Below, one piece after another: positions 1 to 64,000 of a stretch of DNA of 64,000 nt; the stretch's first letter is position 1; each line of letters starts with the position of its first letter. Below the pieces are notes generated by a model. The model made no database searches. It saw nothing but the letters and a program-made list of their open reading frames with translations, and had not been told where the DNA came from. Source of the DNA: a virus (taxonomy: Duplodnaviria; Caudoviricetes); IMG/VR virus record IMGVR_UViG_3300032138_000647, positions 57,808-121,807 of that record; one strand, 5' to 3'. The position numbers and the translations under genes are program-made.

Positions 1-2
1 GA

Positions 3-3000
3 GAGATTGATGTTGTGACACCCGGAATGTTTGGTATACAGCAATGGTCATTCAGTAGTTTTATAGCCAACTCTAATGGGTATTTTAGAGACAACAGGTA
101 TGAAGAAAAGTTGTGGACAAAGGCTGGGGCATGGGGGCACTGGGGAGGGACGATAGTAAATGAAGACGTGCATTTTATGATTCCCGGTGGTTCCAACTCG
201 CAGTCAGGTGGTTCTGTTAACTTGACTGCACAAGAGATGAAAGTTATTAAGACAGCCGACTATGAGGATGGGTTCAGGCGAGAGTTTTTCTACTCTATGT
301 TTTATGATGATGGTTCTATGATCTTTGCTACGCCGGGGTTTGCGATGTTTCCCAGTCGTAAGGCAAAGGATGCAGCACTTAACCTAGGGTACAACGTGAA
401 TGGTCTTCTTACTGCTATCGCCAAAGGGAAGGCTGGTCTACCCGTTGCTTCGGGAGCATATATCCGCACTAACATGGTGGGTGCACTAAATGGATATCAC
501 CAAACATCAAACTTCGATATGGTTAGTAAAGCGTTTGGCGGAGTAAACACAAGAACGATACTTGGTCAGCAAAACCATGATATGAAGTGTGGCGGACAAG
601 AACAAGAGAAAGACGATGACGGAACAATTCCGGGGTGGCAAATGTATCCTTTCTGGGGGCCTATGTTCAAAGACGGATACAGAACTGTTCAACTCGACAG
701 CATTAGGAATAAGACAGTAGATATTGTACCTTGCGGACCCACAAACGCCTACTTCTTTAACGCCAACTTGCCATCGTTGGGCGCAGGAGATGGCAAGTCT
801 ATCATAAACATGGATACCGATGCCAATATGATGGGTGGGCCTTTTTCTTGGGTTGAATCTGACGCTAGTGGCGTTCCACTCACCCGAAAGCTTACTACTA
901 GCAACGAGGGACTTCAGTTGCCAGCAGATATAGCTTTAAATGCTTCACCTAGCGGGCTAAACGGTAGGCCGATGGAAGATCTTCTATACATTCAAGCGTG
1001 GTCTAACGTAGATACCAGAAGGAAAGACCTGTTTGAGAGGATGAAGTATATGTTTAAGAGAGTAGATCGGTTCGGTAACGTTATTACTGGCAGCGGATCG
1101 CAGGCAAGGTTTACATGGTTGGCAGACCCAAGTGGGTTTGATAGTGTTAACAATCACGATAATCCTTCGACATCGACATATGACCTCAGACCCCTTTCGC
1201 CAGAAAAGATTTCTTTTTATCCAGCCACTGTAGAGTGGGTTGCTTCTACCGACCCACACACTTTCTTCGGTCCTAGGTCTGATGAGCAACTGTACGGTGG
1301 GCAGAAAAGGTTTCCGTGGGTTCCAGTCTCTTATCAACAACATTGGCAGAACGCAAGGAAGAATTGGCTTGGTGGCGGAGGGGCTGGGGAGGAGTTTAAG
1401 CTGAATGGATATACATCACCTTTACCCGGATTCACATTCCTTAACACCCCCGATGTAGGCATGGGAAATCTGTATGATATAATTCCGCAAAGGTTCTTTC
1501 AGAGAAACCAGAGGGCAAGGCTTCACGGCAATAAGCTATTGGCTCAAGACAGTACTGGTAAAAAGCTTTACCCCCTCAAGGGGCTAGCATGGCAAGGCGG
1601 TCACAGCATAGATGTCCTACCGTGGGATTATCGAGTTATGGGCAAGTCTCCTAATAAATATTACCCCGGTACAATGGATTATTACAAGGACAACGCCAAT
1701 GTAGTCAGCATTGTTGCCTCAAAGGTTCGGATACGAGCAAGGGCTAGTGAGCTTGTATTTATGACAGAGCAGTTTTTGGGGGTCAATGTACATGCCACGG
1801 TTTCTGCTGGAGGAACGGTTGTTGGAACATTCATAGGGTTCTTGTTTGGTGGTCTAAGCGCAACCGGACCCGGACCACAGACTAATAGTCACCCACAGTG
1901 GGGCTATGTGCCAGATAATGTGGAAAGCTTTGGAACTACAGCTTTACACGGAAGGCTGTTCGATCAGTGGCCAGACGAACAAACTGTATACGACCCAAGA
2001 TACTTTGCCGTTCACCACTTTAATCCGGGAACAGCAGATGAGGTTATAAAAAGCTGGGCCATGACAAGTAGAACGGTATTCTGGGAGCCTGACCCGGCAA
2101 CGAATGGTAGCGGCAATTTGGCACCCGACGATTCGATTAACGTAAGATTTCGACATACGGATGGAAGTCTCGACACCACAAGCTTCGCGGTTCGTTCAAA
2201 ACCGAAGGGAAAATGGATGCTGGGAGCACCCTATCCGCACTTTGAAGATGCTGTTATACACGGAGTTGACCACAGGGAGCCTACTTGGGGGCCGCTGCAA
2301 ACTGGACCAAACGGAGGCTTTTCCATGGGGAGAGACGGACTGTATGGAATTCCCGGAGAGCACGTATTTGGCGTTCAGTGGGATGGTGGTAATGGTATTT
2401 ACTCTATGAGGCCAACTGGGGATTGGAACATATCTAATACCAGACGCGGAATGCTCCTGTCAAACGGCGGGTTTAAGCATCACAGGCGAACTATAGGCGC
2501 TGGCGACTTAGAGTATATTGATGTGTCTAGTGGAGATCCTCTAACTACGCCACAAGAGGGCGGAGCTTGGGGGGCTGACCCCCACGATGGGATTGATGCA
2601 GGATATGATTTTCAAGTAAACGATTTCCTAGAGTTTTATGGAGGCTCAGGAAAGGGCGCTAGACTTCAGGTCACAGCGGTAGAAAGAAACCGCAGAACAG
2701 GCAAAGGTAACAGTTCTAAGGGTGCCATTAAGTATGATGGTGGACAGCTTGCCTTAAAATATGTTCTTGCGGCAGGGGATATAGAGGAGAGAGGTGCAGA
2801 CTATAAGGGAGAAGATTTCCCAGCGGTCAAAGGGAATCTCGTTCCCGAGAAGGGGGCTTCATATACAGTAAAGCTGCTACCCACAGATACTCAAAGTAAT
2901 GGAAAATTTAGCGGTGGAAGAGAGCCTAGATTACGAGCAGGAAAGATAATAGAAAAGGTCTATACGGATCTTGGGCCATCAGAAAGGGGAAATTTGGCGC

Positions 3001-3290
3001 AATTGTCGCTAGGAAGCAACAACGGAAACGGAAACACAATGGGGTGGAGCGGTCAACCTAACGGAAGAACAAAGGGAACTAGGCAGATATCATACAACAT
3101 AGCTAGTGAGGGAGATCAAAAGTCTATATTTGACCAAGGAAATCAAGGAACTGTCAAGCACAAGACGCCTGTTGGATCATATGATGCATTCCTGTATTTT
3201 CATAGCGATGTAGGACATATAAGCAACCACGGGGGAGGACTCATGAATGCTCAACAAAACTATATTAACCTTCAAATAACCACACAATAA
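3..3290 (+). CDS. Large Gly-rich probable virion structural protein (tail/fibre-like), 5'-truncated by the window edge
   Basis: The frame is open from the window edge (GAG ATT GAT GTT GTG...), giving more than 1091 aa rich in G/N/S/T. No enzyme motif recognised. Co-oriented with a gene carrying a candidate late promoter. Function is inference. Confidence 0.45.
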   Translation, partial: EIDVVTPGMFGIQQWSFSSFIANSNGYFRDNRYEEKLWTKAGAWGHWGGTIVNEDVHFMIPGGSNSQSGGSVNLTAQEMKVIKTADYEDGFRREFFYSMFYDDGSMIFATPGFAMFPSRKAKDAALNLGYNVNGLLTAIAKGKAGLPVASGAYIRTNMVGALNGYHQTSNFDMVSKAFGGVNTRTILGQQNHDMKCGGQEQEKDDDGTIPGWQMYPFWGPMFKDGYRTVQLDSIRNKTVDIVPCGPTNAYFFNANLPSLGAGDGKSIINMDTDANMMGGPFSWVESDASGVPLTRKLTTSNEGLQLPADIALNASPSGLNGRPMEDLLYIQAWSNVDTRRKDLFERMKYMFKRVDRFGNVITGSGSQARFTWLADPSGFDSVNNHDNPSTSTYDLRPLSPEKISFYPATVEWVASTDPHTFFGPRSDEQLYGGQKRFPWVPVSYQQHWQNARKNWLGGGGAGEEFKLNGYTSPLPGFTFLNTPDVGMGNLYDIIPQRFFQRNQRARLHGNKLLAQDSTGKKLYPLKGLAWQGGHSIDVLPWDYRVMGKSPNKYYPGTMDYYKDNANVVSIVASKVRIRARASELVFMTEQFLGVNVHATVSAGGTVVGTFIGFLFGGLSATGPGPQTNSHPQWGYVPDNVESFGTTALHGRLFDQWPDEQTVYDPRYFAVHHFNPGTADEVIKSWAMTSRTVFWEPDPATNGSGNLAPDDSINVRFRHTDGSLDTTSFAVRSKPKGKWMLGAPYPHFEDAVIHGVDHREPTWGPLQTGPNGGFSMGRDGLYGIPGEHVFGVQWDGGNGIYSMRPTGDWNISNTRRGMLLSNGGFKHHRRTIGAGDLEYIDVSSGDPLTTPQEGGAWGADPHDGIDAGYDFQVNDFLEFYGGSGKGARLQVTAVERNRRTGKGNSSKGAIKYDGGQLALKYVLAAGDIEERGADYKGEDFPAVKGNLVPEKGASYTVKLLPTDTQSNGKFSGGREPRLRAGKIIEKVYTDLGPSERGNLAQLSLGSNNGNGNTMGWSGQPNGRTKGTRQISYNIASEGDQKSIFDQGNQGTVKHKTPVGSYDAFLYFHSDVGHISNHGGGLMNAQQNYINLQITTQ

Positions 3291-3315
3291 TATCTCACGG
3301 GGAGTCGGATTTTTC

Positions 3316-3331
3316 GTGTATATTATAGTAG
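3316..3331 (+). promoter_or_regulatory. Candidate phage late promoter GTGTATA-N3-TARTAG
   Basis: GTGTATATTATAGTAG lies 22 nt before the ATG at 3354, upstream of RBS AAGGAG. A second copy is at 56346-56361 (-). Confidence 0.5.
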
Positions 3332-3353
3332 AAACTTACAAGGAGAACTTATA

Positions 3354-4118
3354 ATGGCTGCAATTACATTTCTTTCGCAGGTAAATGCGGGTGAAACCCA
3401 AAATACTATAAACCATACCGCAGGCTCTGGGTTGGGCTTTTACGGCGCTGGATACGGCGTGTCTGTACCTGTTGGTCAGACTCAAGACAGTACTTGGGTC
3501 ACGAACTCAAACGGAACTGAAAGCTCACTTCAATACGAACTGTGGAACACCAAAAACGGAGACCCTTCCACTGATACTGGAAGTTCAGTAACTAATGGTA
3601 AGGTTCAAAGCGGAGGCTCTACCAGCAAGATCGAGCTAGACCACCTTGCTAACTACAAAGCTCCTCTCAATATACGATTTAGTCACACTGAGGCCGTGAG
3701 GGTTCAGAACTGCAAGCTACGTATTTTCGATAGAAATAATATCGACAAGCACGCAAGCGGAGTAGTGACATATGTATTCGAGTCACGGCATCCTGCAAAA
3801 GAAGTTAGCGCTGAGGGGCTGACGCATCGCGGAACAGCCGGTCACTATTGGTCAGAGTTTGATTCAGCCGATTCAGCCAAGCCAGCAGACATGGCGTTTA
3901 CTAGTTCTCCGGGTGTAAGCGGCTTGAATTCTACTACCGCCGATCAGTCCACGATGTCTAAGTTCCCCGACGCTGGTGCCACCTTGCCAGCACCAACCTT
4001 CTTGGGAACTCTGCATCAAAGTGATCAGCACGACTGGTACGTGGGACTCAGCGCGCAGCCTACAGAGATTGGAAGCAAAACCCATTACGGTTTGTACTTT
4101 ACTCTAGAATATCTGTAA
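3354..4118 (+). CDS. Hypothetical protein, probably virion structural
   Basis: 254 aa, S/T/G-rich and beta-strand-like. Strong RBS (AAGGAG) and candidate late promoter upstream. Confidence 0.5.
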   Translation: MAAITFLSQVNAGETQNTINHTAGSGLGFYGAGYGVSVPVGQTQDSTWVTNSNGTESSLQYELWNTKNGDPSTDTGSSVTNGKVQSGGSTSKIELDHLANYKAPLNIRFSHTEAVRVQNCKLRIFDRNNIDKHASGVVTYVFESRHPAKEVSAEGLTHRGTAGHYWSEFDSADSAKPADMAFTSSPGVSGLNSTTADQSTMSKFPDAGATLPAPTFLGTLHQSDQHDWYVGLSAQPTEIGSKTHYGLYFTLEYL

Positions 4119-4119
4119 G

Positions 4120-4749
4120 ATGCTATGGTGCAAGGGGCTTTGGTGTAAGCTTGTTTTCCGAGTAATGGAAAGCAAAGCTTATTCTTGGATCATGGACAAG
4201 ATACCTTTTATAAGGTTTTGTCTGTATTATACCTCTACGCATGGTCAAGAATACAAAAGGGGTTATTCTATACTCCGCGCTGGAGACATTATACTAACCA
4301 GAGACAACTGGAAGCTGACCACCTTTCTAATTCCCGGAGAATTTCCGCATGCCGCCCTCTGCGTGTCCAAGGGTGGCGACTTTGAAGTGGCGGAAATGAC
4401 AAGGGTGGGGTTTAGGAAAAGCGAATTCTACGACATATGCCACGAGTCTGACAGGGTGGTCATAATACGTTGCAAGGATTGGGATAAAGATTATATAGAG
4501 AAGGTGGTGGAGAAATGCCTGTCGTTTGATGGGGCAAACTACGACATTAAGTTTGAGTTGGGGGTTAAGGCTCTATACTGCTCAGAATTAGTAGTAGCCA
4601 GCGATCCAGAAAAAAGACTTATAGTTTCTTATGGAGACTTAATCGGCCTAGGCCGCCCCTATATATCACCTATGGGAATTTACGCTGCTAAAAACATAGA
4701 GGTGGTGTGGGATTCTAAAGAGTATAAATGTAGTTTAACAGGGAGATAG
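4120..4749 (+). CDS. Permuted papain-like amidase, YiiX/YaeF (NlpC/P60 permuted) family
   Basis: GDIIL, then H in FPHAAL, then G-x-x-YD...YCSELV: His before Cys, the permuted order. The true start may be a downstream Met. Confidence 0.8.
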   Translation: MLWCKGLWCKLVFRVMESKAYSWIMDKIPFIRFCLYYTSTHGQEYKRGYSILRAGDIILTRDNWKLTTFLIPGEFPHAALCVSKGGDFEVAEMTRVGFRKSEFYDICHESDRVVIIRCKDWDKDYIEKVVEKCLSFDGANYDIKFELGVKALYCSELVVASDPEKRLIVSYGDLIGLGRPYISPMGIYAAKNIEVVWDSKEYKCSLTGR

Positions 4750-4751
4750 CG

Positions 4752-4970
4752 ATGCTCAATATTCTAAAGCGGTTTAAGGTTCAGGCGGCTCTGGTTGCAC
4801 TGTGTGGGTTAACTTGGGGGTTCTGTCCGTGGTTTGCTCAGCTAAGGTCAGCTAATGCCAAAGATTGCGCTTGCGAGACGTGTGTAGCTTCTTGTGAGCA
4901 TATGAGTGGTGACGCATGTGACTGTCACGACAACGGGTGTGGATGCCCAATGTGCGTACCGGCAGAGTAG
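4752..4970 (+). CDS. Small secreted/membrane-anchored Cys-rich, metallothionein-like protein
   Basis: Basic then hydrophobic N-terminus, followed by CACETCVASC...CDC...CGCPMC (9 Cys in about 31 aa). Confidence 0.55.
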   Translation: MLNILKRFKVQAALVALCGLTWGFCPWFAQLRSANAKDCACETCVASCEHMSGDACDCHDNGCGCPMCVPAE

Positions 4971-5028
4971 AACTTACTATAACTTCACAGCTAATGACCC
5001 CTAGCTGGGGTAAAGCGAGGTGAAAAGC

Positions 5029-5058
5029 AGAAAGCCCCCTTTCGGGGGCTTTCTTTTT
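5029..5058. terminator. Intrinsic terminator, probably bidirectional, at the convergence of the + and - gene blocks
   Basis: AGAAAGCCCCC-TTTC-GGGGGCTTTCT followed by a T-run; A-rich on the 5' side. Confidence 0.85.
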
Positions 5059-5077
5059 AGGCTTGCTCGTGTAGCTT

Positions 5078-5413
5078 TTACTCGTTCTTCTCAGTCTTTG
5101 GGTTCCACTTAACCCAGCCACCGTCAGGCAACCAGTTGCCTTCACTATCCTTGCGTTTAGGAAAGAGACCACCGCCCTTCTTGTTAGAGCCAAACGAGAG
5201 CCTAGCCCCGCAGCTTGAACATCTTAACTCGTGGTACTGATTGTCATCCACAGTTCTGACAACGAACTTCACATCGTCACATTTGCATTTGGCGCAGCAG
5301 TCCTGCTCAAACACCTCTTGAAACCTGCCTATCTGTGCGAACAGATCTCTGTGAGAATCACCCTCGATTTCTACGCTAATTCTTTTATTGTTTGTAGTGT
5401 AGGTTAATTTCAT
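5078..5413 (-). CDS. Zn-ribbon hypothetical phage protein
   Basis: CxxC...CxxC plus KGGGLFPKRKD...GWVKW. Start refined to 5413, where it forms a TAATG overlap with the upstream stop. Confidence 0.6.
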   Translation of the reverse strand: MKLTYTTNNKRISVEIEGDSHRDLFAQIGRFQEVFEQDCCAKCKCDDVKFVVRTVDDNQYHELRCSSCGARLSFGSNKKGGGLFPKRKDSEGNWLPDGGWVKWNPKTEKNE

Positions 5414-6186
5414 TAGCTTCTCCACTCCTCTTTGTAGCCTGTAATTGACTCTGGAATACTAGTTTTATCTCTTTGATACTCGTTAAGCTGATCTATGATA
5501 TCGCTAGCTACTTTTTTGGACACCTTACGATTGCTGTCCACACTAAATATTTGTTTGAACAAGGTCTCGCCATTCACGTCAAGCTGTCTGCACTTGACAT
5601 CAATGAAGTTGTATTGAGCATCGCTCATACGCGCCTCTTCATTAAAATCACCATCTTGAGAGGCTCCAGAAGCGGCCCTAGATGCCTTGCGAACAAGCTC
5701 AGCAGTGTTCTTGCTGGTGATTTCCTCTGCTGCAACGCCTTTAATTTTGAGAGCCTTTCTCAGTGCTCTGCCCTCTGCTCTGGTGCTTGCTGTTGCGACG
5801 GCATAGGCACAAAACATGTCATCTGTGTTGCCTTCCCAAACGTCAGCGACCTCTGAATACCTCATTCCGCTTTGGAATTCTACAGTGAATACGACAGTGG
5901 CTCTACCGTGATGATCGTCGCGCTGAACTGGGAACACCTGCGTAGGCCCACTGAAGACAATAGGCCCCAGCACAAGCTCAGACACCCGCCTTAAGCCAGC
6001 TACCAGCGGATTACCATCAATAAGCTCTGACTCATCAAACAGAGACAGAACATGTTCGTTCCACTCAGGTGACAGCATGGACGGGGCTTCTTCCACAAGC
6101 ACGTTCTTGACAGAGGTGTCTACATCTTCCGACATTTGCAATTCCATAGTTTCAAACATATCTTCTTCCTCTTTCTTTTGGTTCAT
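5413..6186 (-). CDS. Putative Rad52/ERF-like single-strand annealing protein
   Basis: Beta-strands followed by the helix AVATASTRAEGRALRKAL, plus a C-terminal SDAQYNFI-type helical module, as in phage SSAPs. Confidence 0.45.
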   Translation of the reverse strand: MNQKKEEEDMFETMELQMSEDVDTSVKNVLVEEAPSMLSPEWNEHVLSLFDESELIDGNPLVAGLRRVSELVLGPIVFSGPTQVFPVQRDDHHGRATVVFTVEFQSGMRYSEVADVWEGNTDDMFCAYAVATASTRAEGRALRKALKIKGVAAEEITSKNTAELVRKASRAASGASQDGDFNEEARMSDAQYNFIDVKCRQLDVNGETLFKQIFSVDSNRKVSKKVASDIIDQLNEYQRDKTSIPESITGYKEEWRS

Positions 6187-6947
6187 AATTCGATCTCAAT
6201 ATAACGGTTTGGTTCCGATGGGAATTCTTTCTTAATCAATTCTAAGCGGGAATCAATTTTCTCAAGCAAGCCTACCTTGCCACTGAGAGAAACGAAATCG
6301 CTCCTACAATTTACCCTTATTATAACAAACCCTTTGCTTAAAATCAAGCCCGTTTTTTGCGCGTCTGACTTAATTTGCTTTTGAAGTTTCTCTTCGCCCC
6401 ATATGGGAAAGAAGTGTGAAGGGCCATCTACTTCTATTATAGTCTTGAGGTCTGGAATGTACAGATCAATTTCCAGATTTTCGTTAGGAATTAAGTTCTT
6501 GCGATGAAATTCCACATAATGCCCGGCATTTGCAAGCTCTTCTCTCAGAAATTTTTCTAACTTAGAGCCTTCTTTGCCAGCCATCTGGATCGCCTTGATG
6601 GCCATGCTTGATATATTTTTTCTCTCTAGCTCGCTCATGGCATACCATCTTTGTTTGGCTCCCTCAACCCGCTGTTTGTACTCTTCTTCGTTCATGTTCT
6701 TCCAGTACCTATGCACAGAAGAGCTTATCTTAAGCCTCTCTGCCTTGGTTCTAGCTTTGCCGTCTGTGGGGTGCGTAGCTCTGCCTCCCTGTAGGGCGTT
6801 TTGCTGAGCTTCGCTTCGGCTCTTTATCTGCACACCGTGCTTCTTGAGAATACGACGAATCTTATTAGGATAAGTACCTATACTTTCCGCAATCTCATAC
6901 GTGCTCTTGCCCTTTTCGTACAGGGATATAATCTTTCTTTCGTTCAT
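6183..6947 (-). CDS. HTH plus Vsr/DUF559-like PD-(D/E)XK endonuclease (homing-endonuclease-like)
   Basis: N-terminal HTH (STYEIAESIGTYPNKIRRIL), basic linker, then IDLYIPDLKTIIEVDGPSH. Confidence 0.7.
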   Translation of the reverse strand: MNERKIISLYEKGKSTYEIAESIGTYPNKIRRILKKHGVQIKSRSEAQQNALQGGRATHPTDGKARTKAERLKISSSVHRYWKNMNEEEYKQRVEGAKQRWYAMSELERKNISSMAIKAIQMAGKEGSKLEKFLREELANAGHYVEFHRKNLIPNENLEIDLYIPDLKTIIEVDGPSHFFPIWGEEKLQKQIKSDAQKTGLILSKGFVIIRVNCRSDFVSLSGKVGLLEKIDSRLELIKKEFPSEPNRYIEIEL

Positions 6948-7393
6948 TGTTTCACCTGCTGTAATATTTCTGGTAAACTAAAGTTGTCCACTAATCCTAT
7001 AGGTTTGTGTCCGGTAAGTCTGCTAAGTTCGCGGGCACCATCCCCGTCCCTACAAACAGTTTTGACGGCGGGGTTGGTCAATAAATCTATCAACGCAAAA
7101 GTATGGTTCTTCGGCTCCCAGCCATGGTAGAAGTATACTTTGAACTTATTTACTATGTTTAGTGCAGTCCTAGTTGACTCTATGTCAGTTGTTATTAGGG
7201 TGCCTGTGAAATTCCACAGGTCAGTAGAGTTAAAGCAGCCGAATTTCATGGTGGCCTTATTGCCACCCACGGAGTCATAGAAAAGGCTGGCGTCATTCAG
7301 GAGGCCCTTGCTCAGGCCCGTATTAAGGGATTCTATTGCGCGCTGCACTGGCGGGCACTCTCTTAGCGAGCTAAAATATATTCCTAGATTCAT
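6944..7393 (-). CDS. Hypothetical protein
   Basis: 149-aa ORF tightly packed in the operon. Confidence 0.6.
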   Translation of the reverse strand: MNLGIYFSSLRECPPVQRAIESLNTGLSKGLLNDASLFYDSVGGNKATMKFGCFNSTDLWNFTGTLITTDIESTRTALNIVNKFKVYFYHGWEPKNHTFALIDLLTNPAVKTVCRDGDGARELSRLTGHKPIGLVDNFSLPEILQQVKQ

Positions 7394-7397
7394 TGTT

Positions 7398-7817
7398 TTA
7401 CCTATCTAAACTGTATCTCATGGTATAACCTGCGGGTATAAACCCACACTTGACGTAAAAGGGGATTACGTTTTCTGCACAATCTAATATAACCTTGTAG
7501 CACTCCTTGTCTTCTGCGTGTCCTATGCAAGCCTCAATTAGAGATCTTCCCACACCCTTGATTCTTCGGGAATTGTCTACTACAACATCTTCAACGTGCC
7601 CTACCCTGCTTCCACAGTGAAGGAACTTGTCTTCTATGAAGATTGTAGCGGTTCCTATCACATCGTCTCCTTCAACAAAAACAAACGTCTTGCTGGAACC
7701 ACTTAGGTAAGCCTCCCACATATTATACACATTGTGCGGCTTTACGTCTCCGCTAAGCTGTGAAAGGAGTTCAAAATAGTCACGCTTAAGGTCCGATTCT
7801 TTAATTTCTCGTATCAT
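7398..7817 (-). CDS. GNA1: Glucosamine-6-phosphate N-acetyltransferase (GNA1-type GNAT)
   Basis: IEDKFLH...GHVEDVVVD...RxKGVG...CYKVILDC...FYxKCGF signature. Start at 7817 forms an ATGA overlap with the glmS stop. Confidence 0.85.
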   Translation of the reverse strand: MIREIKESDLKRDYFELLSQLSGDVKPHNVYNMWEAYLSGSSKTFVFVEGDDVIGTATIFIEDKFLHCGSRVGHVEDVVVDNSRRIKGVGRSLIEACIGHAEDKECYKVILDCAENVIPFYVKCGFIPAGYTMRYSLDR

Positions 7818-9409
7818 ACTGTCACACACTTCGCTAAATTTCTAGGTCTATCGGGATTAATTCCTCTTCCTACGGCTATATAATATGACAGCAGTTGGAG
7901 GACAACGTTTAACACTAGAGATTGAGAATACTGCTCACCCGTATCCTTGCAGGAGAGAACGATATCTAAGCCCTTGTCAAGCAAATCGTTTTCCACGGCG
8001 TGGTGAGTGATCACTACAACAAAACCTCTTCTTGATTTAATTTCCTGTATGTTTGATAGGGTCTCAGGGGAAAACCCTTCAGTTATTATGAACAGGCTGG
8101 GTACTCTGTGGTCTACAAGAGCGATGGGGCCATGCTTCATCTCTGACGAGGGCATTCCCTCTGCGTGTACGTAGGAAACTTCCTTAAACTTCAAAGCTCC
8201 CTCAAGAGCAATGGGATAATTCTGCCTATCTCCTAGGAATATAAAGTGTTCATAGCCCATGATTCTGCTGGCTATCTCTTCTATTTCACCAGTTCTCTCC
8301 AGCACGTCCCTTATTCCTGACTGTAACCCATCCAAGGAAATACCAGCCGACTGACACAGCTTCATGCATGACATGGTAAAAGTTTTTGTGGCTGCCACCG
8401 CCTCCTCTGGCCCGACATCCATCCCGATGGGTTTACTGGACATGTCGTATAAGGTTGAGTATGGATTGTTGGTAATACATGCAAAATCGCCCTTACCCCT
8501 AAGAGCATTAATCACATCCTTTGTTTCTCCGCTTTGACTGATAGCCAGCAAGTCTACACCTAGCGATCTATATCGTGCTTGGCTGGCGTGTAAACATCTA
8601 ACTTGGATTGACCTCTTCTTTTCTAGGGCGTAAGAGCCGAACATGGCAGCGTGGAGGCTGCTTCCAGTTGCGATAATATCAACGTCGCGTTCTATCCGGC
8701 ACCATTGATTGCTTTCTAGCGTTGCCTGCTCCCCTATTTCCGCCAGCATCTTATGTCCTGACTTGATTTTAGATTGGCATACTGCTGGGACATCCACCCT
8801 GCGGTAAGAGTAGCCAATCATATCTATAAGTCCTTCAACCGAGCAGAACCCGTCCTCCAGCACCCACGCTTCAGTATCAAAACCCGCTAAAGCATTCAAG
8901 TCGCTGCTAACATACCCCTTCGGGGTAATGAAAAGCCTTTTGCTCCCTTGGGCGAAGCAAAACATTTCTCCAGTATCCCGGCACAGAGCAACAACAGCAT
9001 TGTCTCCCTCTATAGTACCCCATGCGTCTAGCACACCCTTCTCTCTTAGTAGTATTGCTATCCATTTGGTATCCAGAATTCCCGCTGGAGCATTCTCTAC
9101 CACGCCGTTGTGTACGACATAATAGTTGCCAGCTACCTGTGGGTGGGCATTTTCCACCGTCACTTCGCCATTGGTGGCCCACCTAACATGACCAATTACC
9201 GCCTCGTACTCACCATGAAATGCAGACTCGTCTACAGAGCCTAGCTGCTTAACTACACTAACTTCGCCGTCCTTTAGGGCAGCATATCCGAAGCTGTCGT
9301 AACCGCGATACTCCAAGCGAGATAGTCCTGTATAGGTATCCCACAAAGAGTTATCAGGTGATTCGGCAGTCGGCTCCGCACTGTTTATTGATCCAAATAT
9401 TCCGCACAT
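7814..9409 (-). CDS. glmS: Glutamine--fructose-6-phosphate aminotransferase (compact, 531 aa)
   Basis: MCGI (N-terminal Cys nucleophile), LEYRGYDS, GHVRWATNG, NAHP, HNG, ISQSGET, VAATK, EGALKFKE, KHGP, PRNLAK.VTV. Confidence 0.95.
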   Translation of the reverse strand: MCGIFGSINSAEPTAESPDNSLWDTYTGLSRLEYRGYDSFGYAALKDGEVSVVKQLGSVDESAFHGEYEAVIGHVRWATNGEVTVENAHPQVAGNYYVVHNGVVENAPAGILDTKWIAILLREKGVLDAWGTIEGDNAVVALCRDTGEMFCFAQGSKRLFITPKGYVSSDLNALAGFDTEAWVLEDGFCSVEGLIDMIGYSYRRVDVPAVCQSKIKSGHKMLAEIGEQATLESNQWCRIERDVDIIATGSSLHAAMFGSYALEKKRSIQVRCLHASQARYRSLGVDLLAISQSGETKDVINALRGKGDFACITNNPYSTLYDMSSKPIGMDVGPEEAVAATKTFTMSCMKLCQSAGISLDGLQSGIRDVLERTGEIEEIASRIMGYEHFIFLGDRQNYPIALEGALKFKEVSYVHAEGMPSSEMKHGPIALVDHRVPSLFIITEGFSPETLSNIQEIKSRRGFVVVITHHAVENDLLDKGLDIVLSCKDTGEQYSQSLVLNVVLQLLSYYIAVGRGINPDRPRNLAKCVTV

Positions 9410-10179
9410 TATAGACTCCCAACAAGCTTAGCTTTATGTATCAGTGGTTCGAGTTTGCTTAATGGAATTACATTTTCCCCGTCAGACATGGCTTCGCTTG
9501 GTCGAGGGTGGGTCTCTGCGAACACCCCGTCGTAGTTGAATAAATCGGCAGCTACTAAGTATCTACCCGCTAGAATTGGGTCACCCTGTGTTCCATACAC
9601 GTCCCTAGATCTTTGTGTAGCATGGGTACAGTCTAATATCACTTTATTATAGTGCTTTTTTAGCTCATCTACAATACTAAAATTTACAAATAATTCATGA
9701 TATCCAAAGTTAGAACCTCTGTCACATGCCCAAGCTTCACAGTCAGGGTTGACGGCTTTTATTTTCTCTAGTGAAAAAATTAAGCTGCTTGGCCCCATCC
9801 ACTGACCTTTCTTAACGTTGACTATCGGAAAATGCCTTGCAGCCTCTGTGATGAGATCAGTTTGCCTAGACAGGAAGGCTGGTATTTGGATTACGTCAAT
9901 CAGATCTGCCAACTCTTCTGCTTGCCAGCATTCATGTATGTCTGTAGTAAGCTTAAGGCGGGGATACAAGCTCTTGGCTTCACTCCAAATTTCTTTTGCA
10001 AGATCTAGTCCGGGACCACGCAGGCTGTGCACAGATGTCCTGTTGGCTTTATCAAAGCTAGCCTTCATGTACCAGTCGTCGTCAGGCTCCATCATTGAGC
10101 CTATAGACACCAAGCACTCCATGAAAAGCTCCCTGCTCTCAAGTGAGCATGGACCCAAAATCCAGACCTTATTTTTCAT
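9409..10179 (-). CDS. kdsA: KDO8P synthase (3-deoxy-D-manno-octulosonate 8-phosphate synthase)
   Basis: GPC, KASFDKANRTS, RGPG, TDIHE, QIPAFLSRQTDL, NVKKGQ, RGSNFGY, DCTH, ETHP...SDG. Confidence 0.93.
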   Translation of the reverse strand: MKNKVWILGPCSLESRELFMECLVSIGSMMEPDDDWYMKASFDKANRTSVHSLRGPGLDLAKEIWSEAKSLYPRLKLTTDIHECWQAEELADLIDVIQIPAFLSRQTDLITEAARHFPIVNVKKGQWMGPSSLIFSLEKIKAVNPDCEAWACDRGSNFGYHELFVNFSIVDELKKHYNKVILDCTHATQRSRDVYGTQGDPILAGRYLVAADLFNYDGVFAETHPRPSEAMSDGENVIPLSKLEPLIHKAKLVGSL

Positions 10180-10546
10180 CTATCGAAGCTCCGCCTGTAT
10201 CTATTCTAACAATATCCTTAGCGTCTAGCTCGTCAGTCCAATAAACCTCCAAAGCTTTGGTGTTTTCTAATGCCTCGAATCGGTGCTCTACTTCTGGGGG
10301 GACATCAGAAAACATCCCGTCTGTGAGAATGGTTATGTCTTCCCCCCCATTCTTGTAGATGGTGATCTTAAGCGAGCCTTCCAAGATAATAAACCTATTC
10401 CACTTATTTTTGTGGTAATGGCGAGAGCAGAACCCTCCCTTGTTGGCTTCTATGTAGTGAACTTCGCTACTGCTGTTTTCAAAAAAGCACCTAGTGCTTC
10501 CCCAAAATTTGCCTTGTATTGAACCTGTTAAAGTTTTATGACCCAT
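10169..10546 (-). CDS. Cupin-fold protein (sugar isomerase-like)
   Basis: SRHYH...FIILEG...VPPEVEHRFEA two-motif cupin; overlaps the kdsA start. Confidence 0.75.
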   Translation of the reverse strand: MGHKTLTGSIQGKFWGSTRCFFENSSSEVHYIEANKGGFCSRHYHKNKWNRFIILEGSLKITIYKNGGEDITILTDGMFSDVPPEVEHRFEALENTKALEVYWTDELDAKDIVRIDTGGASIDEK

Positions 10547-10564
10547 GCTGTTGTCCTCTATATC

Positions 10565-11542
10565 TTATGAAAAGTGACGTTTAATATATTCCCACGCTTC
10601 CCCAGACTTCAATTCTTCTTGGTTCCATTGGGCATAGCCCAAGTTGTTGCACCACTGGGTTAGGTCTCCCCTCTTAGGGCTGTTTATTTCGCATATGTCG
10701 TGACTACATTCGTCGTAGGCTACAGAGTCTCTGGAGGTTGTAATTGCGGGGTAGCCACTTAGTAGGGAGTCAATAGCTCCATTGCTGGCACAGGAAACTA
10801 CACACCAACTATCTATGAGATAGTCGCACATTTTAGCCTCCTCTCCGGCTGACACCATGAAGCCTAGTATATCATAGCTTGCAAAGCATGGGAGTACAAT
10901 ACAATTCTCCACAGGCTGGGGCTTGTACCGCTGCATGCGATGGGGCTTATAGATAATTTTCTTATCGGTGTGCTTTCTTATTTCTTTCAGGATAAAGTTA
11001 GACCAATCCAGAAACGATAAGCCTTTTTCTCTTAAGGTTTTTGTTCCTTGGCCGTGCTCGTTTTGGCCCAGAACCAATATGTTGTTTCCACCTTCTGCCC
11101 ACTGCGGAATTGGTATACCTAGCTTATTCCATCTGTCTGATGGGCTGTTGGCAGTGTGTAGAAGTCCGGGACGCTTGATCTCGTTGATGCAGATTGAGAA
11201 AAAATCCCGGTGCCAGACAAAACCCCTGTCCAGTATAACCCTAGGTTTGTTGTTCTTCTTTTGAACATGGACAATGCCTGCCCTAAAGTTTTCTATACCC
11301 TCTTCAAAAGCTCCGCATGGTCTCCCTTCGCTATATGCCATAAGCGGCCCAGTATCATCATCAGAATAATGTTGGTCGGCAACTTGAATCGAAACGTCGC
11401 ACTCGGCTCCCAAAAACTCCAACTGTTTCTGCTCCACAATAGGAATAGGTTGATCTCCGTGGCTCAACACCCCCTCCGCAAAGGCATCCGTCCAAGACCG
11501 CGCCCCTTCCGAAAGCTTGGTTAAGCATACGCCAACAATCAT
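10565..11542 (-). CDS. KpsS/capsule-synthesis-like glycosyltransferase
   Basis: ILVLGQ, IIYKPH, WCVVSCASNGAIDSLLSGYP; paralogue of 16377-17282. Confidence 0.6.
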   Translation of the reverse strand: MIVGVCLTKLSEGARSWTDAFAEGVLSHGDQPIPIVEQKQLEFLGAECDVSIQVADQHYSDDDTGPLMAYSEGRPCGAFEEGIENFRAGIVHVQKKNNKPRVILDRGFVWHRDFFSICINEIKRPGLLHTANSPSDRWNKLGIPIPQWAEGGNNILVLGQNEHGQGTKTLREKGLSFLDWSNFILKEIRKHTDKKIIYKPHRMQRYKPQPVENCIVLPCFASYDILGFMVSAGEEAKMCDYLIDSWCVVSCASNGAIDSLLSGYPAITTSRDSVAYDECSHDICEINSPKRGDLTQWCNNLGYAQWNQEELKSGEAWEYIKRHFS

Positions 11543-12279
11543 AGGTACTTTACTCCGTGTTTACGCCAATGGACGCCCTTGAAATGCTGGAGATATCCAG
11601 ACAGGTCTCCGTCCTGTACTACATGGTCGCTGTTGTTGCTGTGAGATACAATGTCTTTTGTTTTTATGTGAGGATTCTCTAATATTGCCACAGTAAGCAT
11701 CCAAGCATCGTCCCATCTACGGTAGTTTTGAAAGCTGCCGTCTGCGTACTTTTCAAAAATACACTTGAGCACCTCGTCTCCACCAACGGTTAAATCATAT
11801 CCTACTATGCCAGACTCTATTCCCGTCTTGTGCCACCGCCTGTGTGGCCCAAAGTGATAAAAAACAGCATGCCCATCGAGAACCTCGCCAATCTTGTTGG
11901 CTGTCAGTTTTTTATTAAACACCACATCGGAATCTAGAAAAACTAATTTTTCATACCCCAGCGTAACAGCATGATGCAGGGAAGCTATCTTTCTAAACCA
12001 CTCAGACGTTCTTTCGTGGAACCCATTTTCAAAAGTTCCCTCAAACGTTCCGCCTAGCCTGATGGGTATAATCCCCTTGTTGTTTTCTAGCCAGTCTTGC
12101 AGGTAGCTATCTTGATCAAGGTTGTGTAAGATAAACCTGTCGTGCTCAGGGAGGTCTATGTTTCCTTCATAAGCAATCAGAAGATCGCCCTCTGGCTCGT
12201 GTAGAATAAAGGATTCCAAAAGGTTTTTGCCAGTGGCGTTGTACAGGTGCTCATTAAAAGAGGTGACATAAAGAATCAT
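11539..12279 (-). CDS. GT-A fold nucleotide-diphospho-sugar transferase
   Basis: WFRK, LVFLDSDV (DxD), ESG, WDD, HFKG. Confidence 0.65.
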   Translation of the reverse strand: MILYVTSFNEHLYNATGKNLLESFILHEPEGDLLIAYEGNIDLPEHDRFILHNLDQDSYLQDWLENNKGIIPIRLGGTFEGTFENGFHERTSEWFRKIASLHHAVTLGYEKLVFLDSDVVFNKKLTANKIGEVLDGHAVFYHFGPHRRWHKTGIESGIVGYDLTVGGDEVLKCIFEKYADGSFQNYRRWDDAWMLTVAILENPHIKTKDIVSHSNNSDHVVQDGDLSGYLQHFKGVHWRKHGVKYL

Positions 12280-12282
12280 GGG

Positions 12283-12870
12283 TTAATTAACTCCTCTTTC
12301 ATTATACCCGTATTCGTTGTAGAACTTGGGCTGCGTTTCAAACAGTTTGGCAATAAGCGTATCATCAACACTCAAGCTTTTCGTTGCTGGGTTAGCCATG
12401 TGGACACCTACGCCCCTAATGATTTCGGAATTGAAATCCTCATTAAAGTAATTTAGAAACCCAATCAAATCCTCAGTAATATTTTCCACTTTTCCAATCT
12501 TGAGATCGTTGTTTCGGTATTTTGAGAAATATGTTTCAAAATAGTTAAAGACAATATTTTCATGTTGACAAATATTTGTGATGAATTGTAAAAATTGCGG
12601 GTGCTGACACTTCGATTCTAGATCATGCCTGTTATCCCAGTTCCAACCCTTTTTGTTTCTGTGTGCGTGCAGGCTTCTCAGCCAAGTGTATGGATGCCTC
12701 ACAAAAAATATGACCCCCATATTTTCGTCAACATCTGGTGTCAAATGAGCGCCGTGCTTATCCGGCAAATCCCTACTGAACGTGGTATTACTGCTAACCA
12801 AACATTTCCTAACAAACCTACCAGCGCATTTTGGAACATGCCCAACGGAGCAGTGTTTTAAGAATAGCAT
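12283..12870 (-). CDS. Sulfotransferase family protein
   Basis: HVPKCAG (5'-PSB-like) and FVRHPYTWLRS (3'-PB-like). Start refined using the GGAGG RBS. Confidence 0.7.
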   Translation of the reverse strand: MLFLKHCSVGHVPKCAGRFVRKCLVSSNTTFSRDLPDKHGAHLTPDVDENMGVIFFVRHPYTWLRSLHAHRNKKGWNWDNRHDLESKCQHPQFLQFITNICQHENIVFNYFETYFSKYRNNDLKIGKVENITEDLIGFLNYFNEDFNSEIIRGVGVHMANPATKSLSVDDTLIAKLFETQPKFYNEYGYNERGVN

Positions 12871-12871
12871 G

Positions 12872-13582
12872 TTAAACATCCTCCTTAGTAAACAAAAAAT
12901 CTCCATCATGTATTGCAACCATACCATCCCCCGCTGATATTTCTACACCATGTTCTACACTTTGTATTTCACGCAACCCTTCGTTTGGTCTAATATTATA
13001 AAAGCATCGGTATCCCCTACTGAAAAAGAATTCAAACGAGGTAGATGGGGGATATTTGTTGAACTTGTGGTAAATCTCCACCATACATGTAGGGTTGAAT
13101 TTATCTATCGTTTCTTGCGCCCCCTGCAACACATCAAGTTCAGTACCTTCTGTGTCAACCTTTATGAATCCCACGTTGTCTATATCCATACTGTCTATTG
13201 TACAAGCCTCAACCTCAATCGGAATGCCACCCACCAAGTTTTGGAAAGAACTATTTGACAGTCTCTTGTCATCAACGAAGAAGACGGACTTTCCATTGAA
13301 GTTTGACAACGCCAGATTGTATGTAGTGATGTTGTCGAATTGTGACTCAAGTTTTTTTAGCTGCTTATGTACCTCTGGCACCGCCTCAAAGGAATATACA
13401 TGCTTGGAGTGTTTGCAAAACCAAGTAGAATATATACCTGCCGCTCCCCCTATGTCAATAGTGTTCTTTTCTTTCGATAGAAATTCTTTCGTCTGACCCA
13501 ACATAAAATTCGCCGTGTGTAGATCGTATGACTTCTGGCTGAACACTCTCTTCTGTAAGACTTGATCGCTTAGTTGTCTCAT
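12872..13582 (-). CDS. FkbM-family methyltransferase
   Basis: IDIGGAAG, FEAVP, NLALS, IKVDTEGTELDVLQGA. Start refined to 13582 (TAATG overlap). Confidence 0.85.
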   Translation of the reverse strand: MRQLSDQVLQKRVFSQKSYDLHTANFMLGQTKEFLSKEKNTIDIGGAAGIYSTWFCKHSKHVYSFEAVPEVHKQLKKLESQFDNITTYNLALSNFNGKSVFFVDDKRLSNSSFQNLVGGIPIEVEACTIDSMDIDNVGFIKVDTEGTELDVLQGAQETIDKFNPTCMVEIYHKFNKYPPSTSFEFFFSRGYRCFYNIRPNEGLREIQSVEHGVEISAGDGMVAIHDGDFLFTKEDV

Positions 13583-14613
13583 TATGACCTCCTTATAGCT
13601 ATTTGTAAATTGATTCTTCGGCCAGACTTGCACGCTCCACCAACATGGCTCATAGCTGGATCAAATAATATTGCATTGCCCAGATTGGATGTGAATGGAA
13701 CTAGTTTTTTTTGAAGCTTACTATTTATCTCAGACCCATCAATACACAAGGGTCCGTATATAGAGGTCTTCCTTAACCTTTCAGGTAACGACATAAAAAA
13801 CCTACGCTTCAGTTCAGAGTCTAGGTAGTTTCCGGTGCAGTTTGCTTTAGCTGCCAGTCTGGTGTCTTGAGGTATAGAGTATCTGTGGCTTTGTGGTATA
13901 TAGGTAAACGGGCCGTCATCTAAACCAACGTCGTCTAGGTATAGAATGCACTTCATTGTACCACCCTTGGGATCAAAGTGGAGATTAAACAAATCAGTAC
14001 CGTAGCCTATGTCACTGAACACTTGCCTTAAGTGTATATCGCCCACCATAGCTACGTGAAGCGTTACGGTTGCTACATGCATACTATTATAACCAAAGTA
14101 GTCGTTGGCCCACCCCAAAATACCGTTACGTCTCAGAATGTCATCTACTATTCTAATGTAGTCTCCGTTTTTGTCGTAGCCTTTTGATCTGTCATAGGTG
14201 GAATATATACCACGGGATTCCGAGTTGATTAACTTGTCTATATCATTTTGTATATATGACTTAAGAGTTAGCATGTCTGAATCTGGCAGAGTGTATACAA
14301 CACTTCCATTCTCCGCTAGTTCCTGTGCTTGTTTTGGTAGGCTGTCAAAATCCTTAAAGCTATCAGACCTAGATTTGTTTTCCCAAGTGGATTGCTTATT
14401 TATATTTGCAAAAAACTCGTTCAGTAGCGTTAGTAATTTTGGAGTCTTTTGAAGATCCTGTGTCATTATACCCTTCACTTCTGGAAGAGATTTACCTACG
14501 TATTTTGATTCGTCAACTTCTGGATATCCCATTAGTGGCGGAACCATATTAGGGTCAGGCCAAATAAAATCTGTCACGCACTCTAGCGGGTATCCGGGTG
14601 ATCTGTTGTTCAT
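13582..14613 (-). CDS. PhyH-like Fe(II)/2-oxoglutarate dioxygenase
   Basis: LHFD (HxD), KCILYLDDV...GPFTYIPQSH, GNAILFD, SHVGG...R. Confidence 0.7.
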   Translation of the reverse strand: MNNRSPGYPLECVTDFIWPDPNMVPPLMGYPEVDESKYVGKSLPEVKGIMTQDLQKTPKLLTLLNEFFANINKQSTWENKSRSDSFKDFDSLPKQAQELAENGSVVYTLPDSDMLTLKSYIQNDIDKLINSESRGIYSTYDRSKGYDKNGDYIRIVDDILRRNGILGWANDYFGYNSMHVATVTLHVAMVGDIHLRQVFSDIGYGTDLFNLHFDPKGGTMKCILYLDDVGLDDGPFTYIPQSHRYSIPQDTRLAAKANCTGNYLDSELKRRFFMSLPERLRKTSIYGPLCIDGSEINSKLQKKLVPFTSNLGNAILFDPAMSHVGGACKSGRRINLQIAIRRS

Positions 14614-15296
14614 TGTTTAGTTTCCAATTGTGTGTTCATTTCTACCCACATCTCTGCGTAATCCACATCTCTACATTCGTCAAACCAAGGACCGCCATTT
14701 GTAAAGTGGATCACTGCCGGTGGAGTGTCAGGTTTTTCATACTCACCTTCTAACCAGTTCCACTCCAGCGGTAGTTCTCCTATTAAGTCGTCGTCCAAAA
14801 ATTGAAACCTGTGTAGGTAGGCTCCGGTTTCTGTGCTGGCAACCGTTGGGTCTAACATCCTGTTGGCCTCATGACCACAGTTCCAAAGAACACAGCTAGA
14901 CCAATTTTTTCTCGGATATGCTATCTGCTTTTGCCCATCCATCTTGGCCGCAGCTTTGGGGACATAGTCGTGCTTAACACACATTACTGCGTATTGATCA
15001 TCTGCCATGGAGAAAAGTTTTGCTACGTCTTTCGTGAACAGAAAGTCACAGTCTATGAATAAAGACCATCCTTCATATTCGGATAAGTACGGGGTTAAAA
15101 ATCTTGTATAAGTAAACTCAACAGAACCGGCTTCTGGTTGTTCTCTGAAATATTCTCCCGTATCCATTAAATCGCTGCGAACAATTGGCTGAATATTTAG
15201 TTCTACTGAAGAGTGTTTCAGCAGCGAGTGTACACAAACATCATATGCATCTTGCTCCCTAGAATCCCACCCGATAAAGACTTTGTTATTTCGCAC
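14610..15296 (-). CDS. Glycosyltransferase (GT8-like)
   Basis: VFIGWDSRE, EFTYTRFLTP, FIDCDFL, YPRKNWSS, WNWL, IHFTNGGPW. Confidence 0.85.
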   Translation of the reverse strand: MRNNKVFIGWDSREQDAYDVCVHSLLKHSSVELNIQPIVRSDLMDTGEYFREQPEAGSVEFTYTRFLTPYLSEYEGWSLFIDCDFLFTKDVAKLFSMADDQYAVMCVKHDYVPKAAAKMDGQKQIAYPRKNWSSCVLWNCGHEANRMLDPTVASTETGAYLHRFQFLDDDLIGELPLEWNWLEGEYEKPDTPPAVIHFTNGGPWFDECRDVDYAEMWVEMNTQLETKQ

Positions 15297-15301
15297 TATT
15301 G

Positions 15302-15832
15302 CTACTCCTTAAAACAGACTATGTCTAAATGCCAAGGTTTATTTTTTTGTCTTTGGAAGTTTATATACCCAGACGATTCTAACAGTTCCTTTAGAGAACG
15401 TTCATCATACCCACTTTTATGAACGTCCCACAGGGTGTCAAAGGAGGTAAGGTGTGCCGATTTTCCGTGCTCTCTTTGAGCGCCATAAAACCCTTTGATG
15501 GCATGGTTAAAACTTTTAGCCCTTGTGTTTGTCTGCCGGTTATTATAGAACTCTATATATTCATTTACGTGATATTTTAAGTCGGGCATTATTAGGTGAA
15601 TTTTGCCTCCACCCTTTAGTATATTAAACCAAACACGCAAAGTTTCTCTCCCCTGAGCAAAGGTTAAATGCTCAAACATATGACTAGAATGTATGACTTC
15701 TACTGTTCCTGCGTCTACATATTTGTCGATTTCCCAGCAGTTGCACACGTATGTAACATTTTCAATATCGCGTACATCGCAACAGGTAAATCCCTTGTTA
15801 GCTCTAGAACTACCACCAAATTCAATTTTCAC
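15302..15832 (-). CDS. Class I SAM-dependent methyltransferase
   Basis: IEFGG, SSHMFEHL, LKGGGKI. Confidence 0.75.
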   Translation of the reverse strand: MKIEFGGSSRANKGFTCCDVRDIENVTYVCNCWEIDKYVDAGTVEVIHSSHMFEHLTFAQGRETLRVWFNILKGGGKIHLIMPDLKYHVNEYIEFYNNRQTNTRAKSFNHAIKGFYGAQREHGKSAHLTSFDTLWDVHKSGYDERSLKELLESSGYINFQRQKNKPWHLDIVCFKE

Positions 15833-15834
15833 TG

Positions 15835-16380
15835 CTATGCTCCATTATCTCGTCTAAAAAACATGCCTGTCATTTCCATGAAGCTTTTGTTATTTTTTTT
15901 ATTCATAGTCGAATGTTCTATTATCTGCTTGGTAATATCGCCATCATATGTAAGGCCGTAGTTAGAAAAAACTTCAATCCAATATTCTCTAGGCTGACAG
16001 TTTACATGATGGTGGCCGGGATATCCCGGCGGGGCAGCGGTGCAAATAACAAACTTGCACTTAGAAAATACATCCATATAGTTTGGTTGGTATTTTTCAT
16101 AGACGTGTTCCAAAAATTCTACAGACCAGCCTAAATCAAAATCCCCAATATCGTTAATAGCCCCTTTAGAAAAGTCATGTGTAAGCAATCCCTCTTGCTT
16201 GACTGACGGGTCACCGTCTATACCGAGCCACTGCACATTAAGTGAGTCAGCAGTTGTCTTCATTCCCGCAGGGCCACACCCCACGTCTACCATAGAGGAT
16301 ACGTGAAAATTGTCAACCAAAAAGGATAGAGCGCCACGATCTACCCATGTTCTACCCATGTGTCCTCCAAGGTGGCTCAT
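15835..16380 (-). CDS. Class I SAM-dependent methyltransferase
   Basis: VDVGCGP, GIDG, FDL..SVEFLEHV, GHHHVNCQ..YW. Confidence 0.8.
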   Translation of the reverse strand: MSHLGGHMGRTWVDRGALSFLVDNFHVSSMVDVGCGPAGMKTTADSLNVQWLGIDGDPSVKQEGLLTHDFSKGAINDIGDFDLGWSVEFLEHVYEKYQPNYMDVFSKCKFVICTAAPPGYPGHHHVNCQPREYWIEVFSNYGLTYDGDITKQIIEHSTMNKKNNKSFMEMTGMFFRRDNGA

Positions 16381-17282
16381 GTTATTACTCCTATCTGTCT
16401 AAACGGAATTCCTTTGGCTATTTCGTCTCCATTCCACTGAGTGTACGACAAGTCGCACAGCCACTGATGCCTTTCGGGAAGAATGGGGTTTTCTATGTTT
16501 AAGTCGTGGCCGCTAACATCCCAACTCATTGAGCCTTTATCTGAAACAAATGAGGGTACGCCGTATATGGCTGCTTCCACTGTTGAGTTTGAGTTGTATG
16601 ACACAACGCACCAAGCGTTGTCAAAGTCTTCCTTGAGAGTTGAGCCTGTTCTTGTTACTCTGTCGTTTTTAAGAGCGTCCTGTACTATAGCGCTGTACTC
16701 ATGGGCTATGGGGGTCTGTGCGCATCCCCCTTCAGAAATTTTCGGATGTTCCCTGATAACTATATCCCTTTGGCTGGATGACAGCAATGCCTCCACTGTG
16801 TTTTTAATATATGTCGGGTAGTGTGTATTGACAACTGCGGCATCCCATGGAAGCTGCAAGCAGAATAGCACACAACCGCTCTTGTTTACCTTCCATGGCT
16901 GAAGTTTTATGCCCCATTTATCTATACGCTTACTGTCCATGTTCTTATTGCAGAAGTTAGCCCTTCCGTTCAGGGCGTCCCATCCTACTGACCAGTATTC
17001 GGACCTCCTGTAGATAAACCCAAGATCAGTAACGATATGACGATCTCCGGCTTGTTTTTGGTGTTCCATAAGTCTACCAATCACCTGACCCCTTTCCGTG
17101 GCAGGCTTGTGTCCACCTAACGCCACGGAGATGCTGCAAGAAATATCTGGGGACCACGACATCAGGTCTATCACTGTAGAATTCAAGCCGTGATCTTTCA
17201 ATACCTGATTGAGGCTAGAAAAGGATCGCCGCCAAAAGTCTGGAGCAACCGGTGGAACAAACAGTACGATGTCATGTCTCAT
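16377..17282 (-). CDS. KpsS/capsule-synthesis-like glycosyltransferase
   Basis: LQLPWD, IREHP, VVSYNSNSTVEAAIYGVP resemble KpsS/KpsC-type motifs (QxxxD, HP, NSxxxxEAxxxGxP). Confidence 0.65.
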   Translation of the reverse strand: MRHDIVLFVPPVAPDFWRRSFSSLNQVLKDHGLNSTVIDLMSWSPDISCSISVALGGHKPATERGQVIGRLMEHQKQAGDRHIVTDLGFIYRRSEYWSVGWDALNGRANFCNKNMDSKRIDKWGIKLQPWKVNKSGCVLFCLQLPWDAAVVNTHYPTYIKNTVEALLSSSQRDIVIREHPKISEGGCAQTPIAHEYSAIVQDALKNDRVTRTGSTLKEDFDNAWCVVSYNSNSTVEAAIYGVPSFVSDKGSMSWDVSGHDLNIENPILPERHQWLCDLSYTQWNGDEIAKGIPFRQIGVIT

Positions 17283-17289
17283 CTTGGTC

Positions 17290-17934
17290 TCATCTTATCC
17301 CGTAATTGCAGTTGTGTCTATCTAGTATGTCTATGCCATACTGATAGTTACTCTCATACCAGTCTTGTGGGCGGGCCACTTTAGGTACAGACTTGTTGAC
17401 TGTGAGATCGTTATACTGCCCACACTCTGAAACTCCAAATATCTCAAAGCTCCTGAAGCCAGCCAGTATAAGCCAGTATAGGGCTGTGTGGTATCCGCTA
17501 AGCAGAAATGGAAATAAAACATCGTCTCCTCTTGGGTGTATATCCATGCTGCTGTATCTTTCAGACTTGTCTTGAGTAAATAGTTTGTATGTATATATAT
17601 TGTTGCCTTCACAGTAGTTCTTCAGGGCTTGGTGGAACACATGTCTTTCTATCGGAATGTCTTCGTGTATTCCAGCCTGCCCATCTTCTGTTGCATGCAT
17701 CACCAATGGCACTATAACGTTGTCAACATGGTCTATATTGCCCGTCTCAAAAAACTCCACGTCGTTAGAAAACAAGAAATCGCATCGTTCAAAAAGATTG
17801 CAAGCGCTGGTAGTAACGGCCACATACTTGCCGTCCACGTGGCTTGGAGCATCTATAGACGAAGGCCCTTTGCAGCACAGCAGTACTGTCTTCGACGTAT
17901 CGAAATTATGATCTGCTAGTTTTTGTATGTTCAT
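17290..17934 (-). CDS. Hypothetical protein, Cst-II/MAF-like CMP-sugar transferase fold
   Basis: VLLCCKGPS...SG.TAL..LILAGF..FEIFGV pattern; coupled to kdsB. Confidence 0.4.
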   Translation of the reverse strand: MNIQKLADHNFDTSKTVLLCCKGPSSIDAPSHVDGKYVAVTTSACNLFERCDFLFSNDVEFFETGNIDHVDNVIVPLVMHATEDGQAGIHEDIPIERHVFHQALKNYCEGNNIYTYKLFTQDKSERYSSMDIHPRGDDVLFPFLLSGYHTALYWLILAGFRSFEIFGVSECGQYNDLTVNKSVPKVARPQDWYESNYQYGIDILDRHNCNYGIR

Positions 17935-18625
17935 TTACAAACCTATCATAGTCTTCCTGAGTGTCTATACCTGTAGTTTGCATGTCCCTAACTAGAACCT
18001 TAACAGCAAGTCCGTTTTCTACCCACTGTAGCTGCTCTAAGTTTTCAGTTGGGTTGGCAGGCCCGTCTAGCATCCACATGGTTTCAAGAAACGAGGAACT
18101 ATAGGCGTACACTCCAATATGCTTAAGGCTAAGGTGTTTGCCCCCGTGAGGAATTGGGCTTCGGCTAAAATACATGGCTCTATCTTCGGTTCCTAGCACC
18201 ACTTTTACAACGTTGGGGTTAATATATTCCGAGTAGGAAGCTTTGGTTGCCAACGTGGCTATATTCCACCCATATTCTGGAGGGTCAAAAATTTCAAACA
18301 ATTCGTCTACGTAGGTCATGCCTACTGAAGGTTCATCTCCTTGAACATTAACAATAGACCCGCTTAACTCAAGGCTCTTGCACGCTGATGCTAACCTCTC
18401 TGTGCCAGAGGAACACTCCTCGGTCATAACGACTTGTGCTTCATCCTTTACGGCGTCTCTTATCTCTTCGCTGTCGGTTGCTACAATTATAGATGTAGCT
18501 AACTTGGATTGTTTTGCGTTTTGCACCGTGTGCCAGATTAAAGGGTGTCCCGTGTCGCTTTTAAGAAGCTTGCAGGGTAGCCTTTGTGACTCCAGCCTAG
18601 CCGGTATTATAATGTGATTAGACAT
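17906..18625 (-). CDS. kdsB: CMP-Kdo synthetase (3-deoxy-manno-octulosonate cytidylyltransferase)
   Basis: IIPARLESQRLP.K, VATD, SGTER, NVQGDEP, VKVV, YFSRSPIP, HIGVYAY, LEQL, IDT.ED. Confidence 0.93.
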   Translation of the reverse strand: MSNHIIIPARLESQRLPCKLLKSDTGHPLIWHTVQNAKQSKLATSIIVATDSEEIRDAVKDEAQVVMTEECSSGTERLASACKSLELSGSIVNVQGDEPSVGMTYVDELFEIFDPPEYGWNIATLATKASYSEYINPNVVKVVLGTEDRAMYFSRSPIPHGGKHLSLKHIGVYAYSSSFLETMWMLDGPANPTENLEQLQWVENGLAVKVLVRDMQTTGIDTQEDYDRFVNEHTKTSRS

Positions 18626-19418
18626 ATTTATTGCTGTAACCTAAACATTCGGACACATAAAAGTAGAACCTCTCTAAGCCGTGCTCTACATTTCCATCTG
18701 CCGCATAGTGAGGGGTAAAGAAGTTTGGATGAGCACATGCATGAGCCATGCTAACGATGTCTCTCTTCGCTAAGAATACGTTACCAGCGCAAAAATCTGG
18801 ATATTTATTTCCAACCAACCCTTCGTGTAAAGCTAAAACCCACTGAAGTTCTTTGAGCCACATTGTCGTGTGGCACGCGCCTACAACCTGATGTCTTCTT
18901 TCTAAGGGAACCCCTTGGTGTGTATCTATGATGTCGTGGATTTGGAGTATCTTTTGCTTGTGTTTCTCTGCGGACACAATTCCCGCGTCTTTTTCCCTAA
19001 TATAGTTGAGGCTCTCCTTTAAACCACCTTGAGTAATAAAGGGGTCTATTAATTCCTTTAGCCAGCCGCCACATGGGTCATTAGTTTTTTTATCGTGAGC
19101 ATATAGAACATACTTGGTATCGTCTTTATTCCTTGCGTGTGTATTATAAAACCCCCACTGATCTGTACCCTTGTTTTCCACAAGTGTTACTTCTATAGAA
19201 CTAAACAGATCTTGTGATTCCTTCATCAACATGTCGTTTGCGCTATCGTTGTCCTTGATGAGAGACATATAGACCTTACCCTTCCAGACGGAGCCTATCT
19301 GATTTAGCAACCAGATGCCGACTTCCTCATACATCAAGTGCATGTGTACAGACAGGTCTTTGTCCTCTTCACCAAGGGGCCTGACCCCAGACAGGTCTCT
19401 CATATTTATTTTCCCCAC
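18618..19418 (-). CDS. RgpF-like (rhamnan synthesis) glycosyltransferase
   Basis: VHMHLMY, VENKG.D, LYAHDKK, FCAGNVF, DG.VEHGLER. Confidence 0.65.
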   Translation of the reverse strand: MGKINMRDLSGVRPLGEEDKDLSVHMHLMYEEVGIWLLNQIGSVWKGKVYMSLIKDNDSANDMLMKESQDLFSSIEVTLVENKGTDQWGFYNTHARNKDDTKYVLYAHDKKTNDPCGGWLKELIDPFITQGGLKESLNYIREKDAGIVSAEKHKQKILQIHDIIDTHQGVPLERRHQVVGACHTTMWLKELQWVLALHEGLVGNKYPDFCAGNVFLAKRDIVSMAHACAHPNFFTPHYAADGNVEHGLERFYFYVSECLGYSNKYV

Positions 19419-20152
19419 TTGCAGGCTTGGTGTGCAAAAAAAGTGTTGCCCACGTAGTAATCCCTCTTGAAACCCTCAGACTTAAGAAAGGGGTTTAGGG
19501 TTGACCCAACGTCTAGGTAGGTATTGCTATCGTTAAAGTCGGTTAACTGGTGACAAAGAACGTTTCCAAAAGGGCCACAGCAAAACAGGAATACATAGTC
19601 CTCAATGTGCTCCTCCTCTATATACCGCTTGCTTTCTTCTATCAGGTTCCAGTCGTACTCCCAAGCGTTCTTGCTAATAGGAAATACTTTGTCTGGTGTA
19701 AAGGGCAGGCTGTCCAAGTCCCCGTCCTTGTGGCAATATAAAACAGTTTTTCGTTGTGAGTAGATAGGTAGTATGTTAGCCTGATAGTAGCGGTAGTTTT
19801 TATTGACCCAAATGTTTGCCCATGTAATCATGTCTTCCGGCTGACCACAGCCCTCAAGCATCTCCAAAAATGTGTCTTGGCCTTGGCAGCAAGGACAAGA
19901 GATGCCTACATAGTACTGAGGGTGCTGGAATTTGAAGGAGTCCAGAAGCATCCCTCTCTTGGTCTGGTCTTGCTCGCTGTCTTTATCAAACCAGAACTCA
20001 GAGTTATTGATGCTAACATCCTGCATGACAGCCCACTCACCATCAGCATACTTAGAAAAGCTAAAGTTAATGTTGTTTGCCAGCTTGTTTTTGAAGAACT
20101 TGATGTCCTCCGCAAACGACTTATTGGGGGGCATCGTTAAAGAAAAAAGCAT
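19406..20152 (-). CDS. GT-D fold (DUF1792-like) glycosyltransferase
   Basis: FSFSKYADGE, LFCCGP, LDVGS. Confidence 0.6.
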   Translation of the reverse strand: MLFSLTMPPNKSFAEDIKFFKNKLANNINFSFSKYADGEWAVMQDVSINNSEFWFDKDSEQDQTKRGMLLDSFKFQHPQYYVGISCPCCQGQDTFLEMLEGCGQPEDMITWANIWVNKNYRYYQANILPIYSQRKTVLYCHKDGDLDSLPFTPDKVFPISKNAWEYDWNLIEESKRYIEEEHIEDYVFLFCCGPFGNVLCHQLTDFNDSNTYLDVGSTLNPFLKSEGFKRDYYVGNTFFAHQACKWGK

Positions 20153-21158
20153 TTAATATCTCCACTATTTTTTCCGTAGAGTGACCGTCTCCGTAGGGAC
20201 ACTCCTGATCTATAAGGGAATTCTTTTCCCGTTTCAGCTTATAGAAAAGCTCTTTTAGGTCTGCGGGCTTTTCGCACAGCATTGCAAAATCTTCAAGCCC
20301 TTCTACCCTTTCGGTAAACTTGCGACACACAACGCATTTCTTTCTTAGAAAGCAGGACTCCTCCTGTATTCCACCGCTGTCTGTAATTACGAAGTTGCAC
20401 CTGCTGATATAATCGATACACTCTGCGTGAGGTAAGGCGGGCAAGACTTTCACATGTTCTAGCAAGTGTTGAAATCTCGTTACGGCAGGGTTGGGGTGAA
20501 TCGGTAGTATAATTTCCAACCCGTCATATGCCAACTTCTCATCCTTGGCTATGTCGTTGATAGCCTTAAACCATTCTGCCATGAGTTCGTGGTTTTCTCT
20601 GCGGTGCATGGTGACCAAAACAAAGTCTCCCAGACTAGGCTCTATGTCCACTAGGTAGTCAAGCACTGTGTTTCCTACCACATGAGTAACGGCTTGTGGG
20701 TTAGAGCTTAGAACATTTTCCGCCGATGTTTCTGTGGGGCATAGATGGATGTCGGCAAGTCCAGTTATGGAGACACGGTTGCACTCTTCGGGATAGGGGT
20801 GGTGCTTGTTGAATGTTCTTAGCCCGGCTTCCAAGTGAATAACTGGTATGTTCCTGTGAAATGCAGCCAAGGCCACGGCGAAAGCCGAGGTGGTATCTCC
20901 CTGTACCATGACCGCAGAACACTCATCTTGCTCTGGAAACTGGCTTAGGATAGAGCAAACAATTGAATCTAGCCTGTTGTCACAGGCGTCATCTTGGATT
21001 TCAATAGTCTCGCAATCATAGTCTTCTATGCTGCTGTCTATCAATGATGTGTGTTGCCCAGTAAACAGGAGCTTAAACGGTATCTGTCCATCGATAGCAT
21101 CTACCACTGGCTTTATCTTAATCCATTCCGGTCTAGTTCCAAAAGATATCAGTATCAT
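20121..21158 (-). CDS. wecB: UDP-N-acetylglucosamine 2-epimerase (non-hydrolysing)
   Basis: FGTRPE.IK, TGQH, VQGDT, HLEAGLRT, PYPEE.NR, VGNT..D, TMHRREN, HPNP, TDSGGIQEE, PYGDG. Confidence 0.95.
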   Translation of the reverse strand: MILISFGTRPEWIKIKPVVDAIDGQIPFKLLFTGQHTSLIDSSIEDYDCETIEIQDDACDNRLDSIVCSILSQFPEQDECSAVMVQGDTTSAFAVALAAFHRNIPVIHLEAGLRTFNKHHPYPEECNRVSITGLADIHLCPTETSAENVLSSNPQAVTHVVGNTVLDYLVDIEPSLGDFVLVTMHRRENHELMAEWFKAINDIAKDEKLAYDGLEIILPIHPNPAVTRFQHLLEHVKVLPALPHAECIDYISRCNFVITDSGGIQEESCFLRKKCVVCRKFTERVEGLEDFAMLCEKPADLKELFYKLKREKNSLIDQECPYGDGHSTEKIVEILNAFFFNDAPQ

Positions 21159-21898
21159 TTTCTATCCTTTACTAGTTTGTAACCTTGGGATAATATATAG
21201 TTCCAGTAAGAGTGAGCCTGCATGTGGCCCTCGGAAGTTCTAGATGTGGCAGCCATGTCCTCGCCGTACTTAGAGGGGTCTAAGGAACCCCATAAGTCCT
21301 TGTTGTCTTCAGGGTGAGGAGGAACATATGTGCTAAGCCCGAAGTGTTTTTGCAAGACGTAGGAAAAGTGCATATCTTCACCACCTAGAGTAAGGCGAGT
21401 CTTTGGCATCTCAGCCCAGTACGCCCTAAGCCATTCTTTTTCAAAGAACCAACAATGCCCCATGATATCAACCTCTTCCGGCTCTCCGTTGTTTGCTCCT
21501 GCTCCAAAGCATTCATACTTGCATCCGGGATAGTTGGTATATGTATCATCTGTAAACCTTAATCCCCGACATCCCAAGAGACCTCTGTGGGTCTTCATGG
21601 TTTCCAAACAATTTTCCAACCACTGTTTTCCGGGGATGGTGTCGTCATCTAGAACGCAAACATATTCTGAAGAAGCGTTAAGAGCAAATGCGAACCTAGC
21701 CCAAACGCCCAGATTTTTATTGCAGAAAGCGGAGGTGCATCCTTCTATAGCTTCGGCTGGAAATTTTTCCATGGAAGCTTCGTGGTAGTTTCCCCAAAAC
21801 ATAATTTCTAAATCGTCTACGGTTTGGGATTTGACGGCATCGTACTGCTCTTGAAGCGTATGGGGTCTTCTGTATCCATTAAGAATAACTGATATCAT
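21155..21898 (-). CDS. GT2-like glycosyltransferase
   Basis: ISVILNGYRR, VCVLDDDTIP, GEDM. Start refined (ATGA overlap, AAGGAG RBS). Confidence 0.75.
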   Translation of the reverse strand: MISVILNGYRRPHTLQEQYDAVKSQTVDDLEIMFWGNYHEASMEKFPAEAIEGCTSAFCNKNLGVWARFAFALNASSEYVCVLDDDTIPGKQWLENCLETMKTHRGLLGCRGLRFTDDTYTNYPGCKYECFGAGANNGEPEEVDIMGHCWFFEKEWLRAYWAEMPKTRLTLGGEDMHFSYVLQKHFGLSTYVPPHPEDNKDLWGSLDPSKYGEDMAATSRTSEGHMQAHSYWNYILSQGYKLVKDRK

Positions 21899-22821
21899 GA
21901 TTGCCACTCCTTAATCATCTGAGAAATAGACCTCTCAAGTTCAGAGCACTTAAGGCTCGAAAGAAGCCTCTTCACTCGATGCAAACAGGTGTGACCCGTG
22001 GCTACGCTACGACGAACACTCTCAGAATTAAGCTTGCTGTTCATGATTTTGTCTGTTGTTAGGGAGACTGATTCGCTGGTTTTCAGTAGGGACTGGATGG
22101 TGGTATTCATCCTTGTCGTCTGGCTGTCATACTTGGAATGATAGACAACGCTGTTTCCATAAAAAGCCGCATCAAAAAACGATTGAGGCAGGCCCATATC
22201 CTTGGTCGTTATGACAATGCGTTTATATTTAGGATACGCCCCATGCATGTGGAACGCTGGCATAAGAATGTCCACGTCGGCTTCCAGTGATTCATCCTGA
22301 GTTAGGACGTGGTATGTTTCGTAGTTTTCAGTTAGACTATCCAGCCTTTTGCCAACGCTATAATCGGTAACTATGCCTAGTTCAATCTCATAGTCTGGTA
22401 GGTTTGGAGTCTGTCTGCTTAAAAATACATCAGCACCATGCATAACGCTTACCAGCTTGGTCTTTCGTTGTATAAGCTTGTTAAGCAGCATGGGCTGATT
22501 AGTAAAGAGAAAGGGAGCTTTAACTTTGTGGTCTAATAGTACAGAGTCTACAGTATCTAGGTGTGCCTGTTGGGCACCAGTTACATTTAATATCATTTGG
22601 ATGTTTTTGTGATTCGACATGTATTTAACTACATCTTCTGTGAGCAAACTGTAGTGGGTAATAAACAGGTCTGGTTTAGTGATATCGAACATATCATAAA
22701 CGCTAGCACTTCCATCCTTCCACAAGTGAGACTCTGCCCCATCAAGCGCATTGAGAGTTTCGTGAATGTATAGAGGCTCAGTGAACGAGCTAGTCGCGTA
22801 GTTTTGTACTAGTACCTTCAT
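21895..22821 (-). CDS. Hypothetical protein, possibly a degenerate GT-B glycosyltransferase
   Basis: KPDLFI and a C-terminal HTCLHRVK reminiscent of CgeB/GT-B proteins; catalytic motifs not clear. Confidence 0.4.
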   Translation of the reverse strand: MKVLVQNYATSSFTEPLYIHETLNALDGAESHLWKDGSASVYDMFDITKPDLFITHYSLLTEDVVKYMSNHKNIQMILNVTGAQQAHLDTVDSVLLDHKVKAPFLFTNQPMLLNKLIQRKTKLVSVMHGADVFLSRQTPNLPDYEIELGIVTDYSVGKRLDSLTENYETYHVLTQDESLEADVDILMPAFHMHGAYPKYKRIVITTKDMGLPQSFFDAAFYGNSVVYHSKYDSQTTRMNTTIQSLLKTSESVSLTTDKIMNSKLNSESVRRSVATGHTCLHRVKRLLSSLKCSELERSISQMIKEWQS

Positions 22822-23569
22822 GGTGTCTCCGAACTGTGTGATAAGTTTTTATGTTATTGAGTTTGGTCAAATGATTATTGCGTGAGCCGTCTACCACTGA
22901 GAGTTTATGCTTAGCAGAACTATTCAGGTGGTTTAGGGCTTCAAATATAAATTTGTTTTTGTATTCTATTGCAGAGATTATCCCTCGTAGACAATTCACC
23001 ATCTCTTCGTTGTGCAAAAAGAAAGCCTCAGACCATATGTTTTCTATGCCATAAGAAAGGTTTTCTAGTGATCCGTTGTTGTTGGCCGTAAAGCCTATCT
23101 CTAGGCTGGTAGATTCAGGGCTAGCCGATATGATGTGGGATCTTTTGTAGTTTACTAGGGTTAAAAACTCCTTATTAAAAATAAGACTGCCGTTGGAAAT
23201 TAGAACCTTGCTGTTGGAGGTGTTGTTCAGGCACAGCCTTACGCTTTCACAGCAATTAGAATGCTGGTGTAATTGGTTCTCTACTATCCTGATATTTTCA
23301 TTGTTATAGTTGCTTCTTACGTGCTTGATAATTTTTTCTGCATCAAAACCACAACAGATAATAAGTTCAAAATTACGAAACACCCTTTTTATGGATTCTA
23401 TCTGTAGGTCTATCAGCAACTGGCCGCCAATCTTCAGCAGGGGTGTGGGGCCATACGACTTCATCCTGTACCCTGCCTTTTCTGACAAGAGCACTACAGT
23501 GACTAGGTCGTTGTTGGGCCTGCGCCGTTCTGTGGGCGAGGTTATAAATCGTTGATTGTGCTTCCTCAT
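22790..23569 (-). CDS. Sugar nucleotidyltransferase-like protein (LicC/NTP_transf-like), apparently degenerate
   Basis: VVLL...GYRMKSYGPTPLLKIGG..LIDLQI, ICCGF, VEN. Lacks the canonical LAAG loop and GD motif. Confidence 0.6.
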   Translation of the reverse strand: MRKHNQRFITSPTERRRPNNDLVTVVLLSEKAGYRMKSYGPTPLLKIGGQLLIDLQIESIKRVFRNFELIICCGFDAEKIIKHVRSNYNNENIRIVENQLHQHSNCCESVRLCLNNTSNSKVLISNGSLIFNKEFLTLVNYKRSHIISASPESTSLEIGFTANNNGSLENLSYGIENIWSEAFFLHNEEMVNCLRGIISAIEYKNKFIFEALNHLNSSAKHKLSVVDGSRNNHLTKLNNIKTYHTVRRHHEGTSTKLRD

Positions 23570-23578
23570 GCAAGCAGT

Positions 23579-24571
23579 TTATCCTAACCATCTGTCGTTT
23601 TTTAGGGTCCAGTGCACAAACCTCTCTAGACTTTCCTCAAAGTTTACAGGCAGCTTCCACCCCAACCCCTTCATCTTGGAGCCGTCTAGAGCATATCTAA
23701 GGTCATGTCCGGGCCTGCTACTGTGGAAGTCTAAAAGCTCATAGTTCAATGGTTTCCCTACAATGTCTGCGATAGCCTGTGCCATCTGAAGGTTATCCAC
23801 CTCCTGCTCTCCCACGATATTATACTTTTCCCTCTGCTCCCACCTGTCCTGCATGAGAAACAACACTGCTGCCGAAGTGTTTCGAGCATGTATGTAGTGT
23901 CTTTTCCCCGGATCGCCTTCTGGGCTAGCATGTATCGATATTTTCTCTCCTGACAAAGCCCTGCTAATACACATAGGCATGAACTTTTCTGGATGCTGTC
24001 TCTCTCCAAACACATTCATACAGTGAGTTACAATAAGTGGTATCTTGTAGGTGTTGGCAAATGCTAAACAAAGTTCTTCAGCACCTGCTTTCGTTGCAGC
24101 ATAGGGGTTGGTGCAGTCATACCTATCCCACTCTTTGTATTTGACGCCTTCGGGGGCGGGGCCAAAGACCTCATCAGTAGAAAAGTTTACAAACAGTTCC
24201 AGACTATCTAAACCTCTTGCGTAGTTTAGCAAGTTGGTAGTTCCAACCACATTGTCCATCACAAAGGACATCGGATCATCAATGCTTCTGTCTACATGAG
24301 ATCCTGCGGCAAGGTGTAAAATATAATCTACGTGTCCAATCTTGCTGGCTACAAATGAGTTTATTTCAGCCTTCAGGTCGTGGAAAACAAACGACATTCT
24401 ACGCTTCCACTCTGGGTTGGATTCGGCCACCTCATGTAGCCTGTGCAAAGTCCCGGAGCAGTCGAGCCTGTCTAGGCATACAAACTCCCAGTCTGTCTCC
24501 TTGAGGTAGTGGTATATTAAGTGATGGCCGATAAAACCCGACCCACCGGTAATTAAGATTTTTTTACTCAT
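23579..24571 (-). CDS. rmlB: dTDP-glucose 4,6-dehydratase
   Basis: ITGGSGFIG, HLAAGSHVDRSI, STDEVFG, PYAATK, Q.PEKF, RPGHDLRYA. Confidence 0.9.
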   Translation of the reverse strand: MSKKILITGGSGFIGHHLIYHYLKETDWEFVCLDRLDCSGTLHRLHEVAESNPEWKRRMSFVFHDLKAEINSFVASKIGHVDYILHLAAGSHVDRSIDDPMSFVMDNVVGTTNLLNYARGLDSLELFVNFSTDEVFGPAPEGVKYKEWDRYDCTNPYAATKAGAEELCLAFANTYKIPLIVTHCMNVFGERQHPEKFMPMCISRALSGEKISIHASPEGDPGKRHYIHARNTSAAVLFLMQDRWEQREKYNIVGEQEVDNLQMAQAIADIVGKPLNYELLDFHSSRPGHDLRYALDGSKMKGLGWKLPVNFEESLERFVHWTLKNDRWLG

Positions 24572-25323
24572 TGTAGCTCCAGCAATAAATTTCCACTAAC
24601 GGCATCCTTTAGTAATTCTTCCTCATAGGATTCGTATGTGGGGTAGTTAAGATAACGAGTCAGGAATACGAAAAAGCTAACGACTTTAATGTCACCGCTT
24701 TGAAAACAAATTGCTCTCTGTAGGTCTGTGTTGAGCGTCTTGTCTATCTTTTTAAAGAGATCGGGGGGGAACCGTGTCCCAACATCCACCCTTGCGTAAT
24801 GTGTTGCTCCGCCAGCCTTTTTAAAGGCATCGTATTCACGCATTCTCTCTTGTACGTTAATCAATACTTCGCAGTTAATGTTGAGTTCTTCAAAAATTTG
24901 TGTGAACATGTTTGTGCCTATCAGTCTTTGTTCAGGTGTAGCTTCTAGGGGCTGCGAAAGGCAAATGTATAGACAGTCAGCGTCATAGTCAACGCTACGC
25001 AAAGATTCTAAGGTGGCTTCCTTTTTGTTGTTGTCTATGCCATCTAGCATTATCATAAGAAAGAACTTAGATTTGATTTGTTCGTAAGCTTTTTCTAGAT
25101 CTGCTTCTCCTTCGTTCCACTTGGGTGGTCGGAACATATTGCATAGGCACTCCACGGCGTAGAACTCGGAGTCGTTGTCATATGCCTCAACGAGATAACC
25201 CTGCTCACGAAAGGTTTCTATGCGATTGGCAGCACAACCAGTCTGGGTTTTGCCTTCGTAGATTGCAAACAAACAGTCTTTGCAGCTAGTTTGCAGCAAG
25301 CTGTCTTGATGATTCGATTTCAT
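24568..25323 (-). CDS. Hypothetical protein with N-terminal Cys cluster
   Basis: CKDC...C...CLC. Start refined to MKSNH at 25323. Confidence 0.55.
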   Translation of the reverse strand: MKSNHQDSLLQTSCKDCLFAIYEGKTQTGCAANRIETFREQGYLVEAYDNDSEFYAVECLCNMFRPPKWNEGEADLEKAYEQIKSKFFLMIMLDGIDNNKKEATLESLRSVDYDADCLYICLSQPLEATPEQRLIGTNMFTQIFEELNINCEVLINVQERMREYDAFKKAGGATHYARVDVGTRFPPDLFKKIDKTLNTDLQRAICFQSGDIKVVSFFVFLTRYLNYPTYESYEEELLKDAVSGNLLLELQ

Positions 25324-25714
25324 AATGGATTCCTGATATTCTAGTGGACACGACTTGTAGGCCAAGATCTGCCGCCATTCTTGCCACCGTATTAATATCC
25401 AGTAGTGACTTCTTGCTAAAGATAAAACCATTGGCTGTTTCCAAGTCAATAGACTCATCAATGATGGAGCGGGCTAGCATTCTAATATCTGCGCCCCCAA
25501 CCAACAGAGTTCCTTTAATACGTAGCTTTTGTCTGGCTTGAAGTAAGAAGTCTTTTGCGGAATTATATTCCAAGAAATCTAAGCAATCACTAGCCATGAT
25601 AAAGTCACACTCGTTGTCGGAATACCCAGATAGGTTCACCTCTCCGTTCTGCAACTCTACCCTTTCGTATCCCTCTATGTGATCCTCGCCTTTGTTTACT
25701 ATATGAATTTTCAT
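25286..25714 (-). CDS. Methyltransferase-like protein, apparently degenerate
   Basis: CDFIMASDCLDFL and KLRIKGTL resemble methyltransferase motifs, but the GxG motif I is absent. Confidence 0.45.
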   Translation of the reverse strand: MKIHIVNKGEDHIEGYERVELQNGEVNLSGYSDNECDFIMASDCLDFLEYNSAKDFLLQARQKLRIKGTLLVGGADIRMLARSIIDESIDLETANGFIFSKKSLLDINTVARMAADLGLQVVSTRISGIHYEIESSRQLAAN

Positions 25715-26694
25715 CTTACCACCTCATCAAATTTGTTATTCCACTTATCTATAAAAACTTTTTCCGAGAAGTTGTCCAGTACTGTTTTCCTTGCGGCAGA
25801 GCCAAGCTTGTTTGCTAGTTCTTTGTCTTCCAGTAGCTGTAGCACATAGCTCCTGAGTTCTTTCTCGTCGTTAGATATAAAACCATTCTCTCCGTGGACG
25901 ATAACTTCAGGTATCATGCAGGTGGCAGTAGACACAACGGCAGACCCGCAAGACATAGCTTCTAATAAAGAAGTTGGTATAGGGCTAAGCGTAGATGTGT
26001 TGAGAAACACCTGCGCTGAGTTGTACTCTTGGGCCAGTTCTTCAGTGGAGGACGCTGGCTCGGACAACCCCTCTGTGGCTCCGACAACCTTTGTGGTTAT
26101 GCTATCCGTAATTCTCTGCCACCCAGAATAGTTTAAGCAATAGTCACGGTTAATAAAGTCGTTGGCAACGCTCAGGACATGAGGAGCCTTTTCTGCATCA
26201 GATGGGCTAAATAGATTAGTATCCACACTGTGATGTATTACATCTACTGAGTCGTGATTGACAGACCACTGATCTCTAGAGAACTCAGAAATAAATACAT
26301 TGTGATCACCCGTCATTGACCTCATGGCGTCAGCTTGTCCGGGTGGCCAGCTTGGTATGGGAAGCGTATGCTCCAAGCACAGGATTGGTAGTCCTAGCAT
26401 CTCGTTTATCTGGTCAGCCAATTGAAACTGACCAAATTTACTCTGAGACAAAATGAAGTCATATCTTATACCTTGGTAGATAGCGTTTCTTGGCAGCACG
26501 TAATAATTGTCTGGGCGGACAGCGTAACTTTCATCCCACTCCTTATGACCCTCCGCGTTGAAGGCGTAGAAGTTATGCCCAGTCTTGCATAGCTGAGTTT
26601 CGTACCGCTCATGGGTTGGAAAGGTAAGTATGTTGTACTTATCTGACTTACCAGACACGGCTCTCCTGACAAGATTAATTGACGCCCTACTCAT
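25711..26694 (-). CDS. GT4 (GT-B) glycosyltransferase
   Basis: VFISE, IHHSVD, VFLNTS..SPIPTSLLEAMSCG, HGENGF. Start refined. Confidence 0.85.
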   Translation of the reverse strand: MSRASINLVRRAVSGKSDKYNILTFPTHERYETQLCKTGHNFYAFNAEGHKEWDESYAVRPDNYYVLPRNAIYQGIRYDFILSQSKFGQFQLADQINEMLGLPILCLEHTLPIPSWPPGQADAMRSMTGDHNVFISEFSRDQWSVNHDSVDVIHHSVDTNLFSPSDAEKAPHVLSVANDFINRDYCLNYSGWQRITDSITTKVVGATEGLSEPASSTEELAQEYNSAQVFLNTSTLSPIPTSLLEAMSCGSAVVSTATCMIPEVIVHGENGFISNDEKELRSYVLQLLEDKELANKLGSAARKTVLDNFSEKVFIDKWNNKFDEVVR

Positions 26695-27742
26695 TGGAAG
26701 CTTCCTCAAAAAGAGAATCTAACTTTGTTTCAAATTCTTCATACGGTATATCTTTGTAGGCCAGCGGAGCGCTGAAATCACCAGTTGCAATCAGGTACGC
26801 CGCAACGGAGATTGGGAATGCTGTTCCCATCTGCATGGCTGAAAATTTATCATTGCTATATACTATCTTTTCTTCTGTCCAGTCTGCAATGTTCTTATAG
26901 TCACCAACCCTAACTTTTACTATTACTAGGTCGGGTGCTGGCGGGCAAGCTATTTTTAATAGCGCCGCAAGCCCTTGATCGTCTAGTCCGCAGTCGTTGA
27001 TTAGAAACTTAAGTGCCTCGCAGTGACCCTTGTGTCTGATGGTTTTATAGGAGCAGTTCTGTATGCCCCTCTTCTGCATTGTCGCTATTGTGTGTGAGGC
27101 TCCCCCGCTAGTGTAGAAAGCTTCCATGACACCAAGGCTTGTGTGTATATCGGATAGGCCAGACATTCCAGAAACAAGGGTATTAAATCCATTAATCAGC
27201 ACAGCACAATCGTCTTTGTACTCATTTAAAAGCCCTTCTTGTGACCAAGTGCAGTTATATTTAAGATAGTTGTTGGGCTTCGCTGGTAGACCACCAACCA
27301 TCATCTCTACGGTTTCGGGTAGGTCGTCATGGGAATTATAGCCGCGTTCAGCTAGTATGTTAACCCATCCCGGAGCTAAGCCTAAGTCTGTCATTACAAC
27401 AGAGCCTTTGTTCTTGGCATAATCATTGATGCCATTGCTGGTGCTCATGTGGCCACCCAGATCACAATAGGGAAGCCGATGGTCGATACAGTATTTAGCC
27501 AGCCTTTCGTTCTTGTGGTATGGTAAGGCAGAGATTACAATGTCGCTGTCTTGTAAAAACGGATATTCAACTGCCGGGCTGACTATCTGAAAAGACATGG
27601 TGGGGCAGGATGCGGTTTTAGCACATGCTATCAGGTTTTCCATAGAGGCATCTACCAAGGTAAGCTCTTCACAACCCAGCTTTGCCATAGCCCAAGCTAT
27701 AGCCTGTCCCATTCTGCCCGTTCCCACTATTGCTGCTTTCAT
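26687..27742 (-). CDS. Saccharopine dehydrogenase / lysine 6-dehydrogenase family protein
   Basis: GTGRMG, ISALPY, YCDLGG, GLAPG, VGGLP, TWS.EGLLNEY, EAFYTSGG, YKTIRH.GH. Confidence 0.85.
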   Translation of the reverse strand: MKAAIVGTGRMGQAIAWAMAKLGCEELTLVDASMENLIACAKTASCPTMSFQIVSPAVEYPFLQDSDIVISALPYHKNERLAKYCIDHRLPYCDLGGHMSTSNGINDYAKNKGSVVMTDLGLAPGWVNILAERGYNSHDDLPETVEMMVGGLPAKPNNYLKYNCTWSQEGLLNEYKDDCAVLINGFNTLVSGMSGLSDIHTSLGVMEAFYTSGGASHTIATMQKRGIQNCSYKTIRHKGHCEALKFLINDCGLDDQGLAALLKIACPPAPDLVIVKVRVGDYKNIADWTEEKIVYSNDKFSAMQMGTAFPISVAAYLIATGDFSAPLAYKDIPYEEFETKLDSLFEEASNE

Positions 27743-27903
27743 GTGTTACCTTTCATGTAGTCCCCTACCCATATGTAGGCTAGGTTTGCTATAGCATAAC
27801 ATAGAAATACTACCGCGAGAGCATAGTTCTTTTTATTTGCTAGATCTAAAGCTACCGCCAAATACAATACAAAAGCTAATACTAAGGCCCAAGCACCCAT
27901 CAT
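27739..27903 (-). CDS. Small two-TM membrane protein (54 aa; not in the supplied ORF track)
   Basis: Translated by hand as MMGAWALVLAFVLYLAVALDLANKKNYALAVVFLCYAIANLAYIWVGDYMKGNT. ATGA overlaps at both ends, with the ALDH stop and the dehydrogenase start. Confidence 0.75.
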   Translation of the reverse strand: MMGAWALVLAFVLYLAVALDLANKKNYALAVVFLCYAIANLAYIWVGDYMKGNT

Positions 27904-29420
27904 TTCATTCCTTGTGGAAAACTTAACTGTTCGTCATGGTTAACTGTCCAAGACACCTCGTGTGTTACAGCCCTGACAGTCCTTGCGGCGGAGGGGAATC
28001 CGTTGCCAGACTTCTTCACCCCACCAAACGCCATGTGTGATTCAGCAGCGATAGAGCCACCATTCCAATAGCACATCCCGTAATCACAATTATCACGACA
28101 GACTCTTGCTTTCTTAAAGTCTTCGGTGATGATTCCCACAGCCAAACCATAGTCAGTATCGTTATAGATTCTAATAGCATCATCAATAGTATCAAAAGGA
28201 ATAATGGCGACATGAGGACCAAACACCTCCTGCTTTAAATATGGAACATCTCTCCATTCAGTTTTATATACTAAAGGGGACACAAAATATCCGGGTGTGG
28301 CTTCCACGGGGCTAACTAGAATCTCAGCAGAACGATCTTGCTTAACCATCTGATTGAATTCTAACACCCTGCGGAATTGCTGATCATTAATTAGAGGCCC
28401 CATGTAGTCTAGGGGATTGGGCTGCGCGGTATATGAATTGTCGGTTGTAAAGGGTTTTCCCGGAGACACTTGAGAGGCATATTTAGCGAAGCTTTCCGCA
28501 AACTTATCATATATACCTCTTTGGACAATCAGTCGCCCAGCAGACACACACCGTTGCCCGGAAAGCTTGAATGCACTTGCGATGCTGGCAGAAACGGAGA
28601 GGTCGAAATTGGCATCGTCGAACACGATCACGGCTGACTTGCTCCCCATTTCGCAAGAGCATGTCTTATGCCAGCTATCCGCACAAACTCTACGGATATG
28701 TTGACCCACTTCTGCACTACCCGTAAAGCAAATGTGATCTACCTCTTCATTCCTAGCAAGCATATCTCCAACTTCACCGGTTCCATGGATCAGGTTTATG
28801 ACACCGGCAGGGATACCAGCTTCCTCGTAAGCCTTGATCGCTAGCTCCGTGCTTAGAGGAGCGTCCTCGCTAGGCTTGATGACAATAGTATTGCCTTCCA
28901 CTAACGCTGGGGCGGCACACCAGAAAGCACCGATAGCCAGAGGGAAGTTCCAAGGGCTGATGATAGCCACTACACCCTTCGGCTTGCGAAGCATGTAGGC
29001 ATCCTTCTCTGGAATCTCAGACGCCAGAGCTTCCCCGTGAGGCATGCGTCCTGTACCAAAGGCATACTGTGCCATGTGGAGAGCTTCGTTTACTTCTGCT
29101 ATGGATTCATTGTAGTTCTTTCCGGTCTCTAAAGAGATTGCTGTGGCAAATTTCTCCAAGTCCCTCTCTAGGATCTTGGCTACTTTGTATAGGTATTCTG
29201 CCCTATTGATACGGCTAAGATCCTTCCAGTCATTGAACGAATCTCTAGCTACTGAGCATGCATTTTTTACTTCCAAACTGCTAGACTGAGGAAACCTTGC
29301 TAACTCTTCGCCGTTACATGGATCAATCTTAATAACCTTATCGCCAGCGTTATACCAAACCCCGTCTATAAAATTCTTGCCTCTGTAGTTTTTAAAGGTT
29401 CTTAATCCTATGTCTATCAT
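27900..29420 (-). CDS. NAD-dependent aldehyde dehydrogenase (aminoadipate-semialdehyde DH-like)
   Basis: ISPWNFP, GN...KPSE, FTGS..VG, EMGSK, SGQRC, EVFGP, YGL, FGG.KKSG. Confidence 0.92.
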   Translation of the reverse strand: MIDIGLRTFKNYRGKNFIDGVWYNAGDKVIKIDPCNGEELARFPQSSSLEVKNACSVARDSFNDWKDLSRINRAEYLYKVAKILERDLEKFATAISLETGKNYNESIAEVNEALHMAQYAFGTGRMPHGEALASEIPEKDAYMLRKPKGVVAIISPWNFPLAIGAFWCAAPALVEGNTIVIKPSEDAPLSTELAIKAYEEAGIPAGVINLIHGTGEVGDMLARNEEVDHICFTGSAEVGQHIRRVCADSWHKTCSCEMGSKSAVIVFDDANFDLSVSASIASAFKLSGQRCVSAGRLIVQRGIYDKFAESFAKYASQVSPGKPFTTDNSYTAQPNPLDYMGPLINDQQFRRVLEFNQMVKQDRSAEILVSPVEATPGYFVSPLVYKTEWRDVPYLKQEVFGPHVAIIPFDTIDDAIRIYNDTDYGLAVGIITEDFKKARVCRDNCDYGMCYWNGGSIAAESHMAFGGVKKSGNGFPSAARTVRAVTHEVSWTVNHDEQLSFPQGMK

Positions 29421-29421
29421 G

Positions 29422-30546
29422 CTATGCTCCTAGGTGTTCTTTTATCTGCTGGCCAACGGCTTCATACGAAAATGACTGAGCACGCTTCAGTCCAGCCGTC
29501 CTGTCGATCTGGTCTCTATTTTTATAGTAGTACCTCATCGCAGATTTCAAGTCTTTCTCACTCGGATCAAACCATTCTTCTCTGCCGGTGAATAGCTGAA
29601 CAAACGGGGAGTCACTACAGACACAAACCTTAGTCGAGCCAGACAGTAAGAATCCTGCGTTCACATCTTCTCCTATAAAGTCCACTGGACCACCAACGCT
29701 GCTACACACTGGAGTGTTTCCAAAGCACATGGCATCAAAAGAGGGGATAGACCAAGCTTCGCCATGAGATGGGCACACGAAGCAATCGGCATAGATATGT
29801 AAAGCTTTTATTTTGTCGTCTGATATCTGGTCTGATAGGATTACTTCTTCGTGGTATGCCTCTAGGGACTGATACATCTTCAGGCCGCCCTTTACTTTGT
29901 CGCAAATACTTTTCATGTGCTCATATGTCTGCTGGGGAGTCAGGCCAAACTTCCAAACCTTTAATATCAAAGCTACCGGCTCTGATCGGTCAAACTCGCT
30001 ATGAAAGGATCTGACGAGGGACTCCAAGTTTTTTCTGTCGTTTAGGTCTCCCACATAATAGAACTTAAACTTGTGGTCGATCTCTGGCAGAGATGCTTTC
30101 TCATACTTTTTGCTAAACGCTTTCAGGTCTGAAGGACAGGGGAATAGTTTGATTTTGTCTTCATCCATAAGTCCATCAGATGTAAAGATAGCTTTCATCT
30201 CTGCGTTAGGCACCCACACTTCATCCATCTGTTGTAGTTGTACAAACCATTGTGTGGGCTTTATGCTATAGGATTCGCTGAAGAACAGGGCTACATTCTT
30301 TTTGAAGCCTCTTGATCCTATGAGGTGGTGAGGAAGAAGGTTCTGTATGCATACGTCACAGTTATCTATGTCTCCCCCTTCTAGCTCGATTATCCTGTCT
30401 GGGATTTCTGTGCGATCCATTGGGGTGAGGGGAACATTTCTGCACACAACCTCTATCCCCGCCGCATCCATGGCTAAGATATAATCCATAGCTGCTCTGG
30501 ACCATCCACCAAATTCTCTGTAGTGACCTAAGAATAGTACTTTCAT
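29422..30546 (-). CDS. GT4 glycosyltransferase
   Basis: DEVWVP, RKN, DCFVCPSHGEAWSIPSFDAM. Confidence 0.85.
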   Translation of the reverse strand: MKVLFLGHYREFGGWSRAAMDYILAMDAAGIEVVCRNVPLTPMDRTEIPDRIIELEGGDIDNCDVCIQNLLPHHLIGSRGFKKNVALFFSESYSIKPTQWFVQLQQMDEVWVPNAEMKAIFTSDGLMDEDKIKLFPCPSDLKAFSKKYEKASLPEIDHKFKFYYVGDLNDRKNLESLVRSFHSEFDRSEPVALILKVWKFGLTPQQTYEHMKSICDKVKGGLKMYQSLEAYHEEVILSDQISDDKIKALHIYADCFVCPSHGEAWSIPSFDAMCFGNTPVCSSVGGPVDFIGEDVNAGFLLSGSTKVCVCSDSPFVQLFTGREEWFDPSEKDLKSAMRYYYKNRDQIDRTAGLKRAQSFSYEAVGQQIKEHLGA

Positions 30547-32210
30547 CGGTTAACAGCCTCCCACCTTCTTTGTTCCCACATGTTTCTTCTGGCGCATAGC
30601 TGAGTCATGTGGTCGTGAGCCATGTCTAGGTCGAAGGGATTCCTCACACTCTTACCATCAAAGGCTGCCGAGCTTTCATTGAAATACATCCCCCCCGTGG
30701 TTCCCGTTGTGGAATGGTAGGTTAAATCCCTGATAAGTCTGGCTTCAAAAAATGTATTAATCTTAGAGGGGTCTCGCAGCACGTCTGTTATAAGCCATCT
30801 GGCCAGTTGAGACGGCGTTACGCCTTCCGGTATCTCTTTTGGCATAGGCTCTGGTTCTCCAATCCTAGGAGGAGAGTTCCAAGTCTGTTCTACCGGAGGT
30901 ATCTCGACACTATCGAAGTAGTCTTCCCATTTTTTGCCGCTTATGTCCCACTGGTAATGTTTTTCAAAAGCCCTTCTTGTGTCAAAGCCCAGCTTTCTCC
31001 TGATGCTCTTGGGCTGAGAAAAGAATTCCTTGAATTTTTCGGCAGCTAGCTCGTTGTCTGGAACTGCTCTCAGGCATCCGGTTTCCAATTCCTTGTATAG
31101 GGCCTTGGGTTCAATGGGGATTCCTTTCAGCTTTCTCAGCACGCTTTCCATGGCGGAATAATCCGTTCCCATTACAGGAACGCCGCAGGCTGCCGCCTCC
31201 ACTTGGGGCAATCCAAAGCCTTCGCAGTTGGCGTATTGAACATATAAATCAAAAAGGTTTATGATCTTCGACAGGTCTTCGTATTCCACACCGTGCTTTA
31301 CGCTGGTTAGAACTGCTCCGTATTGACCAGTGTACGGAGATTCTGCAACAGCCCCCTTGAATAGGGACGGAAAGGGCTTTCCCGTTTGCCTGCACACATA
31401 GGTAAACATGACATGAGAGGACAGTTCGTACTCTTGAATTAGCTCTGGTATATCCCAACCTAGATCTGGATAGCTAGTGTGACAGTACAGGTAATATTTT
31501 TTGTCTTCAGAAGAGTCTAGGAACTTCTTGAAGGCCGCAAACAAATCGGGGTAGAGCTTGCGACGTTGGTTACGCATAACCGTACCGATTATTTTATAGT
31601 CTGGGTCTATGCCCCAGCTAGCTTTTAAGCCATCTTTATCTTCTATCGGTTGATAGGCTGGATGGGCAGAGGGTGGGGAGGAGCCTAGATAGTTTATCTT
31701 GCCGCCAGACTGATCCTCTAGGATTGTTCCCGCCCAGTCAGAATAGGTAAAGCAAGCATCTGCTGACTGATAGGTTGCAACCCACTGCCTTGCCTGTGGC
31801 CTAGCGTCCACGGTTGGCATAATCGCCCACTTAAAGAGAGGGCGGAAAGGAGACCTTTCAACAAAATCGAGCATCCAAAAGTCTCTGATATCGCACACGA
31901 TGTCTGGCTTAAAATCCAAACACACGTTCTCAAAGATGAACTCTCCGAATTGGTTGGTGGGTTGAGAGTGAAACGCTTCCAGTTCTTCTTTGCCAGCCTT
32001 GGGTTCGACCTCTGTGTTTGGTGCTACACCGTAATATCTCCATGGAATGTTTGCCGACCTTGGATCATCTCGCTCTCCATAGGAAGCTAACTCTGCAAGT
32101 TCATACTTGCCTGTGTCATGCAGATACTTCAGGGTTTCTCTGGCATATGTAGCGTATCCTGTGTTGAGGAATGTAGCCTCACTACAGAAGAGGATTCTTT
32201 TTTTTCGCAT
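30543..32210 (-). CDS. GT4 glycosyltransferase
   Basis: TGYA, RNQRRK, EGFGLPQVEAAACGVP. Start refined to MRKK (GAGG RBS). Confidence 0.85.
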   Translation of the reverse strand: MRKKRILFCSEATFLNTGYATYARETLKYLHDTGKYELAELASYGERDDPRSANIPWRYYGVAPNTEVEPKAGKEELEAFHSQPTNQFGEFIFENVCLDFKPDIVCDIRDFWMLDFVERSPFRPLFKWAIMPTVDARPQARQWVATYQSADACFTYSDWAGTILEDQSGGKINYLGSSPPSAHPAYQPIEDKDGLKASWGIDPDYKIIGTVMRNQRRKLYPDLFAAFKKFLDSSEDKKYYLYCHTSYPDLGWDIPELIQEYELSSHVMFTYVCRQTGKPFPSLFKGAVAESPYTGQYGAVLTSVKHGVEYEDLSKIINLFDLYVQYANCEGFGLPQVEAAACGVPVMGTDYSAMESVLRKLKGIPIEPKALYKELETGCLRAVPDNELAAEKFKEFFSQPKSIRRKLGFDTRRAFEKHYQWDISGKKWEDYFDSVEIPPVEQTWNSPPRIGEPEPMPKEIPEGVTPSQLARWLITDVLRDPSKINTFFEARLIRDLTYHSTTGTTGGMYFNESSAAFDGKSVRNPFDLDMAHDHMTQLCARRNMWEQRRWEAVNR

Positions 32211-32234
32211 TGTGTCCTCGTTTGTCAAGGTGGG

Positions 32235-32549
32235 CTATTGATCCGACGCGGTATCGCTAACATCAAATTCGTTGACACGAAAGATTATTTCTCGGCTACC
32301 CTTAGATAAATTTTTAGCAGAAGCATGTACGTGTATCTTGGAGCCTTTTTCAAACAGCTTACATATTGTTTCCGCCCCCGTGTGCCAAGCTTCACACTTA
32401 ATAAAAGTGGGAATTCTGCTTTTCTCGCCGGTGCTCTTAGCTGTTCGGTAGGTGTATGTAACTAAAGTAAATTCTGCTTTGCTTATCCCTTCTGGCTGGG
32501 ACAGCTTGGGGTCTTCGACTAAAAACCCGGTAAAAGAGCACAAATTCAT
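32235..32549 (-). CDS. ssb: Single-stranded DNA-binding protein (short, no acidic tail)
   Basis: MN...G.L..DP, FI.CEAW...AE.I...KGS.I.V OB-fold pattern. Confidence 0.8.
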   Translation of the reverse strand: MNLCSFTGFLVEDPKLSQPEGISKAEFTLVTYTYRTAKSTGEKSRIPTFIKCEAWHTGAETICKLFEKGSKIHVHASAKNLSKGSREIIFRVNEFDVSDTASDQ

Positions 32550-32583
32550 TCCTCGCTCCTCTGAAATAAGATCTTATCTTACT

Positions 32584-32612
32584 ATTTTAGCAGCGACAGC
32601 CGCTTTTAGCAC
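32584..32612 (-). promoter_or_regulatory. Sigma70-like promoter upstream of ssb
   Basis: GTGCTA-17 nt-TAAAAT with TGn extension; resembles the promoter at 37208-37236. Confidence 0.55.
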
Positions 32613-32613
32613 A

Positions 32614-34206
32614 TTAAATCTCGTAAATTTTGTTAACTATGAAAGAATTATCGTTATGTTTGACGTTACCACAAAGGATAAGATTGTTTCCCTCGTATAA
32701 TATATACTTGTTCTTTTCTCTAGCTTCTGGGAACACTATTACGCTGTCCAGAGAGCAAGATTCGTCTTCTACTGTTAGGAAGGACATGTATTTGCCCTTG
32801 GAATCCCCTTTGGTGATGCGGTAATCAGAAACCCTTTTTACGTGTACGCATATGCAAAGATCCTTGCCTGTCTTACCATTCATGATTTCTTTACAGGTAG
32901 TATTTGCAGCAGACGTATCGGAACTTTCCACCTTAGACATAGAAATGGGACACCCAAGCAGCTTGGTTTCTTGGTCAATCACCCAGCCCGGATCGTCTGA
33001 CAACTCGTATGGAGGGTTTTCTAGCAGGTTTAGTTCGTTCATTACCACTTGGCTTCTCTCCATTCTGTGTGTCCCCCCTCCGTTTTTCTTAGTCGGAGCC
33101 AGTTCTGTCAGGCAATCTGCGAGCTTCTTCCACCTTCTCTTGGGGTAGTTTTCTTCTACCCACCTAATCTCAGCCTTGGTCAGTGTCCGGTATATATTGT
33201 ACTGGTACAAGGCTTCGTTTCTAGTAACTTTGTCACGGAAGCCTCGGAAAAACCCTACAGATGCCAGAGCCTTGAAGGCTGTGGAGTTTACTTTAGGAGC
33301 AAAGCTTATCAGTATTTCCATCCAAGAGCAATCGCTAACGCTCTTGTTTATTTCACACTCTAGGTCTTCAACTGCCTGAACCACCTTGTCTCCGGTTTTT
33401 CCGGTGAGAGACTTGATATCTTTGATACCAAAGTATATTTTCCCGTCAGAAATATTAAACTTGTCTGAAAAGTTTGTGATGTTGGGGGACTTTGTTTCTA
33501 GGTCAAACAGCTTAGCTTCGGAGACTAGCTCGTATATTTCCTCATGCGGGTTCTGCTTTTCGTTTGCATAGTAAAGGTAAGACAAGAAAAACTTGTCTGT
33601 GTAGTGAGCTTTGTAATAGGCGCTCCAAAATGAGCACATAGCATACGCTACGGCATGGGATTTATTGAACGAGTAACGAGAGGATTTTTCTATCCAGCTA
33701 AAAATTTCTTCAGCCGTGGCGCTAGTAACAATTCCTTTACTAGTCGCACCCTCTAGGAAAGAGTTCTTTACTTGTGCCATTAGACCGGCTTTTTTCTTAC
33801 CAATAGCCTTCCTCAACATGTCTGCATCTTGCAGGTTGAAGCCAGCGATTTTCTGGGCAATCCTCATGGACTGCTCTTGGTATACCAATACCCCATAGGT
33901 GGGCTTTAGGATCTCCTCAAGGGCCGGGTCTAGGTAGGTAACCTCCTCTATCCCTCTCTTTCTATCGATATACCTTTGGGTCATCGACTTGCCGTCTTGT
34001 ATAGCCTTAAGGCATCCCGGCCTAATCAAAGCTACTAATGCCGCCAGTTCTTCTATGTTACTGGGCTTCAGTTTTTTAGACCACGACTTACCTAGGTTGC
34101 TTTCAAGCTGGAAAACCCCTTTGGTTTTACCCTCGTGGAAGAGGCTCCAAGTTTTTTCGCACCCGTAGTCTATTTCTGAGGTCTGTCTAGATATAAGAGT
34201 TTCCAT
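32614..34206 (-). CDS. dnaE: DNA polymerase III alpha, C-terminal part (fingers, HhH, OB fold)
   Basis: G.TKGVFQLES, ALIRPG, TYGVLVYQEQ.M, LRKAIGKK, YSFNKSHAVAY, M.FLT.ED OB fold. ATG at 34206. Confidence 0.92.
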   Translation of the reverse strand: METLISRQTSEIDYGCEKTWSLFHEGKTKGVFQLESNLGKSWSKKLKPSNIEELAALVALIRPGCLKAIQDGKSMTQRYIDRKRGIEEVTYLDPALEEILKPTYGVLVYQEQSMRIAQKIAGFNLQDADMLRKAIGKKKAGLMAQVKNSFLEGATSKGIVTSATAEEIFSWIEKSSRYSFNKSHAVAYAMCSFWSAYYKAHYTDKFFLSYLYYANEKQNPHEEIYELVSEAKLFDLETKSPNITNFSDKFNISDGKIYFGIKDIKSLTGKTGDKVVQAVEDLECEINKSVSDCSWMEILISFAPKVNSTAFKALASVGFFRGFRDKVTRNEALYQYNIYRTLTKAEIRWVEENYPKRRWKKLADCLTELAPTKKNGGGTHRMERSQVVMNELNLLENPPYELSDDPGWVIDQETKLLGCPISMSKVESSDTSAANTTCKEIMNGKTGKDLCICVHVKRVSDYRITKGDSKGKYMSFLTVEDESCSLDSVIVFPEAREKNKYILYEGNNLILCGNVKHNDNSFIVNKIYEI

Positions 34207-34864
34207 TTGCAAATGCCTTGTCCAATTTCAAGTTTTGATATACGGCCCTGTGTGTTTTCATAAACTTAATCATTACGTTTGCCGTATCCTTAACGTCCTG
34301 AAGTGCGTCATGAGCGTTTTCTTTACTCATTCCCATGCGCTCCCTAGTAGCGTCCATGCTGATAGACTTAACGGAGGGGTCTGCCTCAGTCCACATAAAG
34401 TAGTTGTCCATCATGTCTATCTTGTAGATTGCATGAAACAGCTTCTGCTGGTGTCTATCTTTGTTGAACGGCCCATACTCTTTGCATAGCCTGTTGATAA
34501 TAACCATATCAAACCCTACGATATTCCACCCTGCGGGGATTGGGGCAAACCACTGTGTACCTTTCCAGTTATACTGATCTACAAACTGGATAAATTTCTT
34601 CCATACAGACCTGATGGTTGGAGCCTTCTTTAACTCATCCCTAGTCTTGCCTGTAATCCTCAAAGCCTCCTCTTCCAAGGGGTCTAGGCCAGCCTCAATA
34701 GCTTTGTTGTCACTTAGTATGGGTCTGATTTCACTGTTGAAAGTTCCCTTGAGTCTAAGGTTTCTACCGTCGATGGCCAGCGCGGCCAGTTGGGTAGGCT
34801 GGGTTTTGTGTGGGTTTCTAGACCCCGTTTCAAAGTCAAAAACAATTATATCTCTACTAGCCAT
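34187..34864 (-). CDS. dnaQ: DEDDh 3'-5' exonuclease (DnaQ/epsilon-like)
   Basis: ExoI VFDFETG, ExoII GWN..GFD, ExoIII AHDALQD. Confidence 0.85.
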   Translation of the reverse strand: MASRDIIVFDFETGSRNPHKTQPTQLAALAIDGRNLRLKGTFNSEIRPILSDNKAIEAGLDPLEEEALRITGKTRDELKKAPTIRSVWKKFIQFVDQYNWKGTQWFAPIPAGWNIVGFDMVIINRLCKEYGPFNKDRHQQKLFHAIYKIDMMDNYFMWTEADPSVKSISMDATRERMGMSKENAHDALQDVKDTANVMIKFMKTHRAVYQNLKLDKAFANGNSYI

Positions 34865-34880
34865 GATGGCTCCTTTTCAA

Positions 34881-35522
34881 TTAAACAGTTTCCCAATAAT
34901 GTCCCAGTTTCATTGGAACCTTAGTAGTAACGCTGGTTCCCTCGTAACTAAAGTTACTGAGAGTTATCAGCCTGAAGTCAATAGATACTCGTGTCTGGCC
35001 TGTGGAGTTTTTCTTATTTCCATGGCTGAGGTTAGCCCCATCCCATATACAGTACTCGCCAAACTCTGCCTCCATCGGGCTGTAGTCGCCCTTGTCTTCC
35101 TTGCTTTCTGCCCAGATCGTGTTTGTGTCAAAGGCTTGCGTAAGGGGAAGAAAGATATTTATTTCGTGTGGCGAGTGGTTGTACAGCTTGTCTTTGTGCC
35201 ACTTAGCCACCGCAATATTGTTGGGTACTTGCACCCTAAAGGTGGGTCTCTTTTGGTAAACCATTCCCTCGTCAGGAAAGTGTTGTGAAACAATATGGCC
35301 CACTAAATCCCTGTACGTTTCAAGGAATCTGGAGTCTTTGTCCTCAAAAGTTTTGTAAAACACCTTGTGAAAGTTAGTGGTCTGATCTTTGGATGGGTCA
35401 TCGGGTATTTCGTTTGGCCCTTCCTGTTTCAGGTGAAGGCTTGCCAAGTCGTCAACGTCAAACACATCCATAGTGATTGAGGCCAGATCAAATAATGAAG
35501 TATCGTAACTAAACTTATTCAT
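34881..35522 (-). CDS. Fe(II)/2-oxoglutarate-dependent oxygenase (StrG-like)
   Basis: YQ.RPTFRV, WHKD (HxD), H...EINIFLPLT, HGN, TRVSIDFR (RxS). Start refined to MNKF, overlapping the dnaE-N stop. Confidence 0.75.
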   Translation of the reverse strand: MNKFSYDTSLFDLASITMDVFDVDDLASLHLKQEGPNEIPDDPSKDQTTNFHKVFYKTFEDKDSRFLETYRDLVGHIVSQHFPDEGMVYQKRPTFRVQVPNNIAVAKWHKDKLYNHSPHEINIFLPLTQAFDTNTIWAESKEDKGDYSPMEAEFGEYCIWDGANLSHGNKKNSTGQTRVSIDFRLITLSNFSYEGTSVTTKVPMKLGHYWETV

Positions 35523-37167
35523 ACGTAGTTTCCTTAACAAAATCTTGTATCTTCATGATTTTATCTAGTAGGTTGATGCCTAGAACGTCAAACTTAACAT
35601 GCCCTAGCCCCTCTAGGTCACTCATTTCCAAGCCCGCAAGCTTTTCGATTCCATGCTTCTGGTCTACCATGGGGCAGACGGCCCCCAGTCTCTCTCTGGA
35701 GATAACGATTCCTGCTGGATGCTTTCCCTGCGACTTGAACGTTCCTTCCATTCGTATCGCTTGATCAAAGAACTCGGCATAATTTCCGTCTAGCTCTCCG
35801 TGGTCGTTTATAAAGCAAAAGTCTTTCAGTTCGTCTGGGTTGTTCATGATTGCCCATCTAATGATAGACCTATCTTCCTCATCCATTTCTTGTAGCTGGT
35901 CAGATATATCTGCCTCGTTTGGAATGCTCTTGGTGATCTCATTCATCTCTCCAAAAGAGCAAGCCTCGTTGATTCTTAGCACTTCCTTTAGGGCGCTACG
36001 TCCCTGAAGTCTGCCAAAGGTAATCATCTGGCTGACATTCTCATGACCATATTTGTCTTTGAGGTATTCAATTATCTCGTCTCTCTTTTTCCCCGGAACG
36101 TCTATGTCAATGTCGGGCAAGGAGACGTGATCATCTGTATTCCTTCCGCTGTTATAGAAGCGTTCAAACAGAAGATCAAATTCTATGGGATCTATTTTTG
36201 TTATCCCCATAAGGTAAGATAGCAAGCACCCGGCAGCAGAGCCTCGTCCCGGCCCAGACAGCCAGCCCTTTTCGTTAACAAATCTAATGATATCCCAGAC
36301 TACAAGGAAATACCCAAAGAGATTGGCTTCTTTTATAACTCCAAGCTCTTCCTCAAACCTTGCTTTGTAAACCGACTTGGCTTCTGGGTCATCAACCTTT
36401 CCCGTTTCCAAGAGCAGTTCTCTCCATCCCAAGCGGCATAGGTCGGTAAGCATACCCTCTTCGGATTGACCATTAGGGCATGCAAACTCGGGTAGGATTG
36501 GCTTGCTAAGTATGTCATAATGCTCACACTTACTAACTATATCTGTTACGTCAGACACTTGATCGTGAGAGCAGTCGTTAAGCAATACCTCTGTCATTTC
36601 TTCCTTGTCATAAATATAGAAGCCATCCTGCGTAAAGTATTTTTCAACTTCAGGATCAAGTTCTCCACTCTTAATCTTTCTTTGTATCTTTGGGAGAGTA
36701 GTCTTGAGGTGAGAGCTAAGCAAAACCCGGTGAAGCTTGGCGTCCTCACGTTGTACGTAATATGAGACAGGCAACGCTGGGGAGAAGGCGTAGGAGTCGT
36801 CGCCTAGCACGGGGTACTTCTTGGGAGCAATGCAAATAAGATTCTTGTTATCAAATATTCGCTTTGACTCACGGGAAGGTATGTTCCCATCTAAGTCAAG
36901 AGAAGAGACCAACTCAATTAGGTCTTGCCAGCCGCCTTTGTTCTTGGCGAGCAGAGTGAATTGGTCAAATGAGCAGCCGATAATTGGCTTAATGCCGTGC
37001 TTTAGGCAAGCTTGATAGAAGGATACCGCGCCGGATATAGACTTGTAGTCCGTAATCCCGCAAGCTTTGTATCCGTTTTCGCTGCACTTCTTAGCTAGTT
37101 CTTCAGGCTTAGAGAAGCCCTTAAGTAGACTGTAATGCGTATAGTTACAGATTGGTGACCAGTCCAT
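35515..37167 (-). CDS. dnaE: DNA polymerase III alpha, N-terminal part (degenerate PHP, palm, thumb)
   Basis: YSLL, KPIIG, GPGRGSAAG, LLFERF, PDIDID, KHPAG, KFDVLG. Start refined to MDWSP (AAGGA RBS). Confidence 0.93.
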   Translation of the reverse strand: MDWSPICNYTHYSLLKGFSKPEELAKKCSENGYKACGITDYKSISGAVSFYQACLKHGIKPIIGCSFDQFTLLAKNKGGWQDLIELVSSLDLDGNIPSRESKRIFDNKNLICIAPKKYPVLGDDSYAFSPALPVSYYVQREDAKLHRVLLSSHLKTTLPKIQRKIKSGELDPEVEKYFTQDGFYIYDKEEMTEVLLNDCSHDQVSDVTDIVSKCEHYDILSKPILPEFACPNGQSEEGMLTDLCRLGWRELLLETGKVDDPEAKSVYKARFEEELGVIKEANLFGYFLVVWDIIRFVNEKGWLSGPGRGSAAGCLLSYLMGITKIDPIEFDLLFERFYNSGRNTDDHVSLPDIDIDVPGKKRDEIIEYLKDKYGHENVSQMITFGRLQGRSALKEVLRINEACSFGEMNEITKSIPNEADISDQLQEMDEEDRSIIRWAIMNNPDELKDFCFINDHGELDGNYAEFFDQAIRMEGTFKSQGKHPAGIVISRERLGAVCPMVDQKHGIEKLAGLEMSDLEGLGHVKFDVLGINLLDKIMKIQDFVKETTYE

Positions 37168-37207
37168 GCTGTCCTTTTCAATATAAAATTTCAATTTGGC
37201 CCACACT

Positions 37208-37236
37208 ATTATAGCGTTAAGCCATCAATAAAGCAA
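37208..37236 (-). promoter_or_regulatory. Sigma70-like promoter upstream of dnaE-N
   Basis: TTGCTT-17 nt-TATAAT. Confidence 0.65.
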
Positions 37237-37238
37237 AC

Positions 37239-37505
37239 TTATTTATCCAAAACTTCGGCAATTCTTCCCTGTTCGTTCATGCCGAGTTGTTGTTGTAGCT
37301 TGAGGAGTTGCTGCAAGAGCACTGTGTCTCTCGCTCTTCCTTCTTCAAGTATTCTGTCCAGCTTAGCATTTATTTCTTCAAGGTTTGCTGGGGCTTGCCC
37401 CGGAGTAACGGTGGTCTTCCGGCTCATGGATATAGTAAATCCCATGGTAATTGCTAGCAGTACTACTAATGCACGGGAACAGTTAAGAATCTTTTTTGAT
37501 ATCAT
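37239..37505 (-). CDS. Small protein with N-terminal TM/signal and coiled coil
   Basis: ALVVLLAITMGFTISM hydrophobic segment followed by heptad-like helices. Confidence 0.55.
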   Translation of the reverse strand: MISKKILNCSRALVVLLAITMGFTISMSRKTTVTPGQAPANLEEINAKLDRILEEGRARDTVLLQQLLKLQQQLGMNEQGRIAEVLDK

Positions 37506-37518
37506 AGCTTCCCTTCCG

Positions 37519-38730
37519 TTAGAATAGTTCTTTTATGATTCTTCCTGAGTTTGCGATCTTCATAGGGCGACCACTGTTGCTGGTGAACGTTGTCTGCAAT
37601 GAAATGCCGAGTGCGTTACAGACGGAAGCCATAACATCTTGTGAAGAATAGGGTGTCGTTTCAACGCTAGTGCCATCAGGGCTGGTGGCTCCGACAGCCG
37701 TTCCCCCATTGATACCTCCTCCTCCAACAACAACGCTCCAGCTTCTAGCCCAGTGATCTCGCCCAGCATTCCCATTGATGCGAGGAGTACGGCTGAATTC
37801 ACCCATCCAGATAATCACGGTGTCCTTTAAGGTTCCTCTTTGTTCAAGGTCTTCTACTAAAGCACTCATCCCCTGATCTAACATGGGGAGCTTGGTGTCT
37901 TTAAGGGTTGGGAAAATGTTTTGATGATTATCCCAACCTCCAAGCCCCACTTCTATAAAGGGAACGCCAGCTTCAACTAATCGCCTAGCCATTAAGCATC
38001 CCTTTCCAAAACTATTGTCTCCGTATCTTTGTCGTACAGATTCAGATTCTTCAGCGACTTTCGTAGCGCCCATCTGTTTGCTGGTTAGAACATCAAATGT
38101 TTTTTTCAATACTTTCTGATGTTCCTTGGGCATTGAACCCCTGTTAGAATTTATAAAATTATTTTCCAGCATATCTAGCGTTTGCATACGTTGGTAAAAT
38201 CTCTGGTCTATCTTCATGTTTAGATTTCTAATCCTACCATCGCTGTTTACAACAAATGGTGCATACTGAGCGCCCAAAAAACCAGCCCCCATGCTGCCCC
38301 CGTTGACGGAAAAGAACTGAGGTATTTTTATATCCTCATTCTCAAGCTGGTTGGAAATCACAGATCCATAGCTGGGATGATCAATGGTTTGACTGGGAAC
38401 ATACCCCGTATGCATGTAGTAACGGCCTCTGGTATGATCTGCTTCCCGTGTGCTCATAGACCGAATGATTGCCATGTTGTGCATCTGCTTCGCCATCAAG
38501 GGCATGTGCTCGCAGATCTGCACGTCTCCACTGGTAGACATCTCTTTAAATGGGCCACCAGTAGCGGCCTCGGGTTTTAAATCCCAGATGTCCATCGTAG
38601 ATGGGCCACCGCTCATCCATAAAAGTATGGCCGACTTACCATTCTTTTTAATCTCCTCTTGGTTTGCGTTAAGGGCTTGCGTTAAACCTAAGACGCTAGC
38701 TGTGGTAGTTAGGAAGTCCCTTCTTCTCAC
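37519..38730 (-). CDS. DUF1501 family protein with Tat-like signal
   Basis: RRRDFL, GGPS..D.WDLKP, IIRSM, PSYGS, CLMARRLVEAGV, GWD.H, GEFSRTP, GRDHW. Confidence 0.9.
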   Translation of the reverse strand: MRRRDFLTTTASVLGLTQALNANQEEIKKNGKSAILLWMSGGPSTMDIWDLKPEAATGGPFKEMSTSGDVQICEHMPLMAKQMHNMAIIRSMSTREADHTRGRYYMHTGYVPSQTIDHPSYGSVISNQLENEDIKIPQFFSVNGGSMGAGFLGAQYAPFVVNSDGRIRNLNMKIDQRFYQRMQTLDMLENNFINSNRGSMPKEHQKVLKKTFDVLTSKQMGATKVAEESESVRQRYGDNSFGKGCLMARRLVEAGVPFIEVGLGGWDNHQNIFPTLKDTKLPMLDQGMSALVEDLEQRGTLKDTVIIWMGEFSRTPRINGNAGRDHWARSWSVVVGGGGINGGTAVGATSPDGTSVETTPYSSQDVMASVCNALGISLQTTFTSNSGRPMKIANSGRIIKELF

Positions 38731-39974
38731 AGTATTACCTTTCCTTCTCCCTCAAGCAGATATCGTGGACGACCACCTGTGTCTGTCCTCTGGATTTCCT
38801 TGGGAATACCGAAATGGTCAAACAGGGTGGCGGCTACGTCTATTGGCCCAACCTTGTCTTCAGTTGGTACATAAGCTTTGTCAGCTTTGCCAATGACTCG
38901 ACCATGATTATATGCTCCACCAGATAGCAGCATGGGAGTAATTGAAGGCCAGTGGTCACGCCCAGAGTTGCCGTTGAGTCTAGTTCTTCCAAACTCACCC
39001 GTAACTACCAATAGTGTATTTTCAGACATGCCACTCTGGTATATATCCTTAACAAAGGCAGAAAGAGCCTTATCAAGAGGGGGGATCTTGCCCGCTAGCG
39101 CATTCTTTATGTTGCTATGCATATCCCAGCCACCGTAGTGAACCGTAACGAACTTGGTGCCAAACTGAGAAAGCCTGCGAGCCAGCAGCATCTGGTCGCC
39201 AATCCCTCCCTTACCATACATTTCCCGCATGGCTTCAGGTTCTTGGTCGAGATCGAATGCGTCCTTGGCATTTCCAAGGATAACATTGTATGCAGTGTTG
39301 CCGATCTTGGTAAACGAATCCGCGTCTTTAGAGCGAATCTTGTCTAGGTTGTCTAGGGAACTTAGTAAACCCTTTCTTTCCTCAAAGCGAGCAATGGGAA
39401 TTCTAGGAGTTAAGTTATCTTTATTGGATGGGTCAAAGGGCTTGTGTGCCCCGCCCAGAAATGTTGGTTGTTCACCTTCGATCTTACCTTGCTTTACGTA
39501 GGCTGGCATACCATTTGTTGGATGGTTAGAACCAAATACCGCAGAGGCGATAGCGCCATGGCCCGGATACTCAGAGTCAGCGGTGTTCTCTCTCTTGGGA
39601 TTGCGGTGGCCAGTCATCATCCAGTGTGTGGCCTGCCTGTGAGAAGAGTCTCCATGAGAGAAAGAGTTGACAGCCGTAAGGTGATCTCCCTGCTGTATCA
39701 ATTCTTTAAATAAACCACCAAAAGCAAGGCCATTCTTGTGCGTTACTGCCCCTGTTACTGGCCTATGTGTGTCTGGAACCGTGTCTGTGGGGGCGTGGAA
39801 GGTCTCAAACTGTGTTGGCCCTCCACCTAACCAAACCCACACGACAGACTTGTCGCTTGGAAGAACGAATTCTTCTTCCGCAAAGGCTTCGTCAGAAAAA
39901 GGCAGGACACCTAGTCCTGCGCCAAGACCACCAACTCTTAGAAAATCGCGTCTGTTGAAATCAAGATCCAGCAT
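38727..39974 (-). CDS. DUF1501 family protein with Tat-like signal
   Basis: NRRDFLRVG, GGPTQFETF, LLARRL, GGWDMH, GEFGRT, GRDHW. Confidence 0.9.
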   Translation of the reverse strand: MLDLDFNRRDFLRVGGLGAGLGVLPFSDEAFAEEEFVLPSDKSVVWVWLGGGPTQFETFHAPTDTVPDTHRPVTGAVTHKNGLAFGGLFKELIQQGDHLTAVNSFSHGDSSHRQATHWMMTGHRNPKRENTADSEYPGHGAIASAVFGSNHPTNGMPAYVKQGKIEGEQPTFLGGAHKPFDPSNKDNLTPRIPIARFEERKGLLSSLDNLDKIRSKDADSFTKIGNTAYNVILGNAKDAFDLDQEPEAMREMYGKGGIGDQMLLARRLSQFGTKFVTVHYGGWDMHSNIKNALAGKIPPLDKALSAFVKDIYQSGMSENTLLVVTGEFGRTRLNGNSGRDHWPSITPMLLSGGAYNHGRVIGKADKAYVPTEDKVGPIDVAATLFDHFGIPKEIQRTDTGGRPRYLLEGEGKVIL

Positions 39975-40003
39975 GACTCCCTCCCTAAAACCTAATTATA
40001 ATT

Positions 40004-41026
40004 TTAACCCGGAGCGTTGTAGTATCCAATACTAAAGCCCTCTTTTGTGCACTCTTTTACGGTCTTATCCATGCCGTGTTCTTTAAGGTGCTCCTCTATA
40101 TATATACACATATTCTTGTCTGTTCCCGGCCAGTTATTCTTGAAATAGTGACATAGCTTAGTGCATTTCCAATGATTTCTCTTATGAGATAGCGGTCTGG
40201 GACTGTTGTTAGCTTTAATGGATTCAAACGTCTGCTTAAGCATCCCCAAGAACTTCTCTTCATCCTTTTTATCAAAGCACATTGAAAAGGGGCCGCCATC
40301 CTTAACGTAAAAAATTGTCATTATGGACTGGTCATATTCAGGGAAAGTCTTAGATATGGCGTAATTATACAGCAATAGCTGTGGGTCTACCTGTAGCTTT
40401 TCATAGGTCTTCTCTTCCCCTGTTACCCAATCGAGTCTTCGACCAGTCTTCCAGTCAATCACCTCTATTATACCATCGTTTGTCTCAGTTACAAGGTCTA
40501 TTGTTCCTTTTATGGCAAGGTTTCCTGAGACTTTTTCCCCATTAGGCAGTTCGTATTCATATTTTGCCCAATCCTCTTCTATTAGGATGTCAAAATGAGG
40601 CTCAGACGCTACCACGTTTCTGGTTCTTGGGTCAAACTGCCCATTGTTGTACTGCAAGGCGTCCCACGATAGGTTAACGCATGTCTTCCTGTCTTTTTCT
40701 GTGAATTTATTTTTAGAATGTTTGACATAATGATCAAAGCTTCTATCGGCAATTTCCACGACAGAGAAATCTTCCATGAATTGATCAACGTGAATCTTCA
40801 CTTCTCCCAAGGCATCATCTTCTATCTTGAGATACTTTCTCTTGGGGTTGTCCTGCTGGAATTTTTTGAGCGAAGCCAGAACTTCCATAACCTTGTGGAC
40901 AATGGTTCCTAGCTCTGCCTTCTTGCCGCTGTCTGATTGATGCCCTAACACGTATGTTAAAAAGTATTGCATCTGACAAAAAGAGTAGTTATTATAGCTA
41001 GAGCTTCTGATATATGTTACGAGCAT
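40004..41026 (-). CDS. Cas4/RecB-like PD-(D/E)XK exonuclease
   Basis: SS...C..QY, GTIVH, E, GTIDL, IDWKTG, QL.LY, C-terminal C...C...C. Confidence 0.85.
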   Translation of the reverse strand: MLVTYIRSSSYNNYSFCQMQYFLTYVLGHQSDSGKKAELGTIVHKVMEVLASLKKFQQDNPKRKYLKIEDDALGEVKIHVDQFMEDFSVVEIADRSFDHYVKHSKNKFTEKDRKTCVNLSWDALQYNNGQFDPRTRNVVASEPHFDILIEEDWAKYEYELPNGEKVSGNLAIKGTIDLVTETNDGIIEVIDWKTGRRLDWVTGEEKTYEKLQVDPQLLLYNYAISKTFPEYDQSIMTIFYVKDGGPFSMCFDKKDEEKFLGMLKQTFESIKANNSPRPLSHKRNHWKCTKLCHYFKNNWPGTDKNMCIYIEEHLKEHGMDKTVKECTKEGFSIGYYNAPG

Positions 41027-41034
41027 GAGGTGTC

Positions 41035-41760
41035 CTATGATAAGAATATGGTTTGGTAAGCGGCGTCCACGCTTTTAAGGGTGTCCTCTAGAGAGCCGTC
41101 GTTTTCAATAATACAATCAAAGTTGTTCCAATCAAAATTATCTTCGTCTAACCCGCACTCGCTAGCATGACTGTCTTTGCGAGTATTGCGAGTCAGCCTA
41201 ATTACCTTGCCTCCAGCGTCTTGGATCGCTTTAACCTCATTCGGGAATCTCACGTCTGGAACAATGGCTAAATCAGATTGCTCTGAAAGTATTCTGTTGA
41301 TGGCGTGGTTCACATGCACAGGTTCATGAATCTCACGCATGACATCTGTGCCAAAATATTGCATGAACTCTCTGGCGGTCATGAGTTTCCCCGTGTCGGG
41401 GTGCTTGAGCGCCGTGGGGGTGTTCTTTTGCTTGTCTGTACCGTACACCTGTTCCGGCTTAAGGCCAAAGAATTCAACGCACAGGCTTTTAAGACCATCA
41501 GCAAAGCTATACATCTTTATGTGTGGCCAAATGTTATACTCAGCATAGTTGACAAAATCTACATCCGTTCTAGTGACATCAAACTCTCCCCAATCCTCCC
41601 AACCGGAAGAGTCAGAGGTTAGGATGCACAGCCTTCCCGACTTGTCGATACGGAAATCCTTTGCAAGCTTCATCTTAGCGATCACCAATCCGTGGATGTA
41701 ATTAGCCGCCGTGTTCTTGCCCGACTGTTTCTTTCCTGATATTCCTAGTATGTTAGCCAT
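41035..41760 (-). CDS. Deoxynucleoside monophosphate kinase
   Basis: GISGKKQSGKNT, SFAD.LK, RE.MQ..GT, DVRFPNE, HASE. Confidence 0.88.
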   Translation of the reverse strand: MANILGISGKKQSGKNTAANYIHGLVIAKMKLAKDFRIDKSGRLCILTSDSSGWEDWGEFDVTRTDVDFVNYAEYNIWPHIKMYSFADGLKSLCVEFFGLKPEQVYGTDKQKNTPTALKHPDTGKLMTAREFMQYFGTDVMREIHEPVHVNHAINRILSEQSDLAIVPDVRFPNEVKAIQDAGGKVIRLTRNTRKDSHASECGLDEDNFDWNNFDCIIENDGSLEDTLKSVDAAYQTIFLS

Positions 41761-42788
41761 TAAAACTTACCCCTAACTTGCGATAATATATCTGAACGAA
41801 GCTTCTCCACCGACATTTCACCGATGTCCTTGTGGGACATGCGAGGAAAGGCTAGGTTGAACATCCTGCCTAGCTGCCTTTGTATTTCCGTTTTAGATTC
41901 TCTTCCTGCTTGGTCATTGTCTGTAAGCACGACCAGAGTTGTAATCCCACTCTGCATTAGCTTAGCCTTCTGATCAATGCTTAAAGATTTTCCAAAAATG
42001 CTGACTGCGTTATGTACGCCAGCCTCAAAGAGTCTCCACACGTCACCCTGTCCCTCTGTAATAAATAAGCAGGACTTACTTTCTGCTGTCTCAATTGCTC
42101 GGTGGTAGTTGTATAAAAAATACCTTTTGTCAAACCCCTTGGTAAACAGAAACTTTGGCCTGAGATAGTCTTTGGTAGCTCTTCCAAGGTAGGCGACAAC
42201 TTCTGAGCCGTTGCTATTGTGTATGGGTATGATTGCTCTCTGATACATAGAAGATGACTTGTCTGTGCAGTCTCCAACGCCGAAGTTAAGTAGCGTCTCT
42301 TCTTTGAATCCACGATGAGTAAAGTAATCGGAAGGGTTTATCAAATTATACCCATCCAAGGCAGGTGTCGGTGGATTATTATGTGAAAAACTTTCAAAAT
42401 TCTGTGAAAAAATACTCACCAGCTTAACAAAGTCACTAGGCTCTTCTGCCTTAACCACCTTTATGTTCTTGCTGTCTATATTAAGAATGTTGCATACCCA
42501 AACCAGAGCTTCCTTGAAGCTTGCCTCTTTGCCATTTCTCTTGGTTAATACTCCCTGCGTCAGCCCAAAGATATCATTGCTGTAGCTATGCTGACAGTCC
42601 CTAGTCCAGCAGCGCCATATCTGCTTGTCTAAAGATAGAGAGAAAGCCCTCTGGTTATCACTACCCTCATGAATTGGACATGTAGAATATATATTATCAC
42701 CAACCACTTCGTATTTCATATCTAAGTTACTAAGTATCAATTCGATTTCGTTAAACGCAACCGACTTAACCTTCTTCAAGTCCATCAT
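41760..42788 (-). CDS. dnaG: DNA primase (CHC2 Zn finger plus TOPRIM)
   Basis: CPIH...CWT..C, R.IIPI, GR, TEGQGD, DND.AG, KD. Confidence 0.88.
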   Translation of the reverse strand: MMDLKKVKSVAFNEIELILSNLDMKYEVVGDNIYSTCPIHEGSDNQRAFSLSLDKQIWRCWTRDCQHSYSNDIFGLTQGVLTKRNGKEASFKEALVWVCNILNIDSKNIKVVKAEEPSDFVKLVSIFSQNFESFSHNNPPTPALDGYNLINPSDYFTHRGFKEETLLNFGVGDCTDKSSSMYQRAIIPIHNSNGSEVVAYLGRATKDYLRPKFLFTKGFDKRYFLYNYHRAIETAESKSCLFITEGQGDVWRLFEAGVHNAVSIFGKSLSIDQKAKLMQSGITTLVVLTDNDQAGRESKTEIQRQLGRMFNLAFPRMSHKDIGEMSVEKLRSDILSQVRGKF

Positions 42789-44226
42789 TAGCAATCTCTT
42801 CGAGGTTATTTTGACTTATAAAACCAGTGTCACCAGACGGTTGGTTCTTAAACTCGTTTCTGGTTTTGAGTTCTAGAAGCTTGGCATACTCGCCAACCAT
42901 GTCCATGTTAATGTAGTCACCATCGTTTAACCCAGCACCGTGGCGGGAAACGACAGGAACCAGCTTTCTGTTTCCAGCTTTTGATCCGTCCTCAGCAAGC
43001 TCTTCGGCTGACTTCTGCTTGAAGATACTGAATGATGTGCAGAGCCAAATCAATCTATCAGAGCCACTAACGGTGTCGGTACTCTCTTTCGTTATGCCGT
43101 CCCTGTTGAGTTGCACAAAAGAAAGGCATGGGAAATCATACTTGACACACAGGTTATGCAGGGCTGTGATTTGAAAACCGAGGGCTTGATACTCCTGTAT
43201 GTTGTGGGTTATAGAGTTAGAAGACATGAGCTTTAGGTAATCGTAAACTACAACGCAGTCGTTGGTTCGGCCATTTTCGTCTGTGCCCACCTCTTGTAGG
43301 AGCCACCTTTTTATTAAGCCTAGTATCTGCTCAAATGGTCTTCCTGCCACGGAGGTGTAGCTATAGGGGATGGACTCTATATGTTCTACAGCGGCCTGAA
43401 CTTTTTCCAGCTTATCATCATCGTCAGAAAATTGTCCAGTCGCAATATCATTGATTGGTATACCGCTTAGGTTGGCAATGATTCTGTTAAGGTGGTCTTC
43501 CTTGGACATTTCGGTGTCTAGCATTAAGACTGGTATGCCGTTGGACGCCACGTGCATAGCAACGTTGTCAGCGAATACGCTCTTTCCCACCTTGGGTCTG
43601 GCTGAAACTAGATCTACGCACTTCCTGCGCAATCCACCACCTATTGAGACATCAAAGCGATGGAAGCCAGTTGATACACCTACTAGGTCGCACTTGTTTT
43701 CTTGTAAAAAATCAAGGTAGTCTCTTGCGCCTTCTCCTATTTTTTCTGGCCTGTCTCCACCGTCATCCTCCCTCAGAAAATCCATAAGGGGACTTTCAAC
43801 CATGGATATGATTTCATCCACGGATTCCCCGCCCTTGATCTCTCCTGCGGACTTAGACATCTTGCTTGCCAGAGATTTAATTTTCCTAGCAAGCTCAAAC
43901 TTTTTAATCTGCGCAGCAAAGCTGGGTATGTTTTCTTTCTTTACGGGAAAGTCAAACAGGGACTTGATGTACTGAAGCTCTTGTTTGCTGTTCACGACTT
44001 CAGCAAAGTTTAGCTGAGAAGCTGCCGATAGAATGGCAGGCACGTCTACCTCAAGGCCGTCTTCTATTACTTTTGATACACACTTGTAGAGTATCTGGTT
44101 GTTGGAATTACCAAACGTATTGTGATCAATAATGTCAGAGATTTCAACGTAAACATCTACCCCGTGTTTAAATAACCCAGCGAGGATGGCACGTTCTGCT
44201 CCGATATCGGACAGATTAGAGTTCAT
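42766..44226 (-). CDS. dnaB: Replicative DNA helicase
   Basis: AE.A.L N-domain, STGF, ARPKVGKS, EM, DYL.LM, QLNR. Start refined to MNSN at 44226. Confidence 0.9.
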   Translation of the reverse strand: MNSNLSDIGAERAILAGLFKHGVDVYVEISDIIDHNTFGNSNNQILYKCVSKVIEDGLEVDVPAILSAASQLNFAEVVNSKQELQYIKSLFDFPVKKENIPSFAAQIKKFELARKIKSLASKMSKSAGEIKGGESVDEIISMVESPLMDFLREDDGGDRPEKIGEGARDYLDFLQENKCDLVGVSTGFHRFDVSIGGGLRRKCVDLVSARPKVGKSVFADNVAMHVASNGIPVLMLDTEMSKEDHLNRIIANLSGIPINDIATGQFSDDDDKLEKVQAAVEHIESIPYSYTSVAGRPFEQILGLIKRWLLQEVGTDENGRTNDCVVVYDYLKLMSSNSITHNIQEYQALGFQITALHNLCVKYDFPCLSFVQLNRDGITKESTDTVSGSDRLIWLCTSFSIFKQKSAEELAEDGSKAGNRKLVPVVSRHGAGLNDGDYINMDMVGEYAKLLELKTRNEFKNQPSGDTGFISQNNLEEIANDGLEEG

Positions 44227-44230
44227 CCTA

Positions 44231-44593
44231 CTACCTTCCGGTGCATTTGTTACATCTATAGTACTCGCCGTATTGGTAACGCGGGTCAGCCTTGAAGCTT
44301 TTCCCACACACGTGACACTCTACAGCTTCTTTTTTGGGCGCTGCTCTACGCCTAGGTGTCCTTTCTACATCTGGAGTGGTAATCTCCTTGAATTCTCCTG
44401 TGTCTACCCACTCATTTTTTCCGCCCTTCACGGTAGTTCTCCTTTTGGTTTCTTTAATTTTTCTGTTAACCTTAAACTCTTTGTTTACCTCTACGGGTTC
44501 TTTGTCGCTTGCAGGAAGGTCAGACCCAAGTAATTTCTTAAGGTCTTCCTTTTGATTATCATCTAGGGATTCTATAAATTCTTTCATACTCAT
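44231..44593 (-). CDS. Hypothetical protein with C-terminal Zn ribbon
   Basis: CHVC...CNKC. Confidence 0.6.
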   Translation of the reverse strand: MSMKEFIESLDDNQKEDLKKLLGSDLPASDKEPVEVNKEFKVNRKIKETKRRTTVKGGKNEWVDTGEFKEITTPDVERTPRRRAAPKKEAVECHVCGKSFKADPRYQYGEYYRCNKCTGR

Positions 44594-45075
44594 AATCTTT
44601 TAGCCTTTTCAAGTAGTATATCGCCTTTACGTTTAAGTTCGTAAACCTTTCCTTCCAGTGACTGTAGCCTTGCTTCGGCAACGCTACGCATCTGATCGCA
44701 CTTAGCTGCGTAAGAGTTCTCCCTTATTATGCTCTGGCGTTTAACTTCGTGCTTGGTGTATTGGTCAAAGTTGTGGAGGTTCCCAGCTACTAATTTTTCT
44801 AGCTGGTCATTGCACCAATCGAGCACAACTTTATTTTTATTGATTTCATCCTGCGTATAGGATGAATATCCATAAAGGATGTATGCCCGATCAAACAACT
44901 CCTGCTGAGTAAGCCTTTTGATTTTATCCAGAGACATGTTGGCAGCAACCAAGAACTCTTCTCTGAACGAAGCAAACCTAACGTTGGATAGGTCAAGGTA
45001 GTTGTTTATCTGCTCTATGTGTTGAGCTAGGCGGTCACTCGCCTTTAATTGTACGTCGCCAGTCATCATCGCCAT
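44590..45075 (-). CDS. Coiled-coil protein, possibly a UvsY-like recombination mediator
   Basis: All-helical, 161 aa, two genes downstream of recA. The UvsY call rests on context only. Confidence 0.4.
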   Translation of the reverse strand: MAMMTGDVQLKASDRLAQHIEQINNYLDLSNVRFASFREEFLVAANMSLDKIKRLTQQELFDRAYILYGYSSYTQDEINKNKVVLDWCNDQLEKLVAGNLHNFDQYTKHEVKRQSIIRENSYAAKCDQMRSVAEARLQSLEGKVYELKRKGDILLEKAKRL

Positions 45076-45457
45076 CCGAGTATTTAAGGGTTGTCAATTT
45101 AATATTATTCAATTCGCACCAGTCAGCCTTGTCGTCATCCCTATTCATAGACAAAAGATAGTCAGCCATATTCTTGTGAAAGAACGGAGTGAACTCATAA
45201 TGTTGCTGTCCATGCACCTCTATTCCAACTCTGATAACTGGTATAAAAAAGTCTAGGTACAGAACAGACTTCCTATAGGGAAGAGTACTGCCGGGCAGCT
45301 TGACCTCTTCCAGTATCCTGTAGCTATGGTATATTTCTTTCAGAACTTTTCTGGCTCGAAGGTGGTACTTTGATCTCTTTCTCTTGTCGTCTCCATACAC
45401 ATCATACTTGTTTAGGTTCCAGTTGTATTCCCTGCCGTTGAATCCAGTTGCCTTCAA
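45035..45457 (-). CDS. PD-(D/E)XK (Vsr/DUF559-like) endonuclease
   Basis: EE, YLDFFIP...IEVHGQQHY, RD..K..WC. Confidence 0.75.
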   Translation of the reverse strand: MKATGFNGREYNWNLNKYDVYGDDKRKRSKYHLRARKVLKEIYHSYRILEEVKLPGSTLPYRKSVLYLDFFIPVIRVGIEVHGQQHYEFTPFFHKNMADYLLSMNRDDDKADWCELNNIKLTTLKYSDGDDDWRRTIKGE

Positions 45458-46554
45458 AACAACTCCTTGATCTTTTCGTAGATAAAATCTGACATTACTG
45501 GATGTTCATTAAGGAAGTCTGACAGTTTGTTGACACCCTGAAACTTGAAGAATTTTTCTACCTCTTCAGGAGTGTCCCCCACGTTGTTGTCCTTTAGTAG
45601 CTTTGCTACGATGGGATCATCTTTGTTTTCTAGCGCGCATTTTATGGTATACCAAGCTCCAGCAGCCTTGATTAGTCTAAACTCACAGGCTATCTGCACA
45701 ACCTCCTGTATCTCATCTACACCCACTCCATACCGTATCCAACCCTCTGCTGTAGAGTTGGGTGTGCCTCCAGCGTTGGATGTTAATACTTTCCAGTTTG
45801 CTATCTGTCCAATGTGGGGGCCAGTCTCCTTCGGGACTTGCCACCTGCCTCTGTGTGTGATAGCTATGTTGGTTCCTGCTTGGTACTGTATCATGTTTCC
45901 ACCGTCAGTCATTTTGGCTGGTGCCCATCTGCTTCCCCCAGTATTAGCAATGTTATGAAGTATGAAAAGCGCAACGGTCTTGTTCTTTGTGACCTGACCA
46001 CCAATCCTTTTGAGGAACATGGAAAGGAGTCTAGGCAAAGCGTTCCTAACACCAGTCCTGATGAGTCCCTCAAGCTCGTCCTTGGGAACCATGCTGGATA
46101 CGGAGTCAACCACTATGACACATTCTGGATCGTTGTTGATGTAAAACTCTATGATGTTTAGGTAGTCTTCTGCTGACAACACTCTGTCATCGGTAGACTC
46201 AACCACTATGATGTCGTCAGGTCTAAGAGATTTAATGCCTTCAAAGTTTTGAATAGCAAGTCTACCTTCGGTGTTTACATAAACAACCTTTTTGCCAGCC
46301 TGTTGGCACTTGCCAGCAAAGTGCAGGGCTGTGGTTGTCTTGCCGGTCTTGGGATCTCCTGACATTACAACGCAGCTTCCTTCTCGTATCCCTCCGCCTA
46401 GGGCAATGTCAAGTGCCGGTGATACACTTAGCAATCCTAAGCTGGTAAGGTTCTCCAGAACCTCAGTTCCGGGTCGAACCACGTCGCCATAAGTTTCTAT
46501 TATGGTATTGCTGGTTGGATCATCAGTGAATTTAGTTATCTTCTTTTTTGCCAT
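45454..46554 (-). CDS. recA: RecA/UvsX recombinase
   Basis: LDIALGGG, GDPKTGKTT, VVDSV, TDGG, I.YG.G, GAWY, FQG. Confidence 0.9.
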   Translation of the reverse strand: MAKKKITKFTDDPTSNTIIETYGDVVRPGTEVLENLTSLGLLSVSPALDIALGGGIREGSCVVMSGDPKTGKTTTALHFAGKCQQAGKKVVYVNTEGRLAIQNFEGIKSLRPDDIIVVESTDDRVLSAEDYLNIIEFYINNDPECVIVVDSVSSMVPKDELEGLIRTGVRNALPRLLSMFLKRIGGQVTKNKTVALFILHNIANTGGSRWAPAKMTDGGNMIQYQAGTNIAITHRGRWQVPKETGPHIGQIANWKVLTSNAGGTPNSTAEGWIRYGVGVDEIQEVVQIACEFRLIKAAGAWYTIKCALENKDDPIVAKLLKDNNVGDTPEEVEKFFKFQGVNKLSDFLNEHPVMSDFIYEKIKELF

Positions 46555-46981
46555 CTAACTCCCTCAGTTTCTGCAAAGCTGTTTTCTTTCCATAGCTTCG
46601 GCTCCGCCTAGTGGAACCTTCCCCTAACTCTATTGTAGTAGAATTCTGCCCTTGACGCTCAATGATTTTCTGATATTTTTGGATAATTGATCCCAGAGGG
46701 GGATACCGAAGGGAGTACATGCGTCTGCACTCGGGAGAATTGATAGCTTTTACTATCGCCGCTTCGGGATATTTTTTTACGAGACGGTTGGCGAGCACCA
46801 CCTGATGCTGGTAGTGCTTCTGCCATTTCGGTAGGTTCCAGAACTTGTGCGCTTGAGAACCAACGTTCTCCTTCTCTGCCATGCGAGCACACATGACTTC
46901 TGCTACATACTGGGCACAGGTTATATAGTCTCCGCTTGAAGGAGACTTGTACCTACTTTTTTCGGTTGGGTTTTCGGGCAT
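46532..46981 (-). CDS. Hypothetical protein
   Basis: 149-aa ORF overlapping both neighbours. Confidence 0.6.
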   Translation of the reverse strand: MPENPTEKSRYKSPSSGDYITCAQYVAEVMCARMAEKENVGSQAHKFWNLPKWQKHYQHQVVLANRLVKKYPEAAIVKAINSPECRRMYSLRYPPLGSIIQKYQKIIERQGQNSTTIELGEGSTRRSRSYGKKTALQKLRELDGKKEDN

Positions 46982-47393
46982 GATTGTATATTATAGCTTC
47001 TTCAAAACAATTGTCAAGGGTATCTTTTTCTTTTTCTTCTTCAATAAGCTCGGGGAGCAGCCATCGGGACTTGTGTACAGCGCCTTTTTTCATTTTCCCC
47101 ACCGTATAATAATTTCTTGTGATGCCTCCCACCTCCCCCATAATGGATCGCACAAGGTACACTCCTTCAGAACTCTTGGTGTTAGACCTCACAACGTGTG
47201 AGCGGTACTGAAGACGTATAGCTTCTACCGACAGAGACTCTTCTTCACATTTAGACTTGATCTCAAGCCACTTTTTGTAGTCCTTGAAATATATCTCAGA
47301 ACCATCAGAAAGCTCAGAGATAACCCACACCGACTCCTTGTCTTTGCGGTACTCTAGCAGCCATTGATCACGGCTGGTTATGAACTCAGTCAT
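46953..47393 (-). CDS. Hypothetical protein
   Basis: Start refined to MTEF at 47393, overlapping the upstream stop. Confidence 0.6.
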   Translation of the reverse strand: MTEFITSRDQWLLEYRKDKESVWVISELSDGSEIYFKDYKKWLEIKSKCEEESLSVEAIRLQYRSHVVRSNTKSSEGVYLVRSIMGEVGGITRNYYTVGKMKKGAVHKSRWLLPELIEEEKEKDTLDNCFEEAIIYNHARKPNRKK

Positions 47394-47685
47394 TCTTAAT
47401 CCTTGTAACGCAGCTTTTACGAGATCGGTTGCCTTTCTTGGATCTAGTATCGTCGGACATGGCTGAGGCACTTTCGGTCATCAATACCACCCCTTCCCTG
47501 CGGGCCATTAAGCTTCCGCTTTTGGTAGCGGTTGCAGGCTCTCTTTCTACGCACTTGTCTACATACTTCTGTATGGTTACCAGTGGTCGGTCTAGATCCT
47601 TTGCGATATCCTTCACGTCCTTGTCCTTGTATTTTCCTTCTACGTAAAACATTTCGGCTGTTCCTAGTGGTCCTTTTTTAGTCAT
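47386..47685 (-). CDS. Hypothetical HTH-like protein
   Basis: VKDIAKDLDRPLVTIQKYV HTH-like segment. Confidence 0.5.
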   Translation of the reverse strand: MTKKGPLGTAEMFYVEGKYKDKDVKDIAKDLDRPLVTIQKYVDKCVEREPATATKSGSLMARREGVVLMTESASAMSDDTRSKKGNRSRKSCVTRIKND

Positions 47686-48001
47686 TGATAAAGCTCCTTT
47701 GTGCTCTTGTTAAGTATAGTGAATTCCTCGTTTTTAGAAACAGCATGTAGAAATCAAACGTTTCTAAAGAAACCTTCTGCATCTGTGTCTGAATGTGGTC
47801 TTCTCTATGTCCATGCATTCCCCAAGGATCATAAAGAGCGGATCGGTGAGTCATCACATAGTATGTCTTGTGACCGTTTGCATTTTTGGTTTTCGCGTAA
47901 GACTTTTCATTCCTGTGTTCTATGGCTTCCCCCAATCTATCAAACGCTTCTTCAGTGACGGTTGGCGGAGAAGGCTTAGAGCTTCCATCTAAATATTCCA
48001 T
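47678..48001 (-). CDS. Hypothetical protein
   Basis: 107-aa ORF in the operon with a GAGG RBS. Confidence 0.6.
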   Translation of the reverse strand: MEYLDGSSKPSPPTVTEEAFDRLGEAIEHRNEKSYAKTKNANGHKTYYVMTHRSALYDPWGMHGHREDHIQTQMQKVSLETFDFYMLFLKTRNSLYLTRAQRSFIND

Positions 48002-48022
48002 ATTCTGTACCTCATTTAATTT

Positions 48023-48364
48023 CTAGAGAAGATGACCAAAAGCAAGGTATGCTAATAATGCTAACTGGAAGACAAAGACGCCTGCACAGATAGAGGTTCC
48101 CCACTTCCTGTTCTTGTTATAAATTCGTTTAGTAATAAGCATTGACACAACTGTACCAATAATCTTAAGGGGTATAAAGAGAGAAAAATCTCCCGTTATG
48201 AGAACCATCCTCACTACAATGGGGTTCTTTTCGGTTGCTTCAAACGCGCTGGAGTTGGATGGGTCTAGCAATGTAATGGCAAGGTAGAGGTCAAATAGGG
48301 ATATCAGTCCTATTGCAACCAGCATTGCATAAAAGATGATATCGTTTGTTTTCTGAGAAAGCAT
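48023..48364 (-). CDS. Small multi-TM membrane protein (DUF5658-like)
   Basis: Three to four hydrophobic helices with a D...T...E.NP...K pattern. Confidence 0.55.
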   Translation of the reverse strand: MLSQKTNDIIFYAMLVAIGLISLFDLYLAITLLDPSNSSAFEATEKNPIVVRMVLITGDFSLFIPLKIIGTVVSMLITKRIYNKNRKWGTSICAGVFVFQLALLAYLAFGHLL

Positions 48365-48377
48365 GGCAATAAATCTT

Positions 48378-49037
48378 TCACCCCGAAAGGGCCAATAATA
48401 TTTCAGCTATAATCGAATGCCTTTGTATATCACCATAGTCGAGCCTTATAATTCCTACCCCTTTGATGTGCTCTATTTTTTCTAAGCATGTTACTAGCCC
48501 GCTTCGAGTGCTGATGTCGGTCTGCTTGATGTCTCCATTAATAACAACCTTAGAGCCTTCCCCCATCCTTGTGATAAACATTTTAATTTGATCCAGCGTG
48601 CAGTTTTGAGCTTCGTCTAAGATCATGTATGAATTATGAAACGTAGAGCCTCTCATTGTTTCTAAGGGTTCGTACCTGATTTGACGACTGTTTATGTGGC
48701 TTCCATACAGAGCCTGACCTAGAAAATACTTAAAGTTCTCTTCCATTGGAAGAAGGTAGGGTTTGATCTTTTCATCTATAAAGCCCGGCATAGCTCCTAT
48801 CTCTCGGCCAGCACACACTAGCGGCCTAGTAACTATAACCTGTTCAATTTTCTTGGCATGTAGGTGCTCAGACGCTAGCCCCGCCACCACAAAAGATTTG
48901 CCAGTGCCAGCCGGTCCAACGCATATGGTTACATCGTTATCTATGATAGATCTTATGTAATCTTTTTGGTTGCTGGTCTTTGCTTCTATTTTGTTGATAT
49001 GGAGTCGAGGCTGCTTCTTCTTTTGTTTTCTATGCAT
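48378..49037 (-). CDS. phoH: PhoH-family ATPase
   Basis: GPAGTGKS, TRP, IGAMPG...EKI.PY, MRGSTF, ILDEAQN, TRMG, GD..Q.D. Start refined to 49037. Confidence 0.93.
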   Translation of the reverse strand: MHRKQKKKQPRLHINKIEAKTSNQKDYIRSIIDNDVTICVGPAGTGKSFVVAGLASEHLHAKKIEQVIVTRPLVCAGREIGAMPGFIDEKIKPYLLPMEENFKYFLGQALYGSHINSRQIRYEPLETMRGSTFHNSYMILDEAQNCTLDQIKMFITRMGEGSKVVINGDIKQTDISTRSGLVTCLEKIEHIKGVGIIRLDYGDIQRHSIIAEILLALSG

Positions 49038-49050
49038 GCTAACCTTTATT

Positions 49051-49584
49051 CTATTTTCCGCTACTTCCGAACCCTCCCGACCCTCTTTCCGATAATGAGA
49101 GTTGGTCGAATTCAACAAGCTGGAATTGAGGAACTGGTTGGAATAAAATTTGGGCTATCCTGTCCCCCTTGTTAATCTTCAGTACAATTTCTGAAGAGTT
49201 AAACAGGCACACTCCGACCTCTCCTCTGTATCCAGCGTCCACTACTCCGGCCAACACGTCCACCCCATGCTTTACAGACAGGCCAGACCTTGGCCATATT
49301 AGACCGGCGTACCCGTCTGGGATTTCCAAGGAAACACCAGTCTTGATGAGACCTCTGTGCAGGGGAGCAACGTATCTGTCTTCCGAGGCATACAAGTCCC
49401 ATCCTGCATCAGAGCTATTTGCCTGCGTAGGCATTGATGCGTTTTCATTATTGAGAACCACCCTTATAGCTCCAGCTAGTGCGTCGGGACGACGCTTCTT
49501 TCCACCATGCAGCATTTGAAGCCTAACTTTGTAGTCGGTGCATTCGCCGTCTGCGCTAAGTTTCATGTCATGTTCTTCTTCCAT
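49051..49584 (-). CDS. dut: Trimeric dUTPase
   Basis: AGWDL, RSGL, GVVDAGYRGE, GDRIAQ, RGSGGFGSSG. Start refined (AGGAG RBS). Confidence 0.95.
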   Translation of the reverse strand: MEEEHDMKLSADGECTDYKVRLQMLHGGKKRRPDALAGAIRVVLNNENASMPTQANSSDAGWDLYASEDRYVAPLHRGLIKTGVSLEIPDGYAGLIWPRSGLSVKHGVDVLAGVVDAGYRGEVGVCLFNSSEIVLKINKGDRIAQILFQPVPQFQLVEFDQLSLSERGSGGFGSSGK

Positions 49585-49594
49585 CGCAGTTCTC

Positions 49595-49837
49595 CTATCT
49601 AGGTATTGAAGACAGTGTTTCGTGGCCATGAATGCATGTCATGACATAAAATGTTTTAGAAAGCAACACCTTGGTGTCTCCAGTCCACCTTGTATCCAGC
49701 CCATCAAATGGACATTTGTATTCCGAAGAGCTAGCTTTTAGCACGCACTTTCCGTCTTTTTCTACGTATCCCGGATTGCAGTTGGGCGGGTATCCAGCTT
49801 TCTCATCAGACTCGGCCCTTTTTCTTGGTGAAGGCAT
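49595..49837 (-). CDS. Small Cys-containing hypothetical protein
   Basis: NCNPGY...GKCV and CP...C.HGH motifs; fills the intergenic gap and has an RBS. Confidence 0.55.
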   Translation of the reverse strand: MPSPRKRAESDEKAGYPPNCNPGYVEKDGKCVLKASSSEYKCPFDGLDTRWTGDTKVLLSKTFYVMTCIHGHETLSSIPR

Positions 49838-49846
49838 AAGTATCTC

Positions 49847-52039
49847 CTAGACTAGTTCACATGTGCCGCCAGCGCAAGCCCATTCTTGCTCTGGTTTAAC
49901 GTTGTCTTCTTCTTCTATAACTTCTGTATAATCTACGCCCTGAATTTCTCTATTGAGGTCTACCCACTCTTTCCAGTTGTATACATCCTTCATGCAATAA
50001 GTTAGCTTTCTGGTGTCTCCCTCGAAATATCTACCAGCAAACCTCTCACATCTTGAAATCCATTTTTTCTTAGCCCCGCCCTTGGGTGTCGTTCCTAAAC
50101 CTAGCAGGGAATCGCAAGCTGCCCATAAGTTATCTTCCCACAAGTCTAGGGCCACTTCTATAAGGCCACTAACAAACAGTGAGGCGTCACCGTAGTGTCC
50201 CACCTGTTCACTGGGTAGGTAGATGGCTGTGAATGGAGCCTGCGGATAATCTTTGTCTCCAGTAATTGGTAGAAGTGATACTCCGCAGAAGAAGTTTCTG
50301 TTTTTGTAGATAAACTTTTCTACCTCATCCCACTCATTAGGCTTAACGTTGATCGTATTGGACACGTTGTGAGTCAGCCAAGGCTGAGCGCAGAGTCTTT
50401 TGTTTGTTCCGTTAACAACCCAATTCTTTTGGGTGGACTTTACATATTCTAGTAGGTCTAACGCTCCAATCTGGTTTTTGGTTTTAGAGCCGGGAGCCAC
50501 CTCTATGCAGAAAGAAATCACTTCATCGCTATTATTAGCAGACCACACAGACTCTTCACATGATCGAGGGTTTACCTTTTTGAGGTGTTGGTAGATCGGC
50601 TCCATTTTATTAGCCTGAACTCGCCTAATGTATCTCTTGGCATGATGAGGATGAATGCCGCTGCTTGTACCAAGAACACAAGAAGTTGTACCCTCTGGTT
50701 TAATGCAGGTTGTTCTCGCCGCAGGGTTTATGCCTATCTTTTTAGCGAACTCTTTATTGGTGTCTTTTACAACCTTTGCTCCGTCACGCTGCACATCTGG
50801 GTCGAGACATATCTCAGGACAATCCATGATTCCAGTCATAGATACGCCAAGCAACGCCTCTCTTGAAATAATTCTTTCGCTCACCTCTCCCAGATATGGA
50901 AAGTTATTGAACCCAGCCTGAAGTGTTCCTATGATTGCAGCAGCCCTGCATGAATCATAAAACTCATCTGAGTCTTCAATCTTTGAGCAGTTAATGGTGC
51001 TTAAGTTGCAAGCTTGCCAACCAGTATCCCCGGTTTCTAAATCCACAGGGTATAGGCCAATTTCTACACAAGGATTAACAACAAGCTCTTTGGAGTCAGA
51101 CCAAACAAATCCCGGCTCCCCGAACTCCCTTACGGATTGCATTAGTTCGGAGAATCTCTCTACGCTAGTCTTGTCTCTAAGGAGTAGGGCTGAGTTATTC
51201 GATCTGCCTCGCTGTGGGTTCTCGTGGAACCAGTTTCCAGTCTTGGCTGTAGCCATCTCTTTATCGCTAGGAGAAAACAGGCAGATGGTGGCGCTACGCC
51301 TAACCCCTCCGCTAATAACGGCGTCTGCGCTATGCATGACGATATCGTAGGCTTGAAGAGGCGTCAGTTTTCTAATATCTTGAGCGCAAAACTCGCAGTC
51401 TCTCAAGGCTTTGTCTAGAACTTTCTTGATGTTTGAAAGAGCTTTCTTTAAAGGCTCTGGGCCGGGAGCTTTTCCCGAACTGGAGCTTAAAAAGGAGCCA
51501 GCAGGCCGTATCTCAGAGAAATCGAAGACAACGCTCTTGCCTGTGTATTCGGGAAACAGTTCGTCTTGTTCAAAGTAGCTAGAAATCAGAACGCCTACCG
51601 CGTCAGACCACCCTTCTATATTGTCAGGAATGGTAAACTTCTTCGTTCCCTTTCTGTCTTTAGTAAAGGGTGGGAGCTTGGAAACGTGATGTTTTTGTAC
51701 GGAGAACCCAGTACCGCAACCGCAAAGTAGGAGGTACATGCACTCCTGAAAGAATCGCAGTCTGTCTGCGTAGGAAGCAATGCAGTTGTACATACGGGCA
51801 TTATGTTTGAAGATGGGCTTGCCGCCAAACTGCAAGGCTCTTTGAGATCCAAGGACACGCTTTTTGTACATCATGTCATAGGCCCACGCTATATCCCCGT
51901 TGACTTCGGGATATTTTTCGTACATCATTTTCATCACTCTGTCAACTGACTCTTTCCAAGTCTCCCTTCTTTTCTTCTCTGGTATCCATCGCGCATATTT
52001 TGAAACAAAGCTGTAACTCATAAGTGATTTGATTGACAT
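49847..52039 (-). CDS. nrdJ: Class II (adenosylcobalamin-dependent) ribonucleotide reductase, monomeric type
   Basis: RETW, YNC, G.GTGF, SGGVRRSA, R..SNNS, GEPG, NPCVEI, CNL, KPEGT.S, C-terminal ACAGGTCE; no NrdB nearby. Start refined to 52039. Confidence 0.9.
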   Translation of the reverse strand: MSIKSLMSYSFVSKYARWIPEKKRRETWKESVDRVMKMMYEKYPEVNGDIAWAYDMMYKKRVLGSQRALQFGGKPIFKHNARMYNCIASYADRLRFFQECMYLLLCGCGTGFSVQKHHVSKLPPFTKDRKGTKKFTIPDNIEGWSDAVGVLISSYFEQDELFPEYTGKSVVFDFSEIRPAGSFLSSSSGKAPGPEPLKKALSNIKKVLDKALRDCEFCAQDIRKLTPLQAYDIVMHSADAVISGGVRRSATICLFSPSDKEMATAKTGNWFHENPQRGRSNNSALLLRDKTSVERFSELMQSVREFGEPGFVWSDSKELVVNPCVEIGLYPVDLETGDTGWQACNLSTINCSKIEDSDEFYDSCRAAAIIGTLQAGFNNFPYLGEVSERIISREALLGVSMTGIMDCPEICLDPDVQRDGAKVVKDTNKEFAKKIGINPAARTTCIKPEGTTSCVLGTSSGIHPHHAKRYIRRVQANKMEPIYQHLKKVNPRSCEESVWSANNSDEVISFCIEVAPGSKTKNQIGALDLLEYVKSTQKNWVVNGTNKRLCAQPWLTHNVSNTINVKPNEWDEVEKFIYKNRNFFCGVSLLPITGDKDYPQAPFTAIYLPSEQVGHYGDASLFVSGLIEVALDLWEDNLWAACDSLLGLGTTPKGGAKKKWISRCERFAGRYFEGDTRKLTYCMKDVYNWKEWVDLNREIQGVDYTEVIEEEDNVKPEQEWACAGGTCELV

Positions 52040-52080
52040 TGTTTTTCCATTATTCTCTTTTAAACGTCCTTGGTATATAT

Positions 52081-52108
52081 AAAAAGCCACGACCTATCTG
52101 GCCGTGGC
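52081..52108 (-). terminator. Intrinsic terminator between the lysis-like block and nrdJ
   Basis: GCCACGGCC-AGATA-GGTCGTGGC-TTTTT on the - strand. Confidence 0.7.
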
Positions 52109-52149
52109 GGTGTGTATCTTAGTGCATCAACGGGGTTTGACGGGACTGG

Positions 52150-52515
52150 TTAGTTTTCATTTTCTTCGTCTTGGTTTTCAAATAGATTATCAATTAGTTT
52201 CCGAGTTATCCAGTTAACTATGGCACCCAAGAACACCTGAAACACAAATGGCAAGACCCAAATTGGTACAAAGCTCTTGATCTCGTCTGGATCTAGGTTG
52301 TCTTTTATGTATTGACTGCACTCTTGTTTGAGGGTTTTCTTGTGTTCCTTTGGGTCAGCCCCTGCGGGAGTTCTGAATCTGTCAAAACTAGACCAATCCC
52401 CGCTTACTATTCTAGTCCATTCCTCGCCAAGTTGCAAACATTTTTCTGCAATTTTTTGATGATTCTTGCCTTTGTATTTCGACCCTATCTCTTGTCTCAG
52501 GCCAGCAAATCTCAT
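52150..52515 (-). CDS. Hypothetical protein with C-terminal hydrophobic helix
   Basis: FVPIWVLPFVFQVFLGAIVNWI segment. Confidence 0.55.
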   Translation of the reverse strand: MRFAGLRQEIGSKYKGKNHQKIAEKCLQLGEEWTRIVSGDWSSFDRFRTPAGADPKEHKKTLKQECSQYIKDNLDPDEIKSFVPIWVLPFVFQVFLGAIVNWITRKLIDNLFENQDEENEN

Positions 52516-52847
52516 TATTCCTCCTCATCATAGCTGAAAGGTATGTCTGGGAAGTTGTCCAGTCTGACTACGCCTCCGGTCTCACCCAAAGAGATACCCA
52601 GCACGTCAATTTTTATGGTGAATATTTTTTTTACCGAGACTACGGGCTTATTGCTTATGAAGTCTATCTCTATGTCTCCACCCTCTGTGGATGATATTCT
52701 TATATCTACTGAAGGTTTAGTCTTAAGGGTGTATTTATCAATCTTAAAACCCTTTTTAGATGACAGTTGTGTTAAGACATCGTAGACCTTGCTGAGTTGT
52801 TCCATGAATGGAGTAGACCCTCTCTTTCTTTGAATATCGTATCGCAA
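52515..52847 (-). CDS. Hypothetical protein
   Basis: 110-aa ORF coupled to the downstream gene. Confidence 0.55.
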   Translation of the reverse strand: MRYDIQRKRGSTPFMEQLSKVYDVLTQLSSKKGFKIDKYTLKTKPSVDIRISSTEGGDIEIDFISNKPVVSVKKIFTIKIDVLGISLGETGGVVRLDNFPDIPFSYDEEE

Positions 52848-52864
52848 ATGATACAGTTTATCGA

Positions 52865-53215
52865 CTATTGTTTTTTTTTACAGCTACACTCTCCGTGTAC
52901 ATTTTTACAGTCGCAGTAGGTTTTTTTAGTGTCACATTGGCATCGCCATGTTCTTTCTTGCTCTTGCTCTTCGTGATAGGGACAGGGGGTGGTGTGTCCA
53001 TCACCGTGGGTAATAATACCAGTGCCTTTACAGGCACACTTTTCTGGATCGGGATCTGGCTGAGGAGTGGGTTCGGGGGCTTTGTACTCAGTCTCGTTCA
53101 CTACAAAAGCTACATAGCCTTCATTTCTGAGGTGGTCAAAGTCTGGCACAGAGACTGACGGAGTATTATAACATCCAAAACACAAGAGGGCATAAAAGGG
53201 GAGCAGGTATTTCAT
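52865..53215 (-). CDS. Putative Cys-rich lipoprotein
   Basis: MKYLLPFYALLCFG|C lipobox-like signal, PEPTPQPDPDP linker, CxC.G.G...H...CP and further Cys pairs. Confidence 0.6.
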   Translation of the reverse strand: MKYLLPFYALLCFGCYNTPSVSVPDFDHLRNEGYVAFVVNETEYKAPEPTPQPDPDPEKCACKGTGIITHGDGHTTPCPYHEEQEQERTWRCQCDTKKTYCDCKNVHGECSCKKKQ

Positions 53216-54117
53216 TATATGATCCTTGTGTTTAGTTTGCGAGGCTTGAATCCTTCGTATCCGCTGAAAGCCCAGCAGTCGCCTTGCTTAAGCATTCTAT
53301 TTTCTACCTCTTCTGCGTCAATCCAGAAAGAACCATCTGGCTGGTTGTTCCTTTTGGGGCCAGCGTTCCAGATGCCCCACGAGTTCATGCACAGCACTCC
53401 GGGACGCTTATATTTATCATCGACACCCAATAAGCACATCTGGTGCGCCCACTCGCCTCTGGGTTTAGCAAAGCCTTCTGAGTCCCTTTGCGAGCTAAAC
53501 CCTTGGTCGCTAGCTATAGTGATTGCATAGCCATTAGCAAGTAGATCTCTAGCCTGTTCGTATGAGTCTACTCTTGACACGGTTAGGATAGGATGTTGCT
53601 TAGATATCTCTAGGAGGGTTTTGGGAACTCCGCCTGACGGTTTGCCCCAGTTTCTAGCCTTGGAACCGCTATACTCTCTGAGGTCAACGTTTCCGTACTT
53701 TCCACGGGGTACTGCTCCGTATTCATTGCAGTATCTGGCTGCCCACACTCCGTATGCTCCGTCTCCTCTTAAATTACCTCCACCAATCACAACGCGGCTG
53801 CCAGCATATATATCTTCAGTAGATGTTTCCGCTACCCACTCTTCAAACTCATTGTTAACGAAGATGTCTACGCATTTAGCGGCGTCTACTGCATAGGCTG
53901 CTCCTTGAGCTACGCAGTCCCCCACGGTTTGGAGTCTGATAGGAAACTTTCCCGCAGCCGCCGTGATGTAGTCATACAGTAGGCAGACTTTGTTTTTGCC
54001 CGAACCTTTAAGTGGCCCCCAAGCGTCTCCGAATACGGGAGAGGGAAGAGACTTCATCGAGCTTTCTACGCCATGCGGATTGTTTACCCAACCGCCAAGG
54101 TGTGACAAGTCGGACAT
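53215..54117 (-). CDS. Papain-like cysteine peptidase (clan CA, C1-like)
   Basis: Q..GDCVA (oxyanion Gln plus Cys), WAHQM (His), NSWG.W...G.FWI (Asn); no signal peptide. Confidence 0.88.
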   Translation of the reverse strand: MSDLSHLGGWVNNPHGVESSMKSLPSPVFGDAWGPLKGSGKNKVCLLYDYITAAAGKFPIRLQTVGDCVAQGAAYAVDAAKCVDIFVNNEFEEWVAETSTEDIYAGSRVVIGGGNLRGDGAYGVWAARYCNEYGAVPRGKYGNVDLREYSGSKARNWGKPSGGVPKTLLEISKQHPILTVSRVDSYEQARDLLANGYAITIASDQGFSSQRDSEGFAKPRGEWAHQMCLLGVDDKYKRPGVLCMNSWGIWNAGPKRNNQPDGSFWIDAEEVENRMLKQGDCWAFSGYEGFKPRKLNTRII

Positions 54118-54627
54118 TTATTCAGTCGCCTGTGCTAGAGCCTCAAAAATACCCTGAAACCAATCTCTGTCTTCTTTGGTGTCTAACTTTCTAGGTTCAT
54201 CATAGCCCGCTGCCACAAGATAGTCTGAGACAGCTTGCGTAAAGTCTGGATAAGACTCGCGGTTCCAACCGTAGCTGGTCTGAACTCTCCCAAGAATGGG
54301 GTCAAACTGGCTGGTGTTTTTAATAGACTTGGCGTTGCTGAGATATTCAGCAGCACCCGACAGGAGCTTATAGATCAACTCTCTGTCTTCTTCACTTTCT
54401 ATCTTGATAGATTCATCGTGAACTTTTTTGAGTAGGTCAGCAACTGTTTCTTCCTCAGTCTCCCCTTCACCGTCTGACTCCCCAGCGTTGCTGTTGTCAG
54501 CAATCTGGGGGTCGGACAGCGGCGCGGTGTGCTCTGATACATACAGAGTTCCGAGTATGAGCACCAGAGACCAAGGAATTATAGTGGCTAAGCCAAACTT
54601 TGCTTCAGTAAGGCTTTTGCTAGCCAT
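54118..54627 (-). CDS. Membrane-anchored helical protein (i-spanin-like topology)
   Basis: A single N-terminal TM (LATIIPWSLVLILGTLYV), an acidic linker and a helical domain. Confidence 0.5.
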   Translation of the reverse strand: MASKSLTEAKFGLATIIPWSLVLILGTLYVSEHTAPLSDPQIADNSNAGESDGEGETEEETVADLLKKVHDESIKIESEEDRELIYKLLSGAAEYLSNAKSIKNTSQFDPILGRVQTSYGWNRESYPDFTQAVSDYLVAAGYDEPRKLDTKEDRDWFQGIFEALAQATE

Positions 54628-54649
54628 GTAGATTCCCTCCTGTTTTTAC

Positions 54650-54895
54650 CTATTCCACTGGGGGGACAGGCGTGTCTTCGACATCTTCGATATGGTTGTT
54701 CTTGGCCCACTTGACTGCGGCGTCAAGGAGGATGCTGACAATAGGTACTACTACTATAGTACTAGCACCAAGATCAAGCTCCGCAAGATGCGTACCAAAG
54801 TACGCCAAGGTGGCGGCCAAGCCAACGAGCAGACCATTAATGCCCACCCTTCTGAAGTCGCCAGTATTTAGCGAAAACGCTTTTGAATTTTCCAT
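54650..54895 (-). CDS. Putative holin
   Basis: 81 aa, two TM helices and a charged C-terminal tail; directly upstream of a signal-less hydrolase. Confidence 0.6.
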   Translation of the reverse strand: MENSKAFSLNTGDFRRVGINGLLVGLAATLAYFGTHLAELDLGASTIVVVPIVSILLDAAVKWAKNNHIEDVEDTPVPPVE

Positions 54896-55480
54896 TTAGT
54901 TAACCTCTCTTATTTCGGATACACTTACCAAGAAACCGCCCTGTTCATCACCGTTAAGTTTGTACGGAAATCCTAGCATCCTTACTTGTTTGTCGTCAGA
55001 TGTTTTTAGCTCTTTGTGAAACTTTCTGCTCATGTCGAGGCAGGATTGGAACTCCATAAAAAGCTCTTCCCTTTCCTCTTCGTGAATGTAGGTCAGCCAA
55101 TCGTAATCTTTAACATCAGCTAGGTGTTGACCTGTTAGCTCATAAAAAGGTTCGTTAGTCCACACTACCTTGCCAGCGCTGTCAGTTTCAAAGAGAGCGG
55201 TGGAATTGTAGTGAAGGGAAGCCTTGGTTCTTTGCTCAATAATCTTCTGTCCATGTTCGATTCGTTCACATGAATCGCCCAGCTTGCAAACCACATCCTT
55301 GAGGCTACCCCCACCATTGGTGGTTATCTCCTGCTTAATGGTATCTACTGATTCTGCCAGCCCTTCATGCTTATCTATAAACTTGAGAGTGGGCTTAACC
55401 ACCTTCAAAAATATCCAAGAAATTAGGCCACCAGCAAAACTCAATAAAGTAGTGGTAATGATTACTGATTCTGAGTCCAT
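54896..55480 (-). CDS. Membrane-anchored PAS-domain protein
   Basis: N-terminal TM, coiled coil with NGGGSLKD, then a PAS pattern: LFETDSAGKVVWTNEPFYELTG...DWLTYIHEEER. Confidence 0.75.
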   Translation of the reverse strand: MDSESVIITTTLLSFAGGLISWIFLKVVKPTLKFIDKHEGLAESVDTIKQEITTNGGGSLKDVVCKLGDSCERIEHGQKIIEQRTKASLHYNSTALFETDSAGKVVWTNEPFYELTGQHLADVKDYDWLTYIHEEEREELFMEFQSCLDMSRKFHKELKTSDDKQVRMLGFPYKLNGDEQGGFLVSVSEIREVN

Positions 55481-55498
55481 ACGATACTCCCTTTGTTG

Positions 55499-55534
55499 AA
55501 AAATAGGGACGCCCCCGAAGGGGCGGCCCCTTTT
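55499..55534 (-). terminator. Intrinsic terminator after the 242-aa gene
   Basis: AGGGGCCGCCCC-TTCG-GGGGCGTCCCT-ATTTTT (cUUCGg loop). Confidence 0.8.
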
Positions 55535-55549
55535 AGTTTGGAAGTAATT

Positions 55550-56278
55550 TTAAGACTCGAAAATATCTCGACGCTTGTAGTCGCTGTTAACCGGATTAGC
55601 AGCACCAGTTCTGTAGGTGAGTTCACCCGGAATACCAAAGACGCCAGCAGCGCGGGCTGCTTCGTCGTCATGAGCGCCATCTTGGCCAGAACCAGAGATG
55701 AAGTTCGTAGCAACGTTGCCGCCAACTCCACTAGCACCAGTAATCGTTCTTCCCGGTACTCGGTCAGTACTAGGTCTTGCTAGCATATCGTAAGTCATCG
55801 TGCCAATTTGGCGATGGCTGTTAGTCTCATGCACGCCGTCAAATCCAACGCCGTCATGTTCACGACCAACGGTAGTTAGCAAGCCGCCAATGGTAGCGTC
55901 GTTGTTAATCTTGCCAGCAGCAGTGCTTCCTGCTGCTCTGAGAATAAAGTTTCTGTCTCCCGCTCTAGCGTCGGGGAAATAAGCGAGACCCCCGCCTCCA
56001 CCACGTGCTGTGGTAAGGCCATCTGGGTTGTCAGTAGCTTCGTCGGCATTGGGACGACCAGTGGCTGTCTTAGCCACGATTTGAGAACCGTGAGCATAAT
56101 CTACTGCTCCGGCGATGTCGTTGACATCGATATGCTTGGTAATTGCGCTGGCTGCCTGCTCTGCCGTCGAGCCACCACCCTTTACCATAGTGCCGCCATC
56201 GTTTTTCATGGCAGCAGCGACTCTGCCACTGTTTCCGGTAACAACGTTGTAGTTACCTGATGCTGATTGTGTAGCCAT
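55550..56278 (-). CDS. Gly/Ala/Thr-rich protein, probably an abundant late/virion protein
   Basis: Has its own candidate promoter, an AAGGAG RBS and a terminator; low-complexity composition. Confidence 0.55.
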   Translation of the reverse strand: MATQSASGNYNVVTGNSGRVAAAMKNDGGTMVKGGGSTAEQAASAITKHIDVNDIAGAVDYAHGSQIVAKTATGRPNADEATDNPDGLTTARGGGGGLAYFPDARAGDRNFILRAAGSTAAGKINNDATIGGLLTTVGREHDGVGFDGVHETNSHRQIGTMTYDMLARPSTDRVPGRTITGASGVGGNVATNFISGSGQDGAHDDEAARAAGVFGIPGELTYRTGAANPVNSDYKRRDIFES

Positions 56279-56345
56279 AATAGACTCCTTAGAAAAAATT
56301 AGTTAAAAGATTCAAATTCCGGCTCCACAAAAATTCCTTATCGTC

Positions 56346-56361
56346 CTATTACTTTATACAC
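56346..56361 (-). promoter_or_regulatory. Candidate phage late promoter GTGTATA-N3-TARTAG
   Basis: GTGTATAAAGTAATAG directly after the sigma-factor stop codon; matches 3316-3331. Confidence 0.5.
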
Positions 56362-56362
56362 C

Positions 56363-56818
56363 TTATTTGATTCTTTTTGCCAATTGTTGGGCGGATTTTT
56401 TGATTTTTCTCCTTATGGTTTCACGGTTACACTGACGTTTTTCTGCTATTTCTTTGATAGTAAGATTGTTCATCCTGTCCATCAAGAGTTCTTTGTCAGG
56501 GCACCTGTCTATCTCGTCCATAAGGTCTACTGAGAAGAAGTGGTCTGTGGAGTCTGCTAGGTTTGAGTGAAGGGGCTGGTGTTGCCTCTTGTTAAACTTA
56601 ACCTCCCTTATGCACTCAATCCTTACCCCACTATACAGGTATGTGGTAAACTTAGCTCCCTTTTCGGGAGCATAATTCACAAAAGACTTCCACAAAGCAT
56701 TAAGTTTGCAAGTATTTATCTCATCCTCGCTCAGTTGGGATCTAAATGACCCAGCCGCCTTGTTCATAATATTTTGTATATCCTCGTTATTCAAAGCATC
56801 TTCAATTTTCTTGTCCAT
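56363..56818 (-). CDS. Phage sigma70-family sigma factor (regions 2 and 4 only)
   Basis: ALWKS...Y.PEKGAKFTTYLY (region 2) and TIKEIAEK...NRETIRRKI (region 4 HTH). Confidence 0.8.
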   Translation of the reverse strand: MDKKIEDALNNEDIQNIMNKAAGSFRSQLSEDEINTCKLNALWKSFVNYAPEKGAKFTTYLYSGVRIECIREVKFNKRQHQPLHSNLADSTDHFFSVDLMDEIDRCPDKELLMDRMNNLTIKEIAEKRQCNRETIRRKIKKSAQQLAKRIK

Positions 56819-56829
56819 GTCTACTCCTA

Positions 56830-57243
56830 TTAGGTTATCTTAGTTTCAAGTGTCTTTCTAACGGTTTTAAAGTCAAACATCTTGCCAATCCCTATGAAAA
56901 AACGGTATCTGCTGCACAGCTTGAGTACCTCTACCCCATCAGTTTCGTTTAACATCGTCAGAACTGAAGGTGTGATGTCGAAATTGGTATGCCCAATCCA
57001 ACAATCAAAATTGGAGACTAAAGCTGCATCTTGTGCAAGCTCACTCGATATAGAAAGAAAGGGGGTGAGCTTTTCGTCATCATCGTCATCATCGTCGTTA
57101 TTTTTACTCCACGGTTCGCCTGATTCAACTGGTTCTCCTTCTTCTCGTGATATGAACTGCTCCATTATCATCTGCATGAGAGGAGAAGTTAATTGTTTTT
57201 CTAGCGCGTCTTCATATTTTTGCCAGCCTATTTTTTTCTTCAT
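56830..57243 (-). CDS. Hypothetical protein
   Basis: 137-aa ORF with an RBS and a poly-Asp run. Confidence 0.6.
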   Translation of the reverse strand: MKKKIGWQKYEDALEKQLTSPLMQMIMEQFISREEGEPVESGEPWSKNNDDDDDDDEKLTPFLSISSELAQDAALVSNFDCWIGHTNFDITPSVLTMLNETDGVEVLKLCSRYRFFIGIGKMFDFKTVRKTLETKIT

Positions 57244-57256
57244 GTCAATCCCCTTA

Positions 57257-57625
57257 TTATAACATGTCGGAAGGTCTAATGCAAGGCTGTTCTTTCAAAA
57301 TATTGAGTAAATTAGCGTTCTGGATTAGCCTTGTAGCTAGAACTACGAAAAGGTCTTCGCGGCCCGACTCTATAAAACCCTTTTTGACTATCTCTATAGT
57401 GTCAAGAAAGGTTTCGTCTTCGCCAATGGTTTCCATCAATTTGCAAAAGTTTTCCACAGCTTCGTCGCTGTAGTCACTTAGTTCTACGTCAACACAGGTT
57501 TCTCCAGACTTAGTAACATAATATATTATGCAGCCATCTACGTTTTCATCTTTATGCCATTTGCTTGCCACCTCTTTAGGTTCTTCTTTTTTAGTATCGA
57601 CCTTTTTCTTGAAGAAGTTAAACAT
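57257..57625 (-). CDS. Hypothetical protein
   Basis: 122-aa ORF overlapping the upstream stop. Confidence 0.6.
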   Translation of the reverse strand: MFNFFKKKVDTKKEEPKEVASKWHKDENVDGCIIYYVTKSGETCVDVELSDYSDEAVENFCKLMETIGEDETFLDTIEIVKKGFIESGREDLFVVLATRLIQNANLLNILKEQPCIRPSDML

Positions 57626-58688
57626 AATTCAGAGCCTGTATGATTTTTTGTGCGGAGCTTGTCCAGTTATACTTGGATGCTGTGTTTATTCCAGCCTGAT
57701 TGGTGGAAGCCTTATCGTCGTGTATCTTTTTCATTGCTGTCGCAAGGTTTTGTATCTGCTGACTCCCAAGGCTTGCCCATTGTCCGCACTTGCCATGAAA
57801 CCACTTCCCGTCGTAGGCCATCTCTTGGGGGCCGGGTTCTATTAAAATACAGTTTTCTTTGTTGCAGAATTCTGTATGTGCAGAGTAGTTTGTCGCTATG
57901 ACCTGCTTGCCGCAGGACATCATCTCAAGCAACTCTAGGTTCCATCCCTCAGCCCTAGATGGGAATACTCCACAGTGTGTGTTGGACATTATATTATACA
58001 CCTCTTCGGGTGTCTCAACCCTGCCTATGATTTTTATTTTTTTACCAAGCTTGGAGTTTTTGTACAAGCTAATCCATTCCGATTGCTCGCTTTCACTATA
58101 AAAGGGGTTCTCGCACATCATCCATAGTTCAACCTTGTCTTCATCTGAGAAGGCAGAGTTGAAGGCAGACACTAATACATCATGGCCCTTTCTTACCTCC
58201 CACTTTCCGCAGTTAAAAAAGATTGTGTTCTCATTTTCTGAGGTCTGCGATTCATGAAAAACATTACGATCTACACCAAGGGGTATGACATGGATGTTTT
58301 TATTATCAATGGATACGCTGTTGCTTATCACTGACTTCGCCCACTCTGAGCATACAAATATTTTATCAAGGGAGTTTAGGTGATGTAATTCCACTTCGTT
58401 GAAAGTGTCTAGCTCAAAAATAGGAAACCCTATTCTTGTTCCTGTTCCTGCAAACTGGCACATGTTATCTTGGTGCCAAATCTTAATACAGGGAGCGTTA
58501 AAGTCTGGAACTCTTGACCGTTTTATAGCAGCAGAAACAGCGTCTGCATCTTGCTGAGATGTCACTGTTGGTTGTCCTATAGGCCAAAGAGACACTTCTG
58601 CTAAGGAGCTTAGGGATTTTAAGATGTTTATCCCTGCTATCCCGTATCCAAGCTGGTTGATAGGTGAAACTAGGTTAATATTTTTCAT
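57618..58688 (-). CDS. GT4 glycosyltransferase
   Basis: GYG, VCSEW, IPLGVD, GKWEVRKG.D, FPSRAEGWNLELLEMMSCG. Confidence 0.88.
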   Translation of the reverse strand: MKNINLVSPINQLGYGIAGINILKSLSSLAEVSLWPIGQPTVTSQQDADAVSAAIKRSRVPDFNAPCIKIWHQDNMCQFAGTGTRIGFPIFELDTFNEVELHHLNSLDKIFVCSEWAKSVISNSVSIDNKNIHVIPLGVDRNVFHESQTSENENTIFFNCGKWEVRKGHDVLVSAFNSAFSDEDKVELWMMCENPFYSESEQSEWISLYKNSKLGKKIKIIGRVETPEEVYNIMSNTHCGVFPSRAEGWNLELLEMMSCGKQVIATNYSAHTEFCNKENCILIEPGPQEMAYDGKWFHGKCGQWASLGSQQIQNLATAMKKIHDDKASTNQAGINTASKYNWTSSAQKIIQALNYV

Positions 58689-59515
58689 TACTGAACCGCC
58701 CTTCCTTTTAGTTCTTCCCAGTCTTTGTCTGGTCTAACGGTGAGGTTTGTATCCCAAGCCCCCTTTAGTGTATTCATTTCAATGCCCTTTGAGAGAGCAA
58801 AGGCTATGATTCCATTTAGATCTTTGGGAAAGCAGCTTCCACCAAACCCAAGCTTCCCATCAGGGCCGGGAACTGAGAAGTGGGTATTACCTAATCTGTC
58901 GTCGTGTGTAGCGTACTCAATCACCTTGTCGTAATCTACGCCAGACTCATTGCAAAGCAGGTGGAACTCATTGGCTATGGAAACTTTAGTAGCCAGAAAG
59001 CAATTGATTAAATACTTAACAAACTCTGCTGTGCTTGCTTGGGTCTGTATTATGCTGGCTTGGGGAAAGATTTGTACATAAAACTGCTTCAGCTTTCTTG
59101 TGTAGTCTGGGTGTCCACCAAGTATAACACGGTTTGTGTTTTTGAAGTCTTCTGTGGCGTTTCTCTCAAGAAGGAACTCTGGATTAAAGACTACGGGGCG
59201 ATTGTTGGCATATCCAAGGGATGTTGTGGTTCCGGGAGGAACGGTAGACTTGATAACAATAACGGGGTCTTGGTGGATTTCTCCGCACACGCTCTCAACT
59301 ATAGAGGTGTCGCAGCTACCGTCTGGACACATGGGGGTGGGAACGCACACAAAAGCGACATCACACCCCGTCGAGGCTTCTGCAATACCTGAGTGGGTGC
59401 TCTTCGCCTCATTAAACTTGTCGTAGGTGTTAACCTTGTGGTATTTTGAAAAAGCTCCCTTAAGGGCAGACCCTACAAATCCTTGCCCTATGATAGCTAC
59501 CTTGTTAATGCTCAT
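58688..59515 (-). CDS. ugd: UDP-glucose/GDP-mannose 6-dehydrogenase family protein (lacks the C-terminal domain)
   Basis: GQGFVG, CVPTP, KSTVPPG, NPEFL, AE.VKY..N..LA.K, GFGGSCFPKD; only 275 aa. Confidence 0.85.
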   Translation of the reverse strand: MSINKVAIIGQGFVGSALKGAFSKYHKVNTYDKFNEAKSTHSGIAEASTGCDVAFVCVPTPMCPDGSCDTSIVESVCGEIHQDPVIVIKSTVPPGTTTSLGYANNRPVVFNPEFLLERNATEDFKNTNRVILGGHPDYTRKLKQFYVQIFPQASIIQTQASTAEFVKYLINCFLATKVSIANEFHLLCNESGVDYDKVIEYATHDDRLGNTHFSVPGPDGKLGFGGSCFPKDLNGIIAFALSKGIEMNTLKGAWDTNLTVRPDKDWEELKGRAVQ

Positions 59516-59802
59516 TCCAAACCTCTAACATAAATTGGTGTTGACTCTCCCACGTAAGCTCCAAAGGTGTTGAACTCCAACCACTCCCAAGCTTCTTCGT
59601 ATGTCATTTCATCGTCTTTGACCAGTAGTTCTGCCATTTTTTCGGCGTCGTAGACCACCCTCGGAGAATCAAATCCAGCAGCAATGCCAATAATAGCACT
59701 ATCATAACCATCGGCAAACAAAAGATCATCATCGTATCTGTCAGCCAATTCCTGTCGCAATTCCTTTTTAGTTTCTCCTGCCATTTCATTATGGGTCTCC
59801 AT
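59512..59802 (-). CDS. Acidic hypothetical phage protein
   Basis: ADGYDSAIIG...VYD...EEAWEW..FN..GAYVG..TP pattern. Confidence 0.6.
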   Translation of the reverse strand: METHNEMAGETKKELRQELADRYDDDLLFADGYDSAIIGIAAGFDSPRVVYDAEKMAELLVKDDEMTYEEAWEWLEFNTFGAYVGESTPIYVRGLE

Positions 59803-60547
59803 GTAATTCTTTCATTCCTCCAAAGTTGAAGCTCGCGTGAAATCCGAATGAACCATACGTTGATACGTCCTCACGGTCATAGTAGTGAAAGGGGAGTGGG
59901 TGCTCCACGGAAAATTGTGCAGCCACCCTTGGGGACGGGAATTTAATTCCATGTAATTTCATGTGATCATGGTTTTTTACGCATGTAAACCAGTCTTCAG
60001 GTGCACACCAAGCTCCGGGGCCAGCAGGTTCTGGCTCGTATGTGAGCTTAGCGGCAGTCTCTAGAAACTTTTTACTGCGCAGGGAAAACCCTCCGTTGCC
60101 AACTAGGTTGGAGAAGCTTGGGTTGTTTAGCCAAGGCGCTCCTATGTAGTCGTACTCTAAGAATGCGTCCATCCACAGGTCGGGATTGATTATTCCGCCG
60201 TCTTCTTGCACATTAATACAGTAATCCGTGTCAATATGATCGTTAAACTTCTCTACGCTGTAGCGAGCATAACCTATCCTGTCAAGAGGCTCGCACTCTA
60301 TTAATTCTATACCTTCGCAGTCTTGAGATATTAACTCTAAAGATTGGGCGGGTGCTATGATTTTAACGACACCAAAACTAACGCCCTTCATGGAGTGCTT
60401 GATAGACCTGACTAGAGCGTGTATGTCGTCGTTTTTCTCAAGCCCAGCACTCTCTGGGTGGGACGGGTGAAAGCTGTTGAACTTCTTGCGGTGTGTGTCA
60501 GTCCTGCCGGTATGAGCGAGCAAAGTTATATTACTAAGGTTAATCAT
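59789..60547 (-). CDS. DUF5672-like GT-A protein
   Basis: Q.DG, YDYIGAPW, VGNGGFSLRS, PED, AAQFSVE, FGFH. Confidence 0.8.
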   Translation of the reverse strand: MINLSNITLLAHTGRTDTHRKKFNSFHPSHPESAGLEKNDDIHALVRSIKHSMKGVSFGVVKIIAPAQSLELISQDCEGIELIECEPLDRIGYARYSVEKFNDHIDTDYCINVQEDGGIINPDLWMDAFLEYDYIGAPWLNNPSFSNLVGNGGFSLRSKKFLETAAKLTYEPEPAGPGAWCAPEDWFTCVKNHDHMKLHGIKFPSPRVAAQFSVEHPLPFHYYDREDVSTYGSFGFHASFNFGGMKELHGDP

Positions 60548-61490
60548 TAATATAGTTCCTGTAGATCTGGTTTGCTAAGGCGATATCTTCGATTGCTAGG
60601 CCGGTTGAGTCAAAGAAGGAGATTCCCTTGTTCTCTGCCTCAAGTCTGGCACCAGTGGCTCCATTGACTCCTCTGTCCGTTTTAGTCTGCACTACATGGA
60701 ATAGGTCAGTCATCGACCCTTTGTTCTTGCTGTGCTGAGACTCTCCAGAGTGAAAGGCTTGAACCTTGTCGTCAACAACAAACCTGCTGCACGAATTTAC
60801 AATATCGTTTTCAAATTCCTGCTTGCCTTCGGCGTCAGCACCTATGCCGTTTGCATGTATACCCGGCTCCAGCCAGTCTCCCATGATAAAGGGTTCCCTA
60901 GAAGGCGTTAGTGTGGTGAGTATGTCTGCCCCTCTAACACAGTCCTCTAGGTTATCGTATACAATACATTCGCATTGTTTATCGTAGTGTTCCGCTAGGT
61001 CTTGAGATCTCATAGGATCTAGATCAAACAGTCTTAGCGTTTTGATTGGTCTGACATTTAAGATGGCTTCAATTTGAAATCTTGTTTGAAACCCACACCC
61101 CACAAACGCAGCCACGGCAGAGTCTGGTCTTGATAAATACTTAGTAGCCAAACCAGTAACAGCGGCTGTTCTGTATGAAGTAATAAGCATGCCGTCCATT
61201 AGGGCCAATGGACGACCATTGTTAATATCGTTTAGCATAATGGTGGCAGACACGCTAGTCCCGTAGCCATTAGCATAATTGTCTGGATAGATAGAGGCCC
61301 ACTTGATGCCTACAGCGTTGTCAAACCTCGCTGGCATGGCTCTGTAGTCGTTTGGGGGCATCTCTAGGTAGATTTTGGGTGGCATGCTGCCTAGCTCTGG
61401 GCTAGCAAACACATGCTCCATCAACTCAATAGTCTGAGGCATATCTAGGTAGGATTCGATAGCTTCTTCTGGTATATGGGTGATTGTCAT
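60540..61490 (-). CDS. Ornithine cyclodeaminase/mu-crystallin family protein (AlaDH or imine reductase-like)
   Basis: MPPK.Y, RAMPA, GIKW, DG..IT.YRTAA, GCGFQ, IGAD...KQE, FDSTGLAIED. Start refined to 61490 (ATGA overlap). Confidence 0.9.
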   Translation of the reverse strand: MTITHIPEEAIESYLDMPQTIELMEHVFASPELGSMPPKIYLEMPPNDYRAMPARFDNAVGIKWASIYPDNYANGYGTSVSATIMLNDINNGRPLALMDGMLITSYRTAAVTGLATKYLSRPDSAVAAFVGCGFQTRFQIEAILNVRPIKTLRLFDLDPMRSQDLAEHYDKQCECIVYDNLEDCVRGADILTTLTPSREPFIMGDWLEPGIHANGIGADAEGKQEFENDIVNSCSRFVVDDKVQAFHSGESQHSKNKGSMTDLFHVVQTKTDRGVNGATGARLEAENKGISFFDSTGLAIEDIALANQIYRNYIND

Positions 61491-62407
61491 GACTGTCTCT
61501 TTCTTGGTTGAACTGAAAACTCGTGAGGTGAATAGAGTGTTATTAGGCTGGGGTTTAAGAATATATTCTTTCCAGCCTTCCTCATTTCTCGATGGTAATA
61601 AGACCACTCGTTGGTTACTGTCCCGTCTTCATTTTCTTCTGCCCCAAATTTGCAACCAATGATATCTTCAAGTTTGTATATCCCCAGCCCATTGAAGTTT
61701 GAGAATACGCCAATTGGTGGTTCTCCCCTGTCAAATTTCATTAAATTGATGACTTCACATTTTTTAAGATCCTCATCACCAAATTTTCTGTAGGCCCAAG
61801 TGTCGTGAAACAGTCTCTCAATTTCAACTTCGCTTTGGTCTCCGGCCTTGATGGTTTTTTCCCTGTACATGAGGCCATTAGCAGTCATTGCTGACCAACC
61901 ATCCAAGTCATAGGAAAAGCTGTTGAGGATTCCGTCGTAAGACCACCCGCCATCAAGGTCTAGGTCTATGACTATTACATAATCAATACTGTGGAAGCGA
62001 CTGAGTTCCACAATAGCATCTTGGCACCTGTTTCTCAACTGTCCCAGATACAGAGGTCTCGCAACCTCCCTAGAAATAGAATCAAATCCCGAGTGACCTG
62101 TTGGTTCTTGGATGAGGGTAAAGTTAATATCTTTAGCGGCATATTGACGCAGCCTTTCTGCTGTGCCATCGGTTGAGTCATTTTCGTAGATTAGGAATTT
62201 GCATCCACTAAATAGCTGTGAGGTTTGATAGAGCCTCGATATCGTGTGATCTAGAACTGGGGCTATATTCTTGCAAAGACCTGTTATGACCACGTTCTGG
62301 TTGGAGGCTACATTCATGCCTAAATATAGGCTATTGATATACTCCTCTGCGTTCAGTGCTGAGAACAGGGATTCTGGAAACCGCGATTTGATGTAATGAG
62401 GGTTCAT
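61487..62407 (-). CDS. CAP59/GT69-like glycosyltransferase
   Basis: YENDSTDGT, L..LRN, VIDLD, D.WA.R, V.S.FNGLGIY, E...H, NP. Confidence 0.65.
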   Translation of the reverse strand: MNPHYIKSRFPESLFSALNAEEYINSLYLGMNVASNQNVVITGLCKNIAPVLDHTISRLYQTSQLFSGCKFLIYENDSTDGTAERLRQYAAKDINFTLIQEPTGHSGFDSISREVARPLYLGQLRNRCQDAIVELSRFHSIDYVIVIDLDLDGGWSYDGILNSFSYDLDGWSAMTANGLMYREKTIKAGDQSEVEIERLFHDTWAYRKFGDEDLKKCEVINLMKFDRGEPPIGVFSNFNGLGIYKLEDIIGCKFGAEENEDGTVTNEWSYYHREMRKAGKNIFLNPSLITLYSPHEFSVQPRKRQS

Positions 62408-62416
62408 GTTGTTTCC

Positions 62417-63187
62417 TTAAAGTATCTCTGTGATATCTACTTTTGGGAACGGTAGTAAGCTATCAGGATTGCTAGAAAGATTAAAAAAGCTTGTGTTAAA
62501 TCTTGCGGCCTTTTCTGTTAAGCCTAATAGACAGTGTGTTAACCACTCTTCCCCAAATCTAAGAGGGTCTTGGGTGCCTTTGTACTCTGGATTGTCCTCG
62601 TAAAAATGGTTGCCGTTTCCATAGTCAAAATCAGAGCCTATGACATATATCCTCAACTCCTCTTCTTTGTTGGAAGCGGCCCATATTAGAGAACTGGCCA
62701 CATTAAGAAAGGTTGTTCCTGAAAAATCACCGTCTGTTATCTCTTTCCTGTCAGGGTTTACTTTTAAAATAAACTCCATAAGATTTCGTTTGTAGGCTCT
62801 GCTAGCCTCCCTCCAACCAAGGCGCATCATTTCCAATTCCTTGCCTCGACTCATCCCATGCAGATAGGCTGCCTCTTGGATATTTGGGCTAATATCCTCA
62901 AGATATACTAGTTTAGAGTTTGGGTTAACGTCTGTGGCTTTTGAAATGCCTCTTATGTAGGCCATCTTAATCATCTGTTCGTCTGTTGGTATTAAAGTTC
63001 CAGTAGCGAAGAAGTCTCTAGCTGTAAACCAGCAATGGGTGTTTTCAGGGCCGATAATAGACCAAGCATTATTCATAGGGCAAAGCTTTAAGGAGCTTTT
63101 AAGTATATGTTCACCGTTAAGATTCCACCAGTCTGAGACGTATGGGGCAGACCCAACGATTAGGTAGCTGTTGTTGTTTTTGGTCAT
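62417..63187 (-). CDS. Hypothetical protein, Cst-II/GT29-like CMP-sugar transferase fold
   Basis: LIVGSAP, .NNAW, GT, IYVIGSDFDY...HFY. Confidence 0.45.
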   Translation of the reverse strand: MTKNNNSYLIVGSAPYVSDWWNLNGEHILKSSLKLCPMNNAWSIIGPENTHCWFTARDFFATGTLIPTDEQMIKMAYIRGISKATDVNPNSKLVYLEDISPNIQEAAYLHGMSRGKELEMMRLGWREASRAYKRNLMEFILKVNPDRKEITDGDFSGTTFLNVASSLIWAASNKEEELRIYVIGSDFDYGNGNHFYEDNPEYKGTQDPLRFGEEWLTHCLLGLTEKAARFNTSFFNLSSNPDSLLPFPKVDITEIL

Positions 63188-63195
63188 TTGCTTTC

Positions 63196-63948
63196 CTATA
63201 GGGTCTTTGAGATTTCTAAAAGTTCGTCAAGGTTGTCAACCTTGGCATAGGTTTCTGGCCCATTGTATCGCGTTTGATTGAGACGTGTTAGTATCAGTGG
63301 GTTCCATTCAAGCCCAACATAATCAAACAAGTCCTGCCAGTGTTTATTTTGGCTGTCGTTGATGGTATACAGGTCTTCATACTTATACAGTTTGCACTTG
63401 GGGTTTGTGGATAGCTCCTTGAATGTCCTTGTGTTGTCTTTGAGCAACTTGTATAGTTCTCTGAATTTATCTTCGTCTAGAGCGCCAATCTCTGAGTTTC
63501 TGATGTGGTCTTTATCCCCATGAAAAAACTTTAGCTTTACAGAAATGCAATAGGATATACATTGGTAAAAAATATCTTCCCTATAGGTAAAGACAACCCT
63601 GCCCACGTCTTTGTTTTGCACCAGAGTTTTTACATCTTCCATCTTCACCCAAGTCCATTGGGTTGGAACCATCTTTGTCAGTTTTATTTCATTCTTAGTC
63701 AGTAATTTGACAAACCAATCGGCTCCATTTGATCTAGGGGCAGATGCTATCTCTTTTCTTAAATTTTGGTGTGTAAATAATTTAAGTCTGTCTGCGTCTT
63801 CGCTTAGGTTTGTCGGCAGGATCATACTAGGATTGGATGGCTCAGCCACGCTATGGTCACGATATCCACTCCACTGCAATGTTCCGTATACCGCCGTAGA
63901 TCCGCTCCTCGGAGTACCTATCACAAAAGTTATCTCCTTACTTGTCAT
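63196..63948 (-). CDS. Sulfotransferase (Stf0-like)
   Basis: GTPRSGST, EP, R...Q.IS, YEDL. Confidence 0.75.
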   Translation of the reverse strand: MTSKEITFVIGTPRSGSTAVYGTLQWSGYRDHSVAEPSNPSMILPTNLSEDADRLKLFTHQNLRKEIASAPRSNGADWFVKLLTKNEIKLTKMVPTQWTWVKMEDVKTLVQNKDVGRVVFTYREDIFYQCISYCISVKLKFFHGDKDHIRNSEIGALDEDKFRELYKLLKDNTRTFKELSTNPKCKLYKYEDLYTINDSQNKHWQDLFDYVGLEWNPLILTRLNQTRYNGPETYAKVDNLDELLEISKTL

Positions 63949-64000
63949 TCTTTATCCAGATGTCTTTACCTTCTAATTTATTAATCATGCCAACAATCTT
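63938..64000 (-). CDS. 3' end of a gene truncated by the window edge
   Basis: Open frame KIVGMINKLEGKDIWIKNDK* overlapping the sulfotransferase start. Confidence 0.5.
   Translation of the reverse strand, partial: KIVGMINKLEGKDIWIKNDK

What the first reader, a model, noticed from the sequence alone, without database searches (positions are those of the whole stretch)
52150..55480. Putative lysis cassette with a membrane-anchored PAS sensor and a papain-like protease instead of a classical endolysin
Seen: a co-oriented block between two terminators (55499-55534 and 52081-52108). Its order is a TM + coiled-coil + PAS protein, a 2-TM 81-aa holin-like protein, a single-TM helical protein, a signal-less C1 cysteine protease (Gln/Cys/His/Asn intact), a Cys-rich lipoprotein and two small proteins. 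Known: holin, cytoplasmic hydrolase and an inner-membrane/lipoprotein pair is the topology of holin-endolysin-spanin cassettes, and PAS domains are ligand/redox sensors. Inference: this is a lysis module in which the protease attacks peptide cross-links or a proteinaceous envelope (plausible for a planctomycete host), and a PAS protein with no output domain sets lysis timing as a sensing antiholin. The block sits downstream of a candidate late promoter and a terminator, so it may be expressed late and weakly by read-through.
Basis: partly seen in the sequence, partly recalled or inferred. Interest (0 to 1): 0.82.

Follow-up and report, generated by a model that had tools for sequence, protein, structure and literature searches.

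The report
Protease-based phage lysis-like cassette with PAS protein
A large uncultured aquatic phage has no recognisable cell-wall-cutting enzyme of the usual kinds in its conserved genes. Instead it carries a widely conserved block of membrane and exported proteins around a latent papain-type protease, which is probably how it opens the host envelope; the sensor role of the PAS protein at its head is unproven.

Summary
Seven tightly coupled minus-strand genes lie between two good terminators, downstream of a phage promoter motif shared with structural genes.

- **Protease:** the 300-aa protein has a papain (C1) fold. Xylellain is the best match (Z 22.2). Gln63/Cys68/His225/Asn245/Trp247 are invariant, and the N-terminus overlays zymogen prosegments.
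- **PAS domain:** real at family level.
- **Spanin pair:** not supported. The 169-aa protein has a compact exported helical bundle. The 'lipoprotein' is a shortened member of a signal-peptide, Cys/His-knuckle and WCxPC-thioredoxin family whose lipobox Cys is not conserved.
- **Site of action:** about 1 in 6 of the relatives inspected carry Tat, Sec-anchor or lipoprotein signals, so the family acts outside the cytoplasm.
- **Position:** the set (exported partner, peptidase, exported thioredoxin) recurs in unrelated phages directly before the terminase, including a prophage in a planctomycete chromosome.
- **Other endolysins:** nine endolysin families were not found in this phage or in a 98%-complete relative. 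This phage alone has a permuted NlpC/P60 gene at the end of its late operon.

Best reading, about 50%: a protease-based lysis cassette. A PAS antiholin role is about 20%.

The scan has noted this cassette on other DNA before, including PAS and intein versions. No paper on it was found.

The parts
56340..56362 (-). Candidate phage late-type promoter motif GTGTATA-N4-ARTA, about 82 nt upstream of the 242-aa gene
   Evidence: exactly 5 occurrences in the 121.8-kb record, all intergenic and co-oriented with the next gene. Four are in the structural module.
55550..56278 (-). 242-aa Gly-rich protein of unknown function with its own late-type promoter and terminator. Probably an abundant late protein; it is conserved in front of the cassette in relatives.
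   Evidence: No Pfam or PHROG hit.
55505..55534 (-). Intrinsic terminator between the 242-aa gene and the cassette. Only about 25 nt, holding the ribosome-binding site, separate it from the PAS gene start, so the cassette must be read by read-through or from promoters further upstream.
54896..55480 (-). 194-aa membrane-anchored PAS protein: N-terminal TM (about 6-26), a highly conserved juxtamembrane linker (TNGGxSLKD...C71...IIEQRTKA) and a PAS domain (about 90-190). By the positive-inside rule the PAS domain is cytoplasmic (inference).
54650..54895 (-). 81-aa two-TM protein, the holin candidate. TM1 is weakly hydrophobic and Gly/Ala-rich, TM2 contains a conserved Pro and Asp, and the short C-tail is charged. 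It follows the PAS gene with no gap.
   Evidence: No Pfam or PHROG family. Conserved at this position in nearly all related loci that reach it.
54118..54627 (-). 169-aa exported partner: N-terminal anchor, a disordered acidic linker and a compact 5-helix bundle (62-168). Homologues in relatives carry a signal anchor or a lipoprotein signal.
53215..54117 (-). 300-aa xylellain-type papain-fold (C1-like) cysteine peptidase without a signal peptide. Catalytic residues are Q63, C68, H225, N245 and W247. Residues 1 to about 40 overlay the cleft-filling end of C1A prosegments.
52865..53215 (-). 116-aa signal-peptide protein with an EGYVAF motif and an invariant CxCxG...HGDGHxTxC...CxC knuckle. It is the short form of a family that in most relatives ends in a WCxPC thioredoxin domain, which is absent here.
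52515..52847 (-). 96-110-aa soluble protein of unknown fold, conserved after the peptidase in most related loci.
   Evidence: No family hit.
52150..52515 (-). 121-aa tail-anchored membrane protein (C-terminal TM about 84-104). Similar tail-anchored proteins close the cassette in remote phages.
52086..52108 (-). Intrinsic terminator ending the cassette, before the class II ribonucleotide reductase gene.

Best explanation
The block is this phage lineage's copy of a widespread, undescribed envelope-attack (most likely lysis) cassette. Its effector is a latent xylellain-type papain-fold cysteine peptidase. Proposed course:

1. Shown: the operon lies behind a late-type promoter and a terminator. 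Inferred: it is made late and at a low level.
2. Inferred from the fold: the peptidase accumulates in the cytoplasm in a self-inhibited form, with its first ~40 residues lying where C1A prosegments block the cleft.
3. Inferred from topology and position only: the 81-aa two-TM protein permeabilises the inner membrane and lets the signal-less enzyme reach the periplasm.
4. Inferred: once there, it meets the exported 5-helix-bundle partner encoded just upstream and cuts a peptide target in the envelope. The target could be wall cross-links, wall-to-outer-membrane tethers or envelope proteins; the substrate is unknown.
5. Relatives reach the same place by Tat, Sec-anchor or lipoprotein signals, and pair the enzyme with an exported WCxPC thioredoxin. 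That thioredoxin would keep the lone catalytic Cys reduced in the oxidising periplasm. This phage keeps only the Cys/His-knuckle part of that partner.
6. Speculative: the membrane-anchored cytoplasmic PAS protein is a lineage-specific regulator of the two-TM protein or of timing.
For: (1) Fold and active site: xylellain Z 22.2. Zymogen forms align from model residue 1 with 231-247 residues, whereas mature enzymes align only from residue 28-41 with 198-216 residues. The Q/C/H/N/W set is invariant.
(2) Extracytoplasmic action: of the 150 best of 1832 cluster representatives, at least 8 have clear twin-arginine signals and about 14 have N-terminal TM or lipoprotein signals.
(3) Conserved cassette: the order 81 aa - 169 aa - peptidase is kept wherever the locus reaches it in 45 related viral loci, and the 110-aa gene follows in most of them. 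Remote phages keep the set exported protein - peptidase - thioredoxin - tail-anchored protein, and L069 also has a small 2-TM protein just upstream.
(4) Position: directly upstream of a GpA-type terminase in L071, and of Terminase_6N plus a lambda-family portal in a prophage on a 1.8-Mb planctomycete contig, L079. This is where lambdoid phages keep S-R-Rz (established knowledge).
(5) No rival enzyme in the lineage: six-frame HMM searches of G000 and of G001 (162.7 kb, 98% complete), G002 and G003 found no Phage_lysozyme, Amidase_2, SLT, Peptidase_M15_4, NLPC_P60, Peptidase_M23, GH19, GH108 or Amidase_3. A Pfam scan of 39 further G001 ORFs found none. A ClpP-type protease next to the terminase fills the prohead-protease role.
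(6) Some phage C1-like proteins in BFVD are annotated with peptidoglycan-binding or muramidase parts.
(7) Cellular homologues exist: a TM-anchored 'C1 family peptidase' of Thermogemmata fonticola lies among housekeeping genes. Endolysins are commonly related to host autolysins.
(8) A late-type promoter followed by a terminator lies ahead of the block.
Against: There is no experimental evidence of any kind.
- C1 peptidases are known to cut ordinary L-peptide bonds, not peptidoglycan stems. No wall-binding domain is present.
- The 81-aa protein belongs to no known holin family.
- No spanin equivalent was identified.
- The peptidase is unusually conserved for a lysis gene (59-92% identity over the 120 listed homologues) and hosts inteins, which is more typical of core replication or packaging genes.
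- This phage has a second candidate wall hydrolase, Peptidase_C92, at the very end of the late operon.
- A lone signal-less homologue sits among cellular genes of a Bacteroidota genome, so a cytoplasmic role is possible.
- The endolysin search covered nine families and part of the ORFs, and two of the HMM searches had no positive control.
- The record is only 73% complete.
Confidence: 0.5

Rival explanations
1. The cassette is an envelope-remodelling module that acts in the periplasm during infection but not for lysis. Examples: removing or clipping receptors or envelope proteins (superinfection exclusion), or preparing the envelope for the products of the phage's large glycan-synthesis cluster.
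For: Export signals in relatives and the exported partners show a periplasmic site of action but not its purpose. High conservation and intein carriage are unusual for lysis genes. Constitutively Tat- or Sec-exported forms would need extra control to avoid premature lysis.
Against: The position before the terminase in remote phages, and the absence of any other lysis enzyme in a 98%-complete relative, would leave these phages with no lysis system at all. The signal-less form beside a small 2-TM protein fits holin-dependent release better than steady export.
Confidence: 0.2
2. The peptidase works in the cytoplasm, for example in host takeover, cleavage of host defence proteins or processing of phage proteins. 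The neighbouring membrane proteins tether or regulate it.
For: The window enzyme and all its close relatives lack any signal. A signal-less 45%-identical homologue lies among ordinary cellular genes in a Bacteroidota chromosome. The closest structure, xylellain, is a bacterial C1 enzyme with a cleft-covering N-terminus. No structural disulfides are conserved: only C68 is invariant.
Against: About one in six of the relatives inspected are exported, and an exported thioredoxin and an exported partner are conserved next to the gene. This makes little sense for a cytoplasmic protease. A ClpP-type prohead protease already exists in the lineage.
Confidence: 0.12
3. In this particular phage, lysis is carried out by the Peptidase_C92 (permuted NlpC/P60) gene and the adjacent 72-aa signal-peptide Cys-rich gene at the end of the late operon (window 4120-4970). 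The cassette studied here has another or a redundant role.
For: PF05708 hit, E 1.4e-13, 51.7 bits against a cut-off of 27. The NlpC/P60 superfamily includes many wall endopeptidases (established). The gene sits last in the late operon before a bidirectional terminator, a classic place for lysis genes.
Against: G001 has no homologue, and the pattern scan of viral contigs, which finds close relatives only, found none. It therefore cannot be the lineage's lysis system. The YaeF/YiiX branch has no proven muralytic member (my own knowledge). No holin-like neighbour is present: the 72-aa protein looks like a secreted Cys-rich peptide.
Confidence: 0.1

Closest known systems
Lambda-type holin-endolysin(-spanin) lysis cassettes (S-R-Rz/Rz1), and SAR-endolysin/pinholin systems (phage 21 S21/R21, P1 Lyz)
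   Same: A small two-TM membrane protein lies next to a hydrolase. The same enzyme family has both signal-less and export-signal versions. In remote relatives the cassette lies just before the terminase. Late expression is plausible. The weakly hydrophobic Gly/Ala-rich TM1 recalls pinholin S21. Thiol chemistry beside a Cys enzyme recalls the disulfide-caged P1 Lyz (my own knowledge).
   Different: The enzyme is a C1-type protease, not a muramidase, amidase, transglycosylase or known wall endopeptidase. There is no recognisable spanin pair. Extra conserved partners are present (exported helical bundle, exported thioredoxin, tail-anchored protein). No member of the family has been tested.
Xylellain (Xylella fastidiosa C1A peptidase, PDB 3OIS) and C1A zymogens (procathepsins B/K/L, propapain)
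   Same: The best structural match is xylellain (Z 22.2, 237 residues, 19% identity). The Gln/Cys/His/Asn/Trp order is the same. An N-terminal segment overlays the cleft-filling part of prosegments.
   Different: The window protein has no Pfam PF00112 hit. The C1A disulfides are not conserved. The prosegment-like part is very short (about 40 aa). The context is phage-encoded, with membrane partners.
Mycobacteriophage LysA N-terminal cysteine-peptidase domains and CHAP/NlpC-P60 endolysin domains (clan CA wall peptidases)
   Same: They are papain-superfamily Cys-His enzymes used by phages against the cell wall. This shows that the clan can do the job.
   Different: These are different families. 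Structural similarity to LysA entries is only partial (TM 0.22-0.27). Those enzymes carry wall-binding domains and have proven activity.
T4 RI/T and other antiholin-holin pairs
   Same: A membrane-anchored protein is encoded immediately before, and translationally abutting, the putative holin. The position is filled by non-homologous proteins in related phages, as is common for lysis regulators.
   Different: Known antiholins have no PAS or other ligand-sensor domain. T4 RI acts through a periplasmic domain, whereas here the PAS domain is predicted to be cytoplasmic. No interaction has been shown.
Periplasmic DsbG/DsbC protection of single-Cys L,D-transpeptidases in E. coli (my own knowledge: Depuydt et al., Science 2009)
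   Same: A periplasmic thioredoxin-fold reductant keeps the lone catalytic Cys of an exported enzyme from oxidation. This gives a rationale for the conserved pairing of peptidase and WCxPC thioredoxin.
   Different: Here the thioredoxin is phage-encoded and fused to a Cys/His knuckle, and its electron source is unknown. In this window the thioredoxin domain itself is missing.

Membership tests
Papain family (MEROPS C1 / Pfam PF00112) | Papain fold (L and R lobes) | tested here: met
   AF2 model pLDDT 88, pTM 0.90. Xylellain Z 22.2, rmsd 3.2, 237 aligned, and more than 300 C1 chains with Z>=8.
Papain family (MEROPS C1 / Pfam PF00112) | Catalytic Gln, Cys, His, Asn (and Trp) in papain order, and conserved | tested here: met
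   Q63, C68, H225, N245 and W247 are invariant in 32 homologues, with an NSWG motif. They are kept across intein-containing forms.
Papain family (MEROPS C1 / Pfam PF00112) | Sequence match to the family HMM above its cut-off | tested here: not met
   The window protein has no Pfam hit at E<=1. Relative P0331 has only a 'weak' precomputed PF00112 hit. NCBI names relative WP_194537195.1 'C1 family peptidase'.
Papain family (MEROPS C1 / Pfam PF00112) | Conserved structural disulfides of secreted C1A enzymes | tested here: not met
   Only the catalytic C68 is an invariant Cys in alignment A1.
Papain family (MEROPS C1 / Pfam PF00112) | Inhibitory N-terminal prosegment (zymogen) | tested here: inconclusive
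   Proforms align from model residue 1 with 25-35 more residues than mature forms, which align from residue 28-41. Coordinates of the cleft could not be inspected.
Phage holins | Small membrane protein with one or more TMDs and a charged C-terminus, encoded next to the lytic enzyme | tested here: met
   81 aa, two hydrophobic segments and a charged tail. It lies two genes upstream of the peptidase.
Phage holins | Membership of a described holin family | tested here: not met
   No Pfam hit. Only PHROG 37722 (unknown function) at E 0.04. All 32 homologues are unnamed and without Pfam domains.
Phage holins | Timed lethal permeabilisation of the inner membrane | not testable with these tools
   Needs expression or complementation experiments.
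Two-component spanins (Rz/Rz1 type) | i-spanin: N-terminal TMD followed by an extended periplasmic coiled coil | tested here: not met
   The 169-aa protein is modelled as a compact 5-helix bundle (62-168, pLDDT >90) after a disordered linker. Homologues in L037, L024 and L049 have lipoprotein signals instead of a TMD.
Two-component spanins (Rz/Rz1 type) | o-spanin: small outer-membrane lipoprotein with a conserved lipobox Cys, with its gene adjacent to or embedded in the i-spanin gene | tested here: not met
   The lipobox-like Cys of the 116-aa protein is not conserved in 14 homologues, which are 140-250-aa signal-peptide proteins, mostly with a thioredoxin domain. The gene is separated from the 169-aa gene by the peptidase.
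PAS domain (Pfam clan PAS) | Match to PAS HMMs | tested here: met
   The window protein scores 25.2 bits against a cut-off of 25.6 (PAS_3) and 22.1 against 22.6 (PAS). At family level, 17/25 members hit PF00989, 16/25 PF08447 and 14/25 PF13426 at E<=1e-3.
Antiholins | Binds and inhibits the cognate holin until a signal is received | not testable with these tools
   Only adjacency and translational abutment are seen. Needs two-hybrid or co-expression tests.
Canonical endolysin families (GH24, Amidase_2/3, SLT, M15, M23, NlpC/P60, GH19, GH108) | Presence of such a gene elsewhere in the phage or in near-complete relatives | tested here: not met
   None found in G000-G003 by six-frame HMM search (GH19 and GH108 lacked a positive control). 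None among 39 G001 ORFs scanned. Exception: a Peptidase_C92 gene in G000 only.
Thioredoxin superfamily (for the 116-aa protein) | Thioredoxin fold with a WCxPC active site | tested here: not met
   Present in homologues (PF00085, E 1e-6 to 7e-9; WCGPC/WCAPC) but missing from the window protein, which ends after the Cys/His knuckle.

The most novel reading that the evidence does not exclude
Lysis by this phage group is sensor-gated. A membrane-anchored cytoplasmic PAS protein reads a host signal (redox, energy state or a metabolite). Through the adjacent two-TM protein it decides when a latent papain-type protease is let into the periplasm. The protease, not a muralytic enzyme, then opens the envelope. 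This would be both a new enzymatic route of phage lysis and the first antiholin with a ligand-sensor domain.
Probability: 0.15. Interest if true: 0.88.

Novelty: new variant of a known kind. Interest (0 to 1): 0.64.

Why it matters
If the reading is right, a very large set of uncultured phages bursts its hosts with a protease-based system outside the known endolysin classes. The peptidase family has 1832 clusters at 50% identity and not one member among 50,697 deposited phage genomes. The system has its own exported partner and redox helper.

This would matter in four ways:
- It would explain why annotation pipelines find no lysis genes in these genomes.
- It would add a new enzyme class to the lysin toolbox.
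- It would point to an unknown weak point in the envelope of hosts such as planctomycetes.
- The PAS-bearing versions would offer a tractable case for asking whether phages time lysis by sensing host physiology.

Tried and rejected
- **Complex prediction of the PAS protein with the 81-aa protein:** no verdict (score 0.00, mark 0.32, partner poorly folded). This is neither for nor against binding.
- **Sequence searches of the peptidase profile and the PAS profile against PDB:** nothing usable.
- **tblastn against 50,697 GenBank phage records:** no match for the window peptidase or for two export-signal relatives.
- **ESM Atlas look-ups for the 169-aa and 96-aa proteins:** nothing usable.
- **Fold search of the 169-aa model:** only generic helical bundles, Z<=5.6 and Foldseek E>0.5.
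- **hhalign of the 169-aa family against the exported proteins that precede the peptidase in remote phages:** not significant, although the C-terminal patterns look alike. I therefore claim positional analogy, not homology.
- **Prohead-protease idea for the peptidase:** dropped, because a ClpP-type protease sits beside the terminase in G001.
- **Host from MAG labels:** inconsistent (SAR202, Crocinitomicaceae, Aureispira, Rubrivivax).
- **Scan for relatives of the C92 gene in viral contigs:** none found.
- **Naming a phylum directly, or drawing 'relatives' of a virus record:** not possible.

Full report
**Setting.** The window is the right-hand 64 kb of a 121,807-bp IMG/VR virus record, estimated 73% complete.
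- The record has a plus-strand structural module with giant proteins. Its minus-strand module holds replication, nucleotide-metabolism and glycan-synthesis genes.
- Cultured relatives are only distant: terminase 27% identical to Bacillus siphophages, major head protein 21% identical to phage G.
- A related record, G001, is 162,690 bp and 98% complete. I fetched it and used it as a reference.

**Observation.**
- Both terminators are real.
- The upstream terminator is followed by only about 25 nt, including the ribosome-binding site, before the PAS gene. The block therefore has no room for its own promoter and must be read through.
GTGTATA-N4-ARTA occurs exactly five times in the whole record. 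Each copy is intergenic and 37-82 nt upstream of a co-oriented gene. Four are in the structural module; the fifth precedes the 242-aa Gly-rich gene just before the block.

**The protease.**
- Pfam and PHROGs see nothing. The family is nevertheless large and well conserved: 238 hits in the word-indexed search, of which the 120 best listed are 59-92% identical, and 1832 50%-identity cluster representatives at E<=1e-3 in the exhaustive search, 791 of them below 1e-30.
- An AlphaFold model built on 32 homologues is confident (pLDDT 88, pTM 0.90). It is a papain fold: xylellain Z 22.2, and then dozens of C1A enzymes.
- Q63, C68, H225, N245 and W247 are invariant. No other Cys is conserved, so the C1A disulfides are absent.
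- Zymogen structures align from model residue 1 and cover 25-35 more residues than mature enzymes, which start at residue 28-41. The N-terminus is therefore predicted to lie like the cleft-filling end of a prosegment, suggesting a latent enzyme. This is an inference from alignment ranges.

**Where the family acts.**
- Of the 150 best representatives, at least eight start with textbook twin-arginine signals. About fourteen start with a TM anchor or lipoprotein signal followed by a Pro-rich linker.
- One anchored member is annotated by NCBI as a C1 family peptidase of the cultured planctomycete Thermogemmata fonticola and lies among housekeeping genes. Cellular homologues therefore exist.
- The family thus works outside the cytoplasm in many cases. 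The window enzyme, which has no signal, would need a membrane lesion to get there.

**The neighbours.**
- In 45 related viral loci the order 81 aa - 169 aa - peptidase is kept wherever the locus reaches those genes, and the 110-aa gene follows in most of them.
- The 169-aa protein is an N-terminal anchor, a disordered acidic linker and a compact five-helix bundle with no informative structural neighbour. Its homologues carry either an anchor or a lipoprotein signal. That is not an i-spanin architecture.
- The 116-aa 'Cys-rich lipoprotein' aligns with 140-250-aa signal-peptide proteins. They share an EGYVAF motif and an invariant CxCxG...HGDGHxTxC...CxC knuckle, and most end in a thioredoxin domain with WCGPC or WCAPC.
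- The window's sublineage has lost the thioredoxin domain, and the lipobox-like Cys is not conserved. The protein is therefore not an o-spanin.
- Most relatives also have a 111-135-aa two-TM gene after the small two-TM gene; it is absent here.

**The cassette elsewhere.** Very different phages repeat the theme.
- One contig has a small two-TM protein, an exported Ig-plus-helical protein, a Tat-peptidase, an exported thioredoxin and a tail-anchored protein (L069).
- Another has the same set directly upstream of a GpA-type terminase (L071; L061 looks similar).
- A 1.8-Mb contig of a planctomycete genome carries a prophage with this order: signal-peptide helical protein, TM-anchored peptidase, signal-peptide thioredoxin, terminase, lambda-family portal.
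- The position before the terminase is where lambdoid phages keep their lysis genes (established knowledge).

**Is there another endolysin?**
- Six-frame HMM searches of this record, G001 and two further relatives found none of nine common endolysin families. Two of these searches lacked a positive control.
- Pfam scans of 39 otherwise unassigned G001 ORFs found nucleotide-metabolism, repair and sigma-like proteins, plus a ClpP-type protease next to the terminase, but no lysin.
- One caveat is specific to this phage. The last genes of its late operon encode a Peptidase_C92 protein (permuted NlpC/P60, E 1.4e-13) and a 72-aa secreted Cys-rich peptide. G001 has no homologue, and the close-relative scan of viral contigs found none.

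**The PAS protein.**
- The domain call is borderline for the window protein but clear for the family.
- The most conserved part is the juxtamembrane linker (TNGGxSLKD, invariant C71, IIEQRTKA). A second invariant Cys (C147) lies inside the PAS domain.
- The positive-inside rule puts the PAS domain in the cytoplasm (inference).
- In many relatives the same position holds unrelated 90-110-aa TM plus coiled-coil proteins. The PAS protein is therefore a lineage-specific occupant of a regulator-like slot. Nothing here shows that it binds the 81-aa protein.

**Host.**
- MAG labels disagree with each other.
- The phage's Tat-type DUF1501 protein is 52-54% identical (E down to 1e-142) to proteins of Planctomycetota and hits 78 of 151 sampled genomes. 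In Bacteroidota the figures are 31-34% identity and 7 of 151 genomes.
- The peptidase profile hit 4 of 300 other Planctomycetota, 0 of 300 other Pseudomonadota and 1 of 300 other Bacteroidota.
- A planctomycete host is plausible but not shown. Verrucomicrobiota were not tested.

**Verdict.**
- The most economical reading is a protease-based lysis or envelope-attack cassette (about 0.5).
- Rivals are a non-lytic periplasmic remodelling role (0.2), a cytoplasmic protease role (0.12) and lysis by the C92 gene in this particular phage (0.1).
The antiholin part remains open (about 0.2).
- After I had found the intein, the thioredoxin partner and the export signals myself, the scan's notebook showed that the same cassette had been noted and followed up on at least ten other genomes, including PAS-bearing and intein-bearing versions. 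Those are AI notes and I do not count them as evidence.
- Literature searches found no paper describing a PAS antiholin. The endolysin searches (papain-like; Tat signal) turned up nothing I recognised as describing this system from titles and abstracts; I did not open the papers.

Noticed in passing
L037:8684-10711, L039:8530-10605, L042:7045-9084, L047:3243-5270, L049:8732-10744 (relatives of window 53215-54117): Inteins (Hint plus LAGLIDADG) are inserted exactly at the catalytic cysteine of the peptidase. The N-extein ends in ...IGD, the intein starts with Cys and ends in HN or SN, and the +1 residue is the protease nucleophile C68. There are two unrelated intein types at the same site. In the exhaustive search many family members of 630-1200 aa match in 2-3 pieces, with breaks near residues 56-64 and 226-251, which suggests a second site near His225/Asn245.
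   Followed up: partly
window 4120-4970 (+): The last genes of the late operon are a 209-aa Peptidase_C92 (permuted NlpC/P60, PF05708, E 1.4e-13) and a 72-aa signal-peptide protein with 12 Cys, followed by a bidirectional terminator at about 5033-5058. Both are absent from the 98%-complete relative G001. They may be an accessory wall or lipid hydrolase.
   Followed up: partly
genome positions 4365, 11453, 22628, 61124 (+) and 114167 (-); the last two are window ~3317 and ~56360: The promoter-like motif GTGTATA-N4-ARTA occurs five times, always intergenic and 37-82 nt before a gene, and marks a late regulon. The record and G001 also encode small sigma-like proteins (window 56363-56818; L052:10758-12039) that could read it.
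   Followed up: partly
window 37519-38730 (-) and neighbour 38727-39974: The tandem DUF1501 genes are most similar to Planctomycetota proteins (52-54% identity, E to 1e-142; 78/151 genomes hit) and much less similar to Bacteroidota proteins (31-34%; 7/151). This is a host hint.
   Followed up: partly
L072 (Thermogemmata fonticola contig, peptidase at 10001-11191); L077:18300-19235 (Bacteroidota genome G775): Cellular homologues of the phage peptidase lie among housekeeping genes. One is TM-anchored, in a cultured planctomycete. The other is signal-less and 45% identical, in a Bacteroidota chromosome. Their cellular role is unknown.
   Followed up: partly
L052:14124-14732 and L052:14732-16717 (G001): A ClpP-family protease gene lies immediately before the large terminase gene and is the likely prohead protease of the lineage. 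This part is missing from the incomplete record that holds the window.
   Followed up: no
P0377 (L062:8001-9740): In a temperate phage context (integrase and excisionase nearby), the peptidase is fused in one 579-aa protein. The order is N-terminal anchor, peptidase, a second TM and a C-terminal Cys-containing thioredoxin-like region. This links the two functions physically.
   Followed up: no
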